Shown: one piece after another, positions 1 through 64,000 of the stretch
Layout of the letters: each line of letters begins with the position of its first letter
Position numbering within the stretch: the first letter of the stretch is position 1
Origin: Candidatus Bathyarchaeia archaeon
GTDB taxonomy: Archaea; Thermoproteota; Bathyarchaeia; 40CM-2-53-6
DNA length: 64,000 nucleotides
NCBI GenBank assembly: GCA_049513715.1
Contig: JBEKVV010000004.1
Span: 103,633 to 167,632 of the forward strand
Direction of reading: 5' to 3'
Position numbers and translations under genes: made by a program
Notes under the pieces: generated by a model
The model's database searches: none
What the model saw: only the letters and a program-made list of their open reading frames with translations
What the model was told of the DNA's origin: nothing

Positions 1-216
1 CGCAGGCCTTTCGTACCGAAAGAATAACGGGTTTGCTTTCGCGAATTCCTCCACGAAGGGGGCCACAATCGTGACTACACCAAATGTCGTAAACCATAGA
101 TGGGAGGTCATTTCGAAGAGGAACGCCACAGGTGCACCTACCACGATTCCTGAAAGAAAGAAGAACAGCTTTTCTCCTGTTGACGACTCGCTCGGCATTG
201 ACGTCTCCTTGCCCAT
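1..216 (-). CDS. PrsW/CPBP-like intramembrane protease, N-terminal part (gene runs off the left edge)
   Basis: Not in the ORF track. Reverse-strand ATG at 216-214 opens MGKETSMPSESSTGEKLFFFLSGIVVGAPVAFLFEMTSHLWFTTFGVVTIVAPFVEEFAKANPLFFRY. Two TM helices are followed by an EExxK motif. Confidence 0.4.
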   Translation of the reverse strand, partial: MGKETSMPSESSTGEKLFFFLSGIVVGAPVAFLFEMTSHLWFTTFGVVTIVAPFVEEFAKANPLFFRYERPA

Positions 217-269
217 TTTGTCGCTGTGCCCTGGGAGTAACAGCGGGTTGGGGTTAAGAGTTTAGGCAG

Positions 270-1064
270 CTATGTGGAGAACGTTAGTTCCACGGGCTGC
301 GCCCACGGTGCCGCAAGCTTCTCGAATAGAGCGGTGATCGCAAAGAGGATCACTCCAACCAGTGTGATTAGGAGAATTCCGGCGAACAGGGGCGCTGTGT
401 CAAAGTTCGAGGAGTAGACCAGCATCAAATACCCGACTCCATGGCTGGAGCCACCAATCCATTCCCCAACTATGGCGCCGATGATTGCAAACGTCATAGC
501 AACCTTGAGGGAGGCAAAGAGGTAGGGGATGCAGTTAGGGAGTTGAACTTTCAAGAAGACTTGGCGTCGGCTTGCGTATAGGGAGGACATTAGGTCAGCG
601 ATGGATTGGTCGATTGTGACGAGGCCTTTAATTGAGTTGACCAAAACCGGGAAGAAGCAGATTAGCGCGGTAATCATTGTGATGGGGACCTCTCCGTACC
701 CGAACCAGACCAAGAAGACCGGCGCGAGTGCTATTTTCGGTATGACTTGCACGGCGACGATTACGGGGTAGAGGATTTTTGGTAGTAAAGGAGAGCTGGC
801 AATGATAACGGCCAGGCCGAAAGCCACCACCGTCCCCAACGCGAAGCCAACCATGATTTCCTCCAACGTGTAAATCAGTTCGGCTGAGAGAGCCGGCCAC
901 TTGGTTACGAAGGAGGCCAACGTGGCCGTGGGGGATGGAAGCAGGTATTGTGGAATCTTGAAGAAGGTGGTGAAGAGTTCCCACAGTATTACTACGAGGA
1001 TTATGAACCCCACGCTGAGCGAGTATGTTCTGATTTCGCGCCCTAATTGCGACATGGTCGTCAT
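270..1064 (-). CDS. ABC transporter permease (NitT/TauT nitrate/sulfonate/bicarbonate family)
   Basis: 264 aa polytopic membrane protein with a binding-protein-dependent inner-membrane-component pattern. It is the last gene of an SBP-ATPase-permease operon. Confidence 0.8.
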   Translation of the reverse strand: MTTMSQLGREIRTYSLSVGFIILVVILWELFTTFFKIPQYLLPSPTATLASFVTKWPALSAELIYTLEEIMVGFALGTVVAFGLAVIIASSPLLPKILYPVIVAVQVIPKIALAPVFLVWFGYGEVPITMITALICFFPVLVNSIKGLVTIDQSIADLMSSLYASRRQVFLKVQLPNCIPYLFASLKVAMTFAIIGAIVGEWIGGSSHGVGYLMLVYSSNFDTAPLFAGILLITLVGVILFAITALFEKLAAPWAQPVELTFST

Positions 1065-1065
1065 A

Positions 1066-1830
1066 TTACGCCAACCCGAAATGTTCCCTTATGGTTTGAA
1101 CGTGGCGTGTGAACGCGGGGTCGTTTTGACTTTCAGCAGACCTCGGGCGCGGTAGATCAATTTTCAACGTCTCCACAATTTTCCCAGGTCGTTCGGACAT
1201 TATTGCGATTTTGTCGGATAGGAGTACTGCTTCTGGTATGTCGTGGGTTACGAAGACGACCGTTCGCCTAAACTGGATCCAGATTCTTAGTAATTCGTAA
1301 GCCATCTTTGTGCGCGTCATAGCGTCCAACGCGCCGAATGGCTCGTCCATTAGCAGAAGCTTCGCGGAGAAGGCCAGGGCTCTGGCAATGGAGACCCGCT
1401 GCTGCATTCCGCCCGACAGGGCAGAGGGGTAGCTGTCCAGGAATTTTGAGAGCCCCATAAAATCGAGAAGATCAAATGCTTTCTTTCGGTTGGTCGGAGT
1501 GTTCTCACCAATAACCTCCAAGGGCAGGAGCACGTTTTGCATAACGTTCCTCCACGGCAGAAGTGCGGGGGTTTGGAAGACGAACCCGAATTCGCGGTTT
1601 TTTCGAGCATCTTGAACTGGCCTTCCATCTATTGCGATTCTTCCCGAGGTCGGCTTGAGTAATCCACCAATTAGCTTTAGGACCGTGGTCTTTCCGCAGC
1701 CACTTGGCCCGACGATGGAGAAGAACTCGCCGGGTTCAATGCTGAGGCCAACGTTTTCCAAGGCCTCAACCTGTTTCTTCTCCTTACCGTAGGTCATCGT
1801 GACCTCGGAAAGATCGATTGCGTGTGACAA
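1066..1830 (-). CDS. ABC transporter ATP-binding protein (NitT/TauT family)
   Basis: Walker A GPSGCGKTT, ABC signature LSGGMQQRVSIARAL, Walker B LLLMDEP. Its stop lies 1 nt from the permease start. Confidence 0.9.
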   Translation of the reverse strand: MSHAIDLSEVTMTYGKEKKQVEALENVGLSIEPGEFFSIVGPSGCGKTTVLKLIGGLLKPTSGRIAIDGRPVQDARKNREFGFVFQTPALLPWRNVMQNVLLPLEVIGENTPTNRKKAFDLLDFMGLSKFLDSYPSALSGGMQQRVSIARALAFSAKLLLMDEPFGALDAMTRTKMAYELLRIWIQFRRTVVFVTHDIPEAVLLSDKIAIMSERPGKIVETLKIDLPRPRSAESQNDPAFTRHVQTIREHFGLA

Positions 1831-1933
1831 CGAACGTTCGCTCGAATGAGAAGCATGGAATGAGATGATTTTGTCGTAAATAAAGAAAGGGGTGGTAGGG
1901 TTTGTACGCGCGCTTCAGTGGTTCGTTTACTTT

Positions 1934-3115
1934 CTAGGAGGTTTTTCCTGTAGCGGAAACGGTCAGGTTGAAGCCGATTCCGGGGACGTTGGCGCCGGTA
2001 ATGGTTCCTGGGTTCGTTGGGAAGGCCCTGTTGGATGGGAGGAAGTCGTTTGTGAAGACCTTCGTGTAGTCGACTGGGGTGCTGCCTAGGACTCCGGTGA
2101 GGTATTGTCCCATTGCTTGCCATTTCGCGGATGTCTGCCACCACAAACCATTCGCGTCGGTGTCAGAGCTTGTCCACAACTTGTACGCGAAGGCTGAGGC
2201 TAGTTGGTCTCTCAGTAGTGTTACGTTTGTTGATGAGACGTGGTTGTTGAGGCTGGTTATTGCATCCATTGGGTGTTGAATGGTGTACAGTTCGCCCTGT
2301 AATGCGCCAGCGAGAAAAGCTTTGACGGTGTCGGGATGGTCTTTGAGCATAGCGCTGTTTGTAAGGATTCCAAAGCCGTACTCGCTGACTCCGTACTGTG
2401 TGAACGGAAGCAGGGATACAGCGTAGCCCTTGTCGACTACGTTTACTGCTTCGTAGTCTACGAATTCGGTTATGAAGTCCACTGAGCCAGACATCACGAA
2501 TGCCTCCTCAGGGTACCCGATGGATGTGTTGCCTTTGATTGATGAGCCTTGGATGTTGTTGGCGGTTAGGAATGCTTGGAAGGCTGTTGGGCCTGCGCCT
2601 CCGGGGTGGTAGCCCCAAGTTAGGCCTGAGAGGTCCGATGGAGTGGTTAGTTTGTGCATCGACTGCAGCGCGATTGCTGAAAGACCTGTGTTCTGGTCAA
2701 CTGCTGCTACGGAAACAACGTCAACTCCTTTCGATATAGCTACCAAAGCTGTTGGTAGATCTGCCTCAGCGAAGTCGAAGGTGCCCGCTGCAACTGCGCG
2801 AATCGCTACGCCCGAGCCTGTTCCTTCAGAGATTGAGACATCGAGGCCTTGGGCCTTGAAGAACCCTTGGTCGATGGCCACGTAGAAGGGCGCGTTGTAC
2901 CCTGCGGCTAGCCATGGTAGGGTAAATGTGACACTAGATTTGCTGAGCGGTGCCATACTGCTTTCGCTCGTCATGCTGGTAGTGCTGGTTGCAGGAGAGG
3001 GAGTCATCGAATAGTAGAAGCCCGCCGCTGCTCCCGCAATGACGACGATGGCGACAACCAAGACGATTGCTGCTGTTCGAGAAATTGCTTTTATATTTGA
3101 AGATAGATGTGACAT
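1934..3115 (-). CDS. ABC substrate-binding protein (NMT1/THI5/SsuA-like) with N-terminal membrane anchor and Ser/Thr-rich linker
   Basis: N-terminal TM (AAIVLVVAIVVIAGAAAGFYY) followed by a TSTTSMTSESS linker. The domain layout and operon context with the ABC ATPase and permease fit an SBP. Confidence 0.7.
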   Translation of the reverse strand: MSHLSSNIKAISRTAAIVLVVAIVVIAGAAAGFYYSMTPSPATSTTSMTSESSMAPLSKSSVTFTLPWLAAGYNAPFYVAIDQGFFKAQGLDVSISEGTGSGVAIRAVAAGTFDFAEADLPTALVAISKGVDVVSVAAVDQNTGLSAIALQSMHKLTTPSDLSGLTWGYHPGGAGPTAFQAFLTANNIQGSSIKGNTSIGYPEEAFVMSGSVDFITEFVDYEAVNVVDKGYAVSLLPFTQYGVSEYGFGILTNSAMLKDHPDTVKAFLAGALQGELYTIQHPMDAITSLNNHVSSTNVTLLRDQLASAFAYKLWTSSDTDANGLWWQTSAKWQAMGQYLTGVLGSTPVDYTKVFTNDFLPSNRAFPTNPGTITGANVPGIGFNLTVSATGKTS

Positions 3116-3389
3116 GGATCAGATTTCAGGCTGCAAGTTCCTAAAATACTTGCTTACAATCCGCGCGCCGCGCGATGATGTTGATTTTTTCCTGATATCG
3201 CTTCAATAAATCATGATTACCAAACAGTAGATCCTATCTCGCGCAATCTCAATCACTCCGTTCTTCGTCTGTTGGGTTGGTGCGCGTTGTGGGAAAAACT
3301 CATACATACAGCTGCACCTCAACACGGCGCCTATTGATTTGATTAAACGCGGCCCAGAACATGATTGCCATCGGCAAAAAGTGAAGTGT

Positions 3390-4271
3390 ATGCCTTTTCA
3401 TCCAACGGATTACTTCGAACCCACCACTCCTGAAGAGGTGTGCGGACTTCTTTCGCAGTATGGCAAGCATGCAAAGGTGATCGCGGGCGGGACTGCGATT
3501 TACGAATTGGCAAAGCGAGACTTGGCATCTGAGGTTAAGCAATTAGTCAGCCTTCGCAAGGTTCCGCTGAAATATGTTCGCAGAGATGAGCAAGGGCTGC
3601 ATGTTGGAGCCACAACTCCCCTCGCTGAACTCGCAGGCTCATCTGAAGTTAATAGTGATCCTTTGCTGCAAGTCTTGGCGGAAGCGCTCCGAGAGATTAG
3701 GCCTATGCAGGTTCGGGCTGTCGCAACCGTGGGAGGAGAAATTTGCACATCCCTTCCACTATTGGATTTACCCCCAGCGCTACTTGCACTCGACACAGTC
3801 GCGATTATTCAAGGGGAGAGTCGCCAAAGAGCTATCGCCCTCAATGAGTTCCTAGTGGATTTCTTCCTGAACGCCCTGAATAGAAGCGAATTTCTCGTTG
3901 AGGCGTTGATTCCAAAGCAGCCGGAACATTCGGGCTCAGCGTTTTTGAAGTTTGGCCGCACGGCTTACGACTTCAACTTAATCAATGTTGCAACTAGGCT
4001 GACGCTCGCCAAAGACGGAACCTGCTCGGATACGAGAATCATTCTTGGCGGAGTTGGGCGCGTGCCATTGCGCGCGGCTGCGTCTGAAAACGAGATCAAG
4101 GGTCGACGGATTGATGACCAGACAGTGGCCAGGGCTGCGGAAGCATTGGGTGAATTCAAAGCGATACCCCAAATTCATGGCGACGCTGGATACAAACGAG
4201 ACATCGCACGTGTGCTGGTTCGGGATTGTGTTAAGCGGGCTGCGGAACGGACGTTGGTGGTGGCACATTGA
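3390..4271 (+). CDS. Molybdenum hydroxylase FAD-binding (medium, CoxM/XdhB-like) subunit
   Basis: VIAGGTAIYELAKRD FAD-binding pattern and a CO-dehydrogenase flavoprotein-like C-terminus. The start was moved to an internal Met (MPFHPTDYFEP). Its stop overlaps the small-subunit start at 4268. Confidence 0.8.
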   Translation: MPFHPTDYFEPTTPEEVCGLLSQYGKHAKVIAGGTAIYELAKRDLASEVKQLVSLRKVPLKYVRRDEQGLHVGATTPLAELAGSSEVNSDPLLQVLAEALREIRPMQVRAVATVGGEICTSLPLLDLPPALLALDTVAIIQGESRQRAIALNEFLVDFFLNALNRSEFLVEALIPKQPEHSGSAFLKFGRTAYDFNLINVATRLTLAKDGTCSDTRIILGGVGRVPLRAAASENEIKGRRIDDQTVARAAEALGEFKAIPQIHGDAGYKRDIARVLVRDCVKRAAERTLVVAH

Positions 4272-4735
4272 AGAACAAAGTCGCACTGCGAGTGAATGGC
4301 AAGAAGTACGAATTGGAGCTGGGCCCGTATGCGCTACTGTCGGAAGTTCTTCGCGAGGATTTGGGTTTGAAGGGGACGAAGCGGGGTTGCGATTTCGGTG
4401 GTTGTGGTGCCTGCACGGTTCTCATGGATAGGCAAGCGATCTACTCTTGCATGATGCCTGCGCGGCACGCGGAGGGACATGAGATTACCACGATAGAGGG
4501 CTTAGCGGAGGGTGGGAAATTGTCGCCAGTTCAAAGATCGTTCGTGAAGAACATGGGATTTCAATGCGGCTACTGCACGCCGGGAATAATAATATCCGCA
4601 ACGGCTTTGCTCAAACGTAACCCGCACCCAACCGAGGACGACATGCGTGAAGCGTTGGCGGGGAACCTGTGCAGGTGCACAGGCTACACGAGCATCTTCA
4701 AATCCATCAAAGAAGCAGCCGAAACGCAAACCTAG
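4268..4735 (+). CDS. Molybdenum hydroxylase (2Fe-2S) small subunit (CoxS/XdhC-type ferredoxin)
   Basis: Two cluster motifs: CDFGGCGACTV and CGYCTPG...CRCTGY. Confidence 0.9.
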   Translation: MKNKVALRVNGKKYELELGPYALLSEVLREDLGLKGTKRGCDFGGCGACTVLMDRQAIYSCMMPARHAEGHEITTIEGLAEGGKLSPVQRSFVKNMGFQCGYCTPGIIISATALLKRNPHPTEDDMREALAGNLCRCTGYTSIFKSIKEAAETQT

Positions 4736-4744
4736 CAGGATATA

Positions 4745-7120
4745 TCAGTCAACAAAGACTGTTTCGTTATTCTTCTTCTCTTTGAGGGCTTTCAGAATTC
4801 TCTCCCCCGTGACTGGGAGCGACCGGAATCTGAGGCCTATGGCGTTGTGGATTGCGTTGGTTATGGCTGGTGCGGTTGCGGTTATAGGGGCCTCGCCGCA
4901 GCCTTTCGCCCCGAACGGGCCTTCCTCGAAGGGGTTTTCGAGGATTTTGGATTGAATGGGAACGTAGTCCATTGAAGTCCAGATCTTGTAGTCTTTGAGG
5001 TCCCCATTAATGACCTGGCCGTCTTGAATTACGAGTTCTTCGGAGATGGTTGTGCTGGCGCCCATGATGATGCCGCCCTCATTCTGCCCTAGCACATTCA
5101 GCGGGTTAATTACACGGCCAACATCCAACACGCCAATAATGTTCAGCAACTTGACCTGTCCAGTTTCAATGTTCGTGGCTAGGTCGACGACCTGAACCAC
5201 GGGTGTGTAGTAGGCTACGGCCCGATCTGTGGAGCATTGTCCAGTCTCTGGATCAAGTTCTCCGGTTTCGGGGTGCCAGACAGCTTTCGACGCGAACTCA
5301 CCGATTCCCTCAACAAAGCCATCGCCCATGGGACCCGGCCTGAACAAGTCACGAACACGAACCTGCACGCCAGGATTCTTCCTACCACGAACCACTCCGT
5401 CTGCGAGTTCCAAGTCGTCTGGGTTCAGGTTTAGTTTGCGTGAGGCGATTGTGAGAATTTGGGCTTTGACGCCGCGGCAGGCCATGCTCACCGCTTTGCC
5501 GAGTTGAGAGGTTTGCCTGCTGCCACTGGCTCCGGGGCCGACGGGGGCGAAGGATGAGTCTGCTTCCCGAATGGTTATGCTTTCAAGTGGTAGTTTGGAT
5601 TCCTCTGCCGCGATTTGCGCTAGTCCAGTTCGGGTTCCTTCCCCGGGGTCTGCGACAGCGGTTGAAATCTCAACGGTGTCGTCTTCCCTGTACTTTGCGT
5701 ATGCCATGCTTGGGAAGCTTACGTCACACATCTCTTGGGCGACGGCTATTCCTCGGCCGAATCGCCAGTGGCTGTCGAGTTTGGGTTTCGGAATCTTCTC
5801 CGCTTCTTTAAGCGCTGTCGTTATGCATTCTTGTAGGGTGAATTTTCTCATTCGTTCGCCCATTGCGTTCTTGGAGTCGGTTCTTAGCATGTTCTTCAAG
5901 CGAAGTTGGATCGGGTCGATGTTGAGTTTCTGAGCGATGATGTCCATCTGGGATTCTATGGCGAAATATGCTTGGGGCGTCCCGAAGCCGCGGAAGGCGC
6001 CGCCTTGAACCTGGTTCGTGTAAACGCGGAAGACGTCTAGTTTGAAGTTTGGAATATCATAGACGCAGACGGAGGCGTAGACGCAGTCCCTGACAGCCAC
6101 GTTGCCTGCTAGGGAGTAGGCGCCGCCGTTGTAGATGGCTTCCATTTCCCTGGCGATTATTCGGCCGTCGGCATTGACGCCGTCTTTGATTCTGATTATG
6201 GACGGATGCCGGATGGAGGTGGTCTCGAAGACTTCCTCGCGGGTGAAGGTGATTTTCACGGGCTTGCTTGTTTTGAGGGTTAGGGCCGCGCATATTAGTT
6301 CGGCGTGGGTTTGGCCCTTGTTTCCGAAGCCGCCGCCGACGTATGGTGGGATGATGACGCGGATTTTGGATTGCGGAATTCCGAGTCCGTCGCTGAGTTC
6401 TTTTCTGGCCCTGTAGACGTTCTGTCCTGACACCCAGACCACCAATGTCCCGTCGGGCTCTGTCGAGGCGATTGCGGCAACTGGCTCAATGTGCATGTGC
6501 TGCACAGGGTGAGTGCGAAACGTATTCTCAACGACTAAGTGGGCTTCCTTGAAGCCCTGCTCGACGTCGCCATGCCTGACTTTGAACCTGTTTGTCACGT
6601 TAGGGCGGGATGGGTCTGTGGCCGCCCGATAAATCTGCGAGGAGTACCGTTTGTAGTTAGGAAGGTCTGGGTGAACTGTGACCGGTGGGTTTTCTTTGAC
6701 GGATACAAGGGAGTCGAAGATTGGTTCAAGCTCCTTGTATTTGACCTCGATTAACTCGGCCGCTTCCTTGGCCAGGTCCTTTGTTTCGGCAGCGACGGCC
6801 GCGACCGGCTCGCCAATGTACCTGACCCTGCCCCTGGACAGGATTGGGGTGTCGTAGAGCCCGCGTCCTCGTAACCCTGCTGGCACATCATCACCGGTTA
6901 TTACTGCATGAACGCCGGCGAGTGCTTCGGCGCGGGATTTGTTGATGGAGATTATCTCCGCGTGGGGAAGGGGGCTGCGTTTGATTGCGCCATGCAACAT
7001 GCGCGGCAGCTCCATATCATAAACGTACACAGCACGCCCCGTAACGACCTCCTCAGCTCCTATGCGGGGGAGTGCTTTCCCGATGACCTTCGAATCGCGA
7101 GCTAGTTCCGATTGTTGCAA
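4745..7120 (-). CDS. Xanthine dehydrogenase/aldehyde oxidase family molybdopterin-binding large subunit
   Basis: 791 aa with GGGFGNKG and GGAFRGFGTPQ motifs. It is convergent with the M and S subunit genes. Confidence 0.85.
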   Translation of the reverse strand: MQQSELARDSKVIGKALPRIGAEEVVTGRAVYVYDMELPRMLHGAIKRSPLPHAEIISINKSRAEALAGVHAVITGDDVPAGLRGRGLYDTPILSRGRVRYIGEPVAAVAAETKDLAKEAAELIEVKYKELEPIFDSLVSVKENPPVTVHPDLPNYKRYSSQIYRAATDPSRPNVTNRFKVRHGDVEQGFKEAHLVVENTFRTHPVQHMHIEPVAAIASTEPDGTLVVWVSGQNVYRARKELSDGLGIPQSKIRVIIPPYVGGGFGNKGQTHAELICAALTLKTSKPVKITFTREEVFETTSIRHPSIIRIKDGVNADGRIIAREMEAIYNGGAYSLAGNVAVRDCVYASVCVYDIPNFKLDVFRVYTNQVQGGAFRGFGTPQAYFAIESQMDIIAQKLNIDPIQLRLKNMLRTDSKNAMGERMRKFTLQECITTALKEAEKIPKPKLDSHWRFGRGIAVAQEMCDVSFPSMAYAKYREDDTVEISTAVADPGEGTRTGLAQIAAEESKLPLESITIREADSSFAPVGPGASGSRQTSQLGKAVSMACRGVKAQILTIASRKLNLNPDDLELADGVVRGRKNPGVQVRVRDLFRPGPMGDGFVEGIGEFASKAVWHPETGELDPETGQCSTDRAVAYYTPVVQVVDLATNIETGQVKLLNIIGVLDVGRVINPLNVLGQNEGGIIMGASTTISEELVIQDGQVINGDLKDYKIWTSMDYVPIQSKILENPFEEGPFGAKGCGEAPITATAPAITNAIHNAIGLRFRSLPVTGERILKALKEKKNNETVFVD

Positions 7121-7230
7121 GGGGTTGTTCAGTAGGTTGGCTGGATGTTTTCTCTTTAACCTTTATGTGCGAAAGTTGCGAAGGAAGAGCGGTGCCTGTT
7201 TTGGCGGGAAAGTGCGGCCGCGCCATCCAA

Positions 7231-7596
7231 ATGCTATCCCGATACATCGGGTCGACACCGGAGGTCAAGGGTATGTTGGAGGGTTGGCAGTCGATTATCC
7301 AGTTCGATTTCGTTGGCGAAGACTCATTCTACTTGACGATTTCTGGCAACGCCGCCAATTTCCATGAGGGCAGAGCGGAGAGCCCTGATGTTGTTCTTTC
7401 GGGGCGGTCGGACGTTTTCTTTGACGTTATGACAGGGAAGCTGGATCCAGATGAGGCATACATGATGAAGAAGTACGCTGTGAAGGGCTCGGTTGTGGAC
7501 GCGATGAAGTTTCGAAGAATCAGCGAGTTAACTGAACAGGCACACAAATCCACGTTCTCTCTGATGAAGGCCGTGGGAAAGATCGCATTCAAGTAG
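7231..7596 (+). CDS. SCP2 sterol-carrier-like domain protein
   Basis: The pattern IQFDFVGEDSFYLTISGN...GKLDPDEAYMMKKYAVKGSVVDAMKF is typical of SCP2. The start is trimmed to an internal Met. Confidence 0.6.
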   Translation: MLSRYIGSTPEVKGMLEGWQSIIQFDFVGEDSFYLTISGNAANFHEGRAESPDVVLSGRSDVFFDVMTGKLDPDEAYMMKKYAVKGSVVDAMKFRRISELTEQAHKSTFSLMKAVGKIAFK

Positions 7597-7757
7597 AAAA
7601 TGCTGTAAGTGCACGTGATGAGAAGTTCTCTTTCAGTTACCCAACGTCATGTGGAACAAGAGGAGACTTACAGGTAGCTGCCTGCAGACCTAGAATCCAA
7701 GTGAACTTAAATCAAAAAGAGAAAAGGGAGAGAGTGACCGGTTCACAGGTTCTCTGC

Positions 7758-8180
7758 TCAAAGCAGATGAATTGCTGTGAACGGCCCTCCACCGATCGCT
7801 GCCAGGACTGCTAAGGCTAGGGAGAATACTAGCAGCAGGAGGTCTAGCTCATAGCCGCCCATGAACTTCTTGTGGATTTTTGCTGTTGAAAGCCAAATTA
7901 GAGCAGCCATCCACAATACGAAGAGCCCGGCGATTATTGATGTCAAGATCCCTAGGATCAGCGCTATTCCGCCGAAGAATTCGACGATCCCTGCGAACAG
8001 CCCGAAACCAGAAGGAATCCCCATCGTCTTGAGCCATTCCCCTGCCTGCTTTCCGCCGTTTTTGAGCTTCGGATATCCATGAAGCATGAACAGTGCGCCC
8101 AACGTCAACCGTAACAACAGAGATACGGCGTCTAGGGAGCTGCCGAAGATTAGATTGGATGTCATACTTTTCACCTGCAC
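7758..8180 (-). CDS. DoxX family membrane protein
   Basis: 140 aa with four TM helices and LLLRLTLGALFMLHGYPKL. Divergent from the HxlR regulator gene. Confidence 0.7.
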   Translation of the reverse strand: MQVKSMTSNLIFGSSLDAVSLLLRLTLGALFMLHGYPKLKNGGKQAGEWLKTMGIPSGFGLFAGIVEFFGGIALILGILTSIIAGLFVLWMAALIWLSTAKIHKKFMGGYELDLLLLVFSLALAVLAAIGGGPFTAIHLL

Positions 8181-8181
8181 A

Positions 8182-8196
8182 GTAACCTTTAGTTAC
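8182..8196. promoter_or_regulatory. Inverted repeat GTAAC-N5-GTTAC in the DoxX/HxlR divergent intergenic region (candidate operator)
   Basis: gtaac cttta gttac at 8182-8196, with a third ggtaac half-site at 8209-8214. It sits between two divergent starts. Confidence 0.3.
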
Positions 8197-8245
8197 TAAG
8201 CTACAAAAGGTAACTATTTAAACGAATACCCCAACTATCACCCCA

Positions 8246-8590
8246 GTGGCCCTCATGAAGCGGGAGCACATGTGCCCAGTGGTTCAGACAGCACGACTGA
8301 TTGGCAAGAAATGGGATTTGATTGTGATTCGCTACCTGTTGGATGGGCCGAAACGATTTGTGGAACTGAAAGCGGAGATTCCAGACGTCTCCTCCAAGAG
8401 CCTCTCAGCCACGCTGAAACAACTCAACTCCAAAGGAATGATTCAAAGGAATGTTGAATCAACTTTTCCCGTCTCCGTGGTCTACTCTCTAACCAAAATG
8501 GGACGAGAGATGGGCGACATTGTTGAAGCGATGCGACATTGGGGAGAGAAATGGGCACTACCCTACGCTGCCCATTCCAGCCGCAGGTAA
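8246..8590 (+). CDS. HxlR family winged-helix transcriptional regulator
   Basis: CPVVQTARLIGKKWDLIVIRYLLDGPKRFVELKAEIPDVSSKSLSATLKQL is the HxlR signature. Confidence 0.85.
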   Translation: MALMKREHMCPVVQTARLIGKKWDLIVIRYLLDGPKRFVELKAEIPDVSSKSLSATLKQLNSKGMIQRNVESTFPVSVVYSLTKMGREMGDIVEAMRHWGEKWALPYAAHSSRR

Positions 8591-8682
8591 GGGAACCGTT
8601 CAGGAAACAATCGAAGGCTACTTGCGGTCAAAGCAGCAAAGCCTTAGGAAGAAATCAGGCACACAGTGTCGACAGAGTCTCA

Positions 8683-9273
8683 TTAATCAGATTGTTCTTC
8701 GGAGAGCTGGCCGCCCGCCCACCGGTGAAAGAGCTCATGCTGAATACCTAGGGTGTCCAGGATCTTGCCTACGACATGGTCCACCATCTCGCGAACATCC
8801 TTGGGCCTGTGATAGAACCCGGGCATGGCGGGTAGTATGATGGCTCCCGCCTCCGCTGCAAGAACCATGTTCTTCAAGTGAACTAAGCTAAGGGGTGTCT
8901 CACGGGGAACTAGGACTAGTTTTCTGTGTTCTTTGAGGCAGACTTCTGCCGAACGTGTGATCAGGTTGTCGGAGATTCCGTGAGCAACACAAGCTAATGT
9001 TTTCGTGCTGCAAGGAACAATCACCATACCCTTCATCAGGAAAGATCCGCTGGCCGGACCTGCCCCCATATCCCTCTCGTTATACGTGACCGTGCAAAGG
9101 CTTGCAAAATCCTTTGGCCCAAAGCTCTTTTCGATTTTGAGATTCGTGATCCCCGCTGAACTTATTATCCCATGAGTTTCGACACCAAGGTCCCTTAAGA
9201 CTTCTAGAAGTCGAATGCCGTAAGTTGCCCCACTAGCGCCGGTGATGGCGATTAAGTATCTATCCGGCATCAA
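8683..9273 (-). CDS. ubiX: Flavin prenyltransferase UbiX
   Basis: ITGASGATYGIRLLEVL N-terminus, about 195 aa, flavoprotein fold pattern. Confidence 0.85.
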   Translation of the reverse strand: MMPDRYLIAITGASGATYGIRLLEVLRDLGVETHGIISSAGITNLKIEKSFGPKDFASLCTVTYNERDMGAGPASGSFLMKGMVIVPCSTKTLACVAHGISDNLITRSAEVCLKEHRKLVLVPRETPLSLVHLKNMVLAAEAGAIILPAMPGFYHRPKDVREMVDHVVGKILDTLGIQHELFHRWAGGQLSEEQSD

Positions 9274-9651
9274 CTTGACGGCTCATCCTCAACGAGTTTC
9301 AGGTATGGTACAATAAGGGCTGATTAAGTCAACGGTTTGACTCTCAGAATCAACAGGATGTAATTGAGCAATGAACCACGGGGCTGCAGACTGCCCGAGT
9401 TCTGCCTCTCAGAAATGCTGTCTATGACTGCCGCTCTCTCTACCTGTCTTCACAGCGTTTAGGAACTCAATGCATGCGGACTGATTGTTGCCTGATTTTC
9501 CTCTAATCACCGCATCATTCCTAGATTGGGATTTGGTCATCCGTGCCCGTCGCGGCAACAAGCCGATCCTCGTGGCAAGTAATCCACTGGCAAGAACTTC
9601 ATTTCCCTTGGAACCGCAACTCCCATATCGTTGGAATGACAAGTATAGTAC

Positions 9652-9878
9652 GCTGCCTAACCGAGACAGGGGTAGATTCGTCGGTCGGCTTCGTCCCAGG
9701 GTTTGCCTTGGGTCGCATTGTGGATCGATGAGCGCTCGGGTGTAACGTCACGACGCTAGCGGGAAACCGTAGAAACTCCGTGAGGCCCGAGTGAGGGAAA
9801 ACCAAGGCGGAGGATGGAGGGAAAGGTCGAATGTCCCTCGCGAAGGGAAAGCCACATCTGCCTCGAGAGTTAGGCAGC
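9652..9878 (+). ncRNA. Unassigned structured RNA candidate (about 227 nt)
   Basis: A perfect 10-bp terminal helix pairs GCUGCCUAAC (9652-9661) with GUUAGGCAGC (9869-9878). It is extended by CGAG/CUCG and CAG/CUG. Internal hairpins are CCCAGGG-UUUG-CCUUGGG, a nested CUCGGG/CACG/GCGG-GAAA-CCGU/CGUG/CCCGAG stem, and GAGGGA-loop-UCCCUC. There are several GAAA-type loops and no credible ORF. The strand was chosen from the G-rich/GNRA pattern. Confidence 0.4.
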
Positions 9879-10531
9879 TAACTTCTTACTTTCTCCCACG
9901 TAGCCAACAAAGCTTCTTCATAGGTTTCAGGGTCCACCTCCCTTGCTCTACGCATATCGACATCAATGAAGAAGAGCGAGTGAACTCTGCCTGAAGCTAT
10001 CTCCTCCAAGGGTATGGGCGGATTCTCGTAGTAGCGGTCGCACAGCTTCTTCGTCTTCTCAATCTCTTCTCGTTCTCTCACTTTTGGAGGTTTCAGGAAA
10101 AGTGCGGGGATTGGCAGAACTTGGTAGAGAGGGGAGGCCAGGCTGAACTTGTCCGCGAACCTGCTGTACCTCGCTATCTTGCTGGCAATTCTGGCCGAAC
10201 AAAATGCAGTAGGATCCAACGCGTGCTCCGGAGGAACAAACCCAGTCTCTATTTCTATAACCGCTCTTCCATCGCCCTTGATCCCCAACAAATCGCAGAC
10301 AAGGGATTCTCCCAAGCGATGCTCAACATCTACATCATAGCCCTTCAAGATCAAATCTTTGGCGCAGATAAATTCCATGGCCGAGTGGTTGATCTTCACC
10401 AGATTTTGTCTGTGCATCTTAACCAGCTTCGTCTTTATGGCGTCGAGCTTGAAGAATGCCTCATCGTTCTGGTCAGGGACCAGTTTTGAGAGAAGAGCAT
10501 CGAGGTCGGATGCGAACTTGTCGTCGCCCAT
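9878..10531 (-). CDS. Hypothetical protein, possible PD-(D/E)XK nuclease-like core
   Basis: 217 aa. The segment VDVEHRLGESLVCDLLGIKGDGRAVIEIETG resembles a restriction-endonuclease-like D...ExE core. No other recognisable motif. Confidence 0.45.
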   Translation of the reverse strand: MGDDKFASDLDALLSKLVPDQNDEAFFKLDAIKTKLVKMHRQNLVKINHSAMEFICAKDLILKGYDVDVEHRLGESLVCDLLGIKGDGRAVIEIETGFVPPEHALDPTAFCSARIASKIARYSRFADKFSLASPLYQVLPIPALFLKPPKVREREEIEKTKKLCDRYYENPPIPLEEIASGRVHSLFFIDVDMRRAREVDPETYEEALLATWEKVRS

Positions 10532-10749
10532 TTGAACACAGAGGCGGGATTACCTTGAGGCGACATATAATATGCATATTTGCCTCCGCCCAGAAAGAAA
10601 AAACCGGGTAGATTGGTTACGGTAATTCAGCTTTGTTGATGATCAGTTTTGGTGGTGGGTGTAAAGAGGAATGAATTGCCTCTGGCTTACCCCTGCGTTC
10701 AAGCCGCAAACCTTGAATTCCCATACAGGTCAAACGCCTCCGAAGGGAA

Positions 10750-11547
10750 ATGAGCAAAAGCGAGAGACAGCGGGCTTCGAGGACCGCTCTCATTACCGGA
10801 GCGTCCAGCGGGATTGGTTTGGAACTCGCTAGAGTGTTTGCGCGGGAAGGTTACAACTTGGTTTTGGTGGCGAGGAGTGTGGAGCGGCTGGATGAGATAG
10901 CGAAAGAGTTGCGGGCGCTTGGTGTTTCTGTGAAGAGCATGCCCATGGATTTGGCCGACCCACATGCACCTCAGGCGATTTGTGACGGGCTCCGGAAGGA
11001 GAGTGGGGTGGTTGATGTTCTTGTCAACAATGCTGGGTTTGGTAGCCATGGGGTCTTCCACGAGAATGACCCTGCCACGGAGCTGAGTATGATTCAGGTA
11101 AACGTCACCGCCCTTACAGAACTGACCCGACTATTCCTGCCGGATATGGTTAGGAGGGGGGAGGGTGGCGTTTTGAATGTGGCTTCTACGGCTGCCTTTC
11201 AACCAGGCCCACTCATGGCAGTTTACTATGCCACCAAAGCCTACGTGCTGTCCTTTTCGGAGGCGATTGCGGAGGAATTGAGAGGAACTGGTGTGACAGT
11301 CACGACCTTGTGCCCCGGACCTACGTTGACAGGGTTCCAGGGCAGGGCAGGAACAGGGGAAATGAGGATGCTCAAAGGAGGCCTAGTGCTTGACGCAGCA
11401 ACGGTCGCCAAAATTGGTTACGAAGGCCTAATCCACAACAAGACAGTCGTCATTCCAGGTTTCAAAAACAGAATACTAGCCTTCGGAGTGAGGTTAACCC
11501 CCAGACAATGGGTTACCCGAGTCGCCAGACAGATGAATGAAACCTAA
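10750..11547 (+). CDS. Short-chain dehydrogenase/reductase (SDR)
   Basis: TGASSGIGLELA cofactor motif and YYATKA catalytic motif. Confidence 0.85.
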   Translation: MSKSERQRASRTALITGASSGIGLELARVFAREGYNLVLVARSVERLDEIAKELRALGVSVKSMPMDLADPHAPQAICDGLRKESGVVDVLVNNAGFGSHGVFHENDPATELSMIQVNVTALTELTRLFLPDMVRRGEGGVLNVASTAAFQPGPLMAVYYATKAYVLSFSEAIAEELRGTGVTVTTLCPGPTLTGFQGRAGTGEMRMLKGGLVLDAATVAKIGYEGLIHNKTVVIPGFKNRILAFGVRLTPRQWVTRVARQMNET

Positions 11548-11664
11548 TGCCCTTCAGGGAACTTCGTCAAAGTTTCTTATTATGAACGAAATCTTTCCCG
11601 CTTGCAGCTGACAACCAAGAAAAGCTTAAACGTATACGTTTACGTTTACGATGCCGTATGCGCT

Positions 11665-11850
11665 ATGAAGACTACTGTGATGCTGAGAGAAGACCTGTAC
11701 GAGATCCTGAAGAGAAAATATGGACCGAGAGGCCTCTCCGAGGCCATCAACGTAATCTTGGCCGAGGCATTGCTCAAAGGAGAGAGCATGTTCGGGACGA
11801 TGCCCAAGAGGTCGCTCAAGGACTTGAGGAATCACAGTGACCGTATTTGA
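11665..11850 (+). CDS. vapB: VapB-type antitoxin
   Basis: MKTTVMLREDLYEILKRKYG... is a small RHH-like protein directly upstream of, and overlapping, a PIN-domain gene. The start was trimmed from the track ORF. Confidence 0.65.
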   Translation: MKTTVMLREDLYEILKRKYGPRGLSEAINVILAEALLKGESMFGTMPKRSLKDLRNHSDRI

Positions 11851-11858
11851 GATACATC

Positions 11859-12236
11859 ATGGACTCATATGCGTGGTTAGAATACTTCATGGGCACCGAC
11901 TCCGGAAAAAAGGTGAAAGGCATCATTGACTCTGAGGCTCATGAGAAACTGACCCCGACGATTTGCTTGGCCGAAATATACTCCAAGATTCTGAGAACAG
12001 AGGATGAGAAGAAGGCGGAACTCCGTAGAGCTTTTATCAAATCTCGAAGTGGCCTCGTCCCACTTACTGAAGAAGTGGCAGTCGAAGCCGCTAAAGTCGA
12101 TGTGACCATGAAACGTAAAGTTCAAGGTTGGGGGTTGGCTGACTCAATCGTGCTCTCCACCGCGCAAAACAGGGACGGGAAAGTTGTTACAGGTGACCCG
12201 CACTTTCGAGGATTAACCGAGACCTTCATGATATAG
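11859..12236 (+). CDS. vapC: PIN-domain ribonuclease toxin VapC
   Basis: Conserved acidic positions MDSYAW, LAEIYSKI, ADSIVLSTA and VVTGDPHF. About 125 aa. Confidence 0.8.
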   Translation: MDSYAWLEYFMGTDSGKKVKGIIDSEAHEKLTPTICLAEIYSKILRTEDEKKAELRRAFIKSRSGLVPLTEEVAVEAAKVDVTMKRKVQGWGLADSIVLSTAQNRDGKVVTGDPHFRGLTETFMI

Positions 12237-12305
12237 CTACGTGATGGGGCCGCTGGGATCAAGGCTCATCAACAATAAGCGAAAGTGGTAATTGCTTGAG
12301 TAGCT

Positions 12306-13817
12306 ATGTTGATTCGAAGTCAGTTGGCTAGCCTCAAAAAAGAAACCTATCCCAATGAGTTGACGCATCGGGACCTACCGCCAGACATTTTCAGAAAGTA
12401 CGCCCATGAGGCAGCTGATTGGATCGCTGAATACTTGGAGAACATGGATAATTATCCAGTACTGGCTACTGTGAAACCGGGCGAGGTCAAATCAAAGCTA
12501 CCGAAAAACCCACCTGAGAAACCAGAGCCGTTCGAGAATATCCTAGGCGATTTTCGGAAGGTTCTCGTACCGGGAATTACCCATTGGAATCATCCACGAT
12601 TCTTCGCCTATTTCTCAGTCACCGGCTCCTATCCCGGAATCATCGGGGAGATGTTGTGCAGCGCGTTGAATGTGAACGCGATGCTATGGAAGACCTCCCC
12701 GTCCGCCACTGAACTTGAGGAGGTCGTGTTGGATTGGCTGCGGCAGATGCTCGGCCTACCTAGGGGGTTTGAGGGCGTAATACACGATTCAGCCTCGGTT
12801 GGAGTCGTGTGCGCCCTGGCGGCAGCACGGGAATCCGGCAACCTCCAAATCCGCGAGAAGGGCTTGACGGGAAGGAGTGAGCTCCCTCGATTGCGAGTAT
12901 ACGCTTCAGAGGAAGCGCATTCCTCCATCGAGAAAGCGGTAATCGTCTTGGGTGTCGGCCAAGAGGGCCTTAGAAAAATCCCGACCGATGAGGCCTTCCG
13001 CATGGATTCCCACGCCTTGGAGGAGGCTGTCAAGGAGGATGTGGACGCCGGCGTTAAGCCGATTTGTGTCGTCGCAACGATCGGCACCACCTCGACAACC
13101 AGTGTTGACCCGGTGAAGGAGATTGCTGCGCTTTGCAGGAAATATGGTATTTGGCTTCATGTCGATGCCGCCTACGGCGGCGCCGCAGCCCTTCTCCCGG
13201 AAAAGCGGGTACTGTTTGAGGGTTGGGAGCAGGCTGATTCACTCATCGTCAACCCCCACAAATGGCTGTTCACTCAAATCGATTGCAGTGTCCTCTACTG
13301 CCGGCGACCCGAGGTGCTCAAACAGGCCTTCAGTTTGACACCCGAGTACCTTCGAACAGGAGAGGCCGGCGAGGTCAAGAACTTCATGGATTACGGCGTA
13401 GCCCTCGGCCGCCGTTTCCGCGCCCTCAAACTCTGGATGGTCATCCGTTCCTTGGGCTGTAGCGGAATCACCAGCGCCATCCAGGAACATATCTCCTACG
13501 CCAACAAATTGGCCGATATGATTCGGGACCACCAGAACTTTGAGCTTCTGGCCCCGGTGCCATTCAGCACCCTAGTCTTTCGCTTCAACCCCAACAAACA
13601 CACAAACAGTCCCGCGACGCCCTCAGGTTTGGAAATCAACACCCTAAACGAGAAACTGCTCGAAGCAGTTAACCAGACTGGACGAGCATTCCTATCCCAC
13701 ACCAAGCTGAGAGGAAAATTCGGAATTCGATTCGCTATCGGCAACCTGAAGACCACATGGGAAGACGTAGCGCTAGCTTGGAAGATTATTCAAGAGAAAG
13801 CCACAGAGCTACCGTGA
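12306..13817 (+). CDS. Group II pyridoxal-phosphate-dependent decarboxylase (aromatic-L-amino-acid/tyrosine decarboxylase-like)
   Basis: 503 aa with a PLP-lysine motif SLIVNPHKWLF and ITHWNHPRFFAYF near the N-terminus. Confidence 0.8.
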   Translation: MLIRSQLASLKKETYPNELTHRDLPPDIFRKYAHEAADWIAEYLENMDNYPVLATVKPGEVKSKLPKNPPEKPEPFENILGDFRKVLVPGITHWNHPRFFAYFSVTGSYPGIIGEMLCSALNVNAMLWKTSPSATELEEVVLDWLRQMLGLPRGFEGVIHDSASVGVVCALAAARESGNLQIREKGLTGRSELPRLRVYASEEAHSSIEKAVIVLGVGQEGLRKIPTDEAFRMDSHALEEAVKEDVDAGVKPICVVATIGTTSTTSVDPVKEIAALCRKYGIWLHVDAAYGGAAALLPEKRVLFEGWEQADSLIVNPHKWLFTQIDCSVLYCRRPEVLKQAFSLTPEYLRTGEAGEVKNFMDYGVALGRRFRALKLWMVIRSLGCSGITSAIQEHISYANKLADMIRDHQNFELLAPVPFSTLVFRFNPNKHTNSPATPSGLEINTLNEKLLEAVNQTGRAFLSHTKLRGKFGIRFAIGNLKTTWEDVALAWKIIQEKATELP

Positions 13818-13984
13818 ATTCTGAGAAACCAGTTTTGCTATCTGGACACGTTTACAAGGAGGTTCTGTTAAGGGATGGGAAACAAGCCGTCCTGAGGGTT
13901 CCTGACTGGCATGACGTTGATGATTTCTTGGGTTTCATTAACGCGCCTCCGTCGCGCGCGAAGGTGCGTGTGGAGTCCTCAAGA

Positions 13985-14272
13985 TCAGAAGTCCTCGTGG
14001 CCCAGCCATGGATATATCAGGGCGACCGCGTCTCCATCTTTCAGCTCAGCATTCAATCCGCCTACGAATTGGCAGGACCGTCCGTTGATTAAGATCCGAG
14101 CATACGGCCTAACATCACCGCTCTCTGTAAAGATAATGTCAGCGATGCGATAGGTGTCCACGATTTCCTTCAATACATCCTTCAACGTGTTCTGTGAGGA
14201 GACGAACTCTACACGCCCAGTCCCGGTCCTCTGCCTGGGAATGCTCATGAACTTCACGGTCAACCTAACCAT
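13985..14272 (-). CDS. MoaD/ThiS-like beta-grasp protein lacking a C-terminal Gly-Gly (paralog 1)
   Basis: 95 aa. ...INGRSCQFVGGLNAELKDGDAVALIYPWLGHEDF matches the MoaD layout, but the tail is not GG. Divergent from aor. Confidence 0.65.
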   Translation of the reverse strand: MVRLTVKFMSIPRQRTGTGRVEFVSSQNTLKDVLKEIVDTYRIADIIFTESGDVRPYARILINGRSCQFVGGLNAELKDGDAVALIYPWLGHEDF

Positions 14273-14421
14273 GCTGTCGAGAATCTCCTAGTTATATTCC
14301 AATGTGAGGTGAAATCCATCAGTTCTCACTCACTTCATAAGGCAGGTGGATTTGAAGATGAATGTAGAAATCGTACACACTGGAAATCCAAAGCGTTTAA
14401 CTCAGCGCGTTCGCTAAATAT

Positions 14422-16233
14422 GTGGCCATGACTCTGGGTGGATATGCCAACCGGATCGCAAGAGTTAACCTAACCCACAGCAAAGTCGATTATGAGCAGC
14501 CGAATGAAGAAGACCTGAAGAAGTACATTGGCGGCCGCGGGCTCGGCGTGAAATATGTTCTAGACAACGGGCCAAAAGTGGAACCATTCTCTGAAGACAA
14601 CATACTCTGCTTCATGACTGGACCTTTGGTGGGCAGCGAGGTTACGATGAGTGGCCGTATGGCCGTTGTCACGAAATCACCGCTAACAGGGACAGTGACG
14701 GATTCTCACCAAGGGGGTTGGTCAGGCGCACGGCTTCGATGGGCAGGCTTCGATGGAATAGTCTTCAGGGGTAGGGCGAAGAAACCGACCTACGCCTACA
14801 TTGAGGACGGAAAGGTCACGTTGAAAGATGCATCCCACCTCTGGGGTAAGAACGTTCACGACACGGTCAAGGCGGTCAGGACGGAACACGGTGAACATGA
14901 CACGAGTGTGGTCACCATAGGACACGCCGGAGAGAAACTGGTGAGGTTCGCTGCAATCATCAATGAGAACGATCGTGCTTCTGGAAGAGGCGGCACGGGT
15001 GCAGTTATGGGATGGAAGAATCTGAAGTGCCTCGTAATCAAAGGCAGCATCAAAAACAAACCTACGCCCGCGCATCCAGATGAATTCAAAAATGCGGTAG
15101 CTGTCGCGAACACGGCCATCGTACAAGGAGCTGTGACTGCCCCCAGAAAGGGAGGTCTCTCTGTTTATGGAACGGATGTACTCATGAACCTTGTCAATGA
15201 AATCGGCGCTCTTCCAACTAAGAATGCGCAATTGACGCAGTTCGACCATGCAGACCAGTTGAGCGGGGAAACCATAAAGGAGACGATTCTGGTCGGCGAC
15301 CCGACCTGCCACGCCTGCCCTGTTGCATGCAAGAAAGAGGTAGAGGTGAAGGAGGGCAAGTATAAGGTCCACATGGAGAGCACTGAATACGAATCCATGT
15401 GGTCGCTTGGAGCCAACTGCGGGTGCAGCATCAAGGAGGCCGTTGCAAAGATGGTCTACCTGACCAATGATTATGGAATGGATACGATCGAAACCGGCAA
15501 CTGCCTCTCCGTCACAATGGAAGCAAGCGAACGCGGACTCATTCGCGACAAGGTTGAGTGGGGTAATGCGGATGCGATGATCGATCTCATTCACAAAATC
15601 GGGAAGAGGGAAGGTCTCGGTGACACTCTCGCGGAGGGCTGTTGGAGAGCCGCCAAAACCTTCGGGGACGAAGGAATGGCCAACCAATCAAAGGGCCAAA
15701 GCATAGCGGCCTACGACCCGCGAGGCATGCAAGGGATGGGAATAGGATACGCCACATCCAATCGAGGAGCATGCCACCTCAGAGGATACACACCTGCAAG
15801 TGAAGTGCTCGGCGTACCCGGAAAGACAGACCCGCTCGGCTGGGAAGGCAAAGCAAAACTCCTAACGATTTTCCAAGACCTACACGCCATCTCGGATTCA
15901 TTCGACATCTGTAAGTTCAACGCGTTCTCAGAGGGAATTAACGAATACGTCGCGCAATTCAATGCCATGACTGGTCTACAATTGGACGCGGATGGCCTGA
16001 TGAAGGCTGGTGAAAGAATCTACAACCTAGAACGCTACTACAACAACTTATGCGGATTCACAGGCAAGGATGACTCGCTCCCGGAAAGATTCTTGAAGCG
16101 ACCCGGTTCCGGGCCCGCTGCAGGTCATGTGTGCGAGCTCGATAAGATGAAGAAGGAGTACTACGAAGCCCGCGGTTGGGTTGACGGCGTGGTCCCCCAG
16201 CAGAAACTGCAAGAACTAGGAATAATCGCCTAA
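14422..16233 (+). CDS. aor: Aldehyde:ferredoxin oxidoreductase (tungstopterin AOR family)
   Basis: 603 aa. N-terminus GGYANRIARVNLT, GRGLG motif, CxxC...C region DPTCHACPVACKK. Typical AOR length and architecture. Confidence 0.9.
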   Translation: MAMTLGGYANRIARVNLTHSKVDYEQPNEEDLKKYIGGRGLGVKYVLDNGPKVEPFSEDNILCFMTGPLVGSEVTMSGRMAVVTKSPLTGTVTDSHQGGWSGARLRWAGFDGIVFRGRAKKPTYAYIEDGKVTLKDASHLWGKNVHDTVKAVRTEHGEHDTSVVTIGHAGEKLVRFAAIINENDRASGRGGTGAVMGWKNLKCLVIKGSIKNKPTPAHPDEFKNAVAVANTAIVQGAVTAPRKGGLSVYGTDVLMNLVNEIGALPTKNAQLTQFDHADQLSGETIKETILVGDPTCHACPVACKKEVEVKEGKYKVHMESTEYESMWSLGANCGCSIKEAVAKMVYLTNDYGMDTIETGNCLSVTMEASERGLIRDKVEWGNADAMIDLIHKIGKREGLGDTLAEGCWRAAKTFGDEGMANQSKGQSIAAYDPRGMQGMGIGYATSNRGACHLRGYTPASEVLGVPGKTDPLGWEGKAKLLTIFQDLHAISDSFDICKFNAFSEGINEYVAQFNAMTGLQLDADGLMKAGERIYNLERYYNNLCGFTGKDDSLPERFLKRPGSGPAAGHVCELDKMKKEYYEARGWVDGVVPQQKLQELGIIA

Positions 16234-16277
16234 CCCGCGTCCGCGAGTACCCACGGCCCGGATGTCAGCGTGTGTGC

Positions 16278-16559
16278 TCAGAAATTCTCCGCGTAGGGAT
16301 AAATCAGTGTCAATCTGTCACCATCATGAAGCTCAACACCTAACCCTCCTACGAACTCTTGCGACCTCCCATTAACCAAGACTCTTGCCCACGGCCTCAC
16401 TTCAGCACTCTCCGTCAAGATAATGTCTGAAATGTGATAGGCTTCAACGATTTCCTTTAACACAACCCCAAGCTTCCGCTCCGCTGAAACATGCTCTGAC
16501 TCGCTTGCTCCTACACGTTGCCGTGCTATGCTGAGAAATTTGACAGTGACCGTTACCAT
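16278..16559 (-). CDS. MoaD/ThiS-like beta-grasp protein lacking a C-terminal Gly-Gly (paralog 2)
   Basis: 93 aa. It aligns by eye along its full length with the 13985-14272 product (VKF.SI.RQR.G...VNGRSQEFVGGLGVELHDGDRLTLIYPYAENF). Convergent with the aor 3' end. Confidence 0.65.
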   Translation of the reverse strand: MVTVTVKFLSIARQRVGASESEHVSAERKLGVVLKEIVEAYHISDIILTESAEVRPWARVLVNGRSQEFVGGLGVELHDGDRLTLIYPYAENF

Positions 16560-16828
16560 GAAGGCATAATCTCGAGTCTCTGGAAGCCAGAATCGGTTTA
16601 CTGGACTCTAGAGGTTTAGTATTGTAGCGACGCCCAGAAAAAAACTGTTCGCAAACACATTCGCTCATCTCTACCCACAAAACTAGCAACGCAAGTAACC
16701 TGTTGTCTCCCAAAAATGGGGTACACCCCACCCAAACAAGTCTGCGCGCGAAGCGAGGTTCCAACTCATCGATATGCCCACTCGGTCAATGGTCTTTAAT
16801 ACCAATACGGCTTGAACAGTAAGGCCAG

Positions 16829-17317
16829 ATGTTCTTGGATCTTAAACAGACCGCTTTTGGCTTGGTTCTGCTGATTGTTTTCCTCCTCTTCCAATTCGGG
16901 GTCTTCAACCCCCTTGGCCCCTCAGCGTGGGTGCTAGGCGTTATCGTGCTCTCCGTGGTCTTCTTCTTAATGGGTAAAGTTACCATGCCGAAGAGGCAGC
17001 CACCTCAACTAGTGGAGGTTTGGCAGTTCGCAACAGCATTCGCAGTCATCGCGACCGTAATCATCGCCTACGCAAGCCCACTCATGCCTGCCATGATGTC
17101 GGCCTCAATGCCAAACTTGACGCCGCTCGTTCTGGGCTTGTGGCTCGTAATCTTCGGAGCCGCAACCTTCGTAACCGGCTGGACTGCGAAATGGGGCGTA
17201 ACAACCGTGGTAGGCATAATCTGGCTATTCTCAGCATTCCACACAGTCTCCTACCTAGACTTCGCATTCCTCGTAGGTTTACCGTTCATCATCTACGGCC
17301 TAATCTCCAAGGGCTAA
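16829..17317 (+). CDS. Hypothetical integral membrane protein (about 5 TM)
   Basis: Continuous hydrophobic helices. No recognisable motif. Confidence 0.5.
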   Translation: MFLDLKQTAFGLVLLIVFLLFQFGVFNPLGPSAWVLGVIVLSVVFFLMGKVTMPKRQPPQLVEVWQFATAFAVIATVIIAYASPLMPAMMSASMPNLTPLVLGLWLVIFGAATFVTGWTAKWGVTTVVGIIWLFSAFHTVSYLDFAFLVGLPFIIYGLISKG

Positions 17318-17589
17318 TTCTCTATTCGTTCTTGCTGGTTCGGGGTAGTTCGATCTCAGTGGTCTCCTTCGCCGTGTCAAAAACTAAGCACGTTTCCGTC
17401 CTATCAATCTCCTTAACGGTACGCAACTTCTCTGGAAGAAACCTTCCCGCACCCTGTGCCTAAAATGCGGATATGAGACAGGCGCCAAACTGAGTTAGCC
17501 ACCCATCGCTAATGCCTCTAATGCCGTTTCCAACTAGCCCCAGAGGGGCCAATCTGATTCTTGTTGAGCTTCCTTAAGACTAAGGTGCC

Positions 17590-17823
17590 TTGGTTTCATT
17601 TCAGCAGGTAGGTGCTAACGTGAGCTTCTTGCGCGAAAGAGTGAGGGCGGTCCTTGATACGTTCGATAGTCTCCAAAGGCAGGCGGGGGCTGTTGAGAAA
17701 GAGGAACTAATATCCGCATTATCGGGAAGGGTTGAAGCTGACGAGGCCGTGGATATCATCGACAAACTACTCAAAGAAGGCCTGATCTGCAGCCCTCGAC
17801 CGGGTCTGCTAGAAAAGCCCTGA
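17590..17823 (+). CDS. Small hypothetical protein (possible winged-helix)
   Basis: 77 aa isolated ORF. ...EELISALSGRVEADEAVDIIDKLLKEGLI... The start is uncertain. Confidence 0.35.
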   Translation: MVSFQQVGANVSFLRERVRAVLDTFDSLQRQAGAVEKEELISALSGRVEADEAVDIIDKLLKEGLICSPRPGLLEKP

Positions 17824-17865
17824 CCTCAAGAAAACTTTGAGCCCTACTGAAGAAAGTTTTGTTGG

Positions 17866-18192
17866 CTAATATCGTGGCATAGCCGGATCCACTTCGGCAG
17901 CCCACTCATCGATTCCACCCTTCAGGTTCTTCGCTCTGAAACCCATCCTTCGCAAATAGGCCGCAGCCCACGCACTTCGAACACCCGTATGGCAGTAAAT
18001 CACACACTCACGCCTAGGATCCAATTCATGTACCCGATTCGGAATCTCACCCATCGGAATCAGCCTGCAACCCTCAATCCGGCACACTTGAAACTCATGC
18101 ATTTCCCTAACGTCGATAAGGATTATCGTCTCTCCGTTGTCAAGCCGCTGTTTAAGCTCACGCACCGTAATCTCGTTCGCGCTGTTCGACAT
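17866..18192 (-). CDS. Rhodanese-domain sulfurtransferase
   Basis: Active-site loop CHTGVRS and IILIDVRE motif. The start is trimmed to MSNSANE. Confidence 0.8.
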   Translation of the reverse strand: MSNSANEITVRELKQRLDNGETIILIDVREMHEFQVCRIEGCRLIPMGEIPNRVHELDPRRECVIYCHTGVRSAWAAAYLRRMGFRAKNLKGGIDEWAAEVDPAMPRY

Positions 18193-18225
18193 CGTAATAT
18201 CGTTTCTCAAAGAAAACGTCTTAAT

Positions 18226-20079
18226 ATGCATACCCTCCGCTCGAAGAGCGAGTGGGCATATGCATTGACGTCAGCAGAATTGGGCAGACTTCCCCATTGG
18301 AACTTATCAAACGTATACCCGAGCCTTGAGTCCGAACAATTCAAGCGGGCAATCGTGGATCTGCAAACTCAAGTCGATGTTATCGACACATATCTGAATG
18401 AACGCAAAATCTCCAGATCTTCCCCAGCCGCAAACGCGCTGGGAGCCAAGAATGCGATGGAGGGTTACTTGGAGAAAGCGAACGCAGTTTACCGGCTGTT
18501 CGGCACTTTGACCGCTTACGTTGCGTCCTTCGTTACCACGGATTCCTACAACACCGCCGCCAAGAAGCTGGAATCTGAGCTTGAAACGCTCGGCGTGCGG
18601 CTCCGCAAACAGGACATCAAGTTCCAAGGCTGGATCGGCAGCGTCGCCAACACTCTACCACAAATCCTAACGCAACCAGGCTTAGCAAAGGAACACGCGT
18701 TCTACCTTAACGAAACCGCTCAGCAGAGCCGTTACATGATGAGTGACGCCGAGGAATCCTTGGCCGCGGAGCTTGATTTGAGTGGCGGAAACGCCTGGGG
18801 CAAACTGCAAGGCACCGTCTGTTCGCAACTCACCGTGAGCTTCGATTTACACGGAAGAACTCAGAAGCTACCGATCACAGCCCTCCAGAACCTAAACCAC
18901 GACCATGACCCTGAAGTTCGCCGACGTGCCTACGAGGCAGAGCTAACCGCTTGGGAATCCGTACGCGAATCACTCGCAGCCGCTTTGAACGGCGTCAAAG
19001 GCGAGGTAGTGATAGTTGACAAGCGCCGTGGCCGAACCGATGCACTCCACGCCTCACTCGACCGTTCACGTTTAGATCGGGAAACACTCGAAGCAATGCT
19101 CAAAGTAATGCGTGACTCCTTTCCTATGTTCCGCCGCTACTTCAAAGCCAAAGCGAAACGGCTGGGGCATCAGGGTGCGCTGCCATGGTGGGACCTCTTT
19201 GCCCCTGTAGGTAAGAGTGAGCGGCGCTACTCGTGGGATGAGGCGAAGCATTTCATTCTAACCCAATTCCGAACCTTCAGCGACCACCTGGCCGATCTGG
19301 CTCAGAGGGCATTTGAACATGATTGGGTTGATGCTGAGTCAAGAGATGGGAAGCGGGGCGGGGCGTTCTGCATGGGCGTCCCAGCTGTTGATGAGTCTCG
19401 CATATTGTGTAATTTCGACGGCTCATTAGACCAAGTATCAACGGTTGCCCATGAGCTTGGGCACGCGTTCCACAACGATTGCCAAGTGGGCAAAACCATC
19501 CTGCAAACCATCACTCCCATGACCGTCGCTGAAACAGCATCAATCTTTAACGAAACAATCATCACCAACGCAGCACTAGCACAATCCAACGGGCCCGAAG
19601 AATCCCTGGCAATCCTGGAAGCGCAATTGGTTAATGCAAGCCAAATCGTTGTTGACATATCCTCAAGGTTCCTCTTTGAGAAGGAGGTTTTCGAGCGTCG
19701 CGAGAAATCGGAGTTGTCGGCAGATGATTTCTGTGAGATAATCCTACGCTGCCAGAGAGACACTTATGGTGATGGTCTCGACGAACACTACTTGCACAAG
19801 TACATGTGGGCGTGGAAGCCGCACTACTACAGCCCCTCATTCTCCTTCTACAACTATCCATACGCCTTCGGGTTACTCTTTGGAACAGGGCTCTATGCAA
19901 TCTACAAGGAACGCGGCCGAGAGTTCACTAAAGATTATGAAACCCTGCTAGCCAGCACCGGTGAAAGAACACCTGCAGAGCTCGCTGCCAGGTTCGGGAT
20001 CGACATCCGCAAACCCGACTTCTGGCAGGGCAGCCTGAAGGTTATCGAGCAACAGATTCAGCATTACTTGAAGCTCTGA
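18226..20079 (+). CDS. pepF: M3B oligoendopeptidase F (PepF-like)
   Basis: HELGHAFH zinc motif and about 617 aa from the ATG at 18226. The upstream part of the track ORF is antisense to the rhodanese gene. Confidence 0.85.
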   Translation: MHTLRSKSEWAYALTSAELGRLPHWNLSNVYPSLESEQFKRAIVDLQTQVDVIDTYLNERKISRSSPAANALGAKNAMEGYLEKANAVYRLFGTLTAYVASFVTTDSYNTAAKKLESELETLGVRLRKQDIKFQGWIGSVANTLPQILTQPGLAKEHAFYLNETAQQSRYMMSDAEESLAAELDLSGGNAWGKLQGTVCSQLTVSFDLHGRTQKLPITALQNLNHDHDPEVRRRAYEAELTAWESVRESLAAALNGVKGEVVIVDKRRGRTDALHASLDRSRLDRETLEAMLKVMRDSFPMFRRYFKAKAKRLGHQGALPWWDLFAPVGKSERRYSWDEAKHFILTQFRTFSDHLADLAQRAFEHDWVDAESRDGKRGGAFCMGVPAVDESRILCNFDGSLDQVSTVAHELGHAFHNDCQVGKTILQTITPMTVAETASIFNETIITNAALAQSNGPEESLAILEAQLVNASQIVVDISSRFLFEKEVFERREKSELSADDFCEIILRCQRDTYGDGLDEHYLHKYMWAWKPHYYSPSFSFYNYPYAFGLLFGTGLYAIYKERGREFTKDYETLLASTGERTPAELAARFGIDIRKPDFWQGSLKVIEQQIQHYLKL

Positions 20080-20163
20080 GGCAACCCCTTCCCTACTATT
20101 CACAATAATCTCGTTAGCGCGACGCAAAGTCTTATGGCTGGGTGGTCGCGAGTTTGCAGAACT

Positions 20164-21249
20164 ATGTTCAACTACGATGCCCTCGTAAGAAACGTTCTCA
20201 ATTCAACCCTCAGCATCCAGCCTGGCGATGATGTAATCGTCGAGTCTTGGGACCACGGACTTCCCATCGCAGACGCATTCATTTACAGGTTGCGTGAATT
20301 GGGCGCTCACCCAATGCTACTATTCGAGCACGAAGAAACATTCTGGAAATCAGCGGAATCGCTTCCTGAAGAGAAGCTTGGGAAGGTTGGGGAACATGAG
20401 TGGGCGGCGATCGAGAAGGCCAAGGGATATGTCTTCATCACAGGGCCTGCCGATTTTCTTAGAATTTGGAAGAACCGGACAAAGTTCGGCGCGGCAACCG
20501 CCTACAATGAGGAATGGTACGAGAGGGCCAAACGATATCGGCTGAAAGCAGCACGCATAGCACTAGGGTACGCCACACAGCAACGCGCTCGCGCCTACAA
20601 CATTCCACTCGCCGCTTGGCAGCGCATGCTGATTGCAGCCTCCACGGTGGACTTCACCGCGCTCAAGGAAAGGGTAGCGAAGTTCGGCTCCCTCATGCGG
20701 AGCGGCGATGTGAAACTCACAGCATCCAACGGCACAAACCTGAACCTTCGACTGAGCGGTCGGGATCCGTCCCGAGACGACTGCACCGTTGACGCGGAGG
20801 ATCTTGATCGTGGCAAAAATGTTGCAAACATCCCAAGTGGCGACGTCCTAGCCTGCCCGGACGAGACATATGCTGAGGGAACTGGCGCTTTTGATAGGCC
20901 AGCCCCGTTCATGGGCAAATGGGTTGGCGGAGTACGATTAGAGTTCAAGAATGGTCTGTTGTCGGATTATCGAGGGCGTCTGAACGCTGAGCTCCTGAAA
21001 GCAAGCTATGACAAGGCCACTGGTGAGCGAGATAGGATTGCGGTCATTGGAGTTGGTGTGAATCCGAAGGCGAAGACTGGGTTCCTGCAAGACAGTCTAG
21101 CCCCCGGTGTCGTGACTGTGGGAATCGGGGGCAACGATGACATAGGCGGCGCCAACAAAACCGATTTCTATTTCGCCGGGGTTCTAACTAAGGCCACGTT
21201 AACTGTTGACGGCAAAGTTATCGTGGAGAACGGAAAACTCATTCTGTAA
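20164..21249 (+). CDS. M29 family aminopeptidase (AmpS/aminopeptidase T-like)
   Basis: MFNYDALVRNVLNSTLSIQPGDDVIVESWDHG N-terminus and overall M29 pattern. Confidence 0.7.
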   Translation: MFNYDALVRNVLNSTLSIQPGDDVIVESWDHGLPIADAFIYRLRELGAHPMLLFEHEETFWKSAESLPEEKLGKVGEHEWAAIEKAKGYVFITGPADFLRIWKNRTKFGAATAYNEEWYERAKRYRLKAARIALGYATQQRARAYNIPLAAWQRMLIAASTVDFTALKERVAKFGSLMRSGDVKLTASNGTNLNLRLSGRDPSRDDCTVDAEDLDRGKNVANIPSGDVLACPDETYAEGTGAFDRPAPFMGKWVGGVRLEFKNGLLSDYRGRLNAELLKASYDKATGERDRIAVIGVGVNPKAKTGFLQDSLAPGVVTVGIGGNDDIGGANKTDFYFAGVLTKATLTVDGKVIVENGKLIL

Positions 21250-21387
21250 GCCAGATCGTCTGATTTCTCAAGAAAATACGTGATGTGAGCTCAGCTGGTC
21301 GAGAAAGAAACTGCAGTTCTGAACCGAAGGATTCTTTTCAGAGAGTTTCTAATCGCTCTAGTCCCCATCACAGCGCTCATCGCCGCT

Positions 21388-21855
21388 TTGGCGTCCAGAA
21401 GTCTGGTGTTGCTCGATTATGTTCATGTGATAACCGGCGGAACGTGGACGGGGATAGACCTCTTCATGGGACTGGTGATGACTAGGATCATGCGTTCTCT
21501 GCCAATCCCACAAAGAGTGGCCATCGCCAGTCGTCTGACGCCTAAGACTCTCTTCCTCCTACCCTCACTTGCATCAACCGCAATAACTGCTGGCGTCTAC
21601 ATGGCAATGGCCGAAGGCGTATTCAGCTTCCACTCGCCCTGGATCGTGGCAGCGATAGTCGTAGTGACCATACTAACAGTGCAAGGCTTCGGGCTCCTAA
21701 TGCCAAACAGCATCAGAATCCTCCTAGAAATTCGCAAAGGAAACCCCGACACGGAGAAGATAGCTCGGTTGAACTTGAGAAACCTCAGGGTCTCGGGAAG
21801 CCAAGCAGCCTTTCAGATTGCGATAATATTCATCATGGCCAACCTCGCAATCTGA
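21388..21855 (+). CDS. Hypothetical membrane protein
   Basis: Four or five TM segments. The frame stays open upstream to 21289 and encodes a further TM-like segment with no ATG/GTG/TTG, so the start is uncertain. Confidence 0.45.
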   Translation: MASRSLVLLDYVHVITGGTWTGIDLFMGLVMTRIMRSLPIPQRVAIASRLTPKTLFLLPSLASTAITAGVYMAMAEGVFSFHSPWIVAAIVVVTILTVQGFGLLMPNSIRILLEIRKGNPDTEKIARLNLRNLRVSGSQAAFQIAIIFIMANLAI

Positions 21856-21868
21856 GTGGCCCAGTGCC

Positions 21869-22363
21869 TTAAGATTGATTTTTCTCTCCGGGCTTCGTTT
21901 TCCCAAACGGAAGCCGTTTGAGCACCTCGACAACCTCATGCGTATGCTCCGTAACGTCCACGTTCGTGAAGACCTTGGCAATTCGGCCCTCTCTGTCGAT
22001 TATGAATGTTGTTCTTTCGGCATACGAGCCATCTTCACTCAGAACCCCGTAAGCCTTCGAGATCCGCTTCTCATGGTCGCTGACGAGGGGAAAGTTCAGA
22101 CTGTTTTTCTCGGCGAATTTCTTGTGGGAATCGACGGCGTCGACGCTAACGCCAATGACCTCAGTCCAGAGAGCGGTTATCGATTGTAATTTGTCTCTGA
22201 AACTGCAGGCTTCAATTGTGCAACCTTTGGTATCATCCTTCGGGTAGAAGTATAGTACCACGTTCTTCTTTCCGAGGTAGTCTTTGAGTCGGATCTGGGT
22301 GTCAGTGGATGTTGACCCCTCGAAATCAGGTGCCATATCACCGGCTTTCAGTTTTGCTTCCAC
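21869..22363 (-). CDS. bcp: Thioredoxin-dependent peroxiredoxin (Bcp type)
   Basis: FYPKDDTKGCTIEACSF peroxidatic-Cys motif. Confidence 0.85.
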   Translation of the reverse strand: MEAKLKAGDMAPDFEGSTSTDTQIRLKDYLGKKNVVLYFYPKDDTKGCTIEACSFRDKLQSITALWTEVIGVSVDAVDSHKKFAEKNSLNFPLVSDHEKRISKAYGVLSEDGSYAERTTFIIDREGRIAKVFTNVDVTEHTHEVVEVLKRLPFGKTKPGEKNQS

Positions 22364-22491
22364 AGCTGTTCCCTGCTCTCCAATTCTATAGCTACGAACG
22401 CCAATGCCTTGCCGCGTTTATCACGCTTGCTCTGAAATGGGACTTGGCAAATTGCGGGGCGCGTCCTTAATCAGTACATGTAACAACTAAT

Positions 22492-23289
22492 GTGTTGGGT
22501 AATTTGCGAACGTCCACTTTTCCCGCAATCTATTTGCTGATTCTGCTTTTTGTTAGTGGGACCTTGATGACGGCGGCCGCTGTTGACCCTTCGCGGGAGT
22601 TCGGGGGAGTCTTCTATTTTCACTATGGATCTCAGTTGTACCGGAATCAGAATGCATCGATCACACTCCTTGAAGAAGCAAATCTTACCTCTCCCGTAGG
22701 GGTCACCCCTCAAGTGGTTGAGGTGGCTTCTGATATTCGCAATGCGACGTCGGTCTTCGGGTCGATTTGGGTTGGGACGGTGGCTTGGGTTACTCAGCCT
22801 CTGGTTCAGTCAACATCAATCCAAGGCCCGGTAGTGTTCGCCGTTTGGTTATCCAGCGACGACTCGGCCCCATCTTTCTCAGGCGTGGGAGCAGGCATTG
22901 CCATCTTGAATCAGCAGAATGAAACCGTGGGAGACTACGATTATACATACTCATACGCCGAGGGAAGCATTCTAACCCCCACTCCTAAAGAGTACGATTT
23001 CACAGTTGATTGGAACAGGCATGTTGACACTGACCAGAGGCTGGTTTTCGCGGTCGGCGTCGGGTCCACGATGGAGGGCTGGCGAATGAAAGTGTACTAT
23101 GGCGCAGCAGAATACCCCAGTCACACCCAGCTACCAATATCCATGTTGGTCATTCCGGAGTTCACTCAACCCATTATGCTTCTAACCGTAGTTTGCGCAA
23201 TTGTCGTCACATTCGGTGCAGCCCAAAGGGAATCTAACAGGTACGGCGATGAGTCTCAATGTTCCGGGGCATCGCTAAACGTAAAGTGA
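22492..23289 (+). CDS. Secreted hypothetical protein with PEF-CTERM-like anchor
   Basis: N-terminal signal/anchor. The C-terminus reads VIPEFTQPIMLLTVVCAIVVTFGAAQRE, that is PEF followed by a TM helix and a basic residue. Confidence 0.5.
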   Translation: MLGNLRTSTFPAIYLLILLFVSGTLMTAAAVDPSREFGGVFYFHYGSQLYRNQNASITLLEEANLTSPVGVTPQVVEVASDIRNATSVFGSIWVGTVAWVTQPLVQSTSIQGPVVFAVWLSSDDSAPSFSGVGAGIAILNQQNETVGDYDYTYSYAEGSILTPTPKEYDFTVDWNRHVDTDQRLVFAVGVGSTMEGWRMKVYYGAAEYPSHTQLPISMLVIPEFTQPIMLLTVVCAIVVTFGAAQRESNRYGDESQCSGASLNVK

Positions 23290-23425
23290 ATTTCAGAAAT
23301 TTCGAGTGCCCGAAATTGTGCGGTGTGTGCGTCTAAGAGTTTACATATCGGGGTCGAGTTGGCAAGGAGAATCGGGCAGGCTAAACTTGGACAATCGTTC
23401 TGGGTTGTCAAAGGTTACGATTTGC

Positions 23426-24463
23426 ATGCTGACAATCGTGTTGGCAATTGCGTTATTCCTGCCCTTGAACGTTCATGCGTCAGCTGGTAACCGAGCAGCC
23501 CCGCTCTCAGCAACAACCCTAGTGCCCTCCGGGATTGGCGCTAACACATCTCTTCCAACAGCCCAAGCTCCTACTACGAGAGACATTATTGTTGAGTGGA
23601 TGAAGACTCAATCCGGGCAAGATAGGTTCAATCCTGAATTCATCATTGTAACCCAAATGGATACCGTGAACTTGGTATTCATCAACAACGATACGGTTGC
23701 GCACGACTTTGTGATAGGGCCTCCGTACAACATACTCGTGAACGCTTCAGTTCCTGGGCTGTACGATGACGTGACCGGGCAGAAAATCACCACGCCGGCA
23801 CTTCGCAATTCCCCCGGCGTAGTGGTCACAGGCACACCTGGAAATGTTTCAGCGTCGTACTCATTCGTGGCAAGATACGCTGGCATTTTCCAGTACGTGT
23901 GCACTTACCACATTGAGGTCGGTATGATTGGTTACCTGGTAGTATTAGCGCCTACATCTCCCAGTTCAGGTCAAACCCAACCCAACGCTACCACCCAAGC
24001 GGGGCAAAGCCCCAACACAGTGCAGGTCAGCATCGACGCCGGATCCGGCGTCAACACCAACTTACCAGGCTATACGCCTGCGGACATTACGGTTGTAATC
24101 GGCGTAAACAACACGGTCGTGTGGGCTAATAACGACGACATGCCGCACACCGTGACCGCCCTCGACGGCAGTTTCGATTCTGCGAACCTGAATCCCGGCA
24201 AACCGTTCGTCCACACCTTCACCAATCCGGGGGTATTCGCCTACACGTGTATGTACCATCGTTGGATGAATGGGACCGTGACTGTTCTGGGTGGGGCGGG
24301 CAGTTCGCCAGTTCAGGGGTCTGGGGATTTCACGGTGGTCTTAACGGGGCATGAGATCTACGGAATAATGGCCTTCGCAATAGTCATCATATTCGGGCTG
24401 ATGCTAGTCTTCACGAAAACAAGGCATAAGGACCAGCAACCGTCGTCTGGCACCGTTGGCTGA
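23426..24463 (+). CDS. Membrane-anchored protein with two cupredoxin (plastocyanin/azurin-like) domains
   Basis: Two type-1 copper ligand sets: H...CTYHIEVGM and H...CMYHRWM. Signal peptide MLTIVLAIALFLPLNVHA and a C-terminal TM. Confidence 0.75.
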   Translation: MLTIVLAIALFLPLNVHASAGNRAAPLSATTLVPSGIGANTSLPTAQAPTTRDIIVEWMKTQSGQDRFNPEFIIVTQMDTVNLVFINNDTVAHDFVIGPPYNILVNASVPGLYDDVTGQKITTPALRNSPGVVVTGTPGNVSASYSFVARYAGIFQYVCTYHIEVGMIGYLVVLAPTSPSSGQTQPNATTQAGQSPNTVQVSIDAGSGVNTNLPGYTPADITVVIGVNNTVVWANNDDMPHTVTALDGSFDSANLNPGKPFVHTFTNPGVFAYTCMYHRWMNGTVTVLGGAGSSPVQGSGDFTVVLTGHEIYGIMAFAIVIIFGLMLVFTKTRHKDQQPSSGTVG

Positions 24464-24637
24464 GGAAGGTTCGCAACACTAGCTAATTCGTTTGTTATTG
24501 TTCTTCTGGGCTTGCTTGGTCTGAGTCCGCGTTTTTCCATGGTGAGTATTGGAAGAGGTAGTGGCGCATGAAGTTCTGTTGCGAGGTTCCCTTCAACTCC
24601 GAAATCTCCCGCACCTTTACCCACAAAGGCGCAAAAT

Positions 24638-24813
24638 TGGTGCGGGGAAGGGGATTCGAACCCCTGAAGGCCTACGCGGATTCTACTGTTCTGATTCCTC
24701 TACGCCACAGGATCCCTTCTCTCCAGGCCGAAACGAAACGCTTTCGATCTTAAGTGTGGCCCCACCCAGAACCGGGCGGACCTGCCCCTTTGGCCTGGCT
24801 CGGGTACCCCCGC
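24638..24813 (-). tRNA. tRNA-Leu(UAA), class II, with introns at 30/31 and 37/38 plus a 28-nt variable-arm insertion
   Basis: 5' GCGGGGG-UA-CCCGAGCCAGGCCAAAGGG D-arm. Anticodon stem CAGG+A / UCCUG after removing 24756-24780. Loop CUUAAG+A after removing 24714-24748. T-arm AGGGG-UUCGAAU-CCCCU. Acceptor UCCCCGC-A-CCA. Confidence 0.75.
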
Positions 24814-24948
24814 GCCGCACAACCCCACCAAACCCCAACCCAATCTTTAAGCTTCTTCCAAAGCAACCGACCGCCAAGGTTCCAGGAAACCGTTCTTTTG
24901 CTGCCAAACCCTCAAGGCTTTTAGTTTCGTAAAGCCGGTTCACGGGTT

Positions 24949-25092
24949 GGGCCCGTAGCTCAGGTTGGATAGAGCGGCAGACCCCGCACACGCTGCGGGT
25001 GCACCTTTGCCGAACCCCCTAAGGAACACCGGAAAAAGCTGTAGAACCCTTAGGTGCAGAAGTCCGGGGTTCAAATCCCCGCGGGCCCGCCA
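24949..25092 (+). tRNA. tRNA with Lys/Arg-like body and multiple insertions; anticodon unresolved
   Basis: GGGCCCG-UA-GCUC-AGGUUGGAUA-GAGC-G. T-arm CGGGG-UUCAAAU-CCCCG. Acceptor CGGGCCC-G-CCA. A clean BHB (CUGU/GCAG helix, bulges AGA and AAG, ACC/GGU hairpin) removes 25045-25061 and gives variable loop AGGUC. The anticodon exon could not be placed. Confidence 0.6.
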
Positions 25093-25096
25093 CCAT

Positions 25097-25345
25097 CTGC
25101 CAAGCCGGAGATACGGTGAAGAAGTCATGGCCTGGGTCAAACTAAAACCCGGTGCTACTGCAACATCCAAGGAACTAACAGACTACTGCAAGGGTAAGAT
25201 TGCTTACTTCAAAATCCCATCATACTTCAAGTTCACCGACACTTATCCAATGACTGTCACAGGTAAGATTCAAAAATTCAAGATTCGGGAAATATCTACC
25301 AAAGAGCTCGGGTTAGAAGAGGCAGCAGCCGTGAAAACGGCGTAG
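25097..25345 (+). pseudogene. 3' remnant of an AMP-dependent acyl-CoA synthetase/ligase gene
   Basis: ...[62 protein letters not shown] is the C-terminal roughly 80 aa of the AMP-binding enzyme family. Homology starts 5 nt after the tRNA CCA, and no N-terminal domain is present. Confidence 0.7.
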
Positions 25346-25381
25346 CTTATGGCCCTCCAGCATTTCTTCCCGTTCAGCATC

Positions 25382-26317
25382 CTAGAGGCCTAATGATATT
25401 GGCTCTTGAATGAAGGGAGTATGGCGCCCGATCCTCGAAATGCGGCTTTCAAGAAGAGAAGGTCCTGTTTCCAGGTCTAAGGGATGGCTCTGCCATGTGC
25501 TGCATTGGTTTTGGGTTTGGTCGAGTATTCGTGCTTCGAGCCTATAGTCGCTGTCCTCTTGTTTGGATTTATACTCTATGATAACATCCGCGAACCGTTT
25601 GAGTATTGCTGTTTTCTTTGAATCATGCATGTCTTCGGTTGCTAGCAGAAATGCGGTTTGCCCGTTTGTTCGTATCCTGGTAAAGAGTTTGCATAGGAAC
25701 GAGTAGAGTCCCGATGGGACCGTAGATACTGAGAGTACATTATCGAGAAAATCACCGACTATTAGCGGAATCCGTCCGGTTCTTGTTTTGGATAGTCTGT
25801 CAAGGCTTAGGCTTATGTCTGTCAAATCGGTGGGTGGGACTATGGTGAGGCGCGTGCCATTTGGTAAGTTCCCGCCATCTGTGAAAGTTGCCCAGAGAAC
25901 TCTTGATCTTGCGGGTGGCCGAAGTGAAATGGGCGTGGTCGGCCCCAACGCCAAGAGGACGCTGTTGATGTAGAGGTCCTTTGAAATGCTCAATGCGTCT
26001 TGGAGGATGTTGACTGCCCCGACATCTCCTTTGGTTATGGCGATGATGATTCTGTAATCTAGTATTGGTCGAGGGAGTTGAAGTAGCGCTGGGTAAGTCG
26101 CTGAATCAATAGCCGTAATCGGACGGCTGTAATCTGTGCTGGTGTTGAAGGACATGCCGAGCGCCGGAACATCAATGTACTGTTTTACGTATATTAATGT
26201 TTCATGGATGTGGAAAACACATGAATCAACTCCAACAAAGACGCCAGAACATAATGGAGACATGTCAATGGCGGCTCTCACAAAACTCTCGAAGTATGCT
26301 GGCGGCCTGGTTTGCAC
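25382..26317 (-). CDS. Hypothetical protein with degenerate KaiC/RecA-like C-terminal half (no Walker A)
   Basis: GRIPLIVGDFLDNVLSVS...NGQTAFLLATEDMHDSKKTAILKRFADVIIEY resembles KaiC-like ATPase strands. No GxxxxGK(T/S) was found. Confidence 0.4.
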   Translation of the reverse strand: MQTRPPAYFESFVRAAIDMSPLCSGVFVGVDSCVFHIHETLIYVKQYIDVPALGMSFNTSTDYSRPITAIDSATYPALLQLPRPILDYRIIIAITKGDVGAVNILQDALSISKDLYINSVLLALGPTTPISLRPPARSRVLWATFTDGGNLPNGTRLTIVPPTDLTDISLSLDRLSKTRTGRIPLIVGDFLDNVLSVSTVPSGLYSFLCKLFTRIRTNGQTAFLLATEDMHDSKKTAILKRFADVIIEYKSKQEDSDYRLEARILDQTQNQCSTWQSHPLDLETGPSLLESRISRIGRHTPFIQEPISLGL

Positions 26318-26456
26318 ATTCGGCGGACTCTATCTGGGCAATGCATACGGCGCGGGGTACTGGCGCTTTGGCCCACTAAACCTAGCTTGGGACACGATCT
26401 TCCGCGGAACCATGCTGGTTCTGATCGGATTCATGCTGATCAGAATTAGCAAATAG
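26262..26456 (+). CDS. Small two-TM membrane protein (hypothetical)
   Basis: MSMAALTKLSKYAGGLVCTFGGLYLGN...GTMLVLIGFMLIRISK. It is the only part of the track ORF that does not overlap the neighbouring gene. Confidence 0.3.
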   Translation: MSMAALTKLSKYAGGLVCTFGGLYLGNAYGAGYWRFGPLNLAWDTIFRGTMLVLIGFMLIRISK

Positions 26457-26599
26457 CTTGAACATTCAGCACCAAACATTGTCACGTTAGCGCTTTCCCG
26501 GCATAATGACGCCGACAGCAAGTAATGGCCATGCATATTGCAGGGTCCATGTCTACGTAAGCATTGTAATCCTGTAACAACTTCCAAAACTTCCGAGTT

Positions 26600-27427
26600 G
26601 TGATTTTACTTGAACTTGTCAGTATGGTAGAGCATCCTTTTTTTAGGGGAACAACTCGGAGGCCGCGAAAGGTGCAAGACTTGAAAAAACTACTGGTTGC
26701 CACAATCATTCTAGCGGTCATGATTACCTTTTCAGTCGGAACATCGATTCCTGTTCGTTCACAGACTCAACAAAAGGCATTGATTCTCTCGTCACTCGAG
26801 AAATATCAACCCACACATTATCTTGACAGAACAATACGATACCTGACCAACGATGGATACAACGTTACTCTCGTAAAGGATACTGCGGTGACCTTGAACT
26901 TACTGACAACACAACTGAACAACTACGACGTAGTATTCTGGCGCACTAATGTCTACGAGTGGCATCACGTAACCTACTGGTACGTAGGGGAGCTAACCAA
27001 CAAGGCAACAATGCAAGCGTACACTCAAGATGTCACCAACGGTTACGTGGACGACACAAACGCCATACTCGGCATTAACATGAACTTCCTATTCGAGCAT
27101 TTCCCGGCAGGCTCGCTGAACCATGTCAAACTGGCGGTTTTGACAGGTAGTTCCACAGCCAACATTGCCGATGTATTCGTTGCAGCTGGCGTGAAAGGAA
27201 CCGTCGACTACTACCAATCAGTTTCTTTGGCATTTGGAGAAACAGACGAAATCACAGCGATAGTCGTCGCCTACTTGACAAGCGGGGTTTCGCTTCAGAA
27301 TGCAGTCTGGCAGACCCTCATCCCATTTATCAGTCAACAGATAAATGGGGGCCCAGACCCGCTGGTCGAGACCAGCCAGATCCCTCCGCTATGGTACTTC
27401 GGCAGCGGTACACTGACGATACCTTAG
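26600..27427 (+). CDS. Secreted/anchored hypothetical protein
   Basis: N-terminal signal anchor LLVATIILAVMITFSVG followed by a 230 aa domain of unknown family. Confidence 0.45.
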   Translation: MILLELVSMVEHPFFRGTTRRPRKVQDLKKLLVATIILAVMITFSVGTSIPVRSQTQQKALILSSLEKYQPTHYLDRTIRYLTNDGYNVTLVKDTAVTLNLLTTQLNNYDVVFWRTNVYEWHHVTYWYVGELTNKATMQAYTQDVTNGYVDDTNAILGINMNFLFEHFPAGSLNHVKLAVLTGSSTANIADVFVAAGVKGTVDYYQSVSLAFGETDEITAIVVAYLTSGVSLQNAVWQTLIPFISQQINGGPDPLVETSQIPPLWYFGSGTLTIP

Positions 27428-27550
27428 TCAGCTCACGTACATCGAACCGTGACTCGCTTAACCTCCCTCTTTATTTCGGTGACGTTCTACTCAATACCTA
27501 GAATTCCACAGCTTCGTGCACTAAGGCAATTCGTATAAAGTTCCTCATTG

Positions 27551-28723
27551 ATGCTCGTACTGGTGCATTTGTCCTTCGTCAAGGAGCCGGTGGTAATCCA
27601 CAAAGGGCTCGACAATGTCTACGTCAAAGAAAGCAACATCTGCTTCATAGATGGAGAAGCCAGCAAACTGTTCTACCGCGGTTACAGCATCGAAGACCTA
27701 GCCAAGGACTCAAGCTTCGAAGAAACCTCGTATTTACTAATCCACGGAACGCTCCCCACTAAACCCCAACTTTGCGAATTCAACCGCTTACTCGAATCCT
27801 ACAGGTCACTAGAGCCAGCCGCATTGCGGTTAATCCGGTCATTTCCAACCTCAAGCGATCCGATGGATGCGCTGAGAACAGCTGTTTCTGCACTAGGCCT
27901 GTTTGACCCCCAACCGCTTAATGACAGCATAGATTCTAAGATTGACAAGGCGCTTCGAATTCTCGCGAAGATTCCCACAATAATATGCACGTTGGACCGA
28001 ATCAGAAATGGCCACGAACCGGTTTCCCCGAAAACGGGATTGAGCCATGCCGCAAACTTCCTTCATATGCTCACGGGGAAGGAACCTGACCCATACGACG
28101 TCCATGTTATGGACGTGGCGATGATTCTTCACGCTGAGCATGAAATGAATGCCTCCACCTTCTCCTGTACTGTCACGGCATCAACTTTGGCGGACATGTA
28201 CTCCATAGTTACTTCTGGAATCGGAACATTGAGAGGGCCACTCCATGGCGGGGCCAACGAAGCAGCATTGAAGACCGTGATGGAGGTGGGTGATCCCTCG
28301 AAGGCGGAAGCCTATGTTGCACAAGCCCTAGCTCAGAAGAAGAGGATCATGGGATTCGGCCACAGGGTCTACAAAACATGGGACCCAAGGTATGTCATAC
28401 TCAAAGAACTCGGGGGAGAGCTAGCTGCAAAAAGGGGACAAAGGAAATTGTTTGAGACCGCGGTTGCTATTGAAAACAGCGCTAGAAAACACTTGGAAGG
28501 CACACAAATATTCCCCAACGTGGACTCATACTCTGGTATTGTGTTTCACATGCTGGGAATCCCCACCGACCTATTCACACCGATATTTGCGATGAGTAGA
28601 ATCGCCGGATGGACAGCGCACTCAATTGAATACCTGCGATCCAACCGCCTGATTAGGCCTAAAGCCTTCTACGTTGGAAAGACTAGCTTATCGTACACGC
28701 CCATTGAGGCGAGAGAAACTTAG
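27551..28723 (+). CDS. Citrate synthase / 2-methylcitrate synthase
   Basis: GFGHRVYKTWDPR motif, LFYRGYSIEDLA, HAEHEMNAST. Confidence 0.9.
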   Translation: MLVLVHLSFVKEPVVIHKGLDNVYVKESNICFIDGEASKLFYRGYSIEDLAKDSSFEETSYLLIHGTLPTKPQLCEFNRLLESYRSLEPAALRLIRSFPTSSDPMDALRTAVSALGLFDPQPLNDSIDSKIDKALRILAKIPTIICTLDRIRNGHEPVSPKTGLSHAANFLHMLTGKEPDPYDVHVMDVAMILHAEHEMNASTFSCTVTASTLADMYSIVTSGIGTLRGPLHGGANEAALKTVMEVGDPSKAEAYVAQALAQKKRIMGFGHRVYKTWDPRYVILKELGGELAAKRGQRKLFETAVAIENSARKHLEGTQIFPNVDSYSGIVFHMLGIPTDLFTPIFAMSRIAGWTAHSIEYLRSNRLIRPKAFYVGKTSLSYTPIEARET

Positions 28724-28730
28724 GGATTGG

Positions 28731-29165
28731 ATGAGGATGAACGTAGGAGATATCATAACGAGACCGCTCCTCACTATCCCTCCGGGGGCAACTTTGATCG
28801 ACGCAGCCAAAGTGATGGTTGAGAATAACTTGGGCCTGCTCGTCATATGCGATGCAGAAGACAAGACAAAAGTAGCAGGGGTGATCTCGGAACGGGACAT
28901 CATCAAATCCATCGTCTCAGGAAAACTCCTGAACGCTCCTGTAGCAGAAGTGAGCACAAAACACGTGGTTACAGTGAAAGCAAACTCTGAAGTCGCCGAG
29001 GCTGCCAAAGCGATGAATAAGCACAGGATCAGGCACGTTGTAGTAGTGGATGAACACAACAAGCCTATCGGCGTCGTCTCGATGCGGGACTTAGTCGGCG
29101 AACGCGCAACCCTGACCGCGATTCTTCAATCTCAAGAGAAAGAAGTCTTCATCGGAGGAGACTGA
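28731..29165 (+). CDS. CBS-domain pair protein
   Basis: Two CBS repeats: VGDIITRP...LLVICD and ...IRHVVVVDEHNKPIGVVSMRDL. Confidence 0.8.
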   Translation: MRMNVGDIITRPLLTIPPGATLIDAAKVMVENNLGLLVICDAEDKTKVAGVISERDIIKSIVSGKLLNAPVAEVSTKHVVTVKANSEVAEAAKAMNKHRIRHVVVVDEHNKPIGVVSMRDLVGERATLTAILQSQEKEVFIGGD

Positions 29166-29166
29166 G

Positions 29167-30495
29167 CTAACGCAGGGCCTGCATTTTCTGAACTAGGTCA
29201 GCTAATGCTACTTCCGTTTCAGTCCCATCTGCCATGCGCCTAACTTTGACGACTTTCGATTCAATTTCCTTGGGGCCAACGACTATTAGGTATGGTATCT
29301 GAAGCGAATTCGCGTATTCCAACTGCTTTCCCAACGCCCGGCCCTTCAAATCGGTCTCAGTAGAGATTCCGTTGTCGCGTAGTTTCTGAGTCAGTCGCAC
29401 TGCTTCGTTCCTTGAGCTCTCCTGAACTGCTGCAACATAGACTTGAGCGGCTTGGTGGGTTTTCGGAAATAGATTCGCCCTTTCGAGCGAGATCATGAGC
29501 CTTTCAATTCCGCCAGCAACGCCAGTAGCTGGTATGTCGCGTTTTCCGTAAACCTTGCAGAGTTTATCATATCGTCCCCCGCCGAAAATTGAGCCAACGT
29601 CCTCTCCGCCTTTATCGAAACCCTCGAATACTATGCCGTCGTAGTAACCGATTCCACGGACAATGCTTAGGTCAAATATGCAGCGGTCCGAGCGGCCGGC
29701 TGCAGAGAGAGCGTCGGCCAGAATTGTCAGCTCCTCTAGCCCTTTCTGTGCGAAAGGGTCTTCAAATTTGAAGCTGGCCAGCTTCTCTAGCACCTTTGAA
29801 GCTGACCCATTTAGTGAAGCGTAGGAAAAGATCTCGTCGGCCACAGGTTCCGTAATGTTGATCGCTTTGAATTCGCTTTCGAGCTGTTGGCGGCTCTCTT
29901 TGCGAATTTTGTCGATGATTCGAAGCGATTGCTCCAATTGATCTTGCGAGCGTACTCCGAGCTGCTTGAGGTATGCTTCACTCAGCTTCCTGTTTCCTAT
30001 CCGGATGACGTAGTCCTTCAGACCCACATTGGCAAGTATGTCCGCTCCAACGCAAATGGTCTCGGCGTCGGCTAACGGGCTGGGGGAGCCGAAAATCTCC
30101 ACATCCCACTGCGTGAAGTACCTGTACCGACCAAACTGCGGCTCTTCATAACGCCAGTTCCCGCCTATTGCTGCAAATTTGATTGGTTCAGGCATATCGG
30201 AACGACTGGCGACCATGCGTGACAAGCCCACAGTTAGGTCGAAGCGTAGCCCAAGACCGCGGCCAGCCTTATCTTCAAACCAGTATATCTGGTCTCGAAT
30301 TGCGGGCCCGCTCTTCGCCTCAAGCGTGTTCAGGTTCTCAATTGTTGTGGGCTCAACCATCTGGAAGCCATATCTATGAACGACCTCGCGGATTCTTTCG
30401 TACAACCACAAGCGTCGGTTCATCTCCTCCGCTTCTGTATCCTTCATTCCGCGGGGTAGGCTAAAGACGTCTGAAACCAATTGCCACAAGCTCAA
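29167..30495 (-). CDS. hisS: Histidine--tRNA ligase
   Basis: LPRGMKD motif 1 region, class II core, and anticodon-binding domain (YLIVVGPKEIE). Confidence 0.9.
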   Translation of the reverse strand: MSLWQLVSDVFSLPRGMKDTEAEEMNRRLWLYERIREVVHRYGFQMVEPTTIENLNTLEAKSGPAIRDQIYWFEDKAGRGLGLRFDLTVGLSRMVASRSDMPEPIKFAAIGGNWRYEEPQFGRYRYFTQWDVEIFGSPSPLADAETICVGADILANVGLKDYVIRIGNRKLSEAYLKQLGVRSQDQLEQSLRIIDKIRKESRQQLESEFKAINITEPVADEIFSYASLNGSASKVLEKLASFKFEDPFAQKGLEELTILADALSAAGRSDRCIFDLSIVRGIGYYDGIVFEGFDKGGEDVGSIFGGGRYDKLCKVYGKRDIPATGVAGGIERLMISLERANLFPKTHQAAQVYVAAVQESSRNEAVRLTQKLRDNGISTETDLKGRALGKQLEYANSLQIPYLIVVGPKEIESKVVKVRRMADGTETEVALADLVQKMQALR

Positions 30496-30598
30496 GAAGC
30501 GAATATGGTGGCCTTCCTATAATCTTGTGACTCGGGCGCTGATTGATTCAGGTGTAACGTTTTATAGTGAAGTGCAACAGATGGCCAAATGATCATGA

Positions 30599-31111
30599 AT
30601 GATAGCTAAGACCCGCGATATCGGAACCGCAACGCTAGGCGGTTCGGTTGCTGCCGGAGCAATCGGGACAATCTTGAGCATGGCCGATGTTCCCTACTCA
30701 TTTGCTATTGGAGCCCTGATAGGTGGAGCGGTAGGAGCGTACCTACTCTATGGCAAGGTTGGGCATGCCGCACTTGTTGGTGCAATGTCTGGTTTGCTCG
30801 GTGTCCCATTCCTCTTAGGCCTGTCCCAAGTACTCGTGATTTTTGAATTGATACCTATACCTCCAGGGCCTCAGCCAGCAATGGCGGAGTTGCAGCTAGA
30901 GGTCTTCGTCATTTTTGGCATAGATATCGTAGCAGGTGTCATAGGGGGATCAGTCATAGGAGCCATTCGCCATCCGCAGACGCAATTGCCGCCCCCGCCA
31001 CCACCGCCTGGGTCCACGCCTGCTCAGGCTAGGTACTGTGTTCAGTGCGGAGCCCATTTGCCCGCGGGGGCCCTGATTTGCCCGCACTGCAATGCTAGGC
31101 AACCACAATAA
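30599..31111 (+). CDS. Membrane protein with poly-Pro linker and C-terminal zinc ribbon
   Basis: Four TM segments, then PPPPPPPG, then YCVQCGAHLPAGALICPHCN. Confidence 0.55.
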   Translation: MIAKTRDIGTATLGGSVAAGAIGTILSMADVPYSFAIGALIGGAVGAYLLYGKVGHAALVGAMSGLLGVPFLLGLSQVLVIFELIPIPPGPQPAMAELQLEVFVIFGIDIVAGVIGGSVIGAIRHPQTQLPPPPPPPGSTPAQARYCVQCGAHLPAGALICPHCNARQPQ

Positions 31112-31120
31112 ACCGCAGCA

Positions 31121-31699
31121 CTAGACATGTAGTGGGGTCAGCGTATAGTATACTATATCCGTGCGTCGGTCAACCACCGCTAGGATCAGTTCCTTCTTCT
31201 CCCGTTCTGCGATCGTCAGAAGCTTTTCCAGTTTCCGCAGGCTCGCCTCTCCGCCCTCGTAAACGATGGATATGAGTCGCCTGAGTGGACCTTTTCCGTA
31301 AATATCGAAATCAAAGTTTCCACCGGATTCTCTGACAATATAACCCCTATCTCTCAGATCCCGATAGACTAAGTATTTGATCCAGATTTCGGGTTTGACG
31401 AGGGAGAATTTCCTGACGAGGTCTCGCAAGTTAACTTCTTTTTCGTCCTTCTTTGTAGAGACGTGGATTTTCTGTTTCTCGATGAGGTAGAAGGACTCGT
31501 AGGGTGTGAAGTAGAGTCTGTCCTTCTTGAGGTCTCCGAACCCCCTGTCCCGGAGTTCCATGAGGTCAGATTTGTAGGGTATGTACACACCGTGCGCATC
31601 AGAGAATGCGCTCCAAGGGGTAAACTGAGGCTTCTCCTCCGCTTGAATAGGAGGTTTGGCACTCTGCGGAGGCGGCGCGCTATTCTCCATGAAGACCAC
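31121..31699 (-). CDS. endA: tRNA-intron (splicing) endonuclease family protein, possibly the non-catalytic/structural subunit
   Basis: YLVYRDLRDRGYIVRESGGNFDFDIYGKG...KKELILAVVDRRTDIVYYTL matches the EndA C-terminal domain. No His is visible where the catalytic His normally follows the Tyr. Confidence 0.7.
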   Translation of the reverse strand: MVFMENSAPPPQSAKPPIQAEEKPQFTPWSAFSDAHGVYIPYKSDLMELRDRGFGDLKKDRLYFTPYESFYLIEKQKIHVSTKKDEKEVNLRDLVRKFSLVKPEIWIKYLVYRDLRDRGYIVRESGGNFDFDIYGKGPLRRLISIVYEGGEASLRKLEKLLTIAEREKKELILAVVDRRTDIVYYTLTPLHV

Positions 31700-31902
31700 T
31701 TGCCAAGCGAAAAGACGCCGTTGGCTTAATGCTTTTGCAGCAGGCGAAGCTGTTTGATGAGCATGACGAGAGGTTGAGTTTTCGTTACCGCGTTTCGCAA
31801 ATTACACAACAAAAATGCATTTAGTCATGGGCTGGGTCCCTTGACGCACATTAGCTGCGAAGGTTAATTCTGGCGTCGCTACTGGTTTGGGCTGGTAGGG
31901 CG

Positions 31903-32952
31903 TTGTTGCGTATGAAGCCAATGTCGGAGTTGCGAACGATTGAATGGGTAGGCAACAAAGTACGTATGATTGACCAGACGAGGCTTCCGTACCATCTCGC
32001 GCTTGTCACTTTCAGTAACTATCGGCAGGTGGCTAGGGCCATCAAGGAAATGGTGGTACGAGGGGCACCCGCTATTGGTGTTGCCGCAGCAATGGGCCTC
32101 GCGCTTGCAGCTGACGCAAGCCGAACCAAGAAACGAGACAGATTCATGCGCGAGCTAAGCACAGCAGCGGAAGCTCTCAAACAAAGCCGACCGACTGCCT
32201 GGAATCTGTTCTGGGCAATTGACAGGGTTATGCAGGTCGCAGAGACAGCAGGCGAGCCGAATGAAATCGCTGACAGAATTATTGCGGAGGCGAAGCGAAT
32301 GGCGGAATATGATGTGGAGACTAACCGAAGAATCGGTGAATTCGGCTCGGCGCTGCTCAAAGATGGAGACCAGGTTCTAACTCATTGTAACGCTGGAACG
32401 TTGGCCACTGTGAGCTACGGCACAGCTCTGGCTCCGATTCGTACCGCCATGAATCAGGGAAAAATGGTGCGAGTCATTGCGACCGAGACACGTCCTAGGC
32501 TTCAGGGGGCAAAATTGACGAGCTACGAGCTTTTGCGAGATAGAATTCCTGTGACTTTGATAGTTGATGGCGCAGCAGGCTACGTGATAAAAACAGGGAA
32601 GGTCAGCGCGGTGATCGTTGGGGCTGATCGAGTGACAAGGAAGTTCGTGGCAAACAAAGTTGGGACGTATATGATTGCTCTTGCAGCTCAGGCAAATCAT
32701 GTTCCGTTCTATGTTGCGGCGCCTTCGTCGACATTCGATCTTAGAACCGGTCATGAAGATGTAGAGATTGAAGAACGGAGCGCACAGGAGGTAACCCACA
32801 TCGAAGGAAAACGCATTGCCCCAAAGGGAATCAACGTATTCAATCCAGCCTTCGACCTGACACCGGTAGAACTTGTGACAAGTTTCATTACTGAAAAAGG
32901 TGTGGTTGGGCCTGAGATGGTTATGGCTGGGAGCCTGCAGCCCGGAACCTAG
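31903..32952 (+). CDS. mtnA: S-methyl-5-thioribose-1-phosphate isomerase (eIF-2B alpha/beta/delta-like family)
   Basis: IEWVGNKVRMIDQTRLP...VVRGAPAIGVAAAMG...THCNAG... Confidence 0.85.
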   Translation: MLRMKPMSELRTIEWVGNKVRMIDQTRLPYHLALVTFSNYRQVARAIKEMVVRGAPAIGVAAAMGLALAADASRTKKRDRFMRELSTAAEALKQSRPTAWNLFWAIDRVMQVAETAGEPNEIADRIIAEAKRMAEYDVETNRRIGEFGSALLKDGDQVLTHCNAGTLATVSYGTALAPIRTAMNQGKMVRVIATETRPRLQGAKLTSYELLRDRIPVTLIVDGAAGYVIKTGKVSAVIVGADRVTRKFVANKVGTYMIALAAQANHVPFYVAAPSSTFDLRTGHEDVEIEERSAQEVTHIEGKRIAPKGINVFNPAFDLTPVELVTSFITEKGVVGPEMVMAGSLQPGT

Positions 32953-33722
32953 GTACGGTTAGTTCCATCAAGTTCTTGCAGTGGCTTCTTGCCTACTTGC
33001 AGGACGATTTCCACAGGGCAGTGCGTTACGGCTTCAATTTTGTTCTTCCATTCGGATCCCATCCCGACCAGTGCGTACATGCCAGTTACTTCGCTTTTGG
33101 CTTTTTGGACGATCCGGGTTAGAGCGATTTGTGTCTCTCCACTATCAATGACGTCGTCCACAATTAGGACGCAGTCACCTTTCCTAAATGCGTCCCTTGG
33201 AACGAAGAGGCTGATCATGATTGCTGTTTTGCTGGGAATGTAGATTTCTTCGATGAACTCGCGGACGCCCACTTCCCTCTGCTTTTTCGCGATCACGAGT
33301 CCGACGCCGAGCCTGTGAGCAAGAAGTGCAGCCAGCGGTATACCGTCCACGGCTGCGGCCAGAATCTTGGTGATTCGCATTCCAGCGAAAGCATTCACGG
33401 CATGTTGAACGGCGCGTTCAAGGAGAAGGGTGTCTGAGATTAGTTTGGTGTTGTCGAAATACCCTGAATCATCGAATCGGATTCTTTGCTGAATCTCGCC
33501 TTCAAGGCGCATGATTTTCTGGAGTGTGCGGTTAATGTTCTGAGCCCTGTCGATTGTTGGGAGCACGTGCCCCTTCACGTACCGGCTCAGTACGGTTTCT
33601 GGCAGGCCGATGATTTGTGCGAGTTCCCTGTAAGTGTAGTAGTTCTTGGCTAGGTTCAGGAGCTCGATGGTCATCAGCTTGTACTTCAGGTCGGATATAC
33701 GTGAACCTGTTCTCAATGTCAC
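32949..33722 (-). CDS. HTH-domain / phosphoribosyltransferase-domain fusion protein (probable regulator)
   Basis: N-terminal HTH (YRELAQIIGLPETVLSRYVKG) and a PRTase PRPP loop CVLIVDDVIDSGET. Confidence 0.7.
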   Translation of the reverse strand: MTLRTGSRISDLKYKLMTIELLNLAKNYYTYRELAQIIGLPETVLSRYVKGHVLPTIDRAQNINRTLQKIMRLEGEIQQRIRFDDSGYFDNTKLISDTLLLERAVQHAVNAFAGMRITKILAAAVDGIPLAALLAHRLGVGLVIAKKQREVGVREFIEEIYIPSKTAIMISLFVPRDAFRKGDCVLIVDDVIDSGETQIALTRIVQKAKSEVTGMYALVGMGSEWKNKIEAVTHCPVEIVLQVGKKPLQELDGTNRT

Positions 33723-33818
33723 GCCTTCTGCAATTGCTTTGACAAGTTAGGACATGCACATGCCCATGCTATGGGGTATTAATACTTTCGACACGAATTG
33801 ACACAAAGAGTACGTCGA

Positions 33819-34253
33819 CTATTGCCGGGTATCGACAGTTCCTTGGCTATCTTGATACCTGCCATGGTACGGTCGTAGCGTTTTCGTGCTAAGGGGGTGA
33901 AAGGCGATTTGCAGAAATCTGTCACCCTTGTTCATGTTGAATGGTGCCGTTCCGGCGTTGTAAAGTGCTATCGTCAACTGGCCGCGGAATCCCGGGTCGA
34001 CCAAGGCTAAGCTTGCGAAGATTCCCGCGCGAGCCAGAGATGACCGAATATGCAATGTCCCTGCCATATCCTCCCCCAACTCAACACGCTCGAGGGTTGC
34101 CACCAGGTGATGCTCGTGAGCTTCCATGTGTAATTTGGCGGCTAATCTCAGGTCGTAGCCCGATCCGTTCAGGCTTGACGAGTCGAAGGGGTTGATCACG
34201 AGTGAACCGTCCTGAACGCGTTTCTCGATTTCCACATCTGACAGAAGAGTCAT
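33819..34253 (-). CDS. dcd: dCTP deaminase/dUTPase family protein
   Basis: MTLLSDVEIEKRV...INPFD...GYDLRL pattern. Short form of 144 aa. Confidence 0.75.
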   Translation of the reverse strand: MTLLSDVEIEKRVQDGSLVINPFDSSSLNGSGYDLRLAAKLHMEAHEHHLVATLERVELGEDMAGTLHIRSSLARAGIFASLALVDPGFRGQLTIALYNAGTAPFNMNKGDRFLQIAFHPLSTKTLRPYHGRYQDSQGTVDTRQ

Positions 34254-34350
34254 TGAAAATCCGGCTTGCGTTATCTAGAGTCTGCAGCTAACTGTCTTGT
34301 CCATGTGCCAACCTATAGATTCATCTTGTACTATTGCTGCGTGATGCTTT

Positions 34351-34465
34351 GGGCCCGTAGTCGAGCCAGGATTAAGACACAGCGACTCCAATGAGTCGTG
34401 TAGGCCTTCGGTGCAAATGCGGGGAAAGCCTGGGATCCGGGGTTCGAATCCCCGCGGGCCCGCCA
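34351..34465 (+). tRNA. tRNA-Arg(UCG) with canonical 15-nt intron and a 21-nt insertion after the D-arm
   Basis: Anticodon arm UAGGC-CUUCGG[34412-34426]A-GCCUG with a textbook BHB (CUUC/GGGG helix, bulges GGU and AAA, GCA/UGC hairpin). Variable loop GGAUC. T-arm CGGGG-UUCGAAU-CCCCG. Acceptor GGGCCCG/CGGGCCC-G-CCA. The extra segment is 34380-34400. Confidence 0.8.
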
Positions 34466-34564
34466 CCTGTTTTCCAGCAAGCGAATCCCCTACTCGCGAA
34501 AGGAGTCTGCGAATAGTACAAATACTAAGGTATCTTCTCACACGAAAACTGTAACTGAGATCTG

Positions 34565-35233
34565 GTGGGACAGACGCGCAAAAAGTTGCTAACCATTGGC
34601 CTTCTCATACTTCTCGCCGGAGTGTACCTGTTTGAGCAAGGGCCTCAAATGCTCACTCCGATAGCCGAAATGTTCGGGTTAGTAACATACACCCCAATCG
34701 TGACCCCTGTGATAGCACCAACTCTGTTCGCGGTTCCTGCCTCGAACTACACTGCCCTGTCAGAAACTTTGAGCGGTGACGTCCAGGTCAAAGGGTCGTT
34801 GGAAGTTAGTGACGGTCGTGAGATTGCTTTCTACGTTATGGATGCTGGGAATTTCTCAGAGTGGCACGCGGGTCAACCCAGCGCCATTTTGCTTGCCAAG
34901 ACCTTGGCGATAACATACAACTTCACCTTCACTCCCAAAGTCTCGGGAACGTACTTCTTCGTATTCGATAACCAAGATACGACTCGCCGGACTGTAATCT
35001 TCAGCCTCAACACCGTTGAGGTTCTTGCGGTACTGAGCCCTATTGTCGAATACGCTGGATATGAGGCGATGCTGTTGGGAATCGTGCTTTCTATAGCGGG
35101 GATTAAGACTGGAAAGAAGAAACCGGTACAACAAAAGACATTGGCGGAGGGGCTGTGGAATTGTAGGTTCTGCGGAGTGGACAACGCAGGCAGCGATGTG
35201 TTCTGTACAAAATGCGGGCGTTCGCAACAGTAG
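34565..35233 (+). CDS. Membrane protein with extracytoplasmic domain and C-terminal zinc ribbon
   Basis: N-terminal TM, about 130 aa domain, second TM, then WNCRFCGVDNAGSDVFCTKCG. Confidence 0.55.
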   Translation: MGQTRKKLLTIGLLILLAGVYLFEQGPQMLTPIAEMFGLVTYTPIVTPVIAPTLFAVPASNYTALSETLSGDVQVKGSLEVSDGREIAFYVMDAGNFSEWHAGQPSAILLAKTLAITYNFTFTPKVSGTYFFVFDNQDTTRRTVIFSLNTVEVLAVLSPIVEYAGYEAMLLGIVLSIAGIKTGKKKPVQQKTLAEGLWNCRFCGVDNAGSDVFCTKCGRSQQ

Positions 35234-35246
35234 TCGGTTTGAGGTC

Positions 35247-36443
35247 TTAGCCTATGTTCGTTGGGGAGTTTTGTTCAGTTTTCCGGAATATTGCGTAGAA
35301 GAGGGTTATGGACATGACGTACAAGATTGTGCAGAGGTAGAATGGCAAGCTGAGGTTGCCCGCGTTCAGTAGCGAGCCACCGACGACAGTGCTTGCTGCG
35401 TTCGGTAATCGCCAGATCACCACGTTAAGCGAGGACGCAGTTGCCCTTTCGTCCTCTGCAATCATGTTCATCAGAAATGTGTCGCCGAGGGGGCTGGACA
35501 TGTTCATGAGAACTGCACGAATGACGTAGAGGGGTCCGGCGATCATTGGGCTTGGGCTGAATGGGATGGAGAGTAGGAAAATGGTTGAGAGCCCCTGAGT
35601 CACAACGATTCCTCTAATCAAGCCTATTCGTTTAGCGATGCTCGGTGCCGCTAGGGCGGTTAGTCCCATTATGATGCTCGATGCTGCGACGAGAGGCCCG
35701 CTGAAGACGTCTGTCACATTGAAGCGAAGATAGAACCATGTCGGTATTAGTGGAATGATGAGTCCTGCTCCCAAGCCGATCATCAGGTTCGCGGTTGAGA
35801 ATTTAGCTATGATTCCAAGCGATTTGCGAGGCAGTATACCCTTACGTGACGTCTTCGGCTTGATGTTGACTGCCCAACGTGAAACCGTAAGCGGGGTTGC
35901 GAGGCATATGAGTCCAAGTGCAACGAAAGTCAGTCGGTGCGCTGTCAACAGATCCATTGGCAGCAGCGGGAATAAGCCGGGCACGAATGTGCCAACACCG
36001 GAAGCAATCGTGAAGGTCATGAAGGACAGGCTGAATGTGGCAGCCCTAACATCGGCGGTCGTTGTATCCGCAAGGTATGCGTTCCATGTGGACAGGTACA
36101 TGGCCTCGCCTATGCCGCCTGCTATGGCTGAAAGTTCTAGCAGGAGGATGTCTGCTGTGATGCCCGGAACTATGATGATGAAGCTCGTGAGAAGTCCTCC
36201 GACTAGCATTATGCGTTTGCGGCCGTAACGGTCAGAAAGCACAGCGAACGGGATGCTGAAGACCACGGTAGTTAACCCGAAAATCGTCAGGAGGGCGCCC
36301 AGATAAGTGACAGATATGCCTTCTAAGGGGAGAAAGACTGCTATGGCTACTTCGTAGAAGCCCAACCCTAGCGCCAAGGGGCTTGCACCCAAAACGACGC
36401 GGACAGTGTTTTTCGGGACACTTCCGAATGGGTGCATCTGCAT
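35247..36443 (-). CDS. MFS transporter
   Basis: About 12 TM segments and the loop motif LSDRYGRKRIM. Confidence 0.8.
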   Translation of the reverse strand: MQMHPFGSVPKNTVRVVLGASPLALGLGFYEVAIAVFLPLEGISVTYLGALLTIFGLTTVVFSIPFAVLSDRYGRKRIMLVGGLLTSFIIIVPGITADILLLELSAIAGGIGEAMYLSTWNAYLADTTTADVRAATFSLSFMTFTIASGVGTFVPGLFPLLPMDLLTAHRLTFVALGLICLATPLTVSRWAVNIKPKTSRKGILPRKSLGIIAKFSTANLMIGLGAGLIIPLIPTWFYLRFNVTDVFSGPLVAASSIIMGLTALAAPSIAKRIGLIRGIVVTQGLSTIFLLSIPFSPSPMIAGPLYVIRAVLMNMSSPLGDTFLMNMIAEDERATASSLNVVIWRLPNAASTVVGGSLLNAGNLSLPFYLCTILYVMSITLFYAIFRKTEQNSPTNIG

Positions 36444-36494
36444 TGGCCACTTACCAGGGGTTCTGATTAGATGAGCATGCTGATCGAAAAAAAG

Positions 36495-36911
36495 CTACGC
36501 CATGTTCTCGCGAAGGATCCCTGCGACTTCGGTCGGAAGCAGAGTAGCCTTCCAGTTCAGGTCGACTGCGATGCATTTCAAGTAGCCTTCAGCGGCCAAT
36601 TCGTTCGTTTCCTTTTTGTTTAGTTGAAACTCGTATGTGACGGTCTTATCGGTGATTTCCTTGACCTTCATTACGACTTCAATGAGGTCATCGTACTTGC
36701 AGGCTACCATGTATACACAGTGTGCTTCAACCCTTGGTAGCATTATTCCGTATTTCTCGCGAATTTTGGCGTGAGTTGCACCCAGTGAGCGGTAGAACTC
36801 TTGCTCGCAGGCCTCGAAGTACCTGAAGAAGTTGGTATAGTGCATCACTCCCGCTACATCTGTGTCAACCCAACGAACACGAAACGCGTATTTGAAACTC
36901 ATCGCGGTCAA
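36495..36911 (-). CDS. Acyl-CoA thioesterase (4HBT/YbgC hotdog fold)
   Basis: RVRWVDTDVAGVMHYTNFFRYFE motif. Confidence 0.8.
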   Translation of the reverse strand: MTAMSFKYAFRVRWVDTDVAGVMHYTNFFRYFEACEQEFYRSLGATHAKIREKYGIMLPRVEAHCVYMVACKYDDLIEVVMKVKEITDKTVTYEFQLNKKETNELAAEGYLKCIAVDLNWKATLLPTEVAGILRENMA

Positions 36912-36992
36912 CTATCCCATTGTCCGGCTGAAAGTACTCCATAGATTTAACGAAGCCGTATTGCAAATGCGAAAAGGCTGCGGGATTCTCTG

Positions 36993-37003
36993 AAAGCTTA
37001 TAG
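36993..37003 (+). promoter_or_regulatory. TATA-like box upstream of tRNA-Tyr
   Basis: aaagcttatag lies about 30 nt upstream of tRNA position 1 (37031). Confidence 0.3.
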
Positions 37004-37030
37004 GGCACGCGCCAGAGGCTTTGGTTTTGT

Positions 37031-37205
37031 CCCGCGGTAGCTCAGCCTGGTAGAGCTTCCGAGTCGCTCTAACTAGGAGTGACGGAGACGCTGTAGGTGT
37101 GCGCCCAAGGCGCGGCCATGTCAGCCTACTAGGCTAACAACCGAAACCGGACTGTCGCTGGTTCAAAGCAGGTGTTACCCTGTGAAAATCCGGCCCGCGG
37201 GACCA
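37031..37205 (+). tRNA. tRNA-Tyr(GUA) with three BHB introns (30/31, 37/38, 59/60)
   Basis: C1-G72 acceptor CCCGCGG/CCGCGGG-A-CCA. D-arm GCUC-AGCCUGGUA-GAGC. Exon 1 ends UCCG (37058-37061). Exon 2 is G-CUGUAG (37090-37096). A38-CCGGA-CUGUC follows. T-arm GCUGG-UUCAAA[37168-37188]U-CCGGC. As I recall it, the 3' half closely resembles the M. jannaschii tRNA-Tyr. Confidence 0.85.
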
Positions 37206-38036
37206 TTATTTTGATGGTCGTGGGATCGGGGCTCCATTCTCCTTCAAAAGCAGAAGCCGTTCTTGAAGAGTTGTATGTGGTGGACAGGTACCAAGGGCTT
37301 TCCATACTAGGAATTTCGTATTCTTCGACAGATTGGCGAATCCCACTCTCATCATCCAGTAATGTAGCTGCTTACGACCCTTAATCCATATCAAGTGAAG
37401 TGGTACTCGACGCATCTGCTTGCTTTGGTATACACTACTATAGAAACGAAAACCCAGGTTCTTGAGCAAGCGAGTGGTGCCACTTGCGAGCGAGGGACTG
37501 CATGTTGAGAAGTTCAAAATGGGATCAGAGTATTCGGATCTTGCGTTCTTGCCAAATGAGAGTGAGCCGTCCGTGTCAAAGAGACCTCTCAAACAAGCTG
37601 AGTAGAACGATTTGTCATTGGAGTCCAGGAGAACGTCGGGTATACGGGCTCTGTACTTGGGCCCAACTGGCAATCCAAGAATCTTGGATTTGAAATAGAA
37701 TACGGCCATGGAGCCGTACATCAGGTTCAGTTCTGACTTTTCAGGGCGCTCGTAAGTGCTACCTCGAAGATTGTAGAGCCGGGAAACAAGCGTCGAAACA
37801 TGCGAAAGGAGGTAATCGCGGTCTTCTCTGTTATGCCCTGTATAGATCCATCGATACTCTGTTCCTCCACGTTTCGGCCTGCAGAACTTCAGTTGGCCGT
37901 CACCCAAATGAATCCCGATTTCCTCCGCAAGCTCTATCGACATTTCTTTGGGGATCGTAACCTGTCTTCGGTCATCATTCCAACTGCGTGGCAGTGTCGA
38001 AGGAATCGGAGGCCTCATCCTTGCATATCGCTCCAA
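37206..38036 (-). mobile_element. Free-standing LAGLIDADG homing endonuclease gene (double-motif)
   Basis: Motifs LAEEIGIHLGDGQL and CLRGLFDTDGSLSF. 276 aa with a TTG start at 38036 (or 270 aa from the ATG at 38018). The stop codon (37206-37208) directly abuts the tRNA-Tyr CCA on the opposite strand. Confidence 0.85.
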
Positions 38037-38130
38037 GAGTGTGAGTAATTGCGACTACTAATGCGAGAGAGCTAGGTGAAACGAATCTGGAATCGTACTA
38101 GTCCTACCGTGCAGTATTCAATGAAGGACA

Positions 38131-38278
38131 GCTGTAGTCCTGTACCTTGATGGTATGGGGAGTTCAGCTTACTAGGCGTACAACGTCTGAAACCGGAGTG
38201 TCGCTGGAGAACCGTTCAATGGTTCGGCGAATTCAAAATGGAGTGCATAACTCTATGAAACTCCGGCCCGCGGGACCA
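38131..38278 (+). pseudogene. Partial second copy of tRNA-Tyr (positions 31-76) with introns at 37/38, 53/54 and 59/60
   Basis: G-CUGUAG (38131-38137)...A-CCGGA-GUGUC-GCUGG[38208-38231]UUCAAA[38238-38261]U-CCGGC-CCGCGGG-A-CCA. No acceptor 5' strand or D-arm lies upstream. Confidence 0.7.
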
Positions 38279-38346
38279 TAACCGAGCTGTAAACGAAACC
38301 GTGTTCAATGACTCTTTCACCCTGAGAGCGGGTTCGTTTCCTGATT

Positions 38347-38823
38347 CTACGTGGTCGGTTTGGATACCTTGTAGAGAAACAGCTTGCGCTCAAGACCACC
38401 ACTGCTTCCTATTGCGACTTTTTCAGGTGTGAAGCCTGGGAGCTCATAGTCAAGAGAAACGATTCTGGCGCCCTCTTTGAGTTCCTGTTTCAGTTTGGGT
38501 GCTAGCTTCGAGTTCACGCTATCTGAGAGGTAGATGATGACGGCGTCGGCAGGGGAAACGTCGACGTCCATGAAGTCTGCTTGGATTACTTGTGCTTCGA
38601 TGCCGGTGGATTTTACGCGTTCCTGAATTCGGGAAACTCGTTCGGGGTCGATCTCGATTCCAACAACCTTCGCCCCGAATTTTCGTGCAGCTTCGATTAG
38701 AATGCGTCCGTCACCGGCTCCCAAGTCGTAGATTGTCTCCCCGCGTCGAATTTGGGCGAGCGAGAGCATCTGGTGCACTATGGATTTTGGTGTTGGAATG
38801 TATGCTACGTCTAAGTCTACCAC
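38347..38823 (-). CDS. Class I SAM-dependent methyltransferase
   Basis: IYDLGAGDGRILIEAA motif I. 158 aa. Confidence 0.75.
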   Translation of the reverse strand: MVDLDVAYIPTPKSIVHQMLSLAQIRRGETIYDLGAGDGRILIEAARKFGAKVVGIEIDPERVSRIQERVKSTGIEAQVIQADFMDVDVSPADAVIIYLSDSVNSKLAPKLKQELKEGARIVSLDYELPGFTPEKVAIGSSGGLERKLFLYKVSKPTT

Positions 38824-38888
38824 TCTATTCGTCCTCGTCGCAAATTCATTTCAGGTCTTCGAGGAGTTGGCGACCCAGAGAAAGAAAG

Positions 38889-40829
38889 CTAACGCTTCCT
38901 CCTGACCGATCGCCTTCGCTTGCGCTTCGAAGGTTTCCTCCGCAGAAACAGCACGAAGGAGGCGGCAGACGCCGCGACGACAGTGATGAGCAATGTCACT
39001 TCATACAGCCAAATCGGAGCTAACACATTCAAATCCAGAAAACCTGTGGAGCCACCAAAATACGGGTTGCCATTGACTGCAACTGTCAGGTTGTGTTCTC
39101 CGAGCTGATACCATCCGAAGGCGAGTGTGATGTTCATTGTTCCATCGACAAGCCTTTGACTTGTAATGAGTTTGTTGTCGAGCCAAATGTCGGCTTGGAG
39201 GTTCGGGAGTAAGTTGCCGAATTCATCTGTGGCTTTGACGGTAATTGTGCTAGGCTGAGCTGCCTGCATGTTTGGTGAACTGGAGAACTGTATTCTGGTG
39301 GCAAGCTTACCCAAGTTCAGGGTTGTCAGCTGGTCGCTGCCCGCAAGGTAGAGATTGCCAAACTTGCCACCTGTAAACAAGAAGCGAATGTAGTATTCAC
39401 CGGGCTTGAGTGCGAAGTGTTCTTCAAAACGTGCAATGCCTTCGTTGTCGGTTTGGTTCGTATCGATGTCATACCATTGTTCGTGGTCGTAATACTGAAG
39501 TTTCACTGGCAGTCCTGAAAGCCTGTTGCCAGATAGGTCTGTAATGGTGGCTGATATTGTTGCTTGCCGTAGGTAGGTGGCGTTTACGGAGCGAGGTGGT
39601 ATGATCTGGGTGTTCTGGAGGGTGAGGCCTGATAGTTTTTGGTTGGCTACGAGCACTGTGAAAGTATCTGCAGTTCTGGATTGGATGGTAATGAATACGT
39701 GCCGGGCCGGGTCTTCGAAGGTTTCTCCGACTTGGTAGGGGGCATCGTTCAGCGTTTTGGTTGATGTGTTCGCGTCCATGACTTGAACGATTCCGCCGCC
39801 AGTGTCGCGTGATTCATCTATTCTCGTGATTAGGACGCCTGAGCTAGGAAGGCTGTCGTCAAACCCCACCCTGTCACGGAGTTCAACCATGTAATAGTCG
39901 GTAGAGCTGTTGGTTGTTATCTTGATTGTTCGAGTTCCGGAGCTTGTTTCTAGCGGGTGGAGTGTTTCACTTTGGATGGAGAGGTTGCCTGTGGAAAGTT
40001 GAACGCTGTCTGGCAGAAGCCATCCCAACTTGACTCTACTCCACGCCTCAAGCTCTGCGGGCGAGGTGCCCGGAGGATTGCCCAGCCACAACCCAGTTGC
40101 CATAAGGGACCACCTCCCCACAAACGGATCTGGTGTGTTAGGGGCGGCGTTCGCGTCGTATAGATCTAGAAGGCCTAGCAAGTGCCCGTACTCATGCGTA
40201 TAGACACCTAATGGAGAATGCCCGTGTGTTTCCATCTCAGGGGCTATTGCGGCGGCGTTGACGACGGCCCCGTTGTTTGCTTGAATCTGCAGGTCATACC
40301 AGTAAGCCTCGGACCAAATGTCGTCGGATGTGGATGCCGCATCCTCTTGTCCTGCTCCTGCGTGAACCACAACGATCTTGGAGTACGCATTGAAGTCAAC
40401 ATCCGCTTCGGCTGCTGTGATTGCGTCTCTGATCAATTGGACAGGGTTTGCATCGCTTCCCGGCTGCGATGGGTTGAGGTCAGCGCCGTAGAAGGACATA
40501 GGGTTAGGAAGCTGATACCAGCCTACGGTTTTCCCGATAACTTGGATTTCGCCGTATGAAACGTCGGAGTAGTATTTCGCCATCTGGTTGAAAATCATAT
40601 TGTCAATTGCAGTTTTGTTGGCCGTGTGTTTGACATCGGAGAATTCAACTAGAATCGCAAGCGTGTTTTGTGGACCTGAGGCAGGGGAGACTGGAGGGTA
40701 GTACTGAGGTCCAACGCCCTTCACCCCCAGAAGGTTGGGGCGCATTGCGGCTGCGTAGTCAGGACGCATGGACGAGGCTAATACGCAGAAGAGAAAGACC
40801 ACGGCGATGAGTACTTTTGAGGTTTTCAT
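38889..40829 (-). CDS. Secreted M6 (immune inhibitor A-like) metallopeptidase with Ig-like repeats and C-terminal TM/basic tail
   Basis: Signal peptide, HEYGHLLGL zinc motif, C-terminal TM followed by RRKPSKRKRRRSVRRKR. Confidence 0.7.
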   Translation of the reverse strand: MKTSKVLIAVVFLFCVLASSMRPDYAAAMRPNLLGVKGVGPQYYPPVSPASGPQNTLAILVEFSDVKHTANKTAIDNMIFNQMAKYYSDVSYGEIQVIGKTVGWYQLPNPMSFYGADLNPSQPGSDANPVQLIRDAITAAEADVDFNAYSKIVVVHAGAGQEDAASTSDDIWSEAYWYDLQIQANNGAVVNAAAIAPEMETHGHSPLGVYTHEYGHLLGLLDLYDANAAPNTPDPFVGRWSLMATGLWLGNPPGTSPAELEAWSRVKLGWLLPDSVQLSTGNLSIQSETLHPLETSSGTRTIKITTNSSTDYYMVELRDRVGFDDSLPSSGVLITRIDESRDTGGGIVQVMDANTSTKTLNDAPYQVGETFEDPARHVFITIQSRTADTFTVLVANQKLSGLTLQNTQIIPPRSVNATYLRQATISATITDLSGNRLSGLPVKLQYYDHEQWYDIDTNQTDNEGIARFEEHFALKPGEYYIRFLFTGGKFGNLYLAGSDQLTTLNLGKLATRIQFSSSPNMQAAQPSTITVKATDEFGNLLPNLQADIWLDNKLITSQRLVDGTMNITLAFGWYQLGEHNLTVAVNGNPYFGGSTGFLDLNVLAPIWLYEVTLLITVVAASAASFVLFLRRKPSKRKRRRSVRRKR

Positions 40830-40918
40830 TCCGACAGGACCCGGTTGCTAATGGGAGAAGGTCAAACAGGAAACAACCCGAACACTTTAAACTCTCTTGA
40901 GGATTTGTATGAAACCGG

Positions 40919-41024
40919 GCCCTGGTCGTTCAGTGGTCTAGGATGACGGCCTGTCACGTCGTCGACGCGGGTTCGAATCCCGCCCAAAGGAGCGGAAAGA
41001 ATCTTCTCCTGGCGAGGGGCGCCA
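40919..41024 (+). tRNA. tRNA-Asp(GUC) with a 30-nt intron in the 3' strand of the acceptor stem (68/69)
   Basis: GCCCUGG-UC-GUUC...GGAU-G-ACGGC-CUGUCAC-GUCGU-CGAC-GCGGG-UUCGAAU-CCCGC-CCA[40987-41016]GGGC-G-CCA. BHB: CGCC/GGCG helix, bulges CAA and AGG, AGGAG/CUCCU hairpin. Confidence 0.8.
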
Positions 41025-41040
41025 ACCCGCGTACCCACGA

Positions 41041-41181
41041 CTACTCATCAAGGCCGGACAGCTTTTTCATGTCCATGTTGCTGAGTTTCTTGCTTTTGCA
41101 GCGGGGGCAGGAGGGTTCTTTGGCGTTTGTGAGAAATTCGTAGCTGCAATCATTGCACGCGTAGAAGGCCGCTTTGTCCAA
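41041..41181 (-). CDS. Small zinc-ribbon protein (46 aa, below ORF-track cutoff)
   Basis: Reverse-strand TTG start: (M)DKAAFYACNDCSYEFLTNAKEPSCPRCKSKKLSNMDMKKLSGLDE, with CxxC...CxxC. Confidence 0.35.
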   Translation of the reverse strand: MDKAAFYACNDCSYEFLTNAKEPSCPRCKSKKLSNMDMKKLSGLDE

Positions 41182-41261
41182 GATTGTACCCGTGTTTCAC
41201 TGTGTTCTTACTCAGTCATTAAATATCATTTTGCTGGTTTTGCTGGCGGTTTTGATTTACC

Positions 41262-42203
41262 ATGATGCCAGTTAATGAGAAGGATGTCGTAGCGGCAATC
41301 GAGAAAGTGAGCCCTGCGGTCGTGTCCATCGCAACCCTTAGGGTCATTCAGGAGAACCTGTTTGATGCTGTTCCAGTTCGCGGCTTGGGCTCGGGTATTA
41401 TTTTCGATTCTAACGGTGGGATACTTACGAACCACCATATCGTTGAGGACGCTGAGAGGGTTCAGGTGGTTACTGCGAACGGGAAGAAGTTCCAGGGAGA
41501 GGTGTTGGGCTCTGATGCGATGTCGGATGTGGCTGTGGTCAGGGTGGATGGCGAGGGATTGCCTGCCGTTAGGCTTGGGGATTCCGATAAGTTGGTTGTG
41601 GGTCAAATTGCGATCGCAATCGGTAACCCGTACGGGTTTCTTCTACCCGGGCCGACGGCGACGGTTGGTGTAATCAGTGCTCTGCAACGGCATCTCCACG
41701 TTGAGAACCACATGTACGAGGACCTGATTCAAACCGACGCTTCAATCAACCCAGGAAACAGCGGCGGCCCCTTGGTGGACAGCTCAGGCCAAGTCATTGG
41801 CGTCAACACGGCTAACATACCGTTCGCGCAGGGCATAGGGTTCGCGATACCAATCAATAATGCGCGGAAGATTGCGAAGGAAATAATCCAGCACGGACGC
41901 GTCCCGCGACCGTACCTAGGTATCTCAGGCCTGACTCTGAACCGAGACATAGCCGAATCCTACAATATTCCACACGAGAAGGGAGTGCTGGTGGTTAGGG
42001 TGGGGAGGGGTAGCCCAGCCCATAGGGGTGGCATGTCAGCCGGAGATGTGATTCTTGAGGTCGACAAGAAACCTCTGAAGGCTTGGGAGGATTTGCAGCA
42101 TGTGGTTCAGGAGAAGAAGGTGGGAGAGAGTTTGGAATTGTTCGTGGGCCGCGACCAAGAGCAAGGCAAGATGAACATAGTCCTGGAGGAAGCGGCCAGG
42201 TAA
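41262..42203 (+). CDS. HtrA/DegP-family serine protease with PDZ domain
   Basis: TNHHIV, D, and GNSGGPL catalytic triad context. C-terminal PDZ (GSPAHRGGMSAGDVILEV). Confidence 0.85.
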   Translation: MMPVNEKDVVAAIEKVSPAVVSIATLRVIQENLFDAVPVRGLGSGIIFDSNGGILTNHHIVEDAERVQVVTANGKKFQGEVLGSDAMSDVAVVRVDGEGLPAVRLGDSDKLVVGQIAIAIGNPYGFLLPGPTATVGVISALQRHLHVENHMYEDLIQTDASINPGNSGGPLVDSSGQVIGVNTANIPFAQGIGFAIPINNARKIAKEIIQHGRVPRPYLGISGLTLNRDIAESYNIPHEKGVLVVRVGRGSPAHRGGMSAGDVILEVDKKPLKAWEDLQHVVQEKKVGESLELFVGRDQEQGKMNIVLEEAAR

Positions 42204-42492
42204 ATCTTCGTCCTAGCCACAGATTGGCGCCATTTTTCCTTTCTATTATTGTTGAGTAGGGGGGAGGGGGCAGTAGGGCAGTATGGGCCCCATCGTCGTG
42301 TTTCGGGATAAGATTTAAGCCAGTCATACTGGACGACAGACCTGAATCCAAACTAGGTTGCTGATTCCTCCGCCCTCCGGGGACTGGATCCAGTACTCCA
42401 ACCTCTGAGCACCAACCAAGCCACGATTCGGGCTTTCTGGTGTTTTGCTGGCGGCTTGGCCGTAGCCTGTGATTCTTGTCGCGTGATCTTGG

Positions 42493-42828
42493 TTGGTGTT
42501 GTTCTTGAGGAAGAGTGTTCTTCGTATCTGGATTCGACAGCGTGAACTAGATCTGTTGGATGAATTGGCGAAACGCCTCGGGTTGCCCTCTAGAAGCCGA
42601 CTTACAAACATCGCTCTGCAGTTCTTTTTCGAGCTAAACCATGAAGATCTCCCTGCTGCGGGGCAGAGGCGCAGGGTCAAGATATTGTTGGATCCATCAA
42701 TCAAAGAAGAACTGGACGAGCTCTCCACATGCTTGCTCATTCGAAAAGCTTACCTGACGAAGATCGCGCTCAACGAATTCACACGTCGTTACCGGGCGAC
42801 TTCTGTTCAACGAGATCATGAACCCTAG
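42493..42828 (+). CDS. Tandem ribbon-helix-helix (CopG-like) DNA-binding protein
   Basis: Two RHH units: LRIWIRQRELDLLDELAKRLGLPSRSRLTNIALQFF and VKILLDPSIKEELDELSTCLLIRKAYLTKIALNEF. Confidence 0.6.
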   Translation: MVLFLRKSVLRIWIRQRELDLLDELAKRLGLPSRSRLTNIALQFFFELNHEDLPAAGQRRRVKILLDPSIKEELDELSTCLLIRKAYLTKIALNEFTRRYRATSVQRDHEP

Positions 42829-42908
42829 CCGTACGTTAGGCCGCCTAACACAGTTTCGATTCCAGCCACCTTTCGTCAAGGGAATGGATCAGGTCGGGGT
42901 TATCTGAG

Positions 42909-43289
42909 ATGGCAAATGAGTCGCATAAAAGCGACGATCCAGAAGTTGACATTCAGCAGGTAATCTGCAAATTAGTGCTAGCTCTGAAGCGATTGGAGGG
43001 CTACAATCCGGTTCTAGATCTGCCGCTCATTGAGGAGGTAGCCCGCAGCGCGGCTTTCATCAGACTCGGCGAAAGCTTCCTGATCAATCCGAAATGCTCT
43101 CCGGGAACGTACGCCAGTATTTCTGATGGGATAGCGAAGCATGCGTCCAGAATGCGCCAAGCCATGAAGGAGCTGGCAGCTACGAGAGCGGAGCGAATGC
43201 GCTACCAAACTGCAACGGCACAAGCCGCGCAGGTCAAAGAGATCGTGGATAAGATCATTCACCAGGAGAATGAGCATGACAGCGCGTGA
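42909..43289 (+). CDS. Hypothetical protein (possible small terminase/packaging accessory)
   Basis: 126 aa, helical C-terminus. The 3' end overlaps the TerL start by 20 nt, suggesting an operon. Confidence 0.4.
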   Translation: MANESHKSDDPEVDIQQVICKLVLALKRLEGYNPVLDLPLIEEVARSAAFIRLGESFLINPKCSPGTYASISDGIAKHASRMRQAMKELAATRAERMRYQTATAQAAQVKEIVDKIIHQENEHDSA

Positions 43290-44613
43290 AAGATTCCGAG
43301 AAGAGGTAAGTAAGGCTAAGTGGAATGCGGCCTACTTTGCCGAAATCTTCCTCTCTCTGAGACCGTTTCCATACCAAGTCGACTTTCTCAGGGACGATGG
43401 AAAAGAGATTGCCGCGGCATGCGGTCGCCAGGTTGGAAAGACCACCCTAGCCGCAATCAAGGGTTTGCATTTTGCCTTCTTCCATCCAGACGTGACTGTG
43501 CTGATCATCAGCTCCACGCTCCGCCAAAGCATGATCCTGTTCGCAAAGATCCGCTCAATGACAGAGTCGAACCCAATTCTCCGAATGAAAGTGAAGAACT
43601 CGAACCGGACAACAATTGAATTCGATCACGGCAGCCGAATCGTGGCGTTGCCCTGCGGACCGACCGGTTACAGCCTACGAGGCCACACCGCGGACATGAT
43701 CATCCTAGATGAAGCGAACTTCGTGCCGGAAGAGATTGTGGACGGCGTCGTAAGGCCCATGCTCATCGCCAAACCCAACTCAAGACTCATCATGGTCTCC
43801 ACACCTTGGACTCGAAACCATCCATTCTACCGAGCCATCTCTGAGAAGGGTCGAGGATTTCATGTCTACAGATGGCCGACAAGCCTCAGCCCACTAGTCT
43901 CCGCGGAGAAGCTTCAAGCCGACCGCAACGCCCTCGACGCTCTCACATTCAGAAGAGAGTACGAAGCCCAGTTCGTCGAAGAAAACGATTCCTATTTCCC
44001 AACCCACCTCATCTCGCAGTGCGTAGACGGAAGCTATGAACTCCTGGAGGATCAGGACGTTCTCCAAACCGAACACAAAGGCGTCTTTCACCTGGGCGTG
44101 GATTTTGGGAAGCGGGTTGACCACAGTGTCCTAGCTGTTCTTGAGGAATCCGCAGGCCGACTTCAACGCTTAGTCTATCTAAAACAGTTCCCGCTGCAAA
44201 CAAATTACGCAACGGTAATCGGCTGGATTCGCCGCCTCAACGAGGGTTTCGGATTCGAGAGTGTAACCCTAGACCAGACAGGAGTCGGAGAAGCACCAGT
44301 CGAAGACGTGAAAACCTTCCTTCCAAACGCTGAAGGCGTCATTCTGACGAACAAGATGAAACTGGATATTCTATCGAACCTGCAACTTCTCATGCAACAT
44401 GAGAGGTTGAAGATACCGCTCGAAAAGACCATAATCACCCAGATCAACGAGCAGCAATACGAGATCAATAAGACAGGGGAACTAATCTTCTCACACCCAA
44501 CCCGATCACACGACGACAAACTCTGGGCTTTGGTTTTTTCAGCTTGGGGAGCCAGAAAACCACCTCGCCCAAGCTTCTTGCCAATAACCCGCTCCTTTGG
44601 ACTAAGACCCTAA
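43270..44613 (+). CDS. terL: Terminase large subunit-like ATPase/nuclease (TerL)
   Basis: Walker A CGRQVGKTT, Walker B ADMIILDEA, and RNase-H-like nuclease acidic residues (GVDFGKRVDHS, LDQTGVGEA, SHDDKLWAL). Confidence 0.8.
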   Translation: MSMTARERFREEVSKAKWNAAYFAEIFLSLRPFPYQVDFLRDDGKEIAAACGRQVGKTTLAAIKGLHFAFFHPDVTVLIISSTLRQSMILFAKIRSMTESNPILRMKVKNSNRTTIEFDHGSRIVALPCGPTGYSLRGHTADMIILDEANFVPEEIVDGVVRPMLIAKPNSRLIMVSTPWTRNHPFYRAISEKGRGFHVYRWPTSLSPLVSAEKLQADRNALDALTFRREYEAQFVEENDSYFPTHLISQCVDGSYELLEDQDVLQTEHKGVFHLGVDFGKRVDHSVLAVLEESAGRLQRLVYLKQFPLQTNYATVIGWIRRLNEGFGFESVTLDQTGVGEAPVEDVKTFLPNAEGVILTNKMKLDILSNLQLLMQHERLKIPLEKTIITQINEQQYEINKTGELIFSHPTRSHDDKLWALVFSAWGARKPPRPSFLPITRSFGLRP

Positions 44614-44747
44614 CTGATCGAAATGATTGCCGGAACATGTAACGACTCAGCCGGTGACCACTTTGGGTCTATGGGCAATCTTGTCAGGATCGCTGATTCT
44701 CGGGTCTTGGAAAAGTTTAGGTAGTCTCACCCCTTGCTCGTGTGGTA

Positions 44748-44942
44748 GGGCCCGTAGCTCAGTCAGATCCACGCAAAATGGATCCTAGATAGGTAGAGCA
44801 TCGGAAACACCGTGCAATTCCACGGGTGTTGGTGATGCTTTTACCCTGGGTTTCTGGAACCTTAGGGAAGCCACCCGAAAAGACACCGCTTAACCGCGGT
44901 CTTGGGGAAGGGTCCCGGGTTCAAATCCCGGCGGGCCCGCCA
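44748..44942 (+). tRNA. tRNA-Lys(UUU) with four insertions (D-loop, 30/31, 37/38, 43/44)
   Basis: GGGCCCG-UA-GCUC-AGUC[about 25 nt]UAGGUA-GAGC-A-UCGG[44805-44836]G-CUUUUA[44844-44872]A-CCCGA[44879-44909]GGGUC-CCGGG-UUCAAAU-CCCGG-CGGGCCC-G-CCA. The last three have clear BHBs. Confidence 0.85.
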
Positions 44943-45137
44943 CCTTCACTGAGTGGCTGTACCATTTTCTTGATGCCAGCAGGACAAAGTCCTCCCGCGA
45001 GTAGCCACCATCAGTCTTACGTGAGCATATGCCAGGATTTTTTCTGGTTTGGCGTTTGGAGCGAGCTGTCGTCAAAGACACCGCTCCCTTGACCACACTA
45101 GAACAATTCCTCAGCCCGACTTGTATTCTGCAGCGCA

Positions 45138-45160
45138 GGGCCCGTAGTTTAGTCAAGGTG
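45138..45160 (+). other. Isolated tRNA 5'-end fragment (similar to the tRNA-Lys 5' end)
   Basis: GGGCCCGUAGUUUAGUCAAGGUG compares with GGGCCCGUAGCUCAGUCAG of the gene at 44748. No matching 3' half follows. Confidence 0.45.
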
Positions 45161-45283
45161 AGTCCGACTGTTTTCGTACACTTTTAGTGGGTGAGTGGCG
45201 TGACTGAGCCTAGGCAACGCGGAAGGCTATCTCAGCGCAAAGTCTCTTTAGTAAATCCAAAAGCTAGTCGTTTCGGGTCTATT

Positions 45284-45630
45284 ATGAGCCCGCAATTCAT
45301 CCGCTCCAAAAGAGCTTCCAATCTTAGCAAATCCGTGGAGCTTGAGGCGTTCCTTGGTTCCTGCAGAAACGATTGGCTAAAAGAGAAAGCCGAAGAGGCA
45401 TTCACAGAAATAAAAGCTCATTATGAAATTGGCGACAAGGTCCAGAAGGACAGATGGCCGCGCTATTACGTCTTGACATGGGGATCAACAATCTGTATGT
45501 TCATAAGCTTGGGCGCGACTGGCGCTTAACCTACTCGCTCGTAGCAGATGAAGTAGGAATCATGGCCTTCTGCCTTGAAATCCTGACACACAAGCAATAT
45601 AACAAAAGGTTTGGTTACGGGAACACCTAG
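45284..45630 (+). pseudogene. RelE/ParE-superfamily toxin gene interrupted by a frameshift near 45470
   Basis: Frame 2 gives ...KAEEAFTEIKAHYEIGDKVQKDRWPRYYV. Frame 1 continues ...DMGINNLYVHKLGRDWRLTYSLVADEVGIMAFCLEILTHKQYNKRFGYGNT*. Confidence 0.55.
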
Positions 45631-45887
45631 CGCACGCGGATGCTTTTCGCCAATGCCCGCTTTAACGTGGCGTTGTCAGCGAAGACCCAGACGATTTCAC
45701 GATCATTCAAGATTATTTTGTTGCTTGCTAGCAAGTACTCTATGACACGGTTGAAAGTTTGGTATTGTACCTTGCGCGGGAGGCTTTGCCACAGGGCCTT
45801 CTTGGTCGGATAGTTTTTCGCTTTGTGTATGGCTTCTTCCACCATCAGTATGGTTCCTAGTGTGGGTTCGTGGGCGTTTTTCACCAT
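45627..45887 (-). CDS. Small winged-helix-like hypothetical protein
   Basis: 86 aa, preceded by an AT-rich promoter-like tract at 45940-45990. Confidence 0.45.
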   Translation of the reverse strand: MVKNAHEPTLGTILMVEEAIHKAKNYPTKKALWQSLPRKVQYQTFNRVIEYLLASNKIILNDREIVWVFADNATLKRALAKSIRVR

Positions 45888-46068
45888 CAGACATTTCCTC
45901 TCCCTTAGAGTTACTACTACAGTAGACTACTATGGTAATGTGCTATTTATACATAATTGTATATTATACAAGTATGTATAATGCTTTAATTGTCGGAAAA
46001 CGCTATGCCCGCCACATCCATCAAGGGTTGTCATGAAGATTTTGCTCAAGATCCCTGATCTCATGATG

Positions 46069-46095
46069 TTGGTGGGTTCAAATCCCACCGGCCCA
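46069..46095 (+). repeat. tRNA T-arm/3'-end fragment (copy a of a 21-nt direct repeat)
   Basis: ttggtgggttcaaatcccacc (46069-46089) followed by ggcccaacca. The identical 21-mer recurs at 46741-46761. Confidence 0.7.
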
Positions 46096-46147
46096 ACCAT
46101 CTCGTCTGTGTAATGACCGTTCTTTCACGAGAGTATAATTGAGTCCA

Positions 46148-46411
46148 TCATTTGTAGGCCCTTCCTCTGAACTCGACAGCGAGAACGGCAATCGTTTTGG
46201 ATTCCCAGTCGACCTCATACTCGATGCGGATTTCTCCTATTCGTATTCTGTAGGTGTCATGCATCCCAGCCAGTTTCCTGACATCGTATTCAGGAACTGG
46301 CGCTGGATTCTGACTCAAAGCCTCTAAAACCAGCAGGACTCCACGCGCGTAGTGGCTAGGTATACGCCTAAGCGACTTCCTAGCACGGTTTGAAATAATG
46401 ATTTCGAACAG
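46148..46411 (-). CDS. relE: RelE/ParE family toxin (no ATG/GTG/TTG start; absent from ORF track)
   Basis: (L)FEIIISNRARKSLRRIPSHYARGVLLVLEALSQNPAPVPEYDVRKLAGMHDTYRIRIGEIRIEYEVDWESKTIAVLAVEFRGRAYK*. It begins 5 nt downstream of the antitoxin stop codon. Confidence 0.65.
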   Translation of the reverse strand: MFEIIISNRARKSLRRIPSHYARGVLLVLEALSQNPAPVPEYDVRKLAGMHDTYRIRIGEIRIEYEVDWESKTIAVLAVEFRGRAYK

Positions 46412-46416
46412 GAGAG

Positions 46417-46620
46417 CTACGCACCGAGTTCCTTTCGGAGCTGGCCTAAGGTGACGTAGCGGCCCTTCTCAACCTCTAGCCGACCCTGTCGGATCAGTTT
46501 TCTTTCTCTGGCAGTCACTCGCTCTTCCGGAAGTAGGGCCGCCCTTAAGCGAAGAAGCTCTATCTTCACGTCGTCAAGCTTCGTGATTACTTTACGCAAT
46601 TCAGTCTTGGTTACTGCCAT
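46417..46620 (-). CDS. Antitoxin partner of the RelE/ParE toxin
   Basis: MAVTKTELRKVITKLDDVKIELLRLRAALLPEERVTARERKLIRQGRLEVEKGRYVTLGQLRKELGA. Small and helical, directly upstream of the toxin. Confidence 0.55.
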   Translation of the reverse strand: MAVTKTELRKVITKLDDVKIELLRLRAALLPEERVTARERKLIRQGRLEVEKGRYVTLGQLRKELGA

Positions 46621-46740
46621 TAGATTATCCCGCACATCTGCAGTCTAACCAACTAGTAAAAGAATCTGGCGTCTGGCAGAGCCTTATCTCCTTCCTCCTA
46701 CGGGGTGGGTATTCTACTTAGAAACGTGATTAGTCCCACA

Positions 46741-46761
46741 ATTGGTGGGTTCAAATCCCAC
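46741..46761 (+). repeat. tRNA T-arm fragment (copy b of the 21-nt direct repeat)
   Basis: ttggtgggttcaaatcccacc is identical to 46069-46089. The downstream acceptor-like sequence differs (ctgcccca). Confidence 0.7.
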
Positions 46762-46843
46762 CTGCCCCAGCACTTTCCTGTTTACCCGTTGCCGTCGAGC
46801 ATTGCACCTACTCCATTGGAGGTCGGCATGTGATGTGCTGGTC

Positions 46844-46957
46844 GGTGATGCTTTTACCTTTTCGGGAAACGTAAACCCAGGGAAGCCACCCGAAAAGAAA
46901 CCGCTTAACCGCGGTCTTGGGGAAGGGTCCCGGGTTCAAACCCCGGCGGGCCCGCCA
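46844..46957 (+). pseudogene. Partial second copy of tRNA-Lys(UUU) (from the 30/31 intron 3' end through CCA)
   Basis: GGUGAUG-CUUUUA-CC is identical to 44831-44845. The last 77 nt (46881-46957) match 44866-44942 with 2 mismatches. The interior of the 37/38 intron is unrelated. No acceptor 5' strand lies upstream. Confidence 0.75.
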
Positions 46958-47061
46958 ACTCCCTGTTCCTCATGAATGTCCGCGTGAATCCGAACAGCCT
47001 TCTTGCTGGGGCCCTGCAGATGATGGTCGAGAAGAATGGAAGCTTTTGCATCTAAGCCAGA

Positions 47062-47247
47062 TTAGCTCAGGCGTTTCCCGCATACTCCGCAATGATGTGC
47101 ATATGCTGGGTTCACGTTCCCGCATTTGGGGCAGGTTCCACCCACCATCATTGGTGTCCTGGGGAGTGGTGTCCCGCAGCTGAAGCAATAGCTATTGAAC
47201 GGGGGGTTCCAGGTGCAACATATCGTGCAATAGGAAGAAGCGACCAT
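47062..47247 (-). CDS. Double zinc-ribbon small protein
   Basis: CTICCTW...CFSCG...CPKCG...CGVCG: four CxxC pairs in 61 aa. Confidence 0.5.
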   Translation of the reverse strand: MVASSYCTICCTWNPPFNSYCFSCGTPLPRTPMMVGGTCPKCGNVNPAYAHHCGVCGKRLS

Positions 47248-47292
47248 GATACTCAGTCCAACCTGTAACCCTCAAAAGGGCATCCGAATAAA

Positions 47293-48171
47293 ATGTTTGC
47301 CTTAGCCCATGGTCATGCATCTGCAATTCATATGGAAGGAGGACGCAAAAATCGGCTTGGTCAACGGGAACTGACCTACTGGATTTGGAGTTTGTTTCCT
47401 TTCTTGGAGAACATCGACCCCGTCTATCTTCTCCAGCCCATAATCACAATCGCGTTCAGCATTGGCCTGGTTGTTTTCTGGCACTACTGGCGCAGTTTCA
47501 CGAGAGGCGCACTGATCTATTCCCTCCTTGCCTACGGGGGAGGAATACTGATCAAAATAGTCCTCCAATCCTTCACAGCCAGTGCGTTTGTGGCCCGGTT
47601 CGGGGAGAATCCGTACATTTTGGGGGCGTACTTTGGGCTTCAAACTGTCGTTTTTGAAGTAGGTGGGGCGTTCTTGGTAGCGACTTGGGCGGTTTCCAAA
47701 GGCAAGCTCGCGGCCAAAGACGATGAAGGCTACGGACTGGGACTAGGGCTATGGGAGAACGCAGTAGTGGTCGGTGGGTTTGGTTTGCTGAACCTTTTGA
47801 TAATCTACTTAACATTCGCGTCCGGAGGATCTACAGCTGAAGCCCTACGCGCAGTAGTTGTCAACTCCAATCCTGAACTTTTCGCGCCACCAGTCCAAGC
47901 TTTCACGACGGTGGGATTTGGCTTGTTGGAGCGAGTGTCGTCGCTCATATTCCATTTCGCGTGGGGGCTTCTCTGCGTGCTTTCAGCAGTCACTCGTAAA
48001 CGACTATACTTCGTAGTGGCGTTGCCGATGGGGCTCGTGGACTTTCTCGTTCCATTTTCCAAAATCCTAACGATTCCAGTCTTCGAAACAAGCGTCTTCA
48101 TTCTAGCTGTCCTAGCTCTCCAGTTGTCCCTGTATGTGACGAGGGGAGATCGACAACCACCTCAAACATAG
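47293..48171 (+). CDS. Hypothetical polytopic membrane protein
   Basis: Seven or eight TM helices. No diagnostic motif recognised. Confidence 0.5.
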   Translation: MFALAHGHASAIHMEGGRKNRLGQRELTYWIWSLFPFLENIDPVYLLQPIITIAFSIGLVVFWHYWRSFTRGALIYSLLAYGGGILIKIVLQSFTASAFVARFGENPYILGAYFGLQTVVFEVGGAFLVATWAVSKGKLAAKDDEGYGLGLGLWENAVVVGGFGLLNLLIIYLTFASGGSTAEALRAVVVNSNPELFAPPVQAFTTVGFGLLERVSSLIFHFAWGLLCVLSAVTRKRLYFVVALPMGLVDFLVPFSKILTIPVFETSVFILAVLALQLSLYVTRGDRQPPQT

Positions 48172-48189
48172 GTGAGCTTGCTGTCCCTC

Positions 48190-49623
48190 TCACTGATTTT
48201 CACCGTGACCCATATGCTCCATTTCGTGGTGGTATTGCTCAGGCGTCATTAGGCTTTGGAATGCGCGGTCAACAACCTCGCTCAAGGCAGGATGAATATG
48301 CATCGCATCGAGCAAAGGCCGCGCGCTCTGCTCAGGCGTATACATCAAGTTGATGATTTCCTGAATCAAAACCGACGCTGAAGGTCCAATGATGTGCGCA
48401 CCAAGAATCCTGAGGCCGTTCTTTTCGAGAATAACCTTGACGAAATAGTCTTTCACTGCCATGGCTTCCCCTTTAGCTGTGTCTTGGTAACGCTGAAATC
48501 CGATCAGAGTTCCTTCAGACCCATATTTCTCGATGGCTTCATTCTCTCTGAGTCCAACAGCCGCGACCTCGGGGTATGTGAAGACCGCGTGCGGAACGGC
48601 ATGGTAATCTACAGGGATTCTGCGACTCAAAACCGCGTTATAAAACACTATCCGGGATTCATAATTACCTACATGTTTGAACAAGTACTTACCATGAGCA
48701 TCGCCGAAAGCCCACACGTTGGGTAGTGAAGTTTCCAAGAATTCGTCGACCAACACCCACCCCTTTTCGTCAGTCTTGATTCCTCCCTTGTCAGGGTGGA
48801 GTATGTCGGTTGTCGGTCCACGTCCTGAGGCAATCATGATTTCTTTCGCAGTGATTGTTGTCTTCTCTCCTGTTTTGTGGTCAACGGCAAGTAGGGATTT
48901 TCCGCCGGGTTCGTTCTGTGCGGTCATAACCTCATGGTTTGTGAGAATCGTCATGTGTTTGCTGAGTTCCCGCTTGGCTAGGGCTGAAACCTCAGGCTCT
49001 TCTTGGGGTAGGAATTGTGGGTTTCGGCCGATGATTGTGACCTTTGAACCCATCGCGGACAGAAAATGGCCATACTCGGCGGCGATGTACCCACCGCCTA
49101 CGATGGCTATGCTTTCTGGCAAAGTGGTTTCGTAGAGTATAGTATCGCTTGTCTTGTAACCAACTTCATTCAAGCCTTTGATGGGAGGAATGATGGGCTT
49201 TGAGCCGATGGACAGAAGAATCATCTTGGATCTGATAGTCTCTTCTCGCACCTTCAGTGTATACCGGTCAACGAATTCAGCGACGGCGTGGTAATAGTCG
49301 ATGTTCGGCGATTCGCTCAATCCTTGCCTGATTGAGTTGATGTCGCCATCGATTAGAGTTCTCATGCGCTTCATGACCTTGCCAAAATCAACGTTCCGTA
49401 TTGCCACGTCTATGCCAAAGGTTCCGGCACGTTCGATCTCACGAACAAGTTCGGCTGGGTACAGTAGTATTTTTGATGGGATGCAACCTCGTGTTAGGCA
49501 GATTCCTCCAGGTTCATCTTTGTCGATTACTGCTGCCTTGAGGTCGGGGCTCCTTTGGATCATCCCATCAAGAACGTTCATCGCAGAGCCGGTGCCGATT
49601 GCAATCACATCATACTCTTTCAT
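48190..49623 (-). CDS. Class I pyridine nucleotide-disulfide oxidoreductase (dihydrolipoyl dehydrogenase family)
   Basis: GTGSA FAD motif, redox-active GGICLTRGCIPSK, and C-terminal HIHPALSE His-Glu pair. Confidence 0.85.
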   Translation of the reverse strand: MKEYDVIAIGTGSAMNVLDGMIQRSPDLKAAVIDKDEPGGICLTRGCIPSKILLYPAELVREIERAGTFGIDVAIRNVDFGKVMKRMRTLIDGDINSIRQGLSESPNIDYYHAVAEFVDRYTLKVREETIRSKMILLSIGSKPIIPPIKGLNEVGYKTSDTILYETTLPESIAIVGGGYIAAEYGHFLSAMGSKVTIIGRNPQFLPQEEPEVSALAKRELSKHMTILTNHEVMTAQNEPGGKSLLAVDHKTGEKTTITAKEIMIASGRGPTTDILHPDKGGIKTDEKGWVLVDEFLETSLPNVWAFGDAHGKYLFKHVGNYESRIVFYNAVLSRRIPVDYHAVPHAVFTYPEVAAVGLRENEAIEKYGSEGTLIGFQRYQDTAKGEAMAVKDYFVKVILEKNGLRILGAHIIGPSASVLIQEIINLMYTPEQSARPLLDAMHIHPALSEVVDRAFQSLMTPEQYHHEMEHMGHGENQ

Positions 49624-49824
49624 GGCCTCAGTGAAGAATCAGCGAACATAACAGACTTTTCTTGAACACACTGAAGACCAGCAGCACGCTCTATCAGCAG
49701 CTTGGAAAAAGGACCGAAGTTCGTCCCCGTCGGTTCGAGAACGAGGCATACGCCTATCTTCGCGAAGGAACTTGATGATGGAGTGATAGTTGACGCTTGG
49801 TTAAGTGGACTATTGGACTATGCG

Positions 49825-50172
49825 CTATTCTTTGCGGGTCGCATTTGTTGCGAGTTGGAAGTCTGTGGCCCATTTGATGAGTTGGCTCATGTGGTTTTCT
49901 GCGTTGAATTTGTAGGCTTGAGCGTTGCCCAATTTTCTTGTGGTCGACACCCACCGGAGTTCTTGTAGGTGCTTGAGGCAGTTCTTAGCGGTTTTGAATG
50001 TCAGCCCAGTGCCTTCTGCTATGATGGAGACCGTGAACTCCGCGCTGCCTAGGAGAAGACTTTGGTCCAGGATCCGCGCCATCGGAATCCCCCTACCCAT
50101 TACAGTCACGAAGGGGCCCGCGTCAAAGTATTCGTCCTTCTTACTCGCTCTCACAGCTTCCACCATCATCAT
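49825..50172 (-). CDS. Winged-helix transcriptional regulator
   Basis: FTVSIIAEGTGLTFKTAKNCLKHLQELRWVSTTRKLGNAQAYKF. Confidence 0.6.
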   Translation of the reverse strand: MMMVEAVRASKKDEYFDAGPFVTVMGRGIPMARILDQSLLLGSAEFTVSIIAEGTGLTFKTAKNCLKHLQELRWVSTTRKLGNAQAYKFNAENHMSQLIKWATDFQLATNATRKE

Positions 50173-50224
50173 GATGATGACAATAACTTAATAAATGCTT
50201 CCAATAACATGGTAGCGATTTCCA

Positions 50225-50584
50225 ATGTCTACCGAGGAGCGAACGAAGCTCGCTAAGGGCTTCGTAATGAACAAGATGTATTCCCTCGGATTAATCGGCG
50301 GGAGACACACTTCCGTAGATAACCTTCCGAAAAGCTGCCCGCATGAACTGGAACAAAACGTGAAAGCGGCAATCGACGAACTCCGCAAAGAAAAGCTTCT
50401 GGTAATCAAGCCAACAAGCTACGGGCAACAAGCCTCCGCGACGATGGCCGATCTAGGTCGGAATTACGCGAATGCCTATAGGGAACACGTCAACCTGCCC
50501 GAGACCGATTTCAATCCCACAAAGAAAGTTGAAGCGTCCCCGCTGACCAAGGAGGAATTGAGGAAGCTAAGATTCAAGAAGTGA
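50225..50584 (+). CDS. Hypothetical protein
   Basis: 119 aa, divergent from the wHTH gene. No motif recognised. Confidence 0.4.
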   Translation: MSTEERTKLAKGFVMNKMYSLGLIGGRHTSVDNLPKSCPHELEQNVKAAIDELRKEKLLVIKPTSYGQQASATMADLGRNYANAYREHVNLPETDFNPTKKVEASPLTKEELRKLRFKK

Positions 50585-50847
50585 GTTCCGAATCGGACTT
50601 GGGTGGGTACCGTGCCTCCACTTATGTTGAACTAGTCATAAGTTTCGTCTCAGTGAGATAATTTTGAGGCCTCTCAACACAGAGACATGCACACACTTGA
50701 GATGGGGGGCCCTTCCTTCTTTACAGTTATCGCTTCAATTGATCAGAGGATTCCGACACACACCTCAAAGGTGAGTGAGATCGCAGCTCAGCCTTCCTCG
50801 TTACTTGAGAGCGCGTGTTCCCCTCACTTTTCATGAAGCGAAAAATG

Positions 50848-52332
50848 TCATGGGGGTGCGACTTTGGCTAGGGTTCTTGCTAATTCTACGCAGGGCGCGG
50901 CGTCGTACTCTCTGAGTAAGGTCATTTTCGAGGCTTCAATGGAGCCTTCCGCGTGAATTTGCAGGATCTCGTTGTACCCTCCGAAATCTGATGCTGTTAG
51001 GTCACGAACCAGGTTGATTACCCTAAGTCTGTCTTCCGTAGTCACCGTTTTCTTTCCTCCGAGGTACTTGCGCAAGTACGGTCCAATTTCGGGGGAGCGT
51101 AGGTCCTCTTCAGAAGGCCCAGTGACCGTCAAACCACCAGTCAAATCTTGCACGAGTGCCACGTGTTGATGGTAGTTCGTCGCGAAATGCCATTTGGCGA
51201 TGTTCGAGTAGACTGGGTCTGGGACGGCTAGACCCTCAACCATTCTGCAGTTTAGCGCCGCTTGCTTTGTCAAGCCCTTGACGGTTTCAGAATAGGCAAT
51301 GAGGCGCGCCAATTTTTCCCTAACATGAGAAGCTTCGCCAATTCCGTTCATTTGCGCCATCAAAATTCCCGCTCCCACCAGTAGGTCTAGGAGCGGCGCC
51401 TTGTACGAAACGGCAGTGAACCGGTGGTACTGAACAAACCTCAAGGCGAGAGGGCCTGCAAATTGCACCTCGCCATTCATGAAGACTCTCTCCCACGGCA
51501 CGAATACGTCATCAAATATGGTCACCGACTCGACCATGTGGTGTTGGGAGCTGATCGGATTGTGAAATTCTGAGCCCGTGGTGCCTCCGAAGGGGCTCGC
51601 AACCAGCTTCACTCCCTTCGTATTGGCTGGTACTGCAAACGCTACGGCATACTGCTTGTCCTTCTCCCCGAAGTTGCGTGTGGGAATTACCATGATTTCG
51701 TTGACGCAAGGTCCGTAAGATGTGTGCGCCTTGGCGCCCCTCACGACGATGCCGTCTTTTCTTTCTTCAACCACGCGGACGTAGTAGTCCTCATGTTCCT
51801 GTTCCGAAGGACCAAGGGAACGGTCACCTTTAACATCGGTCTGCGCGACAGCCATAGCCAAGTCATTCTTCATGCAATAATCATGATACTTCGAAACCCG
51901 CTTGAAGTAGTCAGTCCCAAGCTTCGCGTCCATCTGTTTCGAAATAATGTTCATCGCGAACAAGCAGTCAGTTCCAATTTCCTTTATCAGAAGAACTACC
52001 GTACCGCCTAGTCGTGTTCCCAAATCGATGATGCGGCTTCTTTCAAGCAGGTCTTGGGCGTTCTGCGGGATTTTGAAGTATCGGCTATACCGGTCCTTTC
52101 CATTCGGCGTGAATGTGACAGAATCGCGATGCTGTGGGTTCTCAGGAATTTCGAACTCAAGTCCCAAGTGTTTGATAATGGTGTCGAAGAACGGGTGAGT
52201 CGTGACGTCAGAGACTCTTTTGCCTTCGAAGTAGACCTCTCTGTCATCCTGCAGACTCTTGATGAATTCGGGTTTTGTTCTCAAAATGTTCCGCTGCTGA
52301 GATGCTTTGCGGAATGAGGAAACATATAACAT
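50848..52332 (-). CDS. HpaB/AbfD superfamily protein (4-hydroxyphenylacetate 3-hydroxylase / 4-hydroxybutyryl-CoA dehydratase-like)
   Basis: About 494 aa from MLYVSSFRK.... PEFIKSLQDDREVYFEGKRVSDVTTHP N-terminus and acyl-CoA-dehydrogenase-like fold pattern. The start is trimmed to avoid overlap with the divergent TPP-enzyme gene. Confidence 0.7.
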   Translation of the reverse strand: MLYVSSFRKASQQRNILRTKPEFIKSLQDDREVYFEGKRVSDVTTHPFFDTIIKHLGLEFEIPENPQHRDSVTFTPNGKDRYSRYFKIPQNAQDLLERSRIIDLGTRLGGTVVLLIKEIGTDCLFAMNIISKQMDAKLGTDYFKRVSKYHDYCMKNDLAMAVAQTDVKGDRSLGPSEQEHEDYYVRVVEERKDGIVVRGAKAHTSYGPCVNEIMVIPTRNFGEKDKQYAVAFAVPANTKGVKLVASPFGGTTGSEFHNPISSQHHMVESVTIFDDVFVPWERVFMNGEVQFAGPLALRFVQYHRFTAVSYKAPLLDLLVGAGILMAQMNGIGEASHVREKLARLIAYSETVKGLTKQAALNCRMVEGLAVPDPVYSNIAKWHFATNYHQHVALVQDLTGGLTVTGPSEEDLRSPEIGPYLRKYLGGKKTVTTEDRLRVINLVRDLTASDFGGYNEILQIHAEGSIEASKMTLLREYDAAPCVELARTLAKVAPP

Positions 52333-52356
52333 TGAACAGGTCTTTTCGATTAATCT

Positions 52357-54012
52357 ATGGAAGTCAGTGGCGCAGAGGCATTCCTTAACGCCGTTGTGGC
52401 CGAAAGCGTTGATTTCGCTTTTGGTATACCCGGAACTCACATCCTACCAATAATAGAACTGCTGGAAGAGAGCCCGCTCAATTTCGTGAATGTAAGGCAT
52501 GAGGCTGGAGCCGCTGCGATGGCGGACACCTATGGGCGCTTGACAGGCAGACCGGGCGTGTGCCTAGTCACCGCAGGACCAGGAGCCACAAATAGCCTCA
52601 CAGGCGTCGCGCACGCGTTCGCCGCTGCGTCACCGATGTTGCATGTTTCAGGAACTGTCCCAACTACAAGTGGCACGGGAGCCTTTCACGGTGCAGACAA
52701 ACCGAGATTCCTTGAAAGCGTCTTCGCACCGGTCTGTAAGAGGAGTTGCAGCCTGGGGTCGGTCGCTGAAATTCCTCGAGTAGTTCACACGTGCTTTCAA
52801 GAAGCAACTACTGGCAGACGTGGACCAGTTCACCTGGGCCTTCCCCTTGACCTCCTCCTCGCACGGGGCGTCACTGCAAAGCCAAGCCAACGGGTGAAGC
52901 CCATTCGTGCTGTTCGAAACCTCGCCCGAACAGCGAAAATTCTGTCTTCGGCAGCGAGACCCGTCATCCTAGTTGGAGAAGAAGCGAGAGGTTTGGGACG
53001 TGAAGTAGAGATTTTTGCTGAGAAGCTTCAGAGCCCAGTAATATCAACGATGAACGCTTTGGGAGTGTTCCCTCAAGAGAACCACTTGTTTGTTGGATAT
53101 GTTGAGCAATTCTGGCGTCTTCACCCCACAGCATTTGATGTCGTCAAAGAAGCGGATTTGGTGGTCTCGATTGGTGCACGAGCAGCTTCGCCTGAAACCA
53201 ACTGCATAACCTCCGTAGTGGACACTGAATGGCTATTTCTGACCGAGGAAGCTCCGGGGGAGAAGGCGAAGAAAGCCGAGTACGTATCGGGAGACATCAG
53301 GAGAAGTCTTGTGGCGCTTGGGAACAAGCTAGAACCTGCACCCAAACTCAGAGAGAACTGGTCACACAAAGCGGTGGCAGGTCTAAGGTCCTACATGGAA
53401 GAGCTTGACAGGAATGCTGCAGAGAAATCAAGAATCAGACCAATTCACCCAGCCTATGCAGCCCACAGCCTTCTGCAGTTCCTTCCCCGCGACGGAGTCG
53501 TCTGCTCTGATTCCGGAGCCAATGAGATATGGGTCAGAGAATATTTGGGAAACAGAAGAAATTGTGAATACCTCTACTCAGGGACATTCGGTGGCATGGG
53601 TTTTTCGTTGCCAGCTGCGATCGCGGCATCCCTGCTGCGCCCTAACACAAGGATCCTGGCGGTGTCCGGGGACGGTGGGTTGCTCATGAGCCTGATGGAG
53701 TTATCAACGCTCGTTGAACAGAAATCAAACGCCGTGATCGTTGTTTTCAACGATTCCGCTTACGGTATGATGTGGTTGCTTCAACACCACAAGACAACAA
53801 ACCTACTTAATCCTGTTAATTTCGCGAAGGTTGCTGAAGGTTTTGGAGTGAAGTCATGGCGCGTAGAAGAACCCGGGAAGTTGAAGGACAGCCTGTCCGA
53901 AGCGTTTTCAGTACGTGGACCAGCTCTTGTCGACGTCATCGTCGATCACAAGCAGCCTCTGCCCTTCGAACCATGGATGGAAAGATTCAGGCAACAGCAT
54001 CCTGAAGTCTGA
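52357..54012 (+). CDS. Thiamine-diphosphate-dependent enzyme (acetolactate synthase large subunit-like family)
   Basis: N-terminal Pyr domain (GIPGTHILP), central domain, and C-terminal TPP motif GDGGLLMSLMEL...NDSAYG. Confidence 0.8.
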   Translation: MEVSGAEAFLNAVVAESVDFAFGIPGTHILPIIELLEESPLNFVNVRHEAGAAAMADTYGRLTGRPGVCLVTAGPGATNSLTGVAHAFAAASPMLHVSGTVPTTSGTGAFHGADKPRFLESVFAPVCKRSCSLGSVAEIPRVVHTCFQEATTGRRGPVHLGLPLDLLLARGVTAKPSQRVKPIRAVRNLARTAKILSSAARPVILVGEEARGLGREVEIFAEKLQSPVISTMNALGVFPQENHLFVGYVEQFWRLHPTAFDVVKEADLVVSIGARAASPETNCITSVVDTEWLFLTEEAPGEKAKKAEYVSGDIRRSLVALGNKLEPAPKLRENWSHKAVAGLRSYMEELDRNAAEKSRIRPIHPAYAAHSLLQFLPRDGVVCSDSGANEIWVREYLGNRRNCEYLYSGTFGGMGFSLPAAIAASLLRPNTRILAVSGDGGLLMSLMELSTLVEQKSNAVIVVFNDSAYGMMWLLQHHKTTNLLNPVNFAKVAEGFGVKSWRVEEPGKLKDSLSEAFSVRGPALVDVIVDHKQPLPFEPWMERFRQQHPEV

Positions 54013-54037
54013 ACTGCCGACATCGCGCGCGATGTGG

Positions 54038-55366
54038 TCACAGAGTTGCCAGGCTTTGGTCTAGGGCTTTGATCGCTTCATCTACTTGCGCACGAGTTAC
54101 ATTCAGTGGCGGCGCAACTCTGATTACTTGGCCTCGCATGCCGCAGGGGTACATTAGTACCCCTCTTGATAGTAATTCATTCAGAACTTTCTTCGCTGCG
54201 TTTGAGTTGGGTTCACGGTCTGTGCCGGGCACGATGAATTCTATTCCAATCATGAGGCCCACGCCCCGCACGTCACCGATCACGGGGTATTTCTTCTTGA
54301 GGTCTTGAAGGCGGCTGAGCAGGTACGCTCCCATTTTCTTCGCGTTTTCCAGAAGTCCCTCGTCCCTAATGGTATCTATGGTTGCGATTGCTGCGGCGCA
54401 GGAGATGGGGTTGCCACCGAAAGTTGTGCCATGAACAGTCGGAGTCCAACGGCTCATAAGTTCCTGTTTAGCACAAACTGCTCCTAGTGGGAATCCTGAT
54501 GCTATGCCCTTCGCAATCGCCATGATGTCCGGTTCAAGGCCGAACAATTGGCCGGCGAACCATTCTCCAGTTCGACCAAACCCGCTCTGCACTTCATCGA
54601 AGATAAGCAGGATATTGTTTTTTGTGCAGGTTTCTCGAAGCTGCCGGAGAAATTCCTTTGGCGGCGCAACGTATCCGCCCTCTCCTTGAATAGGTTCAAC
54701 GATGATCGCGGCTACCTGGGAAGGAGCGATGATGCGATCGAGAAGAGTTTGGAGTGCTCGCATCGTTTCCGCGACGCATTGAGCGGGGTCGTCTGGGTGG
54801 GCGGAATGGTAAGTGTCGGCGTACGGTGTGTGGTAGACGCTCCCGAGGAACGGTTCGAGTCCGAGTCGGTAACTGGACTTGGAAGCGGTCAGCGTGGCGG
54901 CGCCGTAAGTGCGTCCGTGAAATCCTCCCGTGAAAGCGATTATGCCCGGTCTGCCGGTAACGTTTCGCGCGAGCTTAATGCATCCCTCGACTGCTTCGGC
55001 TCCGCTGTTGCCGAAGAAGAACATGTCCAGAGCTCCGGGAAGGATGGCTGGCAGCATCTCCGCTAGTCGGAGGACAGATTCGTGGAGTGTTACACCAACG
55101 GCTCCATGGATTTGCTTTTCCATCTGCTCTTTCGCGGCTGCTATTACCTTTGGATGATTGTGGCCGACATTCACCGCGCCGAAAGCTGCCATGAAGTCCA
55201 TGTATCGTTTTCCATCTAAACCGTACAAGTATATGCCCTGAGCTTTGACAACGGGCAGGTTGGGCCAGTCTTGAGAGAAGATTGGGGACAGCATCTTGTC
55301 TTTGCGGGCTACAAGTTCTGCGAAGGTGCTACGCTTCTTCACGGTCGTCATTGCTTCTGAAACCAA
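54038..55366 (-). CDS. Class III PLP aminotransferase (4-aminobutyrate/ornithine aminotransferase-like)
   Basis: GNSGAEAVE, FDEVQSGFGRTG, and the PLP lysine in AIAKGIASG. Confidence 0.85.
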   Translation of the reverse strand: MVSEAMTTVKKRSTFAELVARKDKMLSPIFSQDWPNLPVVKAQGIYLYGLDGKRYMDFMAAFGAVNVGHNHPKVIAAAKEQMEKQIHGAVGVTLHESVLRLAEMLPAILPGALDMFFFGNSGAEAVEGCIKLARNVTGRPGIIAFTGGFHGRTYGAATLTASKSSYRLGLEPFLGSVYHTPYADTYHSAHPDDPAQCVAETMRALQTLLDRIIAPSQVAAIIVEPIQGEGGYVAPPKEFLRQLRETCTKNNILLIFDEVQSGFGRTGEWFAGQLFGLEPDIMAIAKGIASGFPLGAVCAKQELMSRWTPTVHGTTFGGNPISCAAAIATIDTIRDEGLLENAKKMGAYLLSRLQDLKKKYPVIGDVRGVGLMIGIEFIVPGTDREPNSNAAKKVLNELLSRGVLMYPCGMRGQVIRVAPPLNVTRAQVDEAIKALDQSLATL

Positions 55367-55450
55367 TTACCGCACATCCTCAGAGAATCAGGAGTATTGT
55401 TTGTGATGTGGGGAGAGAAAAAGACTGCCCCAACCTTTCCGCGATGGTAG

Positions 55451-56806
55451 TCAGGTTGGGTCCCTGGAAAGCGGTGCGGTTGAGCAGTGGGGGCCGCCCA
55501 AGGTGTCTAGGAAGCTGTCATCCCATTTCTTGACCTTTATGCCGTGTTTGTTCAATTCCTCGATTGTCGTTGTTGTCCGCGCGTATGACACGATGGTTCC
55601 AGATTTGATGGTGATTATGTTCGTTGCGCCGCGGGTCTGTTCCATTAGCGAGAGCATGAGGTGCTTCATGTCGTTCTTCTCTTTGGGCTCACCTCCCACA
55701 TAGATCAGGCCGTCTTTGTCGACCTTGTCTTCTTTGATTAGGAAATCTACGAAGCTCACGTCACGCCTCAAGAGGACAGGTTCATTGTTCGTGCCGCGTA
55801 CGTACACGTAGCATTCTCCGGCTCTTTCGAAAGCTGCAGGGCTAACTACTTCCTGCATTGGCCTTGCATCTCGTTCTGTTTGTGCTCGGGTTGCGGCGAG
55901 CAACTTCAGTAGCAGCTTCTTCGGTGGCATATCTTTCACAAGTTCGCTGTCGAAATAATATGGCATGATGAGTGCTTTGCGGTTCGCTGGAAAGTTGATG
56001 ACGACATCTAGGTGCATGAAATCTAATGCAGGAAAATCGGCGTTGTAAACGGCGCAGATATACTTGACCGTGCGGTTCTGGTCTGCTTCGAAGATCTTTC
56101 TCGCAAACTGCAGGAAACCAGTGAATGTAGACCTCTGCCCTAGGCCGACAGCGATCGTTTCTTCGTCAACGATCTGTGTGTCTCCCCCTTCAATGTTGGG
56201 GGGCTCGGTGTTGCCGATTTGAATGTCATTCGCGTCCCAGATCAGGTTCACATTCTTGCGCAGTATTGGGTCTGATTCGTAGGCAAGTTTCACCACGTGG
56301 GGTTCGAAACGCCTGCTGTATCTTCGCATGTTGCAAATGACTGTCCCAATCTGCGTTGTGAAGGAAGTATCGCGGGTGTACGTCCATGAGGCGCGCTTGA
56401 AATCCGGCAGAACTACCTCGTCGCGTTCACGATCGTAGTATGGGGTTGGGGGGAATCCGTCAGTAATATGCTCCACTTTGAGTTCATCAGGTTTCGGAGC
56501 CTTCTGTCCCGGACTCCAGAATCGTCTGATGATTTTCCTTCTTTCTTCCTCTGACGCCTGCTCGATGGCCTTTTTGATGATTGAGGTGACTTCGAAGACT
56601 TGCACTCCTTCGTCTTTGAGATATTGACTCAACTGTAGCCACTGTGTGTGCCCGCCGGCGTCGTAATCTGCGTGTGCGCATCTTGGCAGGTACTGAAGGT
56701 TTGATTCAGTGCCGGTGAAGGGGAGTTTGTTCTCCCAGAAGTTCATTGCAGTATCCTGTAGTAGCACAGCGTGCATTGTACCTGATTCTGATTTGACAGT
56801 CCACAT
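55451..56806 (-). CDS. Arginine deiminase / amidinotransferase superfamily protein
   Basis: C-terminal catalytic-Cys motif GGPHCSTAPLSRD. The size (451 aa) is compatible with ADI, but the N-terminus is atypical. Confidence 0.55.
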   Translation of the reverse strand: MWTVKSESGTMHAVLLQDTAMNFWENKLPFTGTESNLQYLPRCAHADYDAGGHTQWLQLSQYLKDEGVQVFEVTSIIKKAIEQASEEERRKIIRRFWSPGQKAPKPDELKVEHITDGFPPTPYYDRERDEVVLPDFKRASWTYTRDTSFTTQIGTVICNMRRYSRRFEPHVVKLAYESDPILRKNVNLIWDANDIQIGNTEPPNIEGGDTQIVDEETIAVGLGQRSTFTGFLQFARKIFEADQNRTVKYICAVYNADFPALDFMHLDVVINFPANRKALIMPYYFDSELVKDMPPKKLLLKLLAATRAQTERDARPMQEVVSPAAFERAGECYVYVRGTNNEPVLLRRDVSFVDFLIKEDKVDKDGLIYVGGEPKEKNDMKHLMLSLMEQTRGATNIITIKSGTIVSYARTTTTIEELNKHGIKVKKWDDSFLDTLGGPHCSTAPLSRDPT

Positions 56807-56860
56807 CTCAAAATCCCAATCTATCGTCCCGGTTCTTTCTTTAAGAGCCTGTTCTGGCCG

Positions 56861-57637
56861 CTAGAGGTACGATGACATGCCGCCGTCGACATTGAGCACT
56901 TGGCCCGTGACGTAGTCTGATGCTCTTGAAGCCAGAAACAAGATGGCGCCCTTCACATCCTCGGGCACGCCGAGTCTTCTCATCGGTACCCGTTCAATTA
57001 TCCTGTCCTTCCTATGCTCGATCACCCATTCAGTCAAGTGCGTCGGGAAAAATGCGAGGGCGAGGGCGTTAACCCTGATTCCGTACTTTGCCCACTTGAC
57101 CGCTAGGTCTTTCGTGAAACTGATCAGCCCTCCCTTGCTGGCGTTGTAAGAGATCGCGTCGAGAATGTTTTCGTCCGTTCCACTTAATGCCACAACTGAG
57201 GTTACGTTGATGATTACGCCACCGCCATCATGGATCATTCTTCGGCCAACCGCCTGGCTGCAGGTAAAGGCTCCAGTCAAGTTCACCTCCAGAACCTTCT
57301 TCCAATCTTCCAGAGTCATCTTTTCCGGAGGCGCGGCCCACGCTATGCCTGCGTTGTTCACGAGAATGTTGATCCGTCCGAATTTCTCGTGTGCTACCGC
57401 GACCATTCGTTCCACTTCTTCAGGGTTTGTTACGTCTGCTTTGATGGCGAGCACTGTGCTTCCGGATTTTCGCAGTTCAGTCGCTGATTGTTCACAACGT
57501 GATAGATTTCGTGAGCATATGGCTAGGTTTGATCCGCCTTCGGCCAATGTCTCGGCAATAGTTAGGCCTATGCCCATTGAGCCGCCTGTGACTATCGCTG
57601 ACGTTCCGCGTAAGCTAAAGATGTCCTGAGTTTTCAT
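56861..57637 (-). CDS. Short-chain dehydrogenase/reductase (SDR)
   Basis: TGGSMGIGL, NNAG, YNASKGG. Confidence 0.85.
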   Translation of the reverse strand: MKTQDIFSLRGTSAIVTGGSMGIGLTIAETLAEGGSNLAICSRNLSRCEQSATELRKSGSTVLAIKADVTNPEEVERMVAVAHEKFGRINILVNNAGIAWAAPPEKMTLEDWKKVLEVNLTGAFTCSQAVGRRMIHDGGGVIINVTSVVALSGTDENILDAISYNASKGGLISFTKDLAVKWAKYGIRVNALALAFFPTHLTEWVIEHRKDRIIERVPMRRLGVPEDVKGAILFLASRASDYVTGQVLNVDGGMSSYL

Positions 57638-57706
57638 GGTTTCTCGGTCCCCTTCAGAGCGTAGTGTCTATTGCGCTTCGGCGGTTGAAGATTGTGGAAG
57701 CGCTTG

Positions 57707-58531
57707 CTAGACGCGGATGACGTAGTGTAATGATGAGTAGCCCATGAACTTGAGCGCTAGTATTGCGACGGCGAGCGCCACAGTTGTGATTTGAGCAATG
57801 TAGTCGCCCGCTCTCAGTTTTGTCTCTTCGAGGTAGGTTCGGGTGGCTGGCGAGCCGAAGGCTCTACATTCTAACGCAGTCTGGAGGGTTGTGGAAAGTT
57901 TCAGGAGGTATAGCAGAACAGGTGTTAGTGCGGCCGTATACACAGTGGCTTTCTTCGTTATCGGCAGTTTGTCTATGTCACGACCCCGGAGTTTCTGAGC
58001 TTGCATTACATTCCCCCATGTCTGGAAGACAAGTGGAACGAATCGCATACCCGTCACGAAGATTAGCGTGAACTGGTACGGTACTTTCAACTGTCCCATT
58101 TGCGCGGCTATCTTGGTCATTGGTGTCGTCATGGTTAGTATGGGCAGTGAGAAGACTACTGCAAGAACTCGCATGAAGATGAGTGTTCCAAAGAGAAATC
58201 CCTCTAGGGTATACGCCGCGTAGTTGCGCGGACCAATCATAAGGACGCCCAGTTGGAAGAGTACTGTGTTGCCGAAGCGGTAAGTGAACCCCTGCAGGAT
58301 TATGAGGAACAGATATGTCCCGAGGAGGATCTTGAGAATGATTCCTATCCGTCTGAGTTCAATTCCGCCGATTACCCACCAGACAAGCAAGAAGATTATC
58401 CAAATGCCCAGCAGGACATAATCCAAGGCAAAGAGGCTGATGATGAGACTGAGAACCGTCAATAGCATCTTGCTGCTTGCTTGCAGCGCGTGGACTGGTG
58501 TGTCTTTTCTGATATACTCTAAGGTTGCCAT
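57707..58531 (-). CDS. ecfT: ECF transporter transmembrane component (EcfT/CbiQ family)
   Basis: About 274 aa, 5-6 TM, directly downstream of the fused ECF ATPase gene. Ala-Arg-Gly-like coupling helix region (QAQKLRGRD). Confidence 0.7.
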   Translation of the reverse strand: MATLEYIRKDTPVHALQASSKMLLTVLSLIISLFALDYVLLGIWIIFLLVWWVIGGIELRRIGIILKILLGTYLFLIILQGFTYRFGNTVLFQLGVLMIGPRNYAAYTLEGFLFGTLIFMRVLAVVFSLPILTMTTPMTKIAAQMGQLKVPYQFTLIFVTGMRFVPLVFQTWGNVMQAQKLRGRDIDKLPITKKATVYTAALTPVLLYLLKLSTTLQTALECRAFGSPATRTYLEETKLRAGDYIAQITTVALAVAILALKFMGYSSLHYVIRV

Positions 58532-58533
58532 TT

Positions 58534-60258
58534 TTATTTCCCTCCGGTCAGTGACTCAACCATCGAGTCCACTGTCATAATGTCTCCAGGAACGCCGTAA
58601 GGCTCAAGTTCCTTGGCCAAGACTGAAATTGGCGGCGGTTTGATGAAGGTCCTTCTTAACGTCTCGACTTGAGTGAATACCTCGTACGTCGGGCCGTCCA
58701 AGAGAATTTCACCGTTTCCCATAACGACACTTCGGTCAGCGTATTGTGTAACCAGGTTCATGTCATGGGTAATCATAATCACGGTGTGTCCGGCCGCGTT
58801 CAGCTTCTTTCCCAGCCTTGCAATACGGTGTCTACCGAGATAATCTTGTGCCGTCGTGGGTTCGTCCATTATGATTACGTCTGGCCTCATGGCTATCACT
58901 GCGGCGACCGTTAGGCTTCTTCGATCTCCGAAACTGAGCCTAAACGGAAAGACTTCTTTTTGTTTCTCGAGGCCGACGAAACCGAGCGCCTCATCTACTC
59001 TTCGTTGAATTTCGTCTTCGGGGAGTTTCAGGTTTCGAAGGCCGAACTCAACTTCTTCTCTGCATGAGATCGTGAATAGCTGCTCGTCCGGGTTCTGGAG
59101 CACTAGGCCAATTGAGGTGGAGAGCTGACCCGTCGTGAAGGCTGCTATGTCTTTGCCTCTGAACAAGACTTTGCCTTGAGTTGGCTTCAGCAATTTGAGA
59201 AATTGTTTCACGAGCGTTGTCTTCCCGGAGCCGTTCTGTCCGATAATCCCAATCATCTCGCCTTTGTACACTTTCAAGTTCACGTTTCTGAGGGCTGTAA
59301 CGGGTGGGAAACCTGGGTATGCGAAAGTGAGATTCTCGCATTCAAGGACAACTTCCCCGGAAGATGCTGTTTTCGGTCGGTTTAGTTTGGTCGGTTTCAG
59401 TTTCTTGCTTTCAATTAGAGAAACAATCTGTTTCTTGCTGTCAGGGATTGTAAGTAGGGGCGGTTTCTCCGGAGCAATCTTGTGTCCGAGTGTTGCTAGC
59501 TGAGGAACTTGAACTCCTACTTTTTCCAGTAGGTCAACTTGGGAGAAGACTTCGCTGGGCGTTCCCTGCGCTACTATGCTTCCTTCACTCAGGATTATTG
59601 CGCGATCAGCGAATGATGGTACATCTTCAGAAGCATGGGTTGTCAATATTGTAGTAATCTGATATTTCTCTTTCAGGTCAACGAGTGCCTGGAATACTTC
59701 AGTGGTGCCGATCGGGTCGAGTTGCGACGTAGGTTCGTCAAGGACTAACAATTTTGGTTGCATGCTGAGGCCAGCTGCAAGGGCAAGTCGCTGTTTTTGT
59801 CCACCCGATAGCTCCATCGGCGAGCGCGCTTCATACCCCTGAAGCCCAACTGCTTGCAACGCCCATTTTGCTCTTCGCATTATTTCCTCTCTAGGGAGGC
59901 CGAGGTTCTCCGGACCGAATGCCACCTCCATTAGAACGTCTGGGTTTACGAGTTGGCCTTCTGGGTCCTGTGTTACGAAACTAATTTTCTGTGCCAATTC
60001 ATGCACTGGATGTTCGTAGACATCCATTCCGCAGACAATCGCTTTTCCTGCGGTCGTTCCCTGAACTATGTGGGGTATGATTCCTGTAAGGTGGCGACAC
60101 AATGTAGTCTTCCCAGCGCCATTCGGTCCCATCACAGCGATTATCTCGCCCCTTGAAACTTCCAAGCGTATGTCTTTGATTGCTTGGACATTGTCCGGGT
60201 AAGTGAATGTGAGGTTTTGAATCTCCGCTATGGTCTCGTTGCTCATCTCTGCGTTCAC
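58534..60258 (-). CDS. ECF/ABC transporter fused double ATPase (EcfA-EcfA')
   Basis: Two ABC cassettes: GPNGAGKTT...LSGGQKQRLALA...LVLDEP, and GQNGSGKTT...SFGDRRSLTVA...IIMDEP. Confidence 0.85.
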   Translation of the reverse strand: MNAEMSNETIAEIQNLTFTYPDNVQAIKDIRLEVSRGEIIAVMGPNGAGKTTLCRHLTGIIPHIVQGTTAGKAIVCGMDVYEHPVHELAQKISFVTQDPEGQLVNPDVLMEVAFGPENLGLPREEIMRRAKWALQAVGLQGYEARSPMELSGGQKQRLALAAGLSMQPKLLVLDEPTSQLDPIGTTEVFQALVDLKEKYQITTILTTHASEDVPSFADRAIILSEGSIVAQGTPSEVFSQVDLLEKVGVQVPQLATLGHKIAPEKPPLLTIPDSKKQIVSLIESKKLKPTKLNRPKTASSGEVVLECENLTFAYPGFPPVTALRNVNLKVYKGEMIGIIGQNGSGKTTLVKQFLKLLKPTQGKVLFRGKDIAAFTTGQLSTSIGLVLQNPDEQLFTISCREEVEFGLRNLKLPEDEIQRRVDEALGFVGLEKQKEVFPFRLSFGDRRSLTVAAVIAMRPDVIIMDEPTTAQDYLGRHRIARLGKKLNAAGHTVIMITHDMNLVTQYADRSVVMGNGEILLDGPTYEVFTQVETLRRTFIKPPPISVLAKELEPYGVPGDIMTVDSMVESLTGGK

Positions 60259-60315
60259 CGCTAACTTGGGACACGTATTTCGAGAGAATATAGAAAAAGG
60301 GAGGTAGGGGAAACC

Positions 60316-61134
60316 CTACCATATCACGTTTGGCGGCTTCGCCATTCCGCTCTTTCCGAGGGCTGTCGCTATGGGTGCAGCGATTACTGTTGTTAGGATG
60401 GCAAACAGTGGCATGTACCATGGGTACACGAACGCGGCTTGGAAGAACAGGAGGGCAGCGGGGTATTGGTAGATGATCCAGAACGACCAGAAGGTTGGTG
60501 TCAGGTAGAATAGGTTGAATCCCATCCAAGTTCCTAGGAACAAGCCGAGAAATCTCCGTGACGGATTAGTGCTTCGCGCCCATTTGTAGATGTACTTGGT
60601 TCCAAGAGGTGATAGCATCACTATGGCCGGCAGTAGCCAGAAGTACATTATTACCATCCCGTATTGTGTTGGGTCTATTGGCGACCAACCACCACTCAGA
60701 CATGGCACGCATGGAAAGACGTACACGATCACATAGAATGAAGCTGTTGCGATTGCGAGTACTGCTGCGTAAATAGCGACCCATTTCTTTGGTCCAGAAT
60801 TGAGCGTCAGTCCGACCATGATGGCTGGAATTGTGGCGACTTGAAAGGCGTCAAATATCCCGAGGGGGTATGCCCCGGGTGCAATGAACATGCCAATCAA
60901 TCCGCCTACGAAAGCACTGATGATTCCTGGAATTGGACCCAAGATAAGAGGTCCTACGGCTGCTAGCACTACTGCGAGTGGCCAGTATCCGTTTCCTCCT
61001 GGGTATGGTAGCAGTGGGACGAACGAAGTGACGCCGACGAGGGCGCCGTATGCTGCAATCCATGCGATTGGTGTTCCCATTATGTAGGATCGGCCTTTTG
61101 GTTTCGATGTCATTTTCTTTTCACTTCCGTTCAA
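60316..61134 (-). CDS. Polytopic membrane protein, candidate ECF substrate-capture (S) component
   Basis: 272 aa, about 7 TM, first large gene of the ECF operon. No known S-component motif recognised. Confidence 0.4.
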   Translation of the reverse strand: MNGSEKKMTSKPKGRSYIMGTPIAWIAAYGALVGVTSFVPLLPYPGGNGYWPLAVVLAAVGPLILGPIPGIISAFVGGLIGMFIAPGAYPLGIFDAFQVATIPAIMVGLTLNSGPKKWVAIYAAVLAIATASFYVIVYVFPCVPCLSGGWSPIDPTQYGMVIMYFWLLPAIVMLSPLGTKYIYKWARSTNPSRRFLGLFLGTWMGFNLFYLTPTFWSFWIIYQYPAALLFFQAAFVYPWYMPLFAILTTVIAAPIATALGKSGMAKPPNVIW

Positions 61135-61143
61135 TGGAGTTGC

Positions 61144-61521
61144 TTACTTTTCCTTAACTGCGTATGATGCACCGAAGAGAACTATGCCAAGCACTAGCAT
61201 GCCGGCGACATACATCCATAGTCGGCCGGGGAATATGTCGACGCCGTTCCAGAAGTAATCAACGACCGCCGGGTGTTTCGCACACCAAGTGGGGTTCGCT
61301 GGACAGGTATAGCCCGTTCTGACTGTGTCCATGAGGTAAGGTAGGATGAACATGACTACGCTGACCAAGATCAATGCGATGCCGACGTACTTGAGGGCAG
61401 CTTTTGTTCCTTTAGCCAATTTTCTATAATTCCTCCATATAGCGGGGTGACTCGGTCGATTCTGATTGTATATTAAAGAGTGGAAAAGCCTTTCGTTGAC
61501 TTTCAATTCGACGTAGACCAC
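61144..61521 (-). CDS. Small membrane protein (hypothetical)
   Basis: Two TM helices flank a Cys-containing loop (YTCPANPTWCAKHP). Lies upstream in the same operon. Confidence 0.4.
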   Translation of the reverse strand: MVYVELKVNERLFHSLIYNQNRPSHPAIWRNYRKLAKGTKAALKYVGIALILVSVVMFILPYLMDTVRTGYTCPANPTWCAKHPAVVDYFWNGVDIFPGRLWMYVAGMLVLGIVLFGASYAVKEK

Positions 61522-61545
61522 GAAAGTACTGGTTCTGAGCGGCTG

Positions 61546-62976
61546 TCAGAGGTCGAGTCCTTGGCGCCGTGCTTGAGAGTACTCGTAGAGTGCTCTCGCG
61601 CCTGCGATGGCTGCTTCCGGGGTAAGGTAGACGGGAAGCTTGAACTCTGCTGCTTCCGAGAGGAGTTCACGGTGCGTTTCAGAAGTTATCGCCGTAAGTA
61701 CCGGAAGGATGGGTTTGGAGACTTTGCCGCCAGCGATCTTATGCAGCCGCTCCAGGGCTCTGAGCACATCGCTGAAGATTTCTTGCGGCCAGTAGCTGAT
61801 TCCTAGAATCAGCATGTCGCAGTTCCTGTCTTGAAGAATTATCCGCGCAATCGATTCAAGGGAATCGGGGAATTCCTTCGGTCCCACGAGCGCGGTGATG
61901 TCAAGTGGGTTATTGGCTCTCGCAAGCGACGGTAAGACCTTCGCAAGCTCCTCCCGGGTTTGATCCTCAAAATCCGGGACCGTGAGTCCCTCTTGATCCG
62001 CTTGGTCTGCGAACACTGCCGCTATTCCTCCGGAATCTGCGACGATTCCAAGTCGGTTGCCAGCAGGCAAGGGCTCCCAAGCCAAGGCCAGGGGCAAATC
62101 GACTAATTCTTGGATACTCCTAGCTCGCACAATTCCTAGCTGTCGAAACAGGCCCATATAGACCCCATATTTACCTGCAATAGCCCCGGTGTGTGTAAGA
62201 GCGGTCTTCCTGCCCTGTTCCGAGCGACCTACCTTGAGGATGACGAGGGGTTTTCGGGCCTCAAACGCCGTCTTGGCTGCGCGAATGAACCTAGGTCCAT
62301 CTCTGACGGCTTCGAGGAAAACCGAGATGACTTTCGTATCGGGGTCTTTCGCAAAGTACTCGATGTAGTCGGCCACTTGTAAATCCATTTCATTGCCGGA
62401 AGAAACCCACCCGCTCGCACCTGCTTTTCTTTCCCAAAGCTTGTGCAGCACGAATTCGCCGACTCCACCGCTCTGGGTGACGAAGGCGATGTTGCCCCGG
62501 ATGGGTGAGGTATGTGACAGGAATGTGGCCCAATTTCTCGCGCCTAAATGGATGACCCCTTCACAGTTCGGGCCGCAAATCCTCATTCCACTACTGTGCG
62601 CCTGGGCCAACAGCTCTGTACGCTCTACTTCTGGTTGGGCGGTCCCGAATTCTACTTCAGCGGTGATTACTATGGTTGCTTTCACACCGATTCTGATGCA
62701 CTCTTGAAGGACCTGCTTCACTCCCGAGCTGGGGATTATGATTATCGCCAGATCAGGAATTTCTGGAAGATTGCTGATGGAGTCGTAGCATTTGATTCCT
62801 GAGATTTCAGGGCGCTTGGGGTTGACTGGAAAAATCTTTCCGCTGTATCCGATTTGTTTCATCCCGGGAATGATCCAGCTACTGAATTTCAGCGGGTCGT
62901 CTGAGACTCCGATGATGGCTACGGATTTGGGTTTGAATAGAGGATCGAGGTTGCTTGGTTCGTCGTCTGGGGACAT
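61546..62976 (-). CDS. ADP-forming acyl-CoA synthetase alpha subunit (CoA-binding + CoA-ligase domains)
   Basis: FKPKSVAIIGVS, GPNCEG, TQSGG, and phosphohistidine loop LTHTGAIAG. Confidence 0.8.
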   Translation of the reverse strand: MSPDDEPSNLDPLFKPKSVAIIGVSDDPLKFSSWIIPGMKQIGYSGKIFPVNPKRPEISGIKCYDSISNLPEIPDLAIIIIPSSGVKQVLQECIRIGVKATIVITAEVEFGTAQPEVERTELLAQAHSSGMRICGPNCEGVIHLGARNWATFLSHTSPIRGNIAFVTQSGGVGEFVLHKLWERKAGASGWVSSGNEMDLQVADYIEYFAKDPDTKVISVFLEAVRDGPRFIRAAKTAFEARKPLVILKVGRSEQGRKTALTHTGAIAGKYGVYMGLFRQLGIVRARSIQELVDLPLALAWEPLPAGNRLGIVADSGGIAAVFADQADQEGLTVPDFEDQTREELAKVLPSLARANNPLDITALVGPKEFPDSLESIARIILQDRNCDMLILGISYWPQEIFSDVLRALERLHKIAGGKVSKPILPVLTAITSETHRELLSEAAEFKLPVYLTPEAAIAGARALYEYSQARRQGLDL

Positions 62977-63116
62977 TACTATTTGCTCCTGGCATCTTCC
63001 GAGAGTGAAGTGGGCTACTTGTTGCCTTGCGCGGAGTCAGAGTGTGAGAAAATAGATTAGGCAGTGGTGGGCTGTCTCACTCTTTCTTTTGTGGCTTCTG
63101 CTACACTACGGGTTTG

Positions 63117-64000
63117 TTAAGTCATTGTGAGGGCCAGTACCGCTTTCTCCGTATGCATTCGGTTTTCGGCTTGATCCCAGACCGCGGAGTGTGGTCCTTC
63201 GATTATCTCATCCGTCATTTCTTCTCCCCTGTAGCCTGGTAGGCAGTGCATGAAAATGAAGTCACCAGCCGCGCCCTGGGCCACTGTAGAATTGATCTGG
63301 TAGGGTGCGTAGTCTCTCAGCCGCTTCTCCTTTTCCTTCTCGGGCCCTCCCATGCTGTGCCATGTGTTAGCGTAAAGGACGTCTGCATTCTTCACGGCCA
63401 ATTTCAAATCGTCAGTGACCACGATTTCAGCGCCCGTCTCCTTCGCTTTAGCGGTTGCAAACTTCATGATTGTCTCGTTTGGTTCGTATCCCTTGGGACG
63501 CGCAACGCTCAATTTGAATCCGAGGATGGATGCGGCGACAATCAAGCTGTGGCAAACATTCCAAACGTCCCCAGCGTAACAGACTTTGATATCGTGGAGT
63601 CTTCCTTTGTACTCCCGGATGGTGAGAAGGTCAGCAAGGCCTTGGCATGGGTGTGTGAGGTCGGTCAAGGCATTGATTACGGGGTTCTCCATGTAATTGG
63701 CGAACTCCTGAATCCGATCCTGCCCAAACGTTCGCATGACTAGGGCATCACAATATCTGTCAATCACCCTGGCCGTATCTTTTATCGGCTCTCCCCTTGC
63801 GAGCTGCATCTCGTCAGGTCTCATGTAGAAGCTCTGGGCTCCCAAATGTGCAATCGCAGCTTGGAATGATGTTCTGGTCCTGGTGGAGGGTTTTTCGAAA
63901 AGAACCGCCACTGTTCGGCCGCGTAGGTATTCATGCGGTTCATGTTGTTTCCATTTCTGCTTCAGCTCTCTTGCCGTATCAAGTATAGCTGATATTTCGA
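63117..64000 (-). CDS. argF: Ornithine carbamoyltransferase (5' end beyond the right edge)
   Basis: FEKPSTRTRTSF carbamoyl-phosphate motif and HCLP motif. The reading frame stays open upstream of the track start (…KQKWKQHEPHEYLRGRTVAVLFEKPSTRTR). Confidence 0.85.
   Translation of the reverse strand, partial: EISAILDTARELKQKWKQHEPHEYLRGRTVAVLFEKPSTRTRTSFQAAIAHLGAQSFYMRPDEMQLARGEPIKDTARVIDRYCDALVMRTFGQDRIQEFANYMENPVINALTDLTHPCQGLADLLTIREYKGRLHDIKVCYAGDVWNVCHSLIVAASILGFKLSVARPKGYEPNETIMKFATAKAKETGAEIVVTDDLKLAVKNADVLYANTWHSMGGPEKEKEKRLRDYAPYQINSTVAQGAAGDFIFMHCLPGYRGEEMTDEIIEGPHSAVWDQAENRMHTEKAVLALTMT

Follow-up and report, generated by a model that had tools for sequence, protein, structure and literature searches.

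The origin of introns at odd positions and of split genes among archaeal tRNAs is a long-standing question, and the agents proposed so far are integrating viruses or plasmids and 'intron transposition'. Elements of the SSV1/pNOB8 type need a tyrosine-recombinase integrase and are bounded by identical att repeats of about 40-60 bp. The free-standing homing endonuclease genes (HEGs) of phages are of the GIY-YIG or HNH kind, spread in co-infection and leave no standing partial duplicate of their target, and in collaborative homing the free-standing F-CphI is found beside the psbA group I intron of cyanophages. SSV1/pNOB8-type elements carry a part of the tRNA that restores the gene, and the far border is marked by a partial duplicate (PMC3293823). 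In Caldiarchaeum subterraneum, the tRNA-Thr(GGU) gene holds a 1.8-kb insert with a putative recombinase, for which site-specific integration of the pNOB8 type was proposed, and introns and tRNA fragments were proposed to arise through the mobile element (Sugahara et al. 2012, PMC3293823). SegB of T4 is described as acting in a tRNA gene cluster, where it promotes segmental amplification (PMC2790892, PMC13096335), and in 'fractured genes' a split-intein gene has a free-standing HEG lying between its two halves (Dassa et al. 2009, PMC2677866). For archaea, PMC6125680 reports group I introns from rRNA genes only. The literature, the coverage of which was incomplete, yielded no account of LAGLIDADG genes located at archaeal tRNA genes, which is not proof of absence.

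The locus analysed here lies in a stretch of 64,000 nt, called the window below, from Candidatus Bathyarchaeia archaeon (GCA_049513715.1, contig JBEKVV010000004.1, positions 103,633-167,632 of the forward strand), which is a soil or peat archaeon. On the + strand, the locus consists of a TATA-like element, exon 1 of a tRNA-Tyr gene, a 3′ part of this gene termed A-type, a LAGLIDADG HEG in antisense orientation, a spacer of about 100 nt and a second 3′ part, termed B-type. Apart from the HEG, no ORF of substance separates the two tRNA parts; the 1.1-kb insert contained neither an integrase nor any other gene of an element, and both of its flanks consist of syntenic host genes common to HEG-free relatives. 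Misassembly, which the sequence-only reading had wanted excluded, was rejected since region 36900-38400 is 99.9-100% identical in five independent metagenome contigs and the same architecture is kept in diverged loci.

Compared with the systems above, the locus is a novel variant on two known kinds, the free-standing HEG and the tRNA-targeting mobile element. It resembles the tRNA-Thr(GGU) gene of C. subterraneum in that an insert in a tRNA gene has a reconstituted, intron-richer gene on one side and a left-over fragment on the other, and in that alleles differ between relatives. It differs from it in that the leftover is a 3′ part instead of a 5′ part, the LAGLIDADG endonuclease is the only gene of the insert, the repeats, unlike att sites, are not identical, and transfer between divergent genomes can be seen directly. 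Unlike in SSV1/pNOB8, a tyrosine-recombinase gene and identical att repeats are both absent. As with SegF, SegB and MobE of T4 ('intronless homing'), the HEG is not contained in an intron or intein, adjoins a conserved target and would spread with flanking markers by break repair; unlike in phages, it encodes a cellular archaeal LAGLIDADG protein, and tRNA sequence appears as both homology arms. The enzymes I-DmoI (rRNA introns), PI-PfuI and TliVMA (inteins), whose monomeric two-domain fold is the closest structural match to the predicted model, are encoded in sense inside a spliced intron or intein, whereas this HEG is antisense, unspliced and at a tRNA locus. By analogy with F-CphI, which is likewise a free-standing HEG next to a gene with an intron, the resident copy could be shielded by the intron, with both travelling together; here, however, the 30/31 intron is also present in HEG-free alleles. 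Finally, as in fractured genes, the HEG is wedged inside a gene that is rescued, there by a splicing device, protein trans-splicing of the two halves, and here by a duplicated gene part whose leftover is most likely unused.

The first copy of the tRNA-Tyr gene spans 37031-37205 on the + strand. Neither ARAGORN, run with and without introns, nor Rfam found a tRNA in the unspliced region, and the call was obtained only after manual splicing: joining of 37031-37061, 37090-37096, 37146-37167 and 37189-37205 gives 77 nt that ARAGORN identifies as tRNA-Tyr(GTA) with CCA, in agreement with the sequence-only reading, which had recognised a tRNA-Tyr(GUA) after removal of three introns. Exon 1 (37031-37061, positions 1-30) is followed by a 30/31 intron of 28 nt (37062-37089) with an hBHBh′ motif composed of helix CUUC/GGAG and bulges CGA and ACG. 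Exon 2 (37090-37096, positions 31-37, including the GTA anticodon) precedes an A-type 37/38 intron of 49 nt (37097-37145), excision of which restores the anticodon loop. Exon 3 (37146-37167, positions 38-59) is separated by an A-type 59/60 intron of 21 nt (37168-37188; hBHBh′, helix UUCA/UGAA, bulges AAG and AAU) from exon 4 (37189-37205, positions 60-76), which carries the encoded CCA and is followed by TTATTTT. For the 30/31 and 59/60 introns, the helices and bulges earlier assigned conform to the hBHBh′ geometry, as does the 53/54 intron of copy 2 (registers checked by eye). Across 9 distinct homologous 30/31 introns, the register pairs in 90.6% of cells, compared with 38-55% when the partner is slid, and the central helix is paired in 9/9 homologues; the register is conserved with 2 compensatory pairs. 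For the 37/38 intron no fit to a strict BHB was found; its A-type form is 84-96% conserved across lineages and holds a conserved CUAC which, judged by eye, is able to pair with the anticodon and G37. The inserts of copy 1 are predicted archaeal BHB tRNA introns, the excision of which restores a canonical cloverleaf. The sequence of exon 1 occurs a single time in the window, where a second 5′ piece is absent. About 27-35 nt upstream of the tRNA, a TATA-like element read from the sequence, AAAGCTTATAGGG (36993-37005, + strand), is the putative promoter, and its core CTTATAGG is kept upstream of tRNA-Tyr in the related loci L003, L128, L130, L133, L137 and L142.

The HEG occupies 37206-38018 on the - strand, outside the exons and antisense to the tRNA. 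Its stop codon (37206-37208) adjoins A76, and its last codons overlap the T-rich sequence that follows CCA. The open frame reaches a TTG at 38036 (37206-38036), and the likely start is the ATG at 38018, which gives a protein of 270 aa; the identical database protein P0001 starts there too. The earlier description of an antisense double-motif LAGLIDADG ORF whose stop touches A76 thus corresponds to an intact gene. The protein matches PF14528 with 27.9 bits for a cut-off of 22.5, the second domain alone being matched, and bears two LAGLIDADG motifs, LAEEIGIHLGDG and LRGLFDTDGS. In alignments of 13 and 46 sequences, at least 90% of homologues have the acidic motif residue D41, and D149/D151 show no variation. 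The AlphaFold2 model (pLDDT 94.9, pTM 0.92) has two alpha-beta-beta-alpha-beta-beta-alpha halves, with secondary structures in the expected order. Foldseek gave as top matches the TliVMA intein endonuclease, I-DmoI (TM 0.76 relative to the target) and PI-PfuI, with E values of 1e-9 to 1e-12, and also matched the maturase bI3. The dN/dS ratio was 0.47 between the window and L089, and 0.08-0.39 within the soil clade, leaving out the comparisons of L009-L011 with other soil loci, which are out of frame. From alignment and model, the protein has an intact endonuclease fold, and the dN/dS values show it to be under purifying selection. No group I or group II intron was detected with Rfam in the window or in 16 related loci, and the HEG is, as judged from its surroundings, free-standing and not housed in a self-splicing intron or intein.

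Upstream of the HEG, a spacer that includes its upstream region (38019-38119) lies inside the transferred tract described below and is about 94% identical to L089; its HEG-proximal part is, by eye, weakly alignable to the soil clade and L003. It ends at AATGAAGGACA (38120-38130, + strand), which matches AGTGACGGAGAC of copy 1 at 8/12 positions and possibly represents, with some uncertainty, the left-over 3′ end of a 30/31 intron at the copy-2 junction. The B-type copy 2 covers tRNA-Tyr positions 31-76 (38131-38278, + strand). Its exons are 38131-38137, 38192-38207, 38232-38237 and 38262-38278, and its introns are at 37/38 (38138-38191), 53/54 (38208-38231) and 59/60 (38238-38261). The sequence-only reading had recognised this second copy and its extent and had missed the 24-nt 53/54 intron; it had also noted that exons are kept and intron interiors differ between copies, and indeed the exons differ by a single nucleotide (C44 in copy 1, G44 in copy 2), the overall identity being 74%. 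Copy 2 and the full-length gene beside the HEG in L003 are 89% identical, and the B-type introns of copy 2 are also present in the HEG-free gene of L130.

Copy 2 is without a 5′ part and without a TATA-like element upstream of 38131. None of the marks of a split or trans-spliced tRNA, namely its own promoter, a BHB leader or a second 5′ piece, was found for it in the window, and it is presumably not expressed. In the soil clade, CTTCCG takes the place of AATGAAGGACA; this duplicate of exon sequence stands directly before G31, and there is therefore no BHB 3′ half. The copy-1 exons of this clade are invariant (0/77 columns) and the copy-2 exons show 3-4 changes, among them a G inserted into the anticodon loop and a mismatch in a stem. 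Two observations count against copy 2 being a relic: the disabling changes are singletons in single contigs, and the copy-2 exons of the soil clade are about 2.5-fold less variable than the copy-2 introns. Moreover, copy-2 exons and exon 1 have clade-specific states in common (pair 5-68, position 51). The constancy of the exons and these common states would fit recent displacement, gene conversion or selection on copy 2. Most likely, copy 2 represents the displaced native 3′ part.

The same architecture was found in three HEG lineages, which are about 60% identical to one another. The window clade comprises the window, L089 and L123-127. The soil clade comprises L001/2 and L006-L011, with a HEG about 60% identical to that of the window, and the third lineage is represented by L003, whose HEG is degenerate and 57% identical. 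Where the window clade has its copy-2 junction at position 31 (30/31), the soil clade has it at about 25 and L003 at about 59/60. With its full B-type gene adjoining a truncated HEG and seemingly no second copy, L003 had been considered as a counter-example; this was rejected upon re-alignment, which revealed, on the other side of the HEG, a decayed 3′-end remnant beside the stop of an HTH gene. A search of relatives for HEG-free alleles, as the sequence-only reading had suggested, recovered single tRNA-Tyr genes at the same site, between the thioesterase and HTH/methyltransferase genes, in L130, L133, L137 and L142/143, and likewise at the syntenic site in the soil-clade relatives L146 and L148. 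HEG remnants were found in none of these loci, and at no HEG-free locus examined were there two tRNA-Tyr copies. Among syntenic lineages the HEG is distributed sporadically, one and the same site bearing alleles with the HEG, without it or with a degenerate form of it.

The 30/31 intron and the A-type 37/38 intron are also present in HEG-free alleles, and are therefore not specific to the cassette. The sequence-only reading had suggested that the small introns may interrupt the recognition site, in a collaborative-homing-like arrangement; this is a conjecture, the copy-2 junction lying at 30/31 in the window clade and elsewhere in the other two lineages. The idea that the 30/31 intron and the A-type part are a junction scar confined to HEG-bearing loci was rejected because both are found in HEG-free L133, L137, L142 and L146. 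Every combination of A and B modules is found among the HEG-free genes, including 'AB' hybrids, which are the product expected of a crossover between copy 1 and copy 2 in exon 38-53, and a 'BA' allele in L148. The modules could be old polymorphisms shuffled independently of the HEG, and the 'AB' alleles could be ancestral instead of deletion products. In L128, a relative with 94-96% nucleotide identity, a deletion removes the anticodon, which is hard to reconcile with a sole tRNA-Tyr gene unless the contig is a rare variant or an artefact.

L089 is a single contig of a Bathyarchaeota MAG, whose flanking proteins are 63% (methyltransferase) and 58% (thioesterase) identical to those of the window. 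From 37031 to about 38207, the nucleotide identity of the two loci is 92-100%, and the dS of the HEG is 0.055; this mosaic pattern rests on one pair, window versus L089. Leftward of the tract, identity falls to 42-80%. Its right end, at about 38207, is inside copy 2 (about position 53), and identity collapses at the 53/54 and 59/60 intron loops. The same comparison was uninformative in the soil clade, whose loci all represent a single lineage and have flanks 87-94% identical. The tract holds exon 1, the three introns, the A-type part, the HEG and copy 2 up to about position 53. We read it as a recent horizontal transfer in which tRNA sequence would have served as both homology arms, with apparent co-conversion of flanking markers, although the transfer may have occurred by ordinary homologous recombination. 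The mobility of the HEG is apparent from its sporadic distribution and from a cassette that appears younger than its flanks. The sequence-only reading had seen in such events a route for the spread of introns, and this finds support to the extent that three introns are inside the transferred tract.

Starting from the observed anatomy of the locus, the recurrence of its architecture, the HEG-free alleles, the recent horizontal transfer of the tract and the purifying selection acting on an intact fold, we consider it probable that a tRNA-Tyr gene was invaded by a free-standing LAGLIDADG HEG cassette through break-repair homing. Exon 1 and the A-type 3′ part would form the working gene. The endonuclease would cut a HEG-free tRNA-Tyr allele somewhere within the gene, and repair of the break would be templated by the HEG-bearing chromosome. 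The left end would pair in exon 1, and the donor 3′ tRNA part, the HEG and the spacer would be copied by synthesis. The right end would at first be joined illegitimately, giving a partial duplication with junctions differing by lineage. Once flanked by conserved tRNA sequence, the cassette could home like an intron into divergent genomes, and the tRNA would stay functional because the cassette brings its own 3′ part. Recombination between the two 3′ parts may later delete the HEG. We infer that the endonuclease itself makes the break, as well as the place of the cut and the order of events. The proposal that the HEG came together with a replacement 3′ part is hence retained for double-strand-break repair, on the basis of the HEG-free alleles and the L089 tract; its other branch, site-specific integration, is discussed below.

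Other explanations assign a different role to the second copy or a different history to the locus. Exon 1 and copy 2 could form the working gene, 37062-38130 being spliced out as a giant intron, or both 3′ parts could be used. Exon 1 joined to the copy-2 exons does yield a valid tRNA-Tyr; in the window clade these exons are intact, with the clade-specific states matching exon 1, the GAAG upstream of copy-2 G31 could pair with CUUC of exon 1, and in some distant relatives the HEG is apparently inside a tRNA intron. We nevertheless give this explanation a poor chance, since the bulge geometry at 38130/31 of the window does not fit a 3-nt BHB when examined by eye, CTTCCG before G31 makes a BHB 3′ half impossible in the soil clade, and some copies 2 of that clade bear the anticodon-loop insertion or stem mismatch, as opposed to invariant copy-1 exons. 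In addition, the precursor would be antisense to the HEG mRNA, and a T-rich terminator-like sequence comes after the first CCA. The lack of a BHB half in the soil clade, together with these damaging changes, led us to reject copy 2 as a functional alternative 3′ half as the main reading. Alternatively, A and B could be paralogues from an old tandem duplication, inherited vertically, the HEG having landed later, the 5′ part of B having been lost and the cassette being immobile. We regard this as unlikely: two copies are seen at no HEG-free locus, the cassette is 92-100% identical for flanking proteins at 58-63% with boundaries inside tRNA sequence, the copy-2 junctions vary by lineage and the distribution is sporadic among syntenic lineages. 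These points have to be set against the clear homology of A and B, including the 37/38 and 59/60 introns, the identical AA-HEG-BB order in two HEG lineages about 60% identical, and the A/B modules found in every combination in HEG-free genes.

A reconstituted tRNA accompanied by a direct repeat of part of the tRNA marks SSV1/pNOB8-style integration (model in PMC3293823), in which an integrase would have inserted, into the 3′ part of the tRNA gene, an element whose attP contains a copy of the tRNA 3′ part, and which later decayed to the HEG. This possibility, raised by the sequence-only reading, is highly improbable and was set aside: the insert, of 1.1 kb, has no integrase or element gene, its flanks are host genes syntenic with those of HEG-free relatives, the repeats differ throughout the introns whereas att repeats are identical, and all three HEG lineages have this same minimal insert. 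The LAGLIDADG protein could also have been domesticated, and act for the host at tRNA loci, for instance as a regulator or a maturase-like factor of the multi-intron pre-tRNA. It is under purifying selection, LAGLIDADG maturases exist (bI3 being a Foldseek match here), and many distant relatives have an extra N-terminal region, one of them annotated at source as a transcriptional regulator, and immediately precede a tRNA that is transcribed in the same direction. Such a service to the host appears quite unlikely for a gene that is sporadically present among close syntenic relatives, moved recently with its cassette between divergent genomes, is degenerate in L003 and retains the catalytic acidic residues; the same introns, moreover, are present in HEG-free relatives.

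Distant homologues from DPANN and other archaea are about 48-fold enriched beside tRNA genes, and a few are apparently inside tRNA introns. Group I introns were considered as carriers at these distant loci and rejected, as Rfam found none in the 16 loci scanned. The large LAGLIDADG_3 subfamily includes members from Bathyarchaeia, Woesearchaeota, Nanoarchaeota, Aenigmatarchaeota, Iainarchaeota and other groups, and a dozen isoacceptors or more are associated with it; its members adjoin or overlap tRNA genes, some apparently being inside BHB tRNA introns, for which L029 and L049 are candidates. Distant relatives do not in general show a partial duplication of the tRNA upstream of the HEG (3/68, versus 5/68 for the control region), and 2/65 of the ORF-aware windows upstream of distant HEGs had a z of at least 5. 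Clear partial tRNA duplications in these relatives were limited to L119 (25 nt), L104 (17 nt) and perhaps L013.

The sequence-only reading had taken the locus for a singular oddity; it is not, a whole protein subfamily being associated with tRNAs, and this family-wide adjacency suggests that the phenomenon is general and not a curiosity. We put forward only tentatively, as the less likely case, that an archaeal LAGLIDADG_3 subfamily is specialised on tRNA genes and that its break-repair footprints are a major unrecognised generator of disrupted tRNA genes. If this is true, the footprints, which are partial duplications, co-converted introns and recombinant alleles, would lead to multi-intron genes, orphan fragments and ultimately split genes. 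The locus provides a concrete and testable agent, a homing endonuclease that would spare its target gene by means of a spare 3′ part. With empty, occupied, degenerate and apparent deletion alleles at one syntenic site, it represents a natural system for the homing cycle in uncultivated archaea, and the endonucleases would be new tRNA-gene-specific meganucleases.

The tRNA-Tyr gene at 37031-37205 is recognized only in its spliced form. Joining 37031-37061, 37090-37096, 37146-37167 and 37189-37205 gave a 77-nt RNA that ARAGORN identified as tRNA-Tyr(GTA), folded with an acceptor stem of 7 bp and an encoded CCA, and neither ARAGORN nor Rfam returned a tRNA match on the unspliced DNA. The complete three-intron gene proposed in a sequence-only reading of the window is thus present. 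The BHBs proposed for its 30/31 and 59/60 introns show the expected geometry (helix, 3-nt bulge, 4-bp helix, 3-nt bulge, helix), with the cleavage position after the second bulge nucleotide. The register of the 30/31 intron is kept in nine distinct homologues (90.6% of cells pair versus 38-55% with the partner slid), its central helix pairs in 100% of cells and its hairpin carries two compensatory pairs. No strict BHB could be fitted to the 37/38 intron. A T-rich stretch directly after the CCA (37203-37215, TTATTTTG) is likely the tRNA terminator. Its reverse complement encodes the final codons and the stop of the adjacent homing endonuclease gene (HEG), and the bases are thus common to both genes. 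The sole tRNA found by standard tools in the 64-kb window is an intron-less tRNA-Asp(GTC) at 40919-40991, 2.6 kb away.

The HEG lies on the opposite strand, its stop codon (37206-37208) directly against A76 and its probable start at ATG 38018. The 270-aa product is identical to database protein P0001. It matched PF14528 above threshold in a profile search and contains two LAGLIDADG motifs with conserved acidic residues, which bears out the double-motif antisense ORF described earlier. The AlphaFold2 model (pLDDT 94.9) consists of two alpha-beta-beta-alpha-beta-beta-alpha halves, and its best structural matches were the TliVMA intein endonuclease domain, I-DmoI (TM 0.76 relative to target) and PI-PfuI. 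The dN/dS ratio was 0.47 versus the closest relative and 0.08-0.39 within a second clade from soil, and the protein is therefore maintained by selection.

Beyond the HEG, tRNA positions 31-76 are repeated at 38131-38278 (copy 2), as had been claimed. The exons differ from those of the full gene (copy 1) at one base (position 44) and the introns are strongly different; the earlier description had overlooked a fourth interruption, a 24-nt BHB-type intron at 53/54 of copy 2. Across the region, five independent contigs from metagenomes show 99.9-100% identity, so the locus is no assembly accident, and the misassembly considered earlier is excluded.

The same architecture was found in other genomes. 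The window organism belongs to Bathyarchaeia; the HEG of L089, a MAG contig titled Candidatus Bathyarchaeota, is 94% identical, and proteins P0002-P0004 from soil metagenomes are ~60% identical to the window product. In soil-clade loci (L001/2, L006-L011) a full tRNA-Tyr with several introns is followed by an antisense HEG, whose end lies 15 nt from the CCA, then by a spacer and a second 3' part. The HEG-adjacent part (A) was defined by a 30/31 intron, a 37/38 intron starting GTGTGCGCC, no 53/54 intron and a 59/60 intron (G/A)CAGG..CCTGTGA, and the distal part (B) by a 37/38 intron starting TCCTG, a 53/54 intron and a 59/60 intron AT(G/A)GAG..CTCTATG. The 5' edge of the B fragment is G31 in the window clade (window, L089, L123-127), preceded by 11 nt resembling the end of a 30/31 intron, and ~position 25 in the soil clade, with CTTCCG contiguous with G31. 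In a third HEG lineage (L003, 57% identical), which lacks the last ~55 residues and has altered motif residues, the HEG adjoins a full B-type tRNA-Tyr gene; re-alignment revealed on its far side a decayed tRNA 3'-end remnant beside the stop of the neighbouring HTH gene. L003 thus has the window's architecture, with a junction near 59/60.

The A-type 37/38 intron (37097-37145, with homologues in all loci) is unusually conserved, 84-96% identical across lineages, including between window and soil clades although their HEGs share only ~60% identity. It contains an invariant CAGCC and, after it, a (C/T)AGGC that is nearly invariant; in the window clade there is also a CUAC able to pair with the anticodon and G37. 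The intron may serve some function in addition to being removed by splicing.

Copy 2 is without positions 1-30 and without a TATA-like element, and in the soil clade its G31 is not preceded by a BHB 3' half. Exon variation in that clade amounts to 0/77 columns in copy 1 and 3-4 changes in copy 2 (+G in the anticodon loop in L006, G42A in L010, C69T in L010/11), with ~20% of intron columns variable. Judged from these sequences, copy 2 is probably not used in making tRNA-Tyr. Its exons are otherwise well conserved and have clade-specific states in common with exon 1, which fits a functional part of the gene that was displaced recently; selection or gene conversion may also have contributed.

Syntenic loci were fetched via the neighbouring methyltransferase, and soil-clade relatives via a soil-clade neighbour gene. 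Their genes run in the order trypsin-PDZ, methyltransferase, HTH protein, tRNA-Tyr, thioesterase and MFS transporter. The single gene of L130 is of full B type, carries an additional 22/23 intron and lacks the one at 30/31, whereas L133, L137 and L142/143 have a single AB gene (30/31 intron, A-type 37/38, 53/54 and B-type 59/60); on the soil-clade side, L146 is AB and L148/149/151 are BA. No HEG remnant was found in any of these loci. The 30/31 intron was rejected as a cassette-specific scar since it occurs in HEG-free genes. Comparison of L130, L003, L133, L137, L142, L146 and L148 with 37031-37205 of the window placed the introns of this tRNA-Tyr family at six positions (22/23, 30/31, 37/38, variable arm ~44/45, 53/54 and 59/60). 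They form two linked modules, a left one (30/31 plus 37/38 type) and a right one (53/54 plus 59/60 type), and all four combinations (AA, BB, AB, BA) occur.

In L128 (4478-4866), a close window relative with flanks 94-96% identical in nucleotides, a 1.1-kb deletion from AGCTT in exon 1 to AGCTT in the copy-2 37/38 intron takes out the HEG, the A part and the anticodon; the tRNA-Tyr gene left behind cannot be functional. It represents a rare variant or an artefact, or else indicates that the genome has a further tRNA-Tyr gene at some other site. In every relative except L128, methyltransferase and tRNA are separated by a 373-395-aa protein (L089:1572-2738; L003:1649-2830; L130:4573-5760) that matches HTH_AsnC/HTH_24 weakly; it is absent from L128 and, by comparison with 38279-38346, from the window. 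Its final codons in L130 overlap the 3' end of the tRNA in antisense. In HEG-free L142 (1-2402), a fragment of a terminase large subunit lies at a distance of a few kb from the locus, together with an RHH protein and an integrase of the rve family; these appear to be an unrelated mobile element.

The key result on movement is the contrast in identity between window and L089. The flanking methyltransferase and thioesterase are only 63% and 58% identical, whereas the nucleotide sequences are 92-100% identical between the tRNA's first base (~37031) and ~38207, a tract comprising introns, A part, HEG (dS = 0.055), spacer and copy 2 up to position 53. Left of it identity falls to 42-80%; on the right it collapses within copy 2, whose 53/54 and 59/60 intron loops are dissimilar, and beyond the CCA there is no alignment. 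Recent transfer would leave this pattern, with exon 1 as left homology arm and, on the right, the 3' part of the resident gene itself. The tract also shows that three tRNA introns moved along with the HEG.

The whole LAGLIDADG_3 subfamily is tRNA-associated. Among 111 distant-homologue loci (L012-L122, 27-39% identical) from Woesearchaeota, Nanoarchaeota, Aenigmatarchaeota, Iainarchaeota and other archaeal MAGs, ARAGORN found a tRNA at most 600 nt from the HEG in 85. In strict intron-less mode a tRNA started at -40 to +200 nt of the HEG end in 54/111 loci, on the same strand in 51 of the 54, a density of 2.14 per kb versus 0.045 elsewhere in the same loci (~48-fold). An Rfam scan of 16 loci gave a gathering-score tRNA match abutting the HEG end in 12 and no group I intron. 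The tRNAs usually involved are Arg(GCG), Arg(TCG), His, Thr and Leu, and many of the HEG ORFs extend a few codons into the tRNA 5' end. A few loci resemble the window's, among them L104 with an antisense tRNA-Ile and a 17-nt 3'-end remnant beyond the HEG, and L119 with a 25-nt 5' duplicate. In L049 (195-1077) and L029 (1272-2126), ARAGORN places the whole HEG ORF, in sense, inside a modelled tRNA intron of ~800 nt, at 37/38 and 30/31, respectively; a 3-nt bulge adjoins the perfect 10-bp helix (GCGCAGAAGC/GCTTCTGCGC) by which the insert of L029 is closed. Both are possible candidates for HEG-bearing BHB tRNA introns.

The closest precedent is the Caldiarchaeum tRNA-Thr locus, in which a recombinase-bearing insert parts a 5' fragment from an intron-richer gene, and whose authors put forward integration as one origin of introns and fragments (PMC3293823). 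The window's locus also has some features in common with each of SSV1/pNOB8 integrations, collaborative homing, phage free-standing HEGs (including SegB at tRNA genes) and 'fractured genes'. None of these unites a cellular archaeal LAGLIDADG gene, its antisense position at the CCA end, a replacement 3' part that it brings along and tRNA sequence as both homology arms, and a full-text literature search of incomplete coverage found no published description of such a locus.

Taken together, the window/L089 tract and the HEG-free alleles largely support the earlier proposal that the HEG arrived with a replacement tRNA 3' part through break repair; the cleavage steps we infer. The HEG would cut a HEG-free tRNA-Tyr allele, and the break would be repaired from a HEG-bearing chromosome; the small introns might, as suggested earlier, shield the recognition site. 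In the first event of each HEG lineage the right end would have been joined illegitimately, which explains the different copy-2 junctions. A crossover between A and B within their common exon 38-53 would remove the HEG, and its product would be precisely the AB allele observed; that modules were also shuffled in other ways is shown by the BA allele and by HEG-free genes with A-type introns. With tRNA sequence on both sides, the cassette could afterwards home like an intron, and because it carries its own 3' part the tRNA-Tyr gene would never be inactivated.

Follow-up and report, generated by a model that had tools for sequence, protein, structure and literature searches.

The sole tRNA-Tyr gene of this archaeal genome probably (at roughly 80%, by our estimate) houses a homing-endonuclease cassette, which brought in a replacement 3' part of the gene and displaced another 3' part. 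The locus lies in a window of 64,000 nucleotides from Candidatus Bathyarchaeia archaeon (GCA_049513715.1, JBEKVV010000004.1:103633-167632), the window being the whole stretch of DNA analysed, and all positions are counted from its first letter. The source (G000) is a metagenome-assembled genome with an estimated contamination of 8.8%, and the genomes of the relatives are likewise metagenome-assembled.

The complete tRNA-Tyr(GUA) gene, copy A, occupies positions 37031-37205 of the plus strand, with exons at 37031-37061, 37090-37096, 37146-37167 and 37189-37205. Three introns have to be removed before it gives a cloverleaf: one of 28 nt at 30/31 (37062-37089; helix CUUC/GGAG with 4/4 pairs, bulges CGA and ACG, hairpin of 8 bp), one of 49 nt at 37/38 (37097-37145; 5' start GUGUGCGCC, helix CUGU/ACCG with 3/4 pairs) and one of 21 nt with a perfect bulge-helix-bulge (BHB) motif at 59/60 (37168-37188; GCAGG...CCUGUGAAAA). 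The T-arm is encoded by exon sequence at 37157-37167 and 37189-37194. The 5' exon of tRNA-Tyr occurs once in the 2.79-Mb genome, which leaves copy A as the sole complete gene for this tRNA. Directly abutting its CCA is the stop codon of a free-standing LAGLIDADG homing-endonuclease gene on the minus strand (37206-38036), antisense to the tRNA, which encodes 276 aa from a TTG or 270 aa from an ATG at 38018 and carries the motifs LAEEIGIHLGDG and LRGLFDTDGS. The spacer at 38037-38130 is the presumed site of the endonuclease promoter; in the final 8 nt (GAAGGACA) there is a weak resemblance to the tail of a 30/31 intron, and a whole-genome search of the 2.79 Mb found no second copy of the spacer.

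The partial tRNA-Tyr, copy B (38131-38278, plus strand), covers positions 31-76 and CCA and is without the 5' part. Its exons lie at 38131-38137, 38192-38207, 38232-38237 and 38262-38278, and they are separated by an intron of 54 nt at 37/38 (38138-38191; 5' start UCCUGUACC, helix CUGU/UCUG) and two of 24 nt with perfect BHBs, at 53/54 (38208-38231) and at 59/60 (38238-38261; AUGGAG...CUCUAUGAAAC). The exon segment of positions 38-53 is thus present twice, in copy A (ACCGGACUGUCGCUGG, 37146-37161) and in copy B (ACCGGAGUGUCGCUGG, 38192-38207), and these two repeats bracket an insert of 1046 bp as measured against four-intron alleles of relatives. Both tRNA-Tyr copies were missed by ARAGORN and by Rfam at the gathering threshold, and were parsed by hand and by script. 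Such loci go unannotated because standard tRNA finders miss the gene entirely.

BHB motifs were read with the standard rule: a helix of 4 bp stands between two bulges of 3 nt, and each strand is cut behind the second base of its bulge. The initial annotation had described a single 21-nt T-loop intron at 59/60 in copy A and two 24-nt introns with perfect BHBs in copy B, and both descriptions were borne out by reading and by the scripted parse, including the boundaries, bulges and hairpins of copy B. The copy A intron has the helix UUCA/UGAA (4/4), bulges AAG and AAU and the hairpin CAGG-UGUUAC-CCUG. In copy B, the 53/54 intron has CGCU/GGCG (4/4), bulges GGA and AAU and the hairpin GAACC(GU)-UCA-(AU)GGUUC, and the 59/60 intron has UUCA/UGAA (4/4), bulges AAA and ACU and the hairpin UGGAGU-GCAUA-ACUCUA. 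Excision of the introns, as predicted from these motifs, leaves the standard cloverleaf sequence, and the resulting T-arm, GCUGG-UUCAAAU-CCGGC, is identical in both copies as had been claimed. Folding with RNAfold agreed in part: the hairpins of the introns and the CGCU/GGCG helix were recovered, whereas the UUCA/UGAA helices, which are AU-rich, were not.

These motifs are not chance pairings. The central helix is 4/4 in every carrier of the 53/54 intron (16/16 alleles) and of the 59/60 intron (25/25), and the hairpin stems covary among alleles (GAACC/GGUUC, GAAUC/GAUUC, GAGCC/GGCUC and GAGUCU/AGACUC at one site, UAGAG/CUCUA and UAGGG/CCCUA at the other) while their loops vary freely. Because 4/4 helices recur, stems stay paired through two-sided changes and loops are free to vary, the structures are judged to be under selection. 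The hairpin of the 53/54 intron had also been read as a mimic of a T-arm; since its T-loop-like loop GUUCAAU is confined to this genome, the resemblance is accidental.

The introns at 37/38 have a relaxed form of the motif, with 3/4 pairs in copy A and 2/4 in copy B, whereas those at 30/31, 53/54 and 59/60 all have 4/4. Other registers of the copy B type of 37/38 intron were tried (at 35/36 and 36/37, with helices GUAG/CUGC and UGUA/UACA) and gave no valid mature anticodon loop, and the relaxed motif at 37/38 was retained for it. The count of two pairs (CUGU/UCUG) in the copy B helix, reported earlier, was right, but its interpretation as a sign that copy B is decaying unevenly was not: a weak helix is normal for this intron type, and the same 2/4 helix is present in the sole tRNA-Tyr gene of five other genomes (G002, G003, G005, G008 and G009), two of which, G003 and G009, have the identical CUGU/UCUG. 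Copy B is no tRNA by itself and is to be called a fragment because positions 1-30 are absent, not because its BHBs erode.

All three BHB-type introns of copy B are in fact structurally intact, which would be expected if it were functional and were spliced to exon 1-30, whether across a giant BHB intron holding the antisense endonuclease gene or in trans, as in split tRNAs; a perfect pairing is possible between CUUC (positions 25-28) and the GAAG at 38124-38127. That pairing, however, needs a 4-nt bulge, and the canonical 3-nt bulge gives 2/4 pairs (CUUC with AGGA). Transcription should furthermore terminate at the oligo-T (TTATTTT) at the end of copy A, and the mature product would be that of copy A except for position 44, so that nothing would be gained. 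Counterparts of copy B are decayed in the genome G013 and in a metagenome contig (L047), and the copy B of one tRNA-His cassette has lost bases. A functional copy B is, on this evidence, very unlikely.

The gene between the copies is, by sequence and modelled fold, that of a monomeric two-motif LAGLIDADG homing endonuclease with putative activity. The protein matched the Pfam family LAGLIDADG_3 (E 2.9e-06, 27.9 bits against a cut-off of 22.5), and NCBIfam has no model for it. Its two motifs, IGIHLGDG and LRGLFDTDGS, have conserved aspartates in 48 homologues, D40 being nearly invariant and D148 and D150 invariant (numbered from the ATG start). Comparison of a sequence profile with the PDB gave marginal matches to intein endonucleases only, and fold comparison was needed. 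The AlphaFold2 model (pLDDT 94.7, pTM 0.92) has two alpha-beta-beta-alpha-beta-beta-alpha halves, and a Foldseek search with it matched I-DmoI (TM 0.76 on the target, E about 1e-9) and also the TliVMA intein endonuclease, PI-PfuI and I-Tsp061I. The gene is present as a single copy in the genome.

To compare loci, the 37/38 introns were sorted into G type (GUGUGCGCC..., as in copy A) and T type (UCCUGUACC..., as in copy B), and the T-arm into three states: a, with one 59/60 intron with a CAGG hairpin; b, with introns at 53/54 and at 59/60, the latter with a UAGAG hairpin; and none. A single tRNA-Tyr 5' exon was found in each of the 22 genomes of the genus that were sampled, and their intron sets differ. 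Complete genes are G-b in 11 genus genomes and in G023 and G029, G-a in G006 and G010 (as well as in copy A of G000 and of a second genome, G004), T-a in G002, G003, G005, G008 and G009, and G-none in G012, G014 and G019, and the T-b combination is found as a complete gene in contig L047. The 30/31 intron is present in 20 of the 25 full genes that were parsed, and T-type genes are without it. The tRNA-Tyr alleles of this Bathyarchaeota genus are, on our parsing, mosaics of intron sets. In the window, copy A is G-a and copy B is T-b, and the intron variants of each have close counterparts in complete tRNA-Tyr genes of other genomes, where these are the sole copy. The ACCG variant of the copy A 37/38 intron is common only to copy A of G004 and the endonuclease-free alleles of G006 and G010. 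The T-arm of copy B resembles the four-intron alleles of relatives but its 37/38 intron does not, whereas the 37/38 intron of copy A does.

Three relatives have the site without an insert. In G017, G011 and G001, sequence corresponding to 37029-37161 of the window (84-94% identical) joins straight to that from about 38164 onward; the match from 38164 runs into a methyltransferase gene in G017 and G001, and is separate and further downstream in G011. Compared with the G-b alleles of these three genomes there are 1046 extra bases here, between the two copies of exon segment 38-53. Direct repeats of the 3' part of a tRNA around an insert are the classic signature of tRNA-integrating elements (PMC3293823), and the locus could accordingly be a relic of such an element (with a tyrosine or SSV/pNOB8-type integrase), the 3' part of copy A and copy B being attL and attR and the endonuclease a cargo gene or a late arrival. 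The only family-matched ORF in the 1046-bp insert is the LAGLIDADG endonuclease, however, and no integrase is present; the repeats are long, diverged and differ in their introns, where a short identical core would be expected; the same unit, with one gene, is found again in G004 and soil contigs; and homologues of the endonuclease adjoin tRNA genes throughout the family. We regard an origin from an integrase element as improbable.

The cassette is present in two of the 23 genus genomes (G000 included), the second being G004, a Candidatus Bathyarchaeota metagenome-assembled genome, which has the same three-part locus and was the only one returned among genome contigs in a search with the endonuclease protein. 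Between the two genomes, identity is 63.5% in the thioesterase gene upstream and 70-79% in the other syntenic flanks. Within the locus, identity is 100% (113/113) for the 5' part of the tRNA with its two introns, 97.8% for the copy A T-arm, 96.7% for the endonuclease gene, 93.4% for the spacer, 93.5% for the 37/38 part of copy B and 87.5% for the copy B T-arm, where the changes are concentrated in the hairpin loops. The similarity stops exactly at the CCA of copy B, after which G004 has 4.3 kb of different DNA. Identities of 93-100% from the start of the tRNA gene to exon segment 38-53 of copy B, against 63-79% in the flanks, lead us to infer that the cassette is mobile and has recently spread laterally between the two species, and the divergence of the copy B T-arm is what resident DNA on the right-hand side of a conversion tract would show. 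The endonuclease gene has a dS of 0.06 and a dN/dS of 0.43, a ratio that allows drift of the enzyme toward inactivity.

More distant versions were found in two JGI soil contigs (L045 and L046), in which an antisense endonuclease gene (59% identical) stands between a G-a copy A, with a G-type 37/38 and an a-type 59/60 intron, and a T-b copy B, with a T-type 37/38, a 53/54 and a b-type 59/60 intron. In contig L047, a truncated endonuclease gene lies beside the full T-b gene and a decayed remnant. As the genome is assembled from a metagenome, with its 8.8% of estimated contamination, two strain alleles might have been merged into one locus by the assembler; the recurrence of the three-part layout in independent assemblies (G004 and two JGI samples) and the intact endonuclease ORF between the copies leave this explanation with a negligible probability.

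The same comparisons bear on the history proposed in the initial annotation, whereby the tRNA's 3' half was duplicated locally in tandem, introns were gained or lost in place and copy B then decayed unevenly. Such a history would account for two copies 1 kb apart with different introns, of which copy B cannot make a tRNA alone. Against it, complete genes elsewhere carry close counterparts of each intron variant, so that the variants must be older than the locus; a weak helix at 37/38 is the usual state of a T-type intron; relatives retain the insert-free site; and the cassette is far younger than the divergence of its hosts. We therefore consider local duplication highly improbable. Two points of the earlier claim stand: the copies represent distinct alleles of a single tRNA segment, and introns have been turned over at the DNA level. 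That introns were gained or lost on the spot once the segment had been duplicated locally does not stand. As the endonuclease gene lies between them, relatives are insert-free and their variants occur in complete genes elsewhere, the copies are better seen as alleles of different ancestry joined by a mobile cassette. It had also been suggested that the introns might belong to transposing families; whole-genome searches with each intron returned only chance 12-14-mers in the 2.79 Mb, and as there are no second copies of the introns in the genome there is no sign of their transposition.

A possible later stage was found in a pair of relatives, G013 and G014, whose flanks are 88% identical on both sides of the tRNA-Tyr gene. 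In G014 the T-arm is intron-free and the shared flank follows directly. In G013 both introns are present in the T-arm, and a decayed remnant of a T-type copy B, without an endonuclease gene, lies 40 nt downstream of the gene. This remnant consists of two intron tails, one from a T-type 37/38 intron and one from a b-type 59/60 intron, and of another 3' end, after which homology to G014 resumes. A change from a G014-like to the G013 state by one cassette insertion and an internal deletion would be simpler than the reverse, which would take three precise deletions. A motif scan for second tRNA pieces at endonuclease-free loci found this scar in G013 only, and when the surroundings of endonuclease-free tRNA-Tyr genes were searched with relaxed tblastn settings for remains of an endonuclease, nothing credible emerged.

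The association with tRNA genes extends beyond tRNA-Tyr. At the 3' end of their tRNA-His, G013, G015 and G024 have an antisense endonuclease gene (about 30% identical), in each case followed by a partial 3' copy with different introns. In G023 an endonuclease gene abuts tRNA-His as well, and no partial copy was found at that locus. The functional tRNA-His of G013 has lost the 59/60 intron, and the displaced copy has its match in the alleles of G016, G017 and G020, which are endonuclease-free; to judge from this match, the native copy is here clearly the downstream one, and the upstream 3' part is foreign. Members of other endonuclease clades are found beside a tRNA with the acceptor stem GCUCCGG (G001 and G021) and between duplicated 5' ends of a tRNA (G023). 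Furthermore, four distant homologues were sampled from 95 homologue clusters, and all four abut a tRNA gene. Two of these neighbours were typed by ARAGORN, as tRNA-His and tRNA-Arg, and a third is probably tRNA-Asn by its anticodon and is followed by extra 3'-end fragments. By our own estimate, adjacency within a few hundred bases would arise by chance for about 1% of genes, given around one tRNA gene per 40-60 kb.

A mechanism can be proposed on this basis. The endonuclease would cut endonuclease-free tRNA-Tyr alleles, and the break would be repaired by copying of the cassette, with copies A and B serving as portable homology arms; because they act as such arms, homing would be independent of the neighbouring genes. 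Copy A would keep an essential tRNA functional, and the cassette's own copies would be spared from cutting by differences in introns or sequence at the target site. At a later time, recombination between the tRNA segments now present twice could delete the endonuclease gene and leave mosaic G-b or G-a alleles, and intron sets at 30/31, 37/38, 53/54 and 59/60 would thereby be swapped, acquired or lost at the level of DNA. In the tRNA-Tyr and tRNA-His cassettes alike, copy B starts close to the anticodon arm, which hints at a cut site near that arm, where the 30/31 intron and the type of 37/38 intron would decide susceptibility.

Two histories of the junction fit the tRNA-Tyr locus equally well. 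In one, a resident four-intron (G-b) allele would have received an element made up of an a-type T-arm, the endonuclease gene and a T-type 37/38 intron, with a crossover in exon segment 38-53. If the recognition site were centred on this segment of the four-intron allele, however, copy B would contain it too, which would leave self-immunity unexplained. In the other, the cassette would have been inserted near 30/31 of a resident T-b allele; such an allele was not seen endonuclease-free in the 22 genus genomes, and was seen only in contig L047, beside the truncated endonuclease gene. Ordinary homologous recombination could also have shuffled the allele types without involvement of the endonuclease.

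The cassette reading can be widened, and we do so only tentatively, as the wider form is possible but rather doubtful: free-standing LAGLIDADG cassettes may be a general vehicle by which BHB introns enter and leave archaeal tRNA genes, the introns near the cut site (30/31, the 37/38 type and those of the T-arm) being immunity determinants that hitch-hike with the endonuclease gene and are left as mosaics after its deletion. The route by which non-canonical introns of archaeal tRNA genes are gained and lost is unresolved, as a recent preprint on the intron-rich tRNA genes of Asgard archaea states, and a general vehicle would, if true, provide a concrete route for their arrival. The locus and its relatives, in which a selfish endonuclease gene is physically linked to the replacement of tRNA segments with introns, themselves offer a testable mechanism at the DNA level for the horizontal spread and reshuffling of tRNA introns, and they support the older idea that introns shield tRNA genes against elements that target DNA. 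Within one genus, the expected stages are all present: sites without the insert, fresh cassettes common to species with diverged flanks, a scar beside newly present T-arm introns, and mosaic alleles.

The closest known architecture, by analogy, is that of the mobile endonuclease ORFs (mORFs) of fungal mitochondria, which are accompanied by a duplicated 3' end of the host gene, as in atp6 of Allomyces macrogynus and in atp6, atp9, cox2 and nad3 of Glomus (PMC3630166). The order is the same in both systems, with the 5' part of the gene, a replacement 3' part, a LAGLIDADG ORF and the displaced 3' part about 1 kb downstream. In both, the two 3' parts differ and each is closer to that of other genomes, lateral transfer is inferred and the host gene stays usable; the second junction history above, with insertion near 30/31, is of the mORF kind. 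The present host, however, is a tRNA gene of an archaeal chromosome and not a mitochondrial protein gene, the endonuclease is antisense and forms no in-frame fusion, and the 3' parts differ by their sets of BHB introns. Unlike in the mORFs, the native copy of tRNA-Tyr has two candidate histories here, as the T-arm and the 37/38 intron of copy B are in conflict.

SegB of phage T4 is a free-standing GIY-YIG homing endonuclease encoded in a tRNA gene cluster, and its recognition site includes the T-psi-C stem-loop motif (PMC2330249). It resembles the present gene in being free-standing beside tRNA genes, and it cuts the tRNA DNA of relatives without the gene and drags neighbouring tRNA sequence along. 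It differs in its family (GIY-YIG as opposed to LAGLIDADG), its phage host, the absence of a partial tRNA duplication and of introns, and its proven activity, where the enzyme described here is known from its sequence and a structural model. I-DmoI and I-Tsp061I, from BHB introns of rRNA genes, share the monomeric two-motif LAGLIDADG fold, an archaeal host and host genes that carry BHB introns; they are encoded within introns, on the sense strand, and are spliced out, whereas the gene studied here lies outside the introns, is antisense and is accompanied by the duplication of a gene segment.

[quoted passage not shown] There too, an archaeal tRNA gene is accompanied by a fragment of another allele with different introns and by an insert in the flank, of 1.8 kb. 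That insert has a putative recombinase and resembles the pNOB8 type, and the fragment is a 5' one, whereas here the sole gene is a homing endonuclease, and the pattern recurs across a protein family and several tRNA species. Transposition of tRNA introns in Thermoproteales (Fujishima et al. 2010, as presented in bioRxiv 10.64898/2026.10.13.758758) was put forward to explain the gain of BHB introns at non-canonical positions at the DNA level. Under that model, different tRNA genes within a genome should have near-identical introns, of which none were found here, and it differs from the present case, in which whole intron-bearing segments would be exchanged between alleles of the same tRNA.

Full-text literature searches, of incomplete coverage, returned no description of free-standing LAGLIDADG genes with partial tRNA duplications in archaea. 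What the present locus appears to add to these systems is an endonuclease cassette that juxtaposes and exchanges sets of BHB introns, together with genus-wide mosaic alleles, a recent transfer between species and a scar that coincides with two T-arm introns.

LAGLIDADG genes were found antisense at the 3' end of tRNA-His(GUG) genes in four relatives of the window genome, G013 (locus L005), G015 (L012), G024 (L008) and G023 (L006), and a displaced partial 3' copy of tRNA-His is also present in G013, G015 and G024 but was not found in G023. Directly on the 5' side of the anticodon loop, the functional, endonuclease-linked tRNA-His copies of G013 and G015 have GAUACAAGG in common, whereas the endonuclease-free tRNA-His alleles carry GGUACAAGG at this place. 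The difference between GAUACAAGG and GGUACAAGG may represent an immunity change.

The distant members of the endonuclease family that were sampled also adjoin tRNA genes. On locus L071, a tRNA 3'-end fragment is present in three copies (2417-2595, reverse complement of ACGCCCCCGAGCA), which sit between a LAGLIDADG gene and a tRNA-Asn-like gene with a T-loop intron and look like repeated scars. On the AT-rich contigs L072 and L073, the called ORFs of 360-388 aa cross an entire tRNA gene, and complete tRNA genes (His and Arg) were located inside them on the same strand as the ORF (L072:2500-2574 and L073:2590-2663). As the ORFs run across same-strand tRNA genes, the long C-terminal 'extensions' of these endonuclease homologues may be annotation read-through.

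At the tRNA-Tyr locus of G013 (L020, reverse strand), a decayed T-type remnant of copy B, the partial tRNA-Tyr of the cassette, follows the CCA of the tRNA-Tyr gene at a distance of 40-112 nt, with no endonuclease gene. The close relative G014 is without this remnant, and its T-arm is intron-free. In G004, a relative with the same cassette, approximately 4.3 kb that is absent from the window genome starts directly after the CCA of copy B (L004:2580-3760, downstream of copy B); this region includes a long ORF on the minus strand, and a similar neighbour on the metagenome contig L047 gave weak HTH_AsnC/HTH_24 matches. The G004 DNA past copy B may be another insertion at the tRNA 3' end.

Within the window, the only tRNA found by ARAGORN and Rfam is tRNA-Asp(GUC), at 40919-40991. 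The 37/38 introns of both tRNA-Tyr copies contain the hairpin UCAGCC-UACUA-GGCU followed by AACAAC (window 37120-37135 and 38164-38179), and the 37/38 intron of every tRNA-Tyr locus from L014 to L043 has it too. G-type and T-type introns alike have kept this hairpin, as have several families of the order, and the rest of the intron is far less conserved; the hairpin may act as a guide RNA or in processing.

Follow-up and report, generated by a model that had tools for sequence, protein, structure and literature searches.

The 64,000-nt stretch of DNA analyzed here (the window), from a Candidatus Bathyarchaeia archaeon (contig JBEKVV010000004.1), harbors between positions 44748 and 44942 a sequence that reads as a tRNA-Lys(UUU) only once four segments are removed from it. 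This locus raises the question of whether so heavily interrupted a sequence is a functional tRNA gene. One of its insertions lies at tRNA position 30/31, which is interrupted in other tRNA genes of the window as well, raising the further question of whether introns at this position are copies of a mobile family or mark a preferred site. The initial annotation had referred to multi-intron tRNAs of Thermoproteales-type archaea; we rejected a Thermoproteales host, the organism being a Bathyarchaeia MAG. The relatives of a window protein are Bathyarchaeia/Bathyarchaeota MAGs from peat and soil, along with two bacterial-named bins that are probably mis-binned.

Gene model of tRNA-Lys(UUU)

Neither ARAGORN nor Rfam returned a tRNA match for the raw, unspliced tRNA-Lys locus; on the raw window their sole match was the front of a tRNA-Asp gene, and ARAGORN in single-intron mode gave a wrong label to most genes. 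We used our own BHB scanner, in which exon nucleotides -5 to -2 of the 5′ cut pair with intron nucleotides -5 to -2 of the 3′ cut, and which further demands 3-nt bulges containing the cuts and an inner helix (h′). It was combined with a solver, purpose-written for this analysis, that seeks the set of introns whose excision yields a cloverleaf. Scanner and solver returned every coordinate and helix that the initial annotation had given. The solver optimum scored 70.5, compared to 55-80 for the accepted genes, and decoy starts or random acceptor-like anchors scored at most 49. Relaxed BHB-like candidates arise by chance at about one per nucleotide (250 in 215 nt).

The gene (44748-44942, plus strand) comprises five exons, four introns and an encoded CCA. 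Exon 1 (44748-44764, 17 nt) covers tRNA positions 1-17 and is followed by a 26-nt D-loop intron at 17/17a (44765-44790), which forms a BHB with the central helix UCAG/CUAG (3/4 pairs), bulges UCA and AUA, and a 6-bp inner helix GAUCCA/UGGAUC. Exon 2 (44791-44804, 14 nt, positions 17a-30) precedes the 32-nt intron at 30/31 (44805-44836), a strict BHB with the central helix CAUC/GGUG (4/4), bulges GGA and AUG, and a 6-bp inner helix AACACC/GGUGUU. Exon 3 (44837-44843) is a 7-nt micro-exon consisting of G31 and CUUUUA (32-37, including the anticodon UUU), and was correctly described in the initial annotation. The canonical 37/38 intron (44844-44872, 29 nt) is again a strict BHB, with the central helix CUUU/GAAG (4/4), bulges UAC and CCA, and a 6-bp inner helix CCUGGG/CUUAGG. 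It is followed by exon 4 (44873-44878, 6 nt), which contains A38 and CCCGA (39-43), and by the 31-nt intron at 43/44 (44879-44909), a BHB with the bulges GAA and AAG, a 5-bp inner helix AAGAC/GUCUU and a central helix ACCC/GGGG that is 3/4 paired, its outer end being an A.G mismatch. Exon 5 (44910-44942, 33 nt) covers positions 44-73 and the CCA. Exons 2, 4 and 5 were placed by solver and alignment alike.

All four Lys introns thus fit a BHB with a 4-bp central helix and two 3-nt bulges, two of them with 4/4 and two with 3/4 central pairs, and their inner helices of 6, 6, 6 and 5 bp exceed the 2 bp that a flanking helix must at least have. The three BHBs at 30/31, 37/38 and 43/44 had been called clean in the initial annotation; the D-loop segment, which it had left unresolved, is a BHB too. 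The exon lengths imply a second micro-exon, of 6 nt (A38 to A43), besides the 7-nt one, which had not been stressed before. Once the four introns are removed, a 74-nt cloverleaf plus CCA is left, to which ARAGORN assigns the label tRNA-Lys(ttt). The five exons are colinear and all lie inside 195 nt, so that the gene is neither split nor permuted. The Lys precursor folds better than shuffled sequences (z = -3.7), and the splice junctions and the order of the cuts are predictions of this model. Among the 35 tRNA genes solved in the genome, this is the single one with a UUU anticodon.

Conservation of the Lys gene in the genus and order

When the locus was compared by BLAST with 60 relatives, the complete interrupted Lys gene was recovered from congeneric species, with an identity of 77-82%. 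The contamination of this MAG is listed as 8.8%; however, the same Lys gene is present in 20 other genomes of the genus, and the predicted mature tRNA-Lys is identical or nearly so in all 21 species (this genome and its 20 congeners). All four intron sites are found in 12 of the 21 species, this genome included, and three sites, without the D-loop intron, in the remaining nine; one of the 12 (G017) was counted from our reading of the alignment, the solver having mis-joined it. In a MAFFT alignment of the 21 species, the exon columns are essentially invariant (those of exon 1 at every position bar 16, those of the 7-nt micro-exon throughout) and the intron loops diverge freely. The gap that marks the missing D-loop intron in nine species falls precisely between AGUC and AGGUA, the predicted junction, and the 30/31 intron is kept in 21 of 21 species with lengths of 21-32 nt.

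The same alignment was used to assess the predicted helices. In the eight BHB helices, 92.6% of the cells are paired, compared to 34-51% when the partners are slid by 1-3 columns, and the observed values, which include double-sided changes in eight BHB pairs, were matched by none of 500 shuffles; as the relatives are not independent samples, these figures lend support but should not be read as probabilities. Together with the low decoy scores, this covariation indicates that the Lys model does not arise by chance. In the 30/31 intron, 100% of the inner-helix cells are paired, and compensatory changes occur in four of the five pairs; the inner helix of the 43/44 intron has two such pairs. The central helix of the D-loop intron, 3/4 in this genome, is 4/4 in most orthologues.

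These results bear on the possibility that mobile elements left behind tRNA debris or a pseudogene here, whose introns would be an over-fitted permissive motif. Mobile-element genes and a partial tRNA copy do flank the locus, and the chance frequency of relaxed BHB candidates is as high as given above. However, the mature sequence is unchanged or almost so across the 21 species although the introns drift, the helices show compensatory changes, and the D-loop intron is lost exactly at the predicted junction. Likewise, the decoy anchors never exceeded a score of 49, and there is no other tRNA-Lys(UUU) among the 35 solved genes. Based on the conserved mature tRNA, the covarying helices and the precise loss of the D-loop intron, we rejected the pseudogene reading, which we consider extremely improbable.

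Outside the genus, some of the Lys sites are also interrupted in two genomes from a different family of the order (17/17a, 37/38 and 43/44 in one; 30/31 and 37/38 in the other), which indicates that the sites are old. Judged by these alignments, the Lys introns appear to be old and vertically inherited, with three fixed in the genus and the D-loop intron polymorphic.

tRNA introns across the genome and the recurrent 30/31 site

In this 99.4%-complete genome, Rfam finds 18 tRNAs above threshold, of roughly 46 genes. Across 61 genomes of the order, it gives 3-27 clean tRNA matches each, even at 95-100% completeness, a rough proxy suggesting that tRNA interruption may be order-wide. With so few genes seen by standard tools here and in the order, tRNA counts used for MAG quality are badly understated for this lineage, which is widespread in soil. 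Our catalogue, which is incomplete, comprises 35 solved genes with 78 introns, or 2.23 per gene: one gene has no intron, seven have one, 15 have two, seven have three, and five have four (Lys UUU, Leu CAG, Pro CGG, Pro GGG and the initiator Met, with comparative support for Lys alone). About ten expected tRNAs, whose intron motifs are weaker than our criteria, fall outside the catalogue; they include His, Phe, Trp, Gln CUG, Glu CUC, Thr CGU, Ala GGC, Arg CCU, Leu UAG and Ser GGA.

The most frequent intron site is 37/38, with 21 calls and two further '38/39' calls that are probably 37/38 in another register. Position 30/31 comes second (11 calls, nine of them solid), followed by 59/60 with six calls, and 29/30 and 45/46 with five each. 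If the 55 non-canonical introns were spread uniformly, 11 calls at 30/31 would have a Poisson P of ~5e-10, and the recurrence is thus stronger than the initial annotation, which had noted it in three window genes, had stated. An anticodon micro-exon of 7-8 nt, flanked by a 29/30 or 30/31 intron and a 37/38 or '38/39' intron, is found in 13 genes. The 30/31 introns previously described in tRNA-Tyr and tRNA-Leu were reproduced exactly. In tRNA-Tyr(GUA), on the plus strand, the 28-nt 30/31 intron (37062-37089; central helix 4/4, inner helix 8 bp) is separated, in the solver model, from a 37/38 intron (37097-37145) by a micro-exon of 7 nt (37090-37096). In tRNA-Leu(UAA), on the minus strand, the solver model likewise has a 25-nt 30/31 intron (24756-24780; central helix 3/4, inner helix 8 bp), after which come a micro-exon of 7 nt and an intron at 37/38 (24714-24748).

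The six tRNA genes of the window carry 3+2+2+3+1+4 = 15 introns, in agreement with the earlier count of about 15 insertions, the model of the gene at 24949-25089 being doubtful. This gene (plus strand) has good acceptor, D and T arms and an unconvincing anticodon arm; its best model is a GCA tRNA interrupted at 30/31 and 45/46, in which the stem is weak and position 37 is a pyrimidine. A better Cys(GCA) gene is present on contig C1. The Arg UCU gene has a solver score of 55 and an odd 33/34 intron. Since relaxed motif classes are frequent by chance, weak-BHB calls such as those in Arg UCU and in the gene at 24949-25089 are uncertain. Acceptable BHBs were found for a 21-nt insertion in tRNA-Arg(UCG) (34383-34403; central helix 4/4, inner helix 5 bp) and for an insertion in the variable arm of tRNA-Leu(UAA) (24672-24699; central helix 4/4, inner helix 3 bp). 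In tRNA-Asp(GUC) (40919-41021, plus strand), a strict 30-nt BHB intron (40987-41016) lies at position 68/69, within the 3′ acceptor strand, and both ARAGORN and Rfam mistake the first 73 nt of the gene for a 'complete' tRNA. On contig C1, an initiator-type tRNA-Met (A1:U72; 172732-172880, minus strand) has four predicted introns at 29/30, 37/38, 47/48 and 59/60. Two further C1 genes were modeled by eye and are outside the 35-gene count: an elongator Met (289579-289685) with a 30/31 and a variable-loop intron, and Thr UGU (291177-291292) with D-stem and 37/38 introns.

In archaea, a maximum of three introns per gene has been given in reviews and in the tRNAscan-SE 2.0 paper, and the prior record is held by Pyrobaculum calidifontis, with 71 introns in 46 genes, or 1.54 per gene (PMC8450103, PMC4033280). 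The four-intron genes surpass the limit stated in the tRNAscan-SE 2.0 paper. The Thermoproteales (Pyrobaculum, Thermofilum, Caldivirga; Sugahara 2007/2008, Fujishima 2010) are like this genome in having BHB introns at the canonical and many non-canonical sites, several per gene, a two-subunit endonuclease with a Crenarchaea-specific loop, and many genes that tRNA finders overlook. They differ in their lower intron numbers (at most three per gene and 1.54 on average, compared to four and at least 2.2 here), in having intron sequence families across tRNA types, which this Bathyarchaeia genome lacks, and in being hyperthermophilic, whereas the present host is a mesophilic soil/peat Bathyarchaeia.

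In wetland Asgard genomes, 92-95% of the tRNA genes are interrupted (PMC11291895); the average is 2.2 intervening sequences per gene, and a single gene can contain as many as five (bioRxiv 10.64898/2026.10.13.758758). These Asgard genomes (Atabeyarchaeia/Freyarchaeia; PMC11291895, bioRxiv 10.64898/2026.10.13.758758) share with ours a density of ~2.2 introns per gene, mostly at non-canonical, BHB-capable sites, as well as the many introns missed by standard annotation, the lack of cross-type intron families, and the wetland/soil habitat. They belong, however, to another phylum, Bathyarchaeia being part of Thermoproteota, and the Asgard preprint makes no mention of Bathyarchaeia. By sequence, the predicted intron pattern here resembles that of Asgard, not that of Thermoproteales, and Bathyarchaeia would rank with two Asgard families in having the most heavily interrupted sets of tRNA genes known. 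A search of the literature outside subscription journals found no report on tRNA introns in Bathyarchaeia.

The initial annotation had suggested either a mobile intron family or an insertion hotspot at 30/31. In Thermoproteales, where copies of mobile introns are proposed to have transposed among tRNA genes, 28% of introns belong to cross-type sequence families (preprint, bioRxiv 10.64898/2026.10.13.758758). A similar origin of the 30/31 introns would fit the occupation of this one site in at least nine different tRNA genes, and there is a slight excess of moderately similar intron pairs genome-wide, with eight pairs at a local score of at least 20 (best score 25) versus 0.8 expected from shuffles. 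However, none of the top-scoring pairs joins two 30/31 introns, and these range from 16 to 58 nt in length and have unrelated sequences. Across the incomplete catalogue they form no sequence family; the sole feature that they share is the splice context, with the 5′ cut usually falling between RG and A, and the 3′ cut preceded by AA, AC or AU. By the same kind of measure that gave 28% for Thermoproteales, no pair of introns from different tRNA types reaches 80% global identity among the solved genes, the best being a 75% pair at unrelated positions. In addition, the 3′ end of each intron must complement exon positions 25-28 of its own gene, which also argues against copies of one element. We therefore rejected a mobile 30/31 family, a very unlikely explanation, based on the unrelated sequences and the lack of cross-type pairs at 80% or above. 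From these comparisons we conclude that 30/31 is a positional hotspot and not the mark of a mobile intron family, so that of the two alternatives suggested earlier only the hotspot was upheld.

Integrating elements, splicing endonuclease and predicted processing

A partial second copy of tRNA-Lys, which BLAST also detects, lies at 46843-46957 (plus strand). It starts within the 30/31 intron, at the 3′ end of the latter, and continues to the CCA, with the identity beginning at GGUGAUG. Compared to the Lys gene, the interior of its 37/38 intron is different and its 43/44 intron is nearly identical. The 3′ part of the Lys gene and this partial copy make up an att-like direct repeat that frames a 1.9-kb insert. 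The segment between them (44943-46957) contains only short ORFs and has the appearance of a small integrated element, or of what is left of one; no integrase was identified in the segment or at the locus. Upstream, an ORF at 43270-44613 (plus strand) matches Terminase_6N and Terminase_6C, the terminase large subunit, and ends 135 nt before tRNA-Lys, which suggests that a virus-derived region adjoins the gene. Two congeneric genomes, G020 and G018, also contain partial Lys copies with about the same start. The partial copies in the three genomes, together with the nearby terminase gene, indicate that integrating elements attach at the intron-bearing 3′ part of the Lys gene. This shows that the Lys introns are no bar to integration, and integration is a possible route, as far as these sequences can tell, for intron exchange at the DNA level.

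A mobile-element model of tRNA gene disruption has reportedly been put forward in a study of Caldiarchaeum subterraneum. The present locus is similar to it in having a partial tRNA copy and an inserted segment beside an interrupted tRNA gene. It is unlike it in that the Lys gene is colinear and intact, the introns are older than the insertion, and there is no split tRNA. The genus as a whole offers a series (three fixed introns, a polymorphic one, and partial copies left by insertions) that amounts to a natural experiment on intron gain, loss and kept spliceability.

If such exchange were general, introns at 29-31 would arise or be swapped in DNA as integrating elements replace the 3′ part of a tRNA gene from the anticodon arm onward, with a BHB-capable junction persisting. 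The partial Lys copy fits this, since its start falls within the 30/31 intron, at the 3′ end, and its 37/38 and 43/44 introns are versions of its own, and so do the similar starts in G020 and G018 and the terminase gene directly upstream. However, the Lys 30/31 intron predates the insertion, as it is shared by all 21 species and also occurs in another family; no integrase is seen here, a single locus cannot account for 11 genes, and a similar test in Asgard gave no general link to mobile elements (bioRxiv 10.64898/2026.10.13.758758). We regard this origin as unlikely. A broader proposal, by which soil and peat Bathyarchaeia would form an undescribed, independent centre of tRNA-intron accumulation with 29-31 as its preferred site, is in our opinion unlikely as well. 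In this proposal, the site preference may stem from integrating elements that use an intron-bearing tRNA 3′ part, beginning in the anticodon arm, for attachment; by replacing the resident 3′ part, they would generate or swap introns at the junction.

The genome contains two PF01974 (EndA) genes. The product of the gene on contig C1 matches the catalytic subunit of Aeropyrum pernix (3P1Z_B, E = 2.5e-41), in an alignment that spans the Crenarchaea-specific loop, where K44 is retained and a K takes the place of R46. Experiments have shown that this loop and its lysine enable the enzyme to cut relaxed motifs as well as non-canonical positions (PMC3241643), and the genome thus encodes, by sequence, a crenarchaeal-type, alpha-like EndA with the loop lysine, as expected of a host enzyme able to cut non-canonical positions. 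The second gene (31121-31699, minus strand) encodes a divergent subunit with a PF01974 match, for which PDB EndA chains gave a best E of 1e-18. Its product is probably the structural beta subunit, and we infer assembly of the two as an (alpha-beta)2 heterotetramer.

Taken with the conservation and hotspot results, it is very probable that the locus is a functional, and apparently the only, tRNA-Lys(UUU) gene of this Bathyarchaeia genome, with four BHB introns that are cut by the two-subunit endonuclease and have been inherited vertically since long ago, and with 30/31 as a site of repeated intron gain or retention in the lineage, not one filled by copies of a single element. The gene would be transcribed as a precursor of ~195 nt, in which each intervening segment and its neighbouring exon would form a BHB, consisting of a central helix between two 3-nt bulges and an intron-internal helix. 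The precursor would lack an anticodon stem, as the 5′ strand would be tied up by the 30/31 intron and the 3′ strand by the 43/44 intron. An (alpha-beta)2-type endonuclease would cleave both bulges wherever the BHB sits in the tRNA, and a ligase would then unite the five exons of 17, 14, 7, 6 and 33 nt, of which the 6- and 7-nt ones would be demanding substrates for both enzymes. The sequences directly show the gene model and its BHB geometry, the covariation and conservation, the presence or loss of the D-loop intron, and the endonuclease genes; splicing of Lys in vivo, the order of the cuts and the reason for the preference for 30/31 are what we infer from them.

An A/T-rich, promoter-like box, gaaaagtttaggtag, was read by eye at 44710-44724 (plus strand), 24-38 nt upstream of tRNA-Lys. 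Similar A/T-rich boxes, aaagtttag at this site and aaagcttata upstream of tRNA-Tyr (36992-37003), lie ~25-40 nt ahead of the two genes, and are probably BRE/TATA promoters, as yet putative, for single-gene transcription.

Follow-up and report, generated by a model that had tools for sequence, protein, structure and literature searches.

The segment that separates an intact tRNA-Lys(UUU) gene from a partial second copy of it in a soil/peat archaeon of the Bathyarchaeia lineage is, on balance, probably a composite and now decayed scar left by mobile DNA after recombination into the tRNA gene. As a genome feature it is nothing out of the ordinary: toxin-antitoxin genes hold together a dead islet, and scars of this kind are known. 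It is unusual in one respect, namely that the repeated part carries tRNA introns. The segment lies on contig C4 of the genome under study (G000), within a 64-kb window, the whole stretch of DNA that was analysed. Comparisons were made with 23 genomes of the genus (G-numbers), 118 metagenome loci (L-numbers) and, for the introns, 127 tRNA-Lys genes.

The tRNA-Lys gene, its truncated copy and the locus in relatives

The gene at the left border (c1, 44748-44942, plus strand) is the only complete tRNA-Lys(UUU) gene of the genome and, judged by its exons, which are as in relatives, appears functional. Comparison with relatives delimits four introns, with approximate exons at 44748-64 (E1), 44791-804 (E2), 44837-43 (E3), 44874-82 (E4), and 44910-42 (E5) and approximate introns at 44765-90 (I1), 44805-36 (I2), 44844-73 (I3), and 44883-909 (I4). 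Among 19 full genes of the genus, tRNA-Lys exons are invariant and introns variable. Measured against its nearest relative, L064, c1 shows no difference in any of its five exons, in intron 1, or in intron 3, and 3/27 differing nt in intron 4; its intron 2 is unrelated (17/32), and no close match to this intron was found among the 127 genes. The 39 nt 3′ of c1 (trailer, 44943-44981, plus strand) resemble what lies 3′ of the lone tRNA-Lys gene of L058/L061 (33/37) and of L064 (18/19). This trailer is absent from 58 family genomes, and trailers 3′ of tRNA-Lys vary even among the closest relatives.

The second copy (c2, 46813-46957, plus strand) begins 1.87 kb after c1 and was delimited by alignment to the full-length genes of close relatives. 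It comprises the tail of exon 2 (46813-19), exons 3 (46850-56), 4 (46889-97), and 5 (46925-57), a complete intron 2 (46820-49), and introns 3 (46857-88) and 4 (46898-924). Exon 1, intron 1, and most of exon 2 are missing, so that neither an acceptor nor a D arm can form, and the exon 2 tail reads CCATTGG as against GCATCGG. Its left edge lies at the exon 2/intron 2 border, the place where c1 switches to its odd intron 2. Over 144 nt, c2 is 93.8% identical to the full gene of L086; its exons match those of c1 at 7/7 (E3), 9/9 (E4), and 32/33 (E5) positions, and its intron 2 is of the lineage-typical type (28/30 to L064). The intron 3 form of c2 is also present, at 30/32 positions, in the full-length genes of L086 and L111; it is therefore a working intron allele. 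The two copies agree at 21/32 positions in the interior of this intron, and the occurrence of the c2 form in full genes supports the suggestion of an earlier, sequence-only note that the intron retains its BHB pairing despite an unrelated interior. ARAGORN and Rfam detected neither c1 nor c2; the pattern running from exon 3 to exon 4 occurs twice genome-wide, in these two copies.

The direct repeats reported in the earlier note as 77 nt long extend slightly further, to 82 nt, with 79/82 identical positions: the left one (44864-44945, plus strand) runs from the end of intron 3 to 3 nt beyond the CCA, and the right one (46879-46960, plus strand) bears the T-loop variant C60, which is also found in L077, L086, and L125. 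The 15-nt block described at 44831-45 and 46844-58 is indeed identical. The repeat does not start at tRNA position 31 or 38 as had been proposed, since alignment with relatives places the beginning of the homology in exon 2 (46813).

The order tRNA-Asp, HtrA, tRNA-Lys is kept across the genus. A single tRNA-Lys gene occupies the syntenic locus in 20/23 genus genomes, and second copies are present in 3/23. In the five closest metagenome relatives, the TerL of which is 84-94% identical to that of G000, homology to the window stops at 44942-44944, the CCA of c1, and neither an island nor a second copy occurs within the contig stretches compared. An empty site of the kind that the earlier note had looked to relatives for is thus found. 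The flank 3′ of c2 has no convincing match in any relative. Truncated tRNA-Lys copies elsewhere begin at about the same place as c2, those of G020 and G018 at GCATCGG and those of L066, L104, and L106 at exon 2.

The upstream flank of tRNA-Lys is also remodelled, by a terminase block and by the remnant of a nuclease-like cassette. A gene termed ORF371 immediately precedes tRNA-Lys in G004, G020, and metagenome relatives, and comparison with these identifies ~47 C-terminal codons of it at 44578-44718 (plus strand) in G000, where, uniquely, a deletion fuses the TerL end to the ORF371 tail at 44614. For ORF371 and for the frameshifted gene of the island described below, sequence searches of Pfam, NCBIfam, PHROGs, and the PDB yielded no match or at most a faint one to DUF790. 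A promoter-like box, GGAAAAGTTTAGGTAG (44709-44724, plus strand), is common to all ORF371-associated tRNA-Lys genes and is replaced by CTTTTGATA in other genus members. The terminase block itself (42909-44613, plus strand), inserted between HtrA and tRNA-Lys, consists of a candidate small subunit, with a weak Terminase_7 match below the cut-off, and an intact large-subunit (TerL) gene; it is context and lies outside the island.

Cargo of the island and a second tRNA target

The first element between the two copies is a decayed tRNA 5′ fragment recognized by sequence match (45138-45162, plus strand; positions 1 to ~25), which lacks the D-loop intron and has a degraded D stem. Its existence, claimed in the earlier note, is borne out; its source is ambiguous, as its first 17-18 nt depart from tRNA-Lys at 2 positions, and there is 1 mismatch to another GGGCCCG-type tRNA at C2:437757. 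Several candidate relationships of this fragment were rejected. ARAGORN, run with introns, reports a spurious ‘tRNA-Glu’ at 45138-46957 with a 1734-nt intron; an apparent similarity of 45118-45185 to the flank of L125/L077 receives no support from MAFFT; and the promoter-linked 5′ fragments of G020 and G004 match it in the tRNA part alone and have different breakpoints.

It is followed by the genes that the earlier note had read as a frameshifted RelE-like gene, a small wHTH gene and a RelE/antitoxin pair, and these readings are supported. The RelE/ParE-like pseudogene (45284-45630, plus strand) has an intact 115-aa homologue in G022, against which tblastn places the change of frame between 45481 and 45517; its assignment to a family is weak (ParE_like, E=0.022). 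Convergent with it and overlapping its end, a pairing that is kept in G022, is a gene for an 86-aa product (45627-45887, minus strand). The AlphaFold model of this product (pLDDT 78) shows an H-H-H-β-hairpin arrangement and has winged-helix regulators as its best PDB structure matches, which supports a predicted winged-helix protein. Upstream of this gene, where GC falls to 43%, an AT-rich 17-nt inverted repeat with 94% complementarity (45947-45981, unstranded) is likely to represent its promoter/operator.

The ParE/RelE-family toxin gene (46148-46390, minus strand) contains the whole PF05016 domain in frame, scoring 33.9 bits (cut-off 23) over profile positions 6-89 of 89. No ATG, GTG, or TTG start lies upstream of the domain and none before 46318; a CTG is conserved in G000 and the G004 homologue. 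Directly upstream on the same strand, a small antitoxin-like gene of 67-72 aa (46417-46635, minus strand), with no family match, ends at 46417, 27 nt ahead of the toxin domain, and the order of the two is kept in G004 and L106. Together they constitute what is, from the toxin match and gene order, an apparently intact type II toxin-antitoxin pair of the ParE/RelE superfamily (46148-46635).

This pair is bracketed by att-like repeats that derive from a tRNA other than tRNA-Lys. The two T-arm fragments pointed out in the earlier note are real, but they are not tRNA-Lys debris: both correspond to the 3′ end of a genuine tRNA with multiple introns, here called tRNA-X, and form an att-like pair around the toxin-antitoxin cassette. 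Fragment 1 (46069-46103, plus strand) reproduces the T-arm together with the 3′ acceptor end, and fragment 2 (46729-46776, plus strand; T-arm 46742-46776) carries in addition a recurrent arm, ATTAGTCCCAC. Within them lies an exact 21-nt repeat, TTGGTGGGTTCAAATCCCACC, at 46069-46089 and 46742-46762 (plus strand). The combination of arm and T-arm is found at four further sites in G000 and also in L106, and one such site is one of the ends of a 15.3-kb integrase-bearing element (C3:181344). A 470-aa tyrosine-recombinase-like gene is located directly 3′ of tRNA-X in G003 and G004; its counterpart in G000 (C3:166142) resides in the 15.3-kb segment, which is bounded by 28-nt T-arm repeats. A pNOB8-like integrase family that G000 encodes elsewhere targets this tRNA at its 3′ end. 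The earlier note had allowed for one or more elements; the nested repeat pair from a second tRNA indicates that at least two contributed.

The stretch 46433-46762, which includes antitoxin and repeat sequences, shares 98.5% identity with metagenome contig L106; by comparison, relatives show 84-94% in the adjoining TerL block and ~72% in HtrA. In L106 this segment is linked to a truncated tRNA-Lys, and the downstream genes differ from those of G000. The toxin-antitoxin pair also occurs, at 80% identity, at another locus of G004 beside a T-arm fragment. Judged by these sequence comparisons, the cargo is evidently mobile.

As the earlier note had stated, no integrase is left. A profile search of the genome gave no PF00589 match on contig C4, and 42200-48200 contains no integrase, partitioned integrase ORF, or other recombinase. 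The genome’s own 470-aa integrase detected no integrase remnant at the island by tblastn, and a five-member profile of its family had no match in the six frames of 42200-48200. The enzyme is therefore hypothetical. An SSV-type partitioned integrase was considered and rejected: the ORFs through the repeats (44826-45092 and 46742-46975) join to ~125 aa and match nothing. A free or viral copy of the att region was sought in viral contigs, with 0 matches.

Origin of the island and competing explanations

In the explanation favored here, the incoming DNA would have brought its own intron-bearing part of tRNA-Lys, starting at exon 2 and reaching the 3′ end. A crossover within or beside the 14-nt exon 2 (tRNA positions ~18-30) would then have combined one 5′ part and one 3′ part into the working gene c1, the remaining 3′ part being stranded 1.9 kb downstream as the headless c2. 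Both the site-specific mechanism and the position of the crossover are inferred from the arrangement of the copies. Later, the recombinase and most of the cargo would have been lost, leaving the broken RelE-like gene with its winged-helix partner and the apparently intact ParE/RelE-antitoxin pair, the survival of which may reflect that such pairs are expected to resist deletion. The classical footprint of integration into a tRNA gene, which the earlier note had recognized, stands insofar as an insertion relative to relatives is concerned; a strictly classical attL/attR reading is less secure, as the flank of c1 is not the one expected from a simple crossover in c1, under which the DNA 3′ of this gene should belong to the element. 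The resemblance of this flank to host flanks fits such a crossover only if the element arm had itself been captured from such a host. In addition, the 5′ fragment at 45138 is left unexplained by a single integration.

An allele replacement without an att system is a rival that we regard as unlikely overall. Here, illegitimate or homologous recombination would have introduced ~44614-46812 from the tRNA-Lys locus of another strain, importing a complete tRNA-Lys gene together with its promoter and trailer, the tail of ORF371 before it, and junk downstream, and deleting the TerL end to exon 2 of the resident gene, so that c2 would be the resident stump. Consistent with this, c1 and its trailer look like one L064/L058-type unit, and the TerL-ORF371 fusion at 44614 is confined to G000. 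The TerL of G000 is closest to that of L086 (93.7%), the tRNA-Lys allele of which is of the c2 type (I3 30/32, C60), whereas c1 is an L064-type allele. Moreover, in G020 an old promoter with a 5′ fragment and an old 3′ fragment flank a block of ORF371, full tRNA-Lys, and toxin-antitoxin pair. However, variants of intron 1, intron 3, and the T-loop assort independently, i.e., population alleles are mosaics, and allele typing is therefore weak evidence. Allele replacement also requires two unrelated breakpoints, and it explains neither the near-identical start of the truncated copies in G018, G020, L066, L104, and L106 nor why c1 differs from L064 in the whole of intron 2 alone.

A tandem duplication of tRNA-Lys, with the second copy later split by toxin-antitoxin cassettes into the 45138 fragment and c2, is very improbable. 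The two pieces are roughly complementary (positions 1 to ~25 and from ~24) and stand in the right order, but the 5′ fragment is equally close to another tRNA and is without the D-loop intron present in c1 and in every close relative. Nor did c1 and c2 arise from one another by recent duplication, given that intron 2 and the interior of intron 3 are wholly different between them. The distribution of copies also argues against it: just 3/23 genomes have second copies, two complete tandem tRNA-Lys genes occur in none of the 23 genomes and 118 metagenome loci, and an ancestral tandem array, which the earlier note had named as the contrary case, is not what is seen in the 20/23 genomes and five close metagenome relatives with one gene. 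That c2 serves as a functional piece of a split or trans-spliced tRNA, joined to the 45138 fragment or to a distant 5′ half, is hardly credible: its exons are almost intact, its introns are working alleles and ARAGORN joins 45138 to 46957 as one ‘gene’ across a 1734-nt intron, but an intact gene of the same anticodon (c1) lies 2 kb away, the 5′ fragment trailer and the c2 leader show no particular complementarity (duplex energy -54.7, as against a shuffled mean of -48.0 with SD 5.1, and 9% of shuffles as good), neither piece has a promoter-like box upstream, most of exon 2 is absent, and the 5′ fragment has a degraded D stem.

Known integration systems and tRNA introns

Among bacterial genomic islands and integrative elements, tRNA-linked islets are small islands at tRNA 3′ ends that are bordered by direct repeats and in which toxin-antitoxin modules outlive the rest. 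The tRNA-Lys island differs from these in its archaeal host, its multi-intron tRNA target and in that one toxin-antitoxin cassette has nested tRNA-derived repeats of its own. Within the window, the tRNA-Tyr/LAGLIDADG locus is similarly organized, with a complete gene, selfish DNA, and then an intron-bearing partial copy of the back part; the tRNA-Tyr locus, however, retains an endonuclease gene, whereas the tRNA-Lys island lacks an enzyme and has toxin-antitoxin modules as cargo. The origin of fragmented archaeal tRNA genes, with multiple introns or split genes, is an old question, and Randau and Söll reportedly proposed in 2008 that mobile elements, by integrating in tRNA genes, not only supply introns but also create selection in their favor. 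The same proposal is made by Sugahara et al. 2012 (PMC3293823).

When archaeal plasmids and viruses integrate into tRNA genes in the pNOB8 or SSV manner (PMC3293823), the result shares with the island a rebuilt tRNA gene at one border, a partial tRNA direct repeat at the other, foreign cargo inside, and an empty site in relatives. Several differences exist. The integrase, which lies beside the tRNA in the pNOB8 type and is encoded by an ORF split across the repeats in the SSV type, is missing from the island; the homologous block of the island is ~145 nt long and is interrupted by three introns, and in two of these the copies disagree; and the apparent junction is in exon 2, the usual site being the anticodon or T loop. 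For the tRNA-Thr(GGU) of Caldiarchaeum subterraneum, a mobile-element model of tRNA disruption and intron gain has been put forward (Sugahara et al. 2012, PMC3293823). There, too, an insert lies between a tRNA fragment and a full gene, the copies differ in their introns, and population variants differ in arrangement; the idea of an intron-carrying attP that passes its intron to the host gene (PMC3293823) fits the odd intron 2 of c1. In C. subterraneum, however, the 5′ fragment is upstream and the insert encodes a recombinase, whereas here a 3′ fragment is downstream and none is left. Structurally, that case is matched more closely by the upstream ORF371 arrangement seen in G004, G020, and L059.

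It is tentatively possible that the tRNA-Lys gene of this lineage acts as a modular landing pad, at which each cassette targets another exon and brings intron-bearing replacement exons. The ORF371 nuclease-like cassette may then use exon 1/the D-loop, the toxin-antitoxin island exon 2, and integrase elements the T-loop; tRNA introns may have been gained, swapped, and kept through mobile-element traffic, and would perhaps protect against re-invasion. The one-off intron 2 of c1 would be an exchange caught in the act, and the D-loop intron located exactly at the ORF371 cassette breakpoint in the old gene would be another example.

The locus constitutes a concrete natural example in which a duplicated recombination target holds three introns. 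Intron alleles differ between the two copies, and the alleles of both are also present in working genes of the population. What sets the working gene apart from its nearest relative is essentially just one whole intron, the start of which coincides exactly with that of the duplicated copy. Many close relatives are represented in peat and soil metagenomes, among them the Ga0187xxx, Ga0315xxx, and Ga0074xxx series, so that intron exchange via mobile DNA is testable at the population level.

The tRNA-Lys gene and its truncated copy

Upon removal of four inserts, positions 44748-44942 (195 nt) clearly constitute a tRNA-Lys(UUU) gene (c1), which is detected neither by ARAGORN nor by Rfam. The inserts reside in the D-loop, at 30/31, at 37/38, and in the variable loop. 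An alignment of 19 full tRNA-Lys genes of the genus revealed that the five exon blocks (E1-E5) are invariant, whereas the four inserts (I1-I4) are variable yet keep their hairpins. The D-loop insert is absent from tRNA-Lys in nine genomes; three-intron and four-intron forms of tRNA-Lys(UUU) exist side by side in the genus. A maximum of three introns per tRNA gene is given in a 2014 review (PMC4033280). The exon 3-to-exon 4 pattern is found in 19/22 other genus genomes, in none of the order's other genera, and twice in the genome holding the window (G000; 2.79 Mb assembly; the window is C4:103633-167632).

A repeat search yielded an 82-nt direct repeat (44864-44945, within c1, and 46879-46960; 79/82 identical) and a further 18-nt block (44828-45 and 46841-58). 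The tRNA-Lys repeat described in the earlier note thus stands, but alignment with close relatives places the start of the second copy (c2) at 46813 rather than 46844. This copy (46813-46957) comprises CCATTGG instead of the regular exon 2 end GCATCGG, a complete 30-nt I2, E3, I3, E4, I4, and E5, ending in CCA. Since exon 1, the D-loop intron, and all of exon 2 except its tail are missing, c2 is incapable of yielding a tRNA alone. The near-identity of the 82-nt block carries less weight than it might seem to, as I4 and E5 hardly differ among any of the close relatives.

The gene order tRNA-Asp, HtrA, tRNA-Lys is conserved throughout the genus with one tRNA-Lys gene there, typically 130-250 nt from HtrA, and a second, truncated copy occurs in G000, G020, and G018 only. 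Of the 118 loci from a metagenome scan, five (L064, L077, L086, L111, and L125) have the upstream large terminase subunit (TerL) gene in common with the window (84-94% identity) and resemble it in the tRNA region (85-91%). In 5/5, homology stops at 44942-44944, the CCA of c1, and the DNA compared at these loci contains neither island sequence nor a second tRNA-Lys copy. The conserved single-gene locus and these five relatives speak against an ancestral tandem tRNA array, which the earlier note had considered. Because all compared genomes are metagenome assemblies, mis-assembly across the 82-nt repeat is formally possible; against this, contig L106 bears the same linkage independently.

Intron alleles and the breakpoint

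Compared segment by segment with L064, c1 matches in E1 (17/17), I1 (26/26), E2 (14/14), E3 (7/7), I3 (30/30), E4 (9/9), I4 (24/27), and E5 (33/33), but its I2 scores 17/32. In c2, which offers no E1, I1, or E2 for comparison, the values are 28/30 (I2), 7/7 (E3), 21/32 (I3), 9/9 (E4), 25/27 (I4), and 32/33 (E5) against L064, and 26/30, 7/7, 30/32, 9/9, 25/27, and 33/33, respectively, against L086. Intron 2 of c1, AAACACCGTGCAATTCCACGGGTGTTGGTGAT, is without close match among 127 tRNA-Lys genes, its nearest likeness being a G014-type intron with the loop enlarged. By the segment comparison and the unmatched intron, c1 thus changes over from lineage-typical sequence to foreign sequence precisely where exon 2 meets intron 2. 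The start of c2 coincides with the same border; the truncated copies of G020 and G018 start nearly there, at GCATCGG, and those of L066, L104, and L106 at exon 2. The case for a site-directed event relies chiefly on this coincidence, which is read as the mark of a reciprocal exchange that would have taken place in or beside exon 2.

The 39 nt following c1 resemble the sequence after the lone tRNA-Lys gene of L058/L061 (33/37), which have no second copy within 10 kb, and in part that of L064 (18/19). The downstream flank of c2 gives no match above noise. Trailers differ among all close relatives, making this evidence weak; as far as it goes, the c1 flank is at odds with a plain attL/attR arrangement, and c2 could be either the displaced 3' part of the resident gene or an arrival with the island. 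In a rival, less likely account, a whole foreign allele together with the sequence flanking it (44614-46812) would have taken the place of the resident tRNA-Lys gene's 5' part; a deletion at 44614 specific to G000 and the architecture of G020 support it. The reciprocal exchange, for its part, draws on the shared breakpoint. The closest published picture is that of pNOB8- or SSV-type elements integrating into tRNA genes, together with the Caldiarchaeum model, in which an intron-carrying attP passes its intron to the host gene (PMC3293823). The locus belongs to this known kind, to which it adds intron-allele detail, and is not a new one.

Island cargo and nested T-arm repeats

The island (GC 48.3% vs 51.6% for the window) carries the genes listed in the earlier note. 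The frameshifted RelE-like gene is a pseudogene (45284-45630): its intact homologue in G022 (115 aa) aligns to it partly in one frame and partly in another, with the change at 45481-45517. The RelE/ParE assignment of the pseudogene is weak. The pseudogene's end is overlapped convergently, as in G022, by a predicted winged-helix gene (45627-45887, minus strand; fold model pLDDT 78), the best PDB matches being IclR, MntR, MarR, and GntR-type DNA-binding domains. The toxin-antitoxin pair consists of a full ParE/RelE domain (46148-46390, minus strand; 33.9 bits) and a preceding small gene, the antitoxin (46417-46635, minus strand). In G000 and G004 alike (46318-46400; L010), no ATG, GTG, or TTG lies ahead of the conserved toxin N-terminus; conservation of a CTG and the N-terminal residues in the G004 homologue suggests a non-canonical or coupled start. 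No recombinase is found at this island; the note had stated that no integrase gene remains.

The pair is bracketed by an exact 21-nt repeat, TTGGTGGGTTCAAATCCCACC (46069-46089 and 46742-46762), which with its 3' extensions reproduces the terminal part of a tRNA that has several introns and the acceptor GGGGCCG. The two T-arm fragments noted earlier derive from this tRNA, whose real gene (G000 ~C2:373350-373530) is conserved in relatives. In G003 and G004, ~70 nt after this tRNA, lies the gene for a 470-aa protein that matches Phage_integrase weakly. The G000 counterpart (C3:166142), tyrosine-recombinase-like, lies at the left end of a 15.3-kb segment (C3:166055-181372) that also contains large helicase- or restriction-like ORFs. 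At each end of the segment stands a 28-nt copy of this T-arm/3' end, with a complete tRNA at neither border; the segment is probably an integrated element. Given the match to the tRNA 3' end and the integrase-like gene tied to it, the T-arm fragments are scars of att type, left by a second family of elements. The arm ATTAGTCCCAC, which precedes T-arm fragment 2, is seen again in L106 and at four further sites of G000.

The antitoxin with T-arm fragment 2 (46433-46762) is 98.5% identical to L106, as compared with 84-94% for the adjoining terminase block in metagenome relatives and ~72% for HtrA there (L111). Beyond this stretch, L106 carries a HicA-like gene, a further T-arm, a truncated c2-type tRNA-Lys, and then quite different genes. 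The pair recurs at another G004 locus (80% identity), beside a T-arm fragment.

Elsewhere in G000, near-identical stretches of >200 nt (C1:892164-892380 and C5:206370-206669) each harbor two successive T-arm fragments and a third T-arm-like motif; genome-wide, T-arm motifs exceed tRNA genes by ~30 with a loose pattern. In L025 (G018 C2:471333-471460), a truncated tRNA-Lys is fused inside the T-loop to the 3' end of the other tRNA, followed by an integrase N-terminus-like remnant; the fusion has the look of a recombination event that joined non-cognate tRNA-derived sites through the T-loop sequence they have in common.

Upstream context

A 2.4-kb terminase block (42209-44614) is wedged between HtrA and tRNA-Lys; it holds an intact TerL gene and a candidate for the small terminase subunit (weak Pfam match), together at 42909-44613. 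This terminase is lone and conserved, without the rest of a virus. Of 'ORF371', a family of 313-394 aa with a faint DUF790/Bax1-like nuclease match, G000 keeps the last ~47 codons alone (44578-44718). The gene is always located directly upstream of tRNA-Lys (G004, G020, L056-L059, and 37 database clusters), accompanied by its own promoter box, GGAAAAGTTTAcGTAG (window 44578-44724 with the box; L034 2800-4031; L021 2830-4003; L059 2844-4065). A tRNA-Lys 5' fragment, broken off in the D-loop at the exact site of intron 1, lies ahead of the gene in three cases (G004, G020, and L059); ahead of this fragment, an older promoter box can be made out clearly in two of them, G004 and G020. 'ORF371' may represent a tRNA-targeting selfish cassette. 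A G-rich dispersed repeat of ~80-100 nt (42224-42323, …CTATTATTGTTGAGTAGGGGGGAGGGGGCAGTAGGG…) has at least nine further G000 copies, one of which abuts another tRNA-Lys 5' fragment. A tRNA-Lys 5' fragment comprising exon 1 and the start of the D-loop intron is also found far from the gene, at G000 C1:345353-345373 (minus strand).
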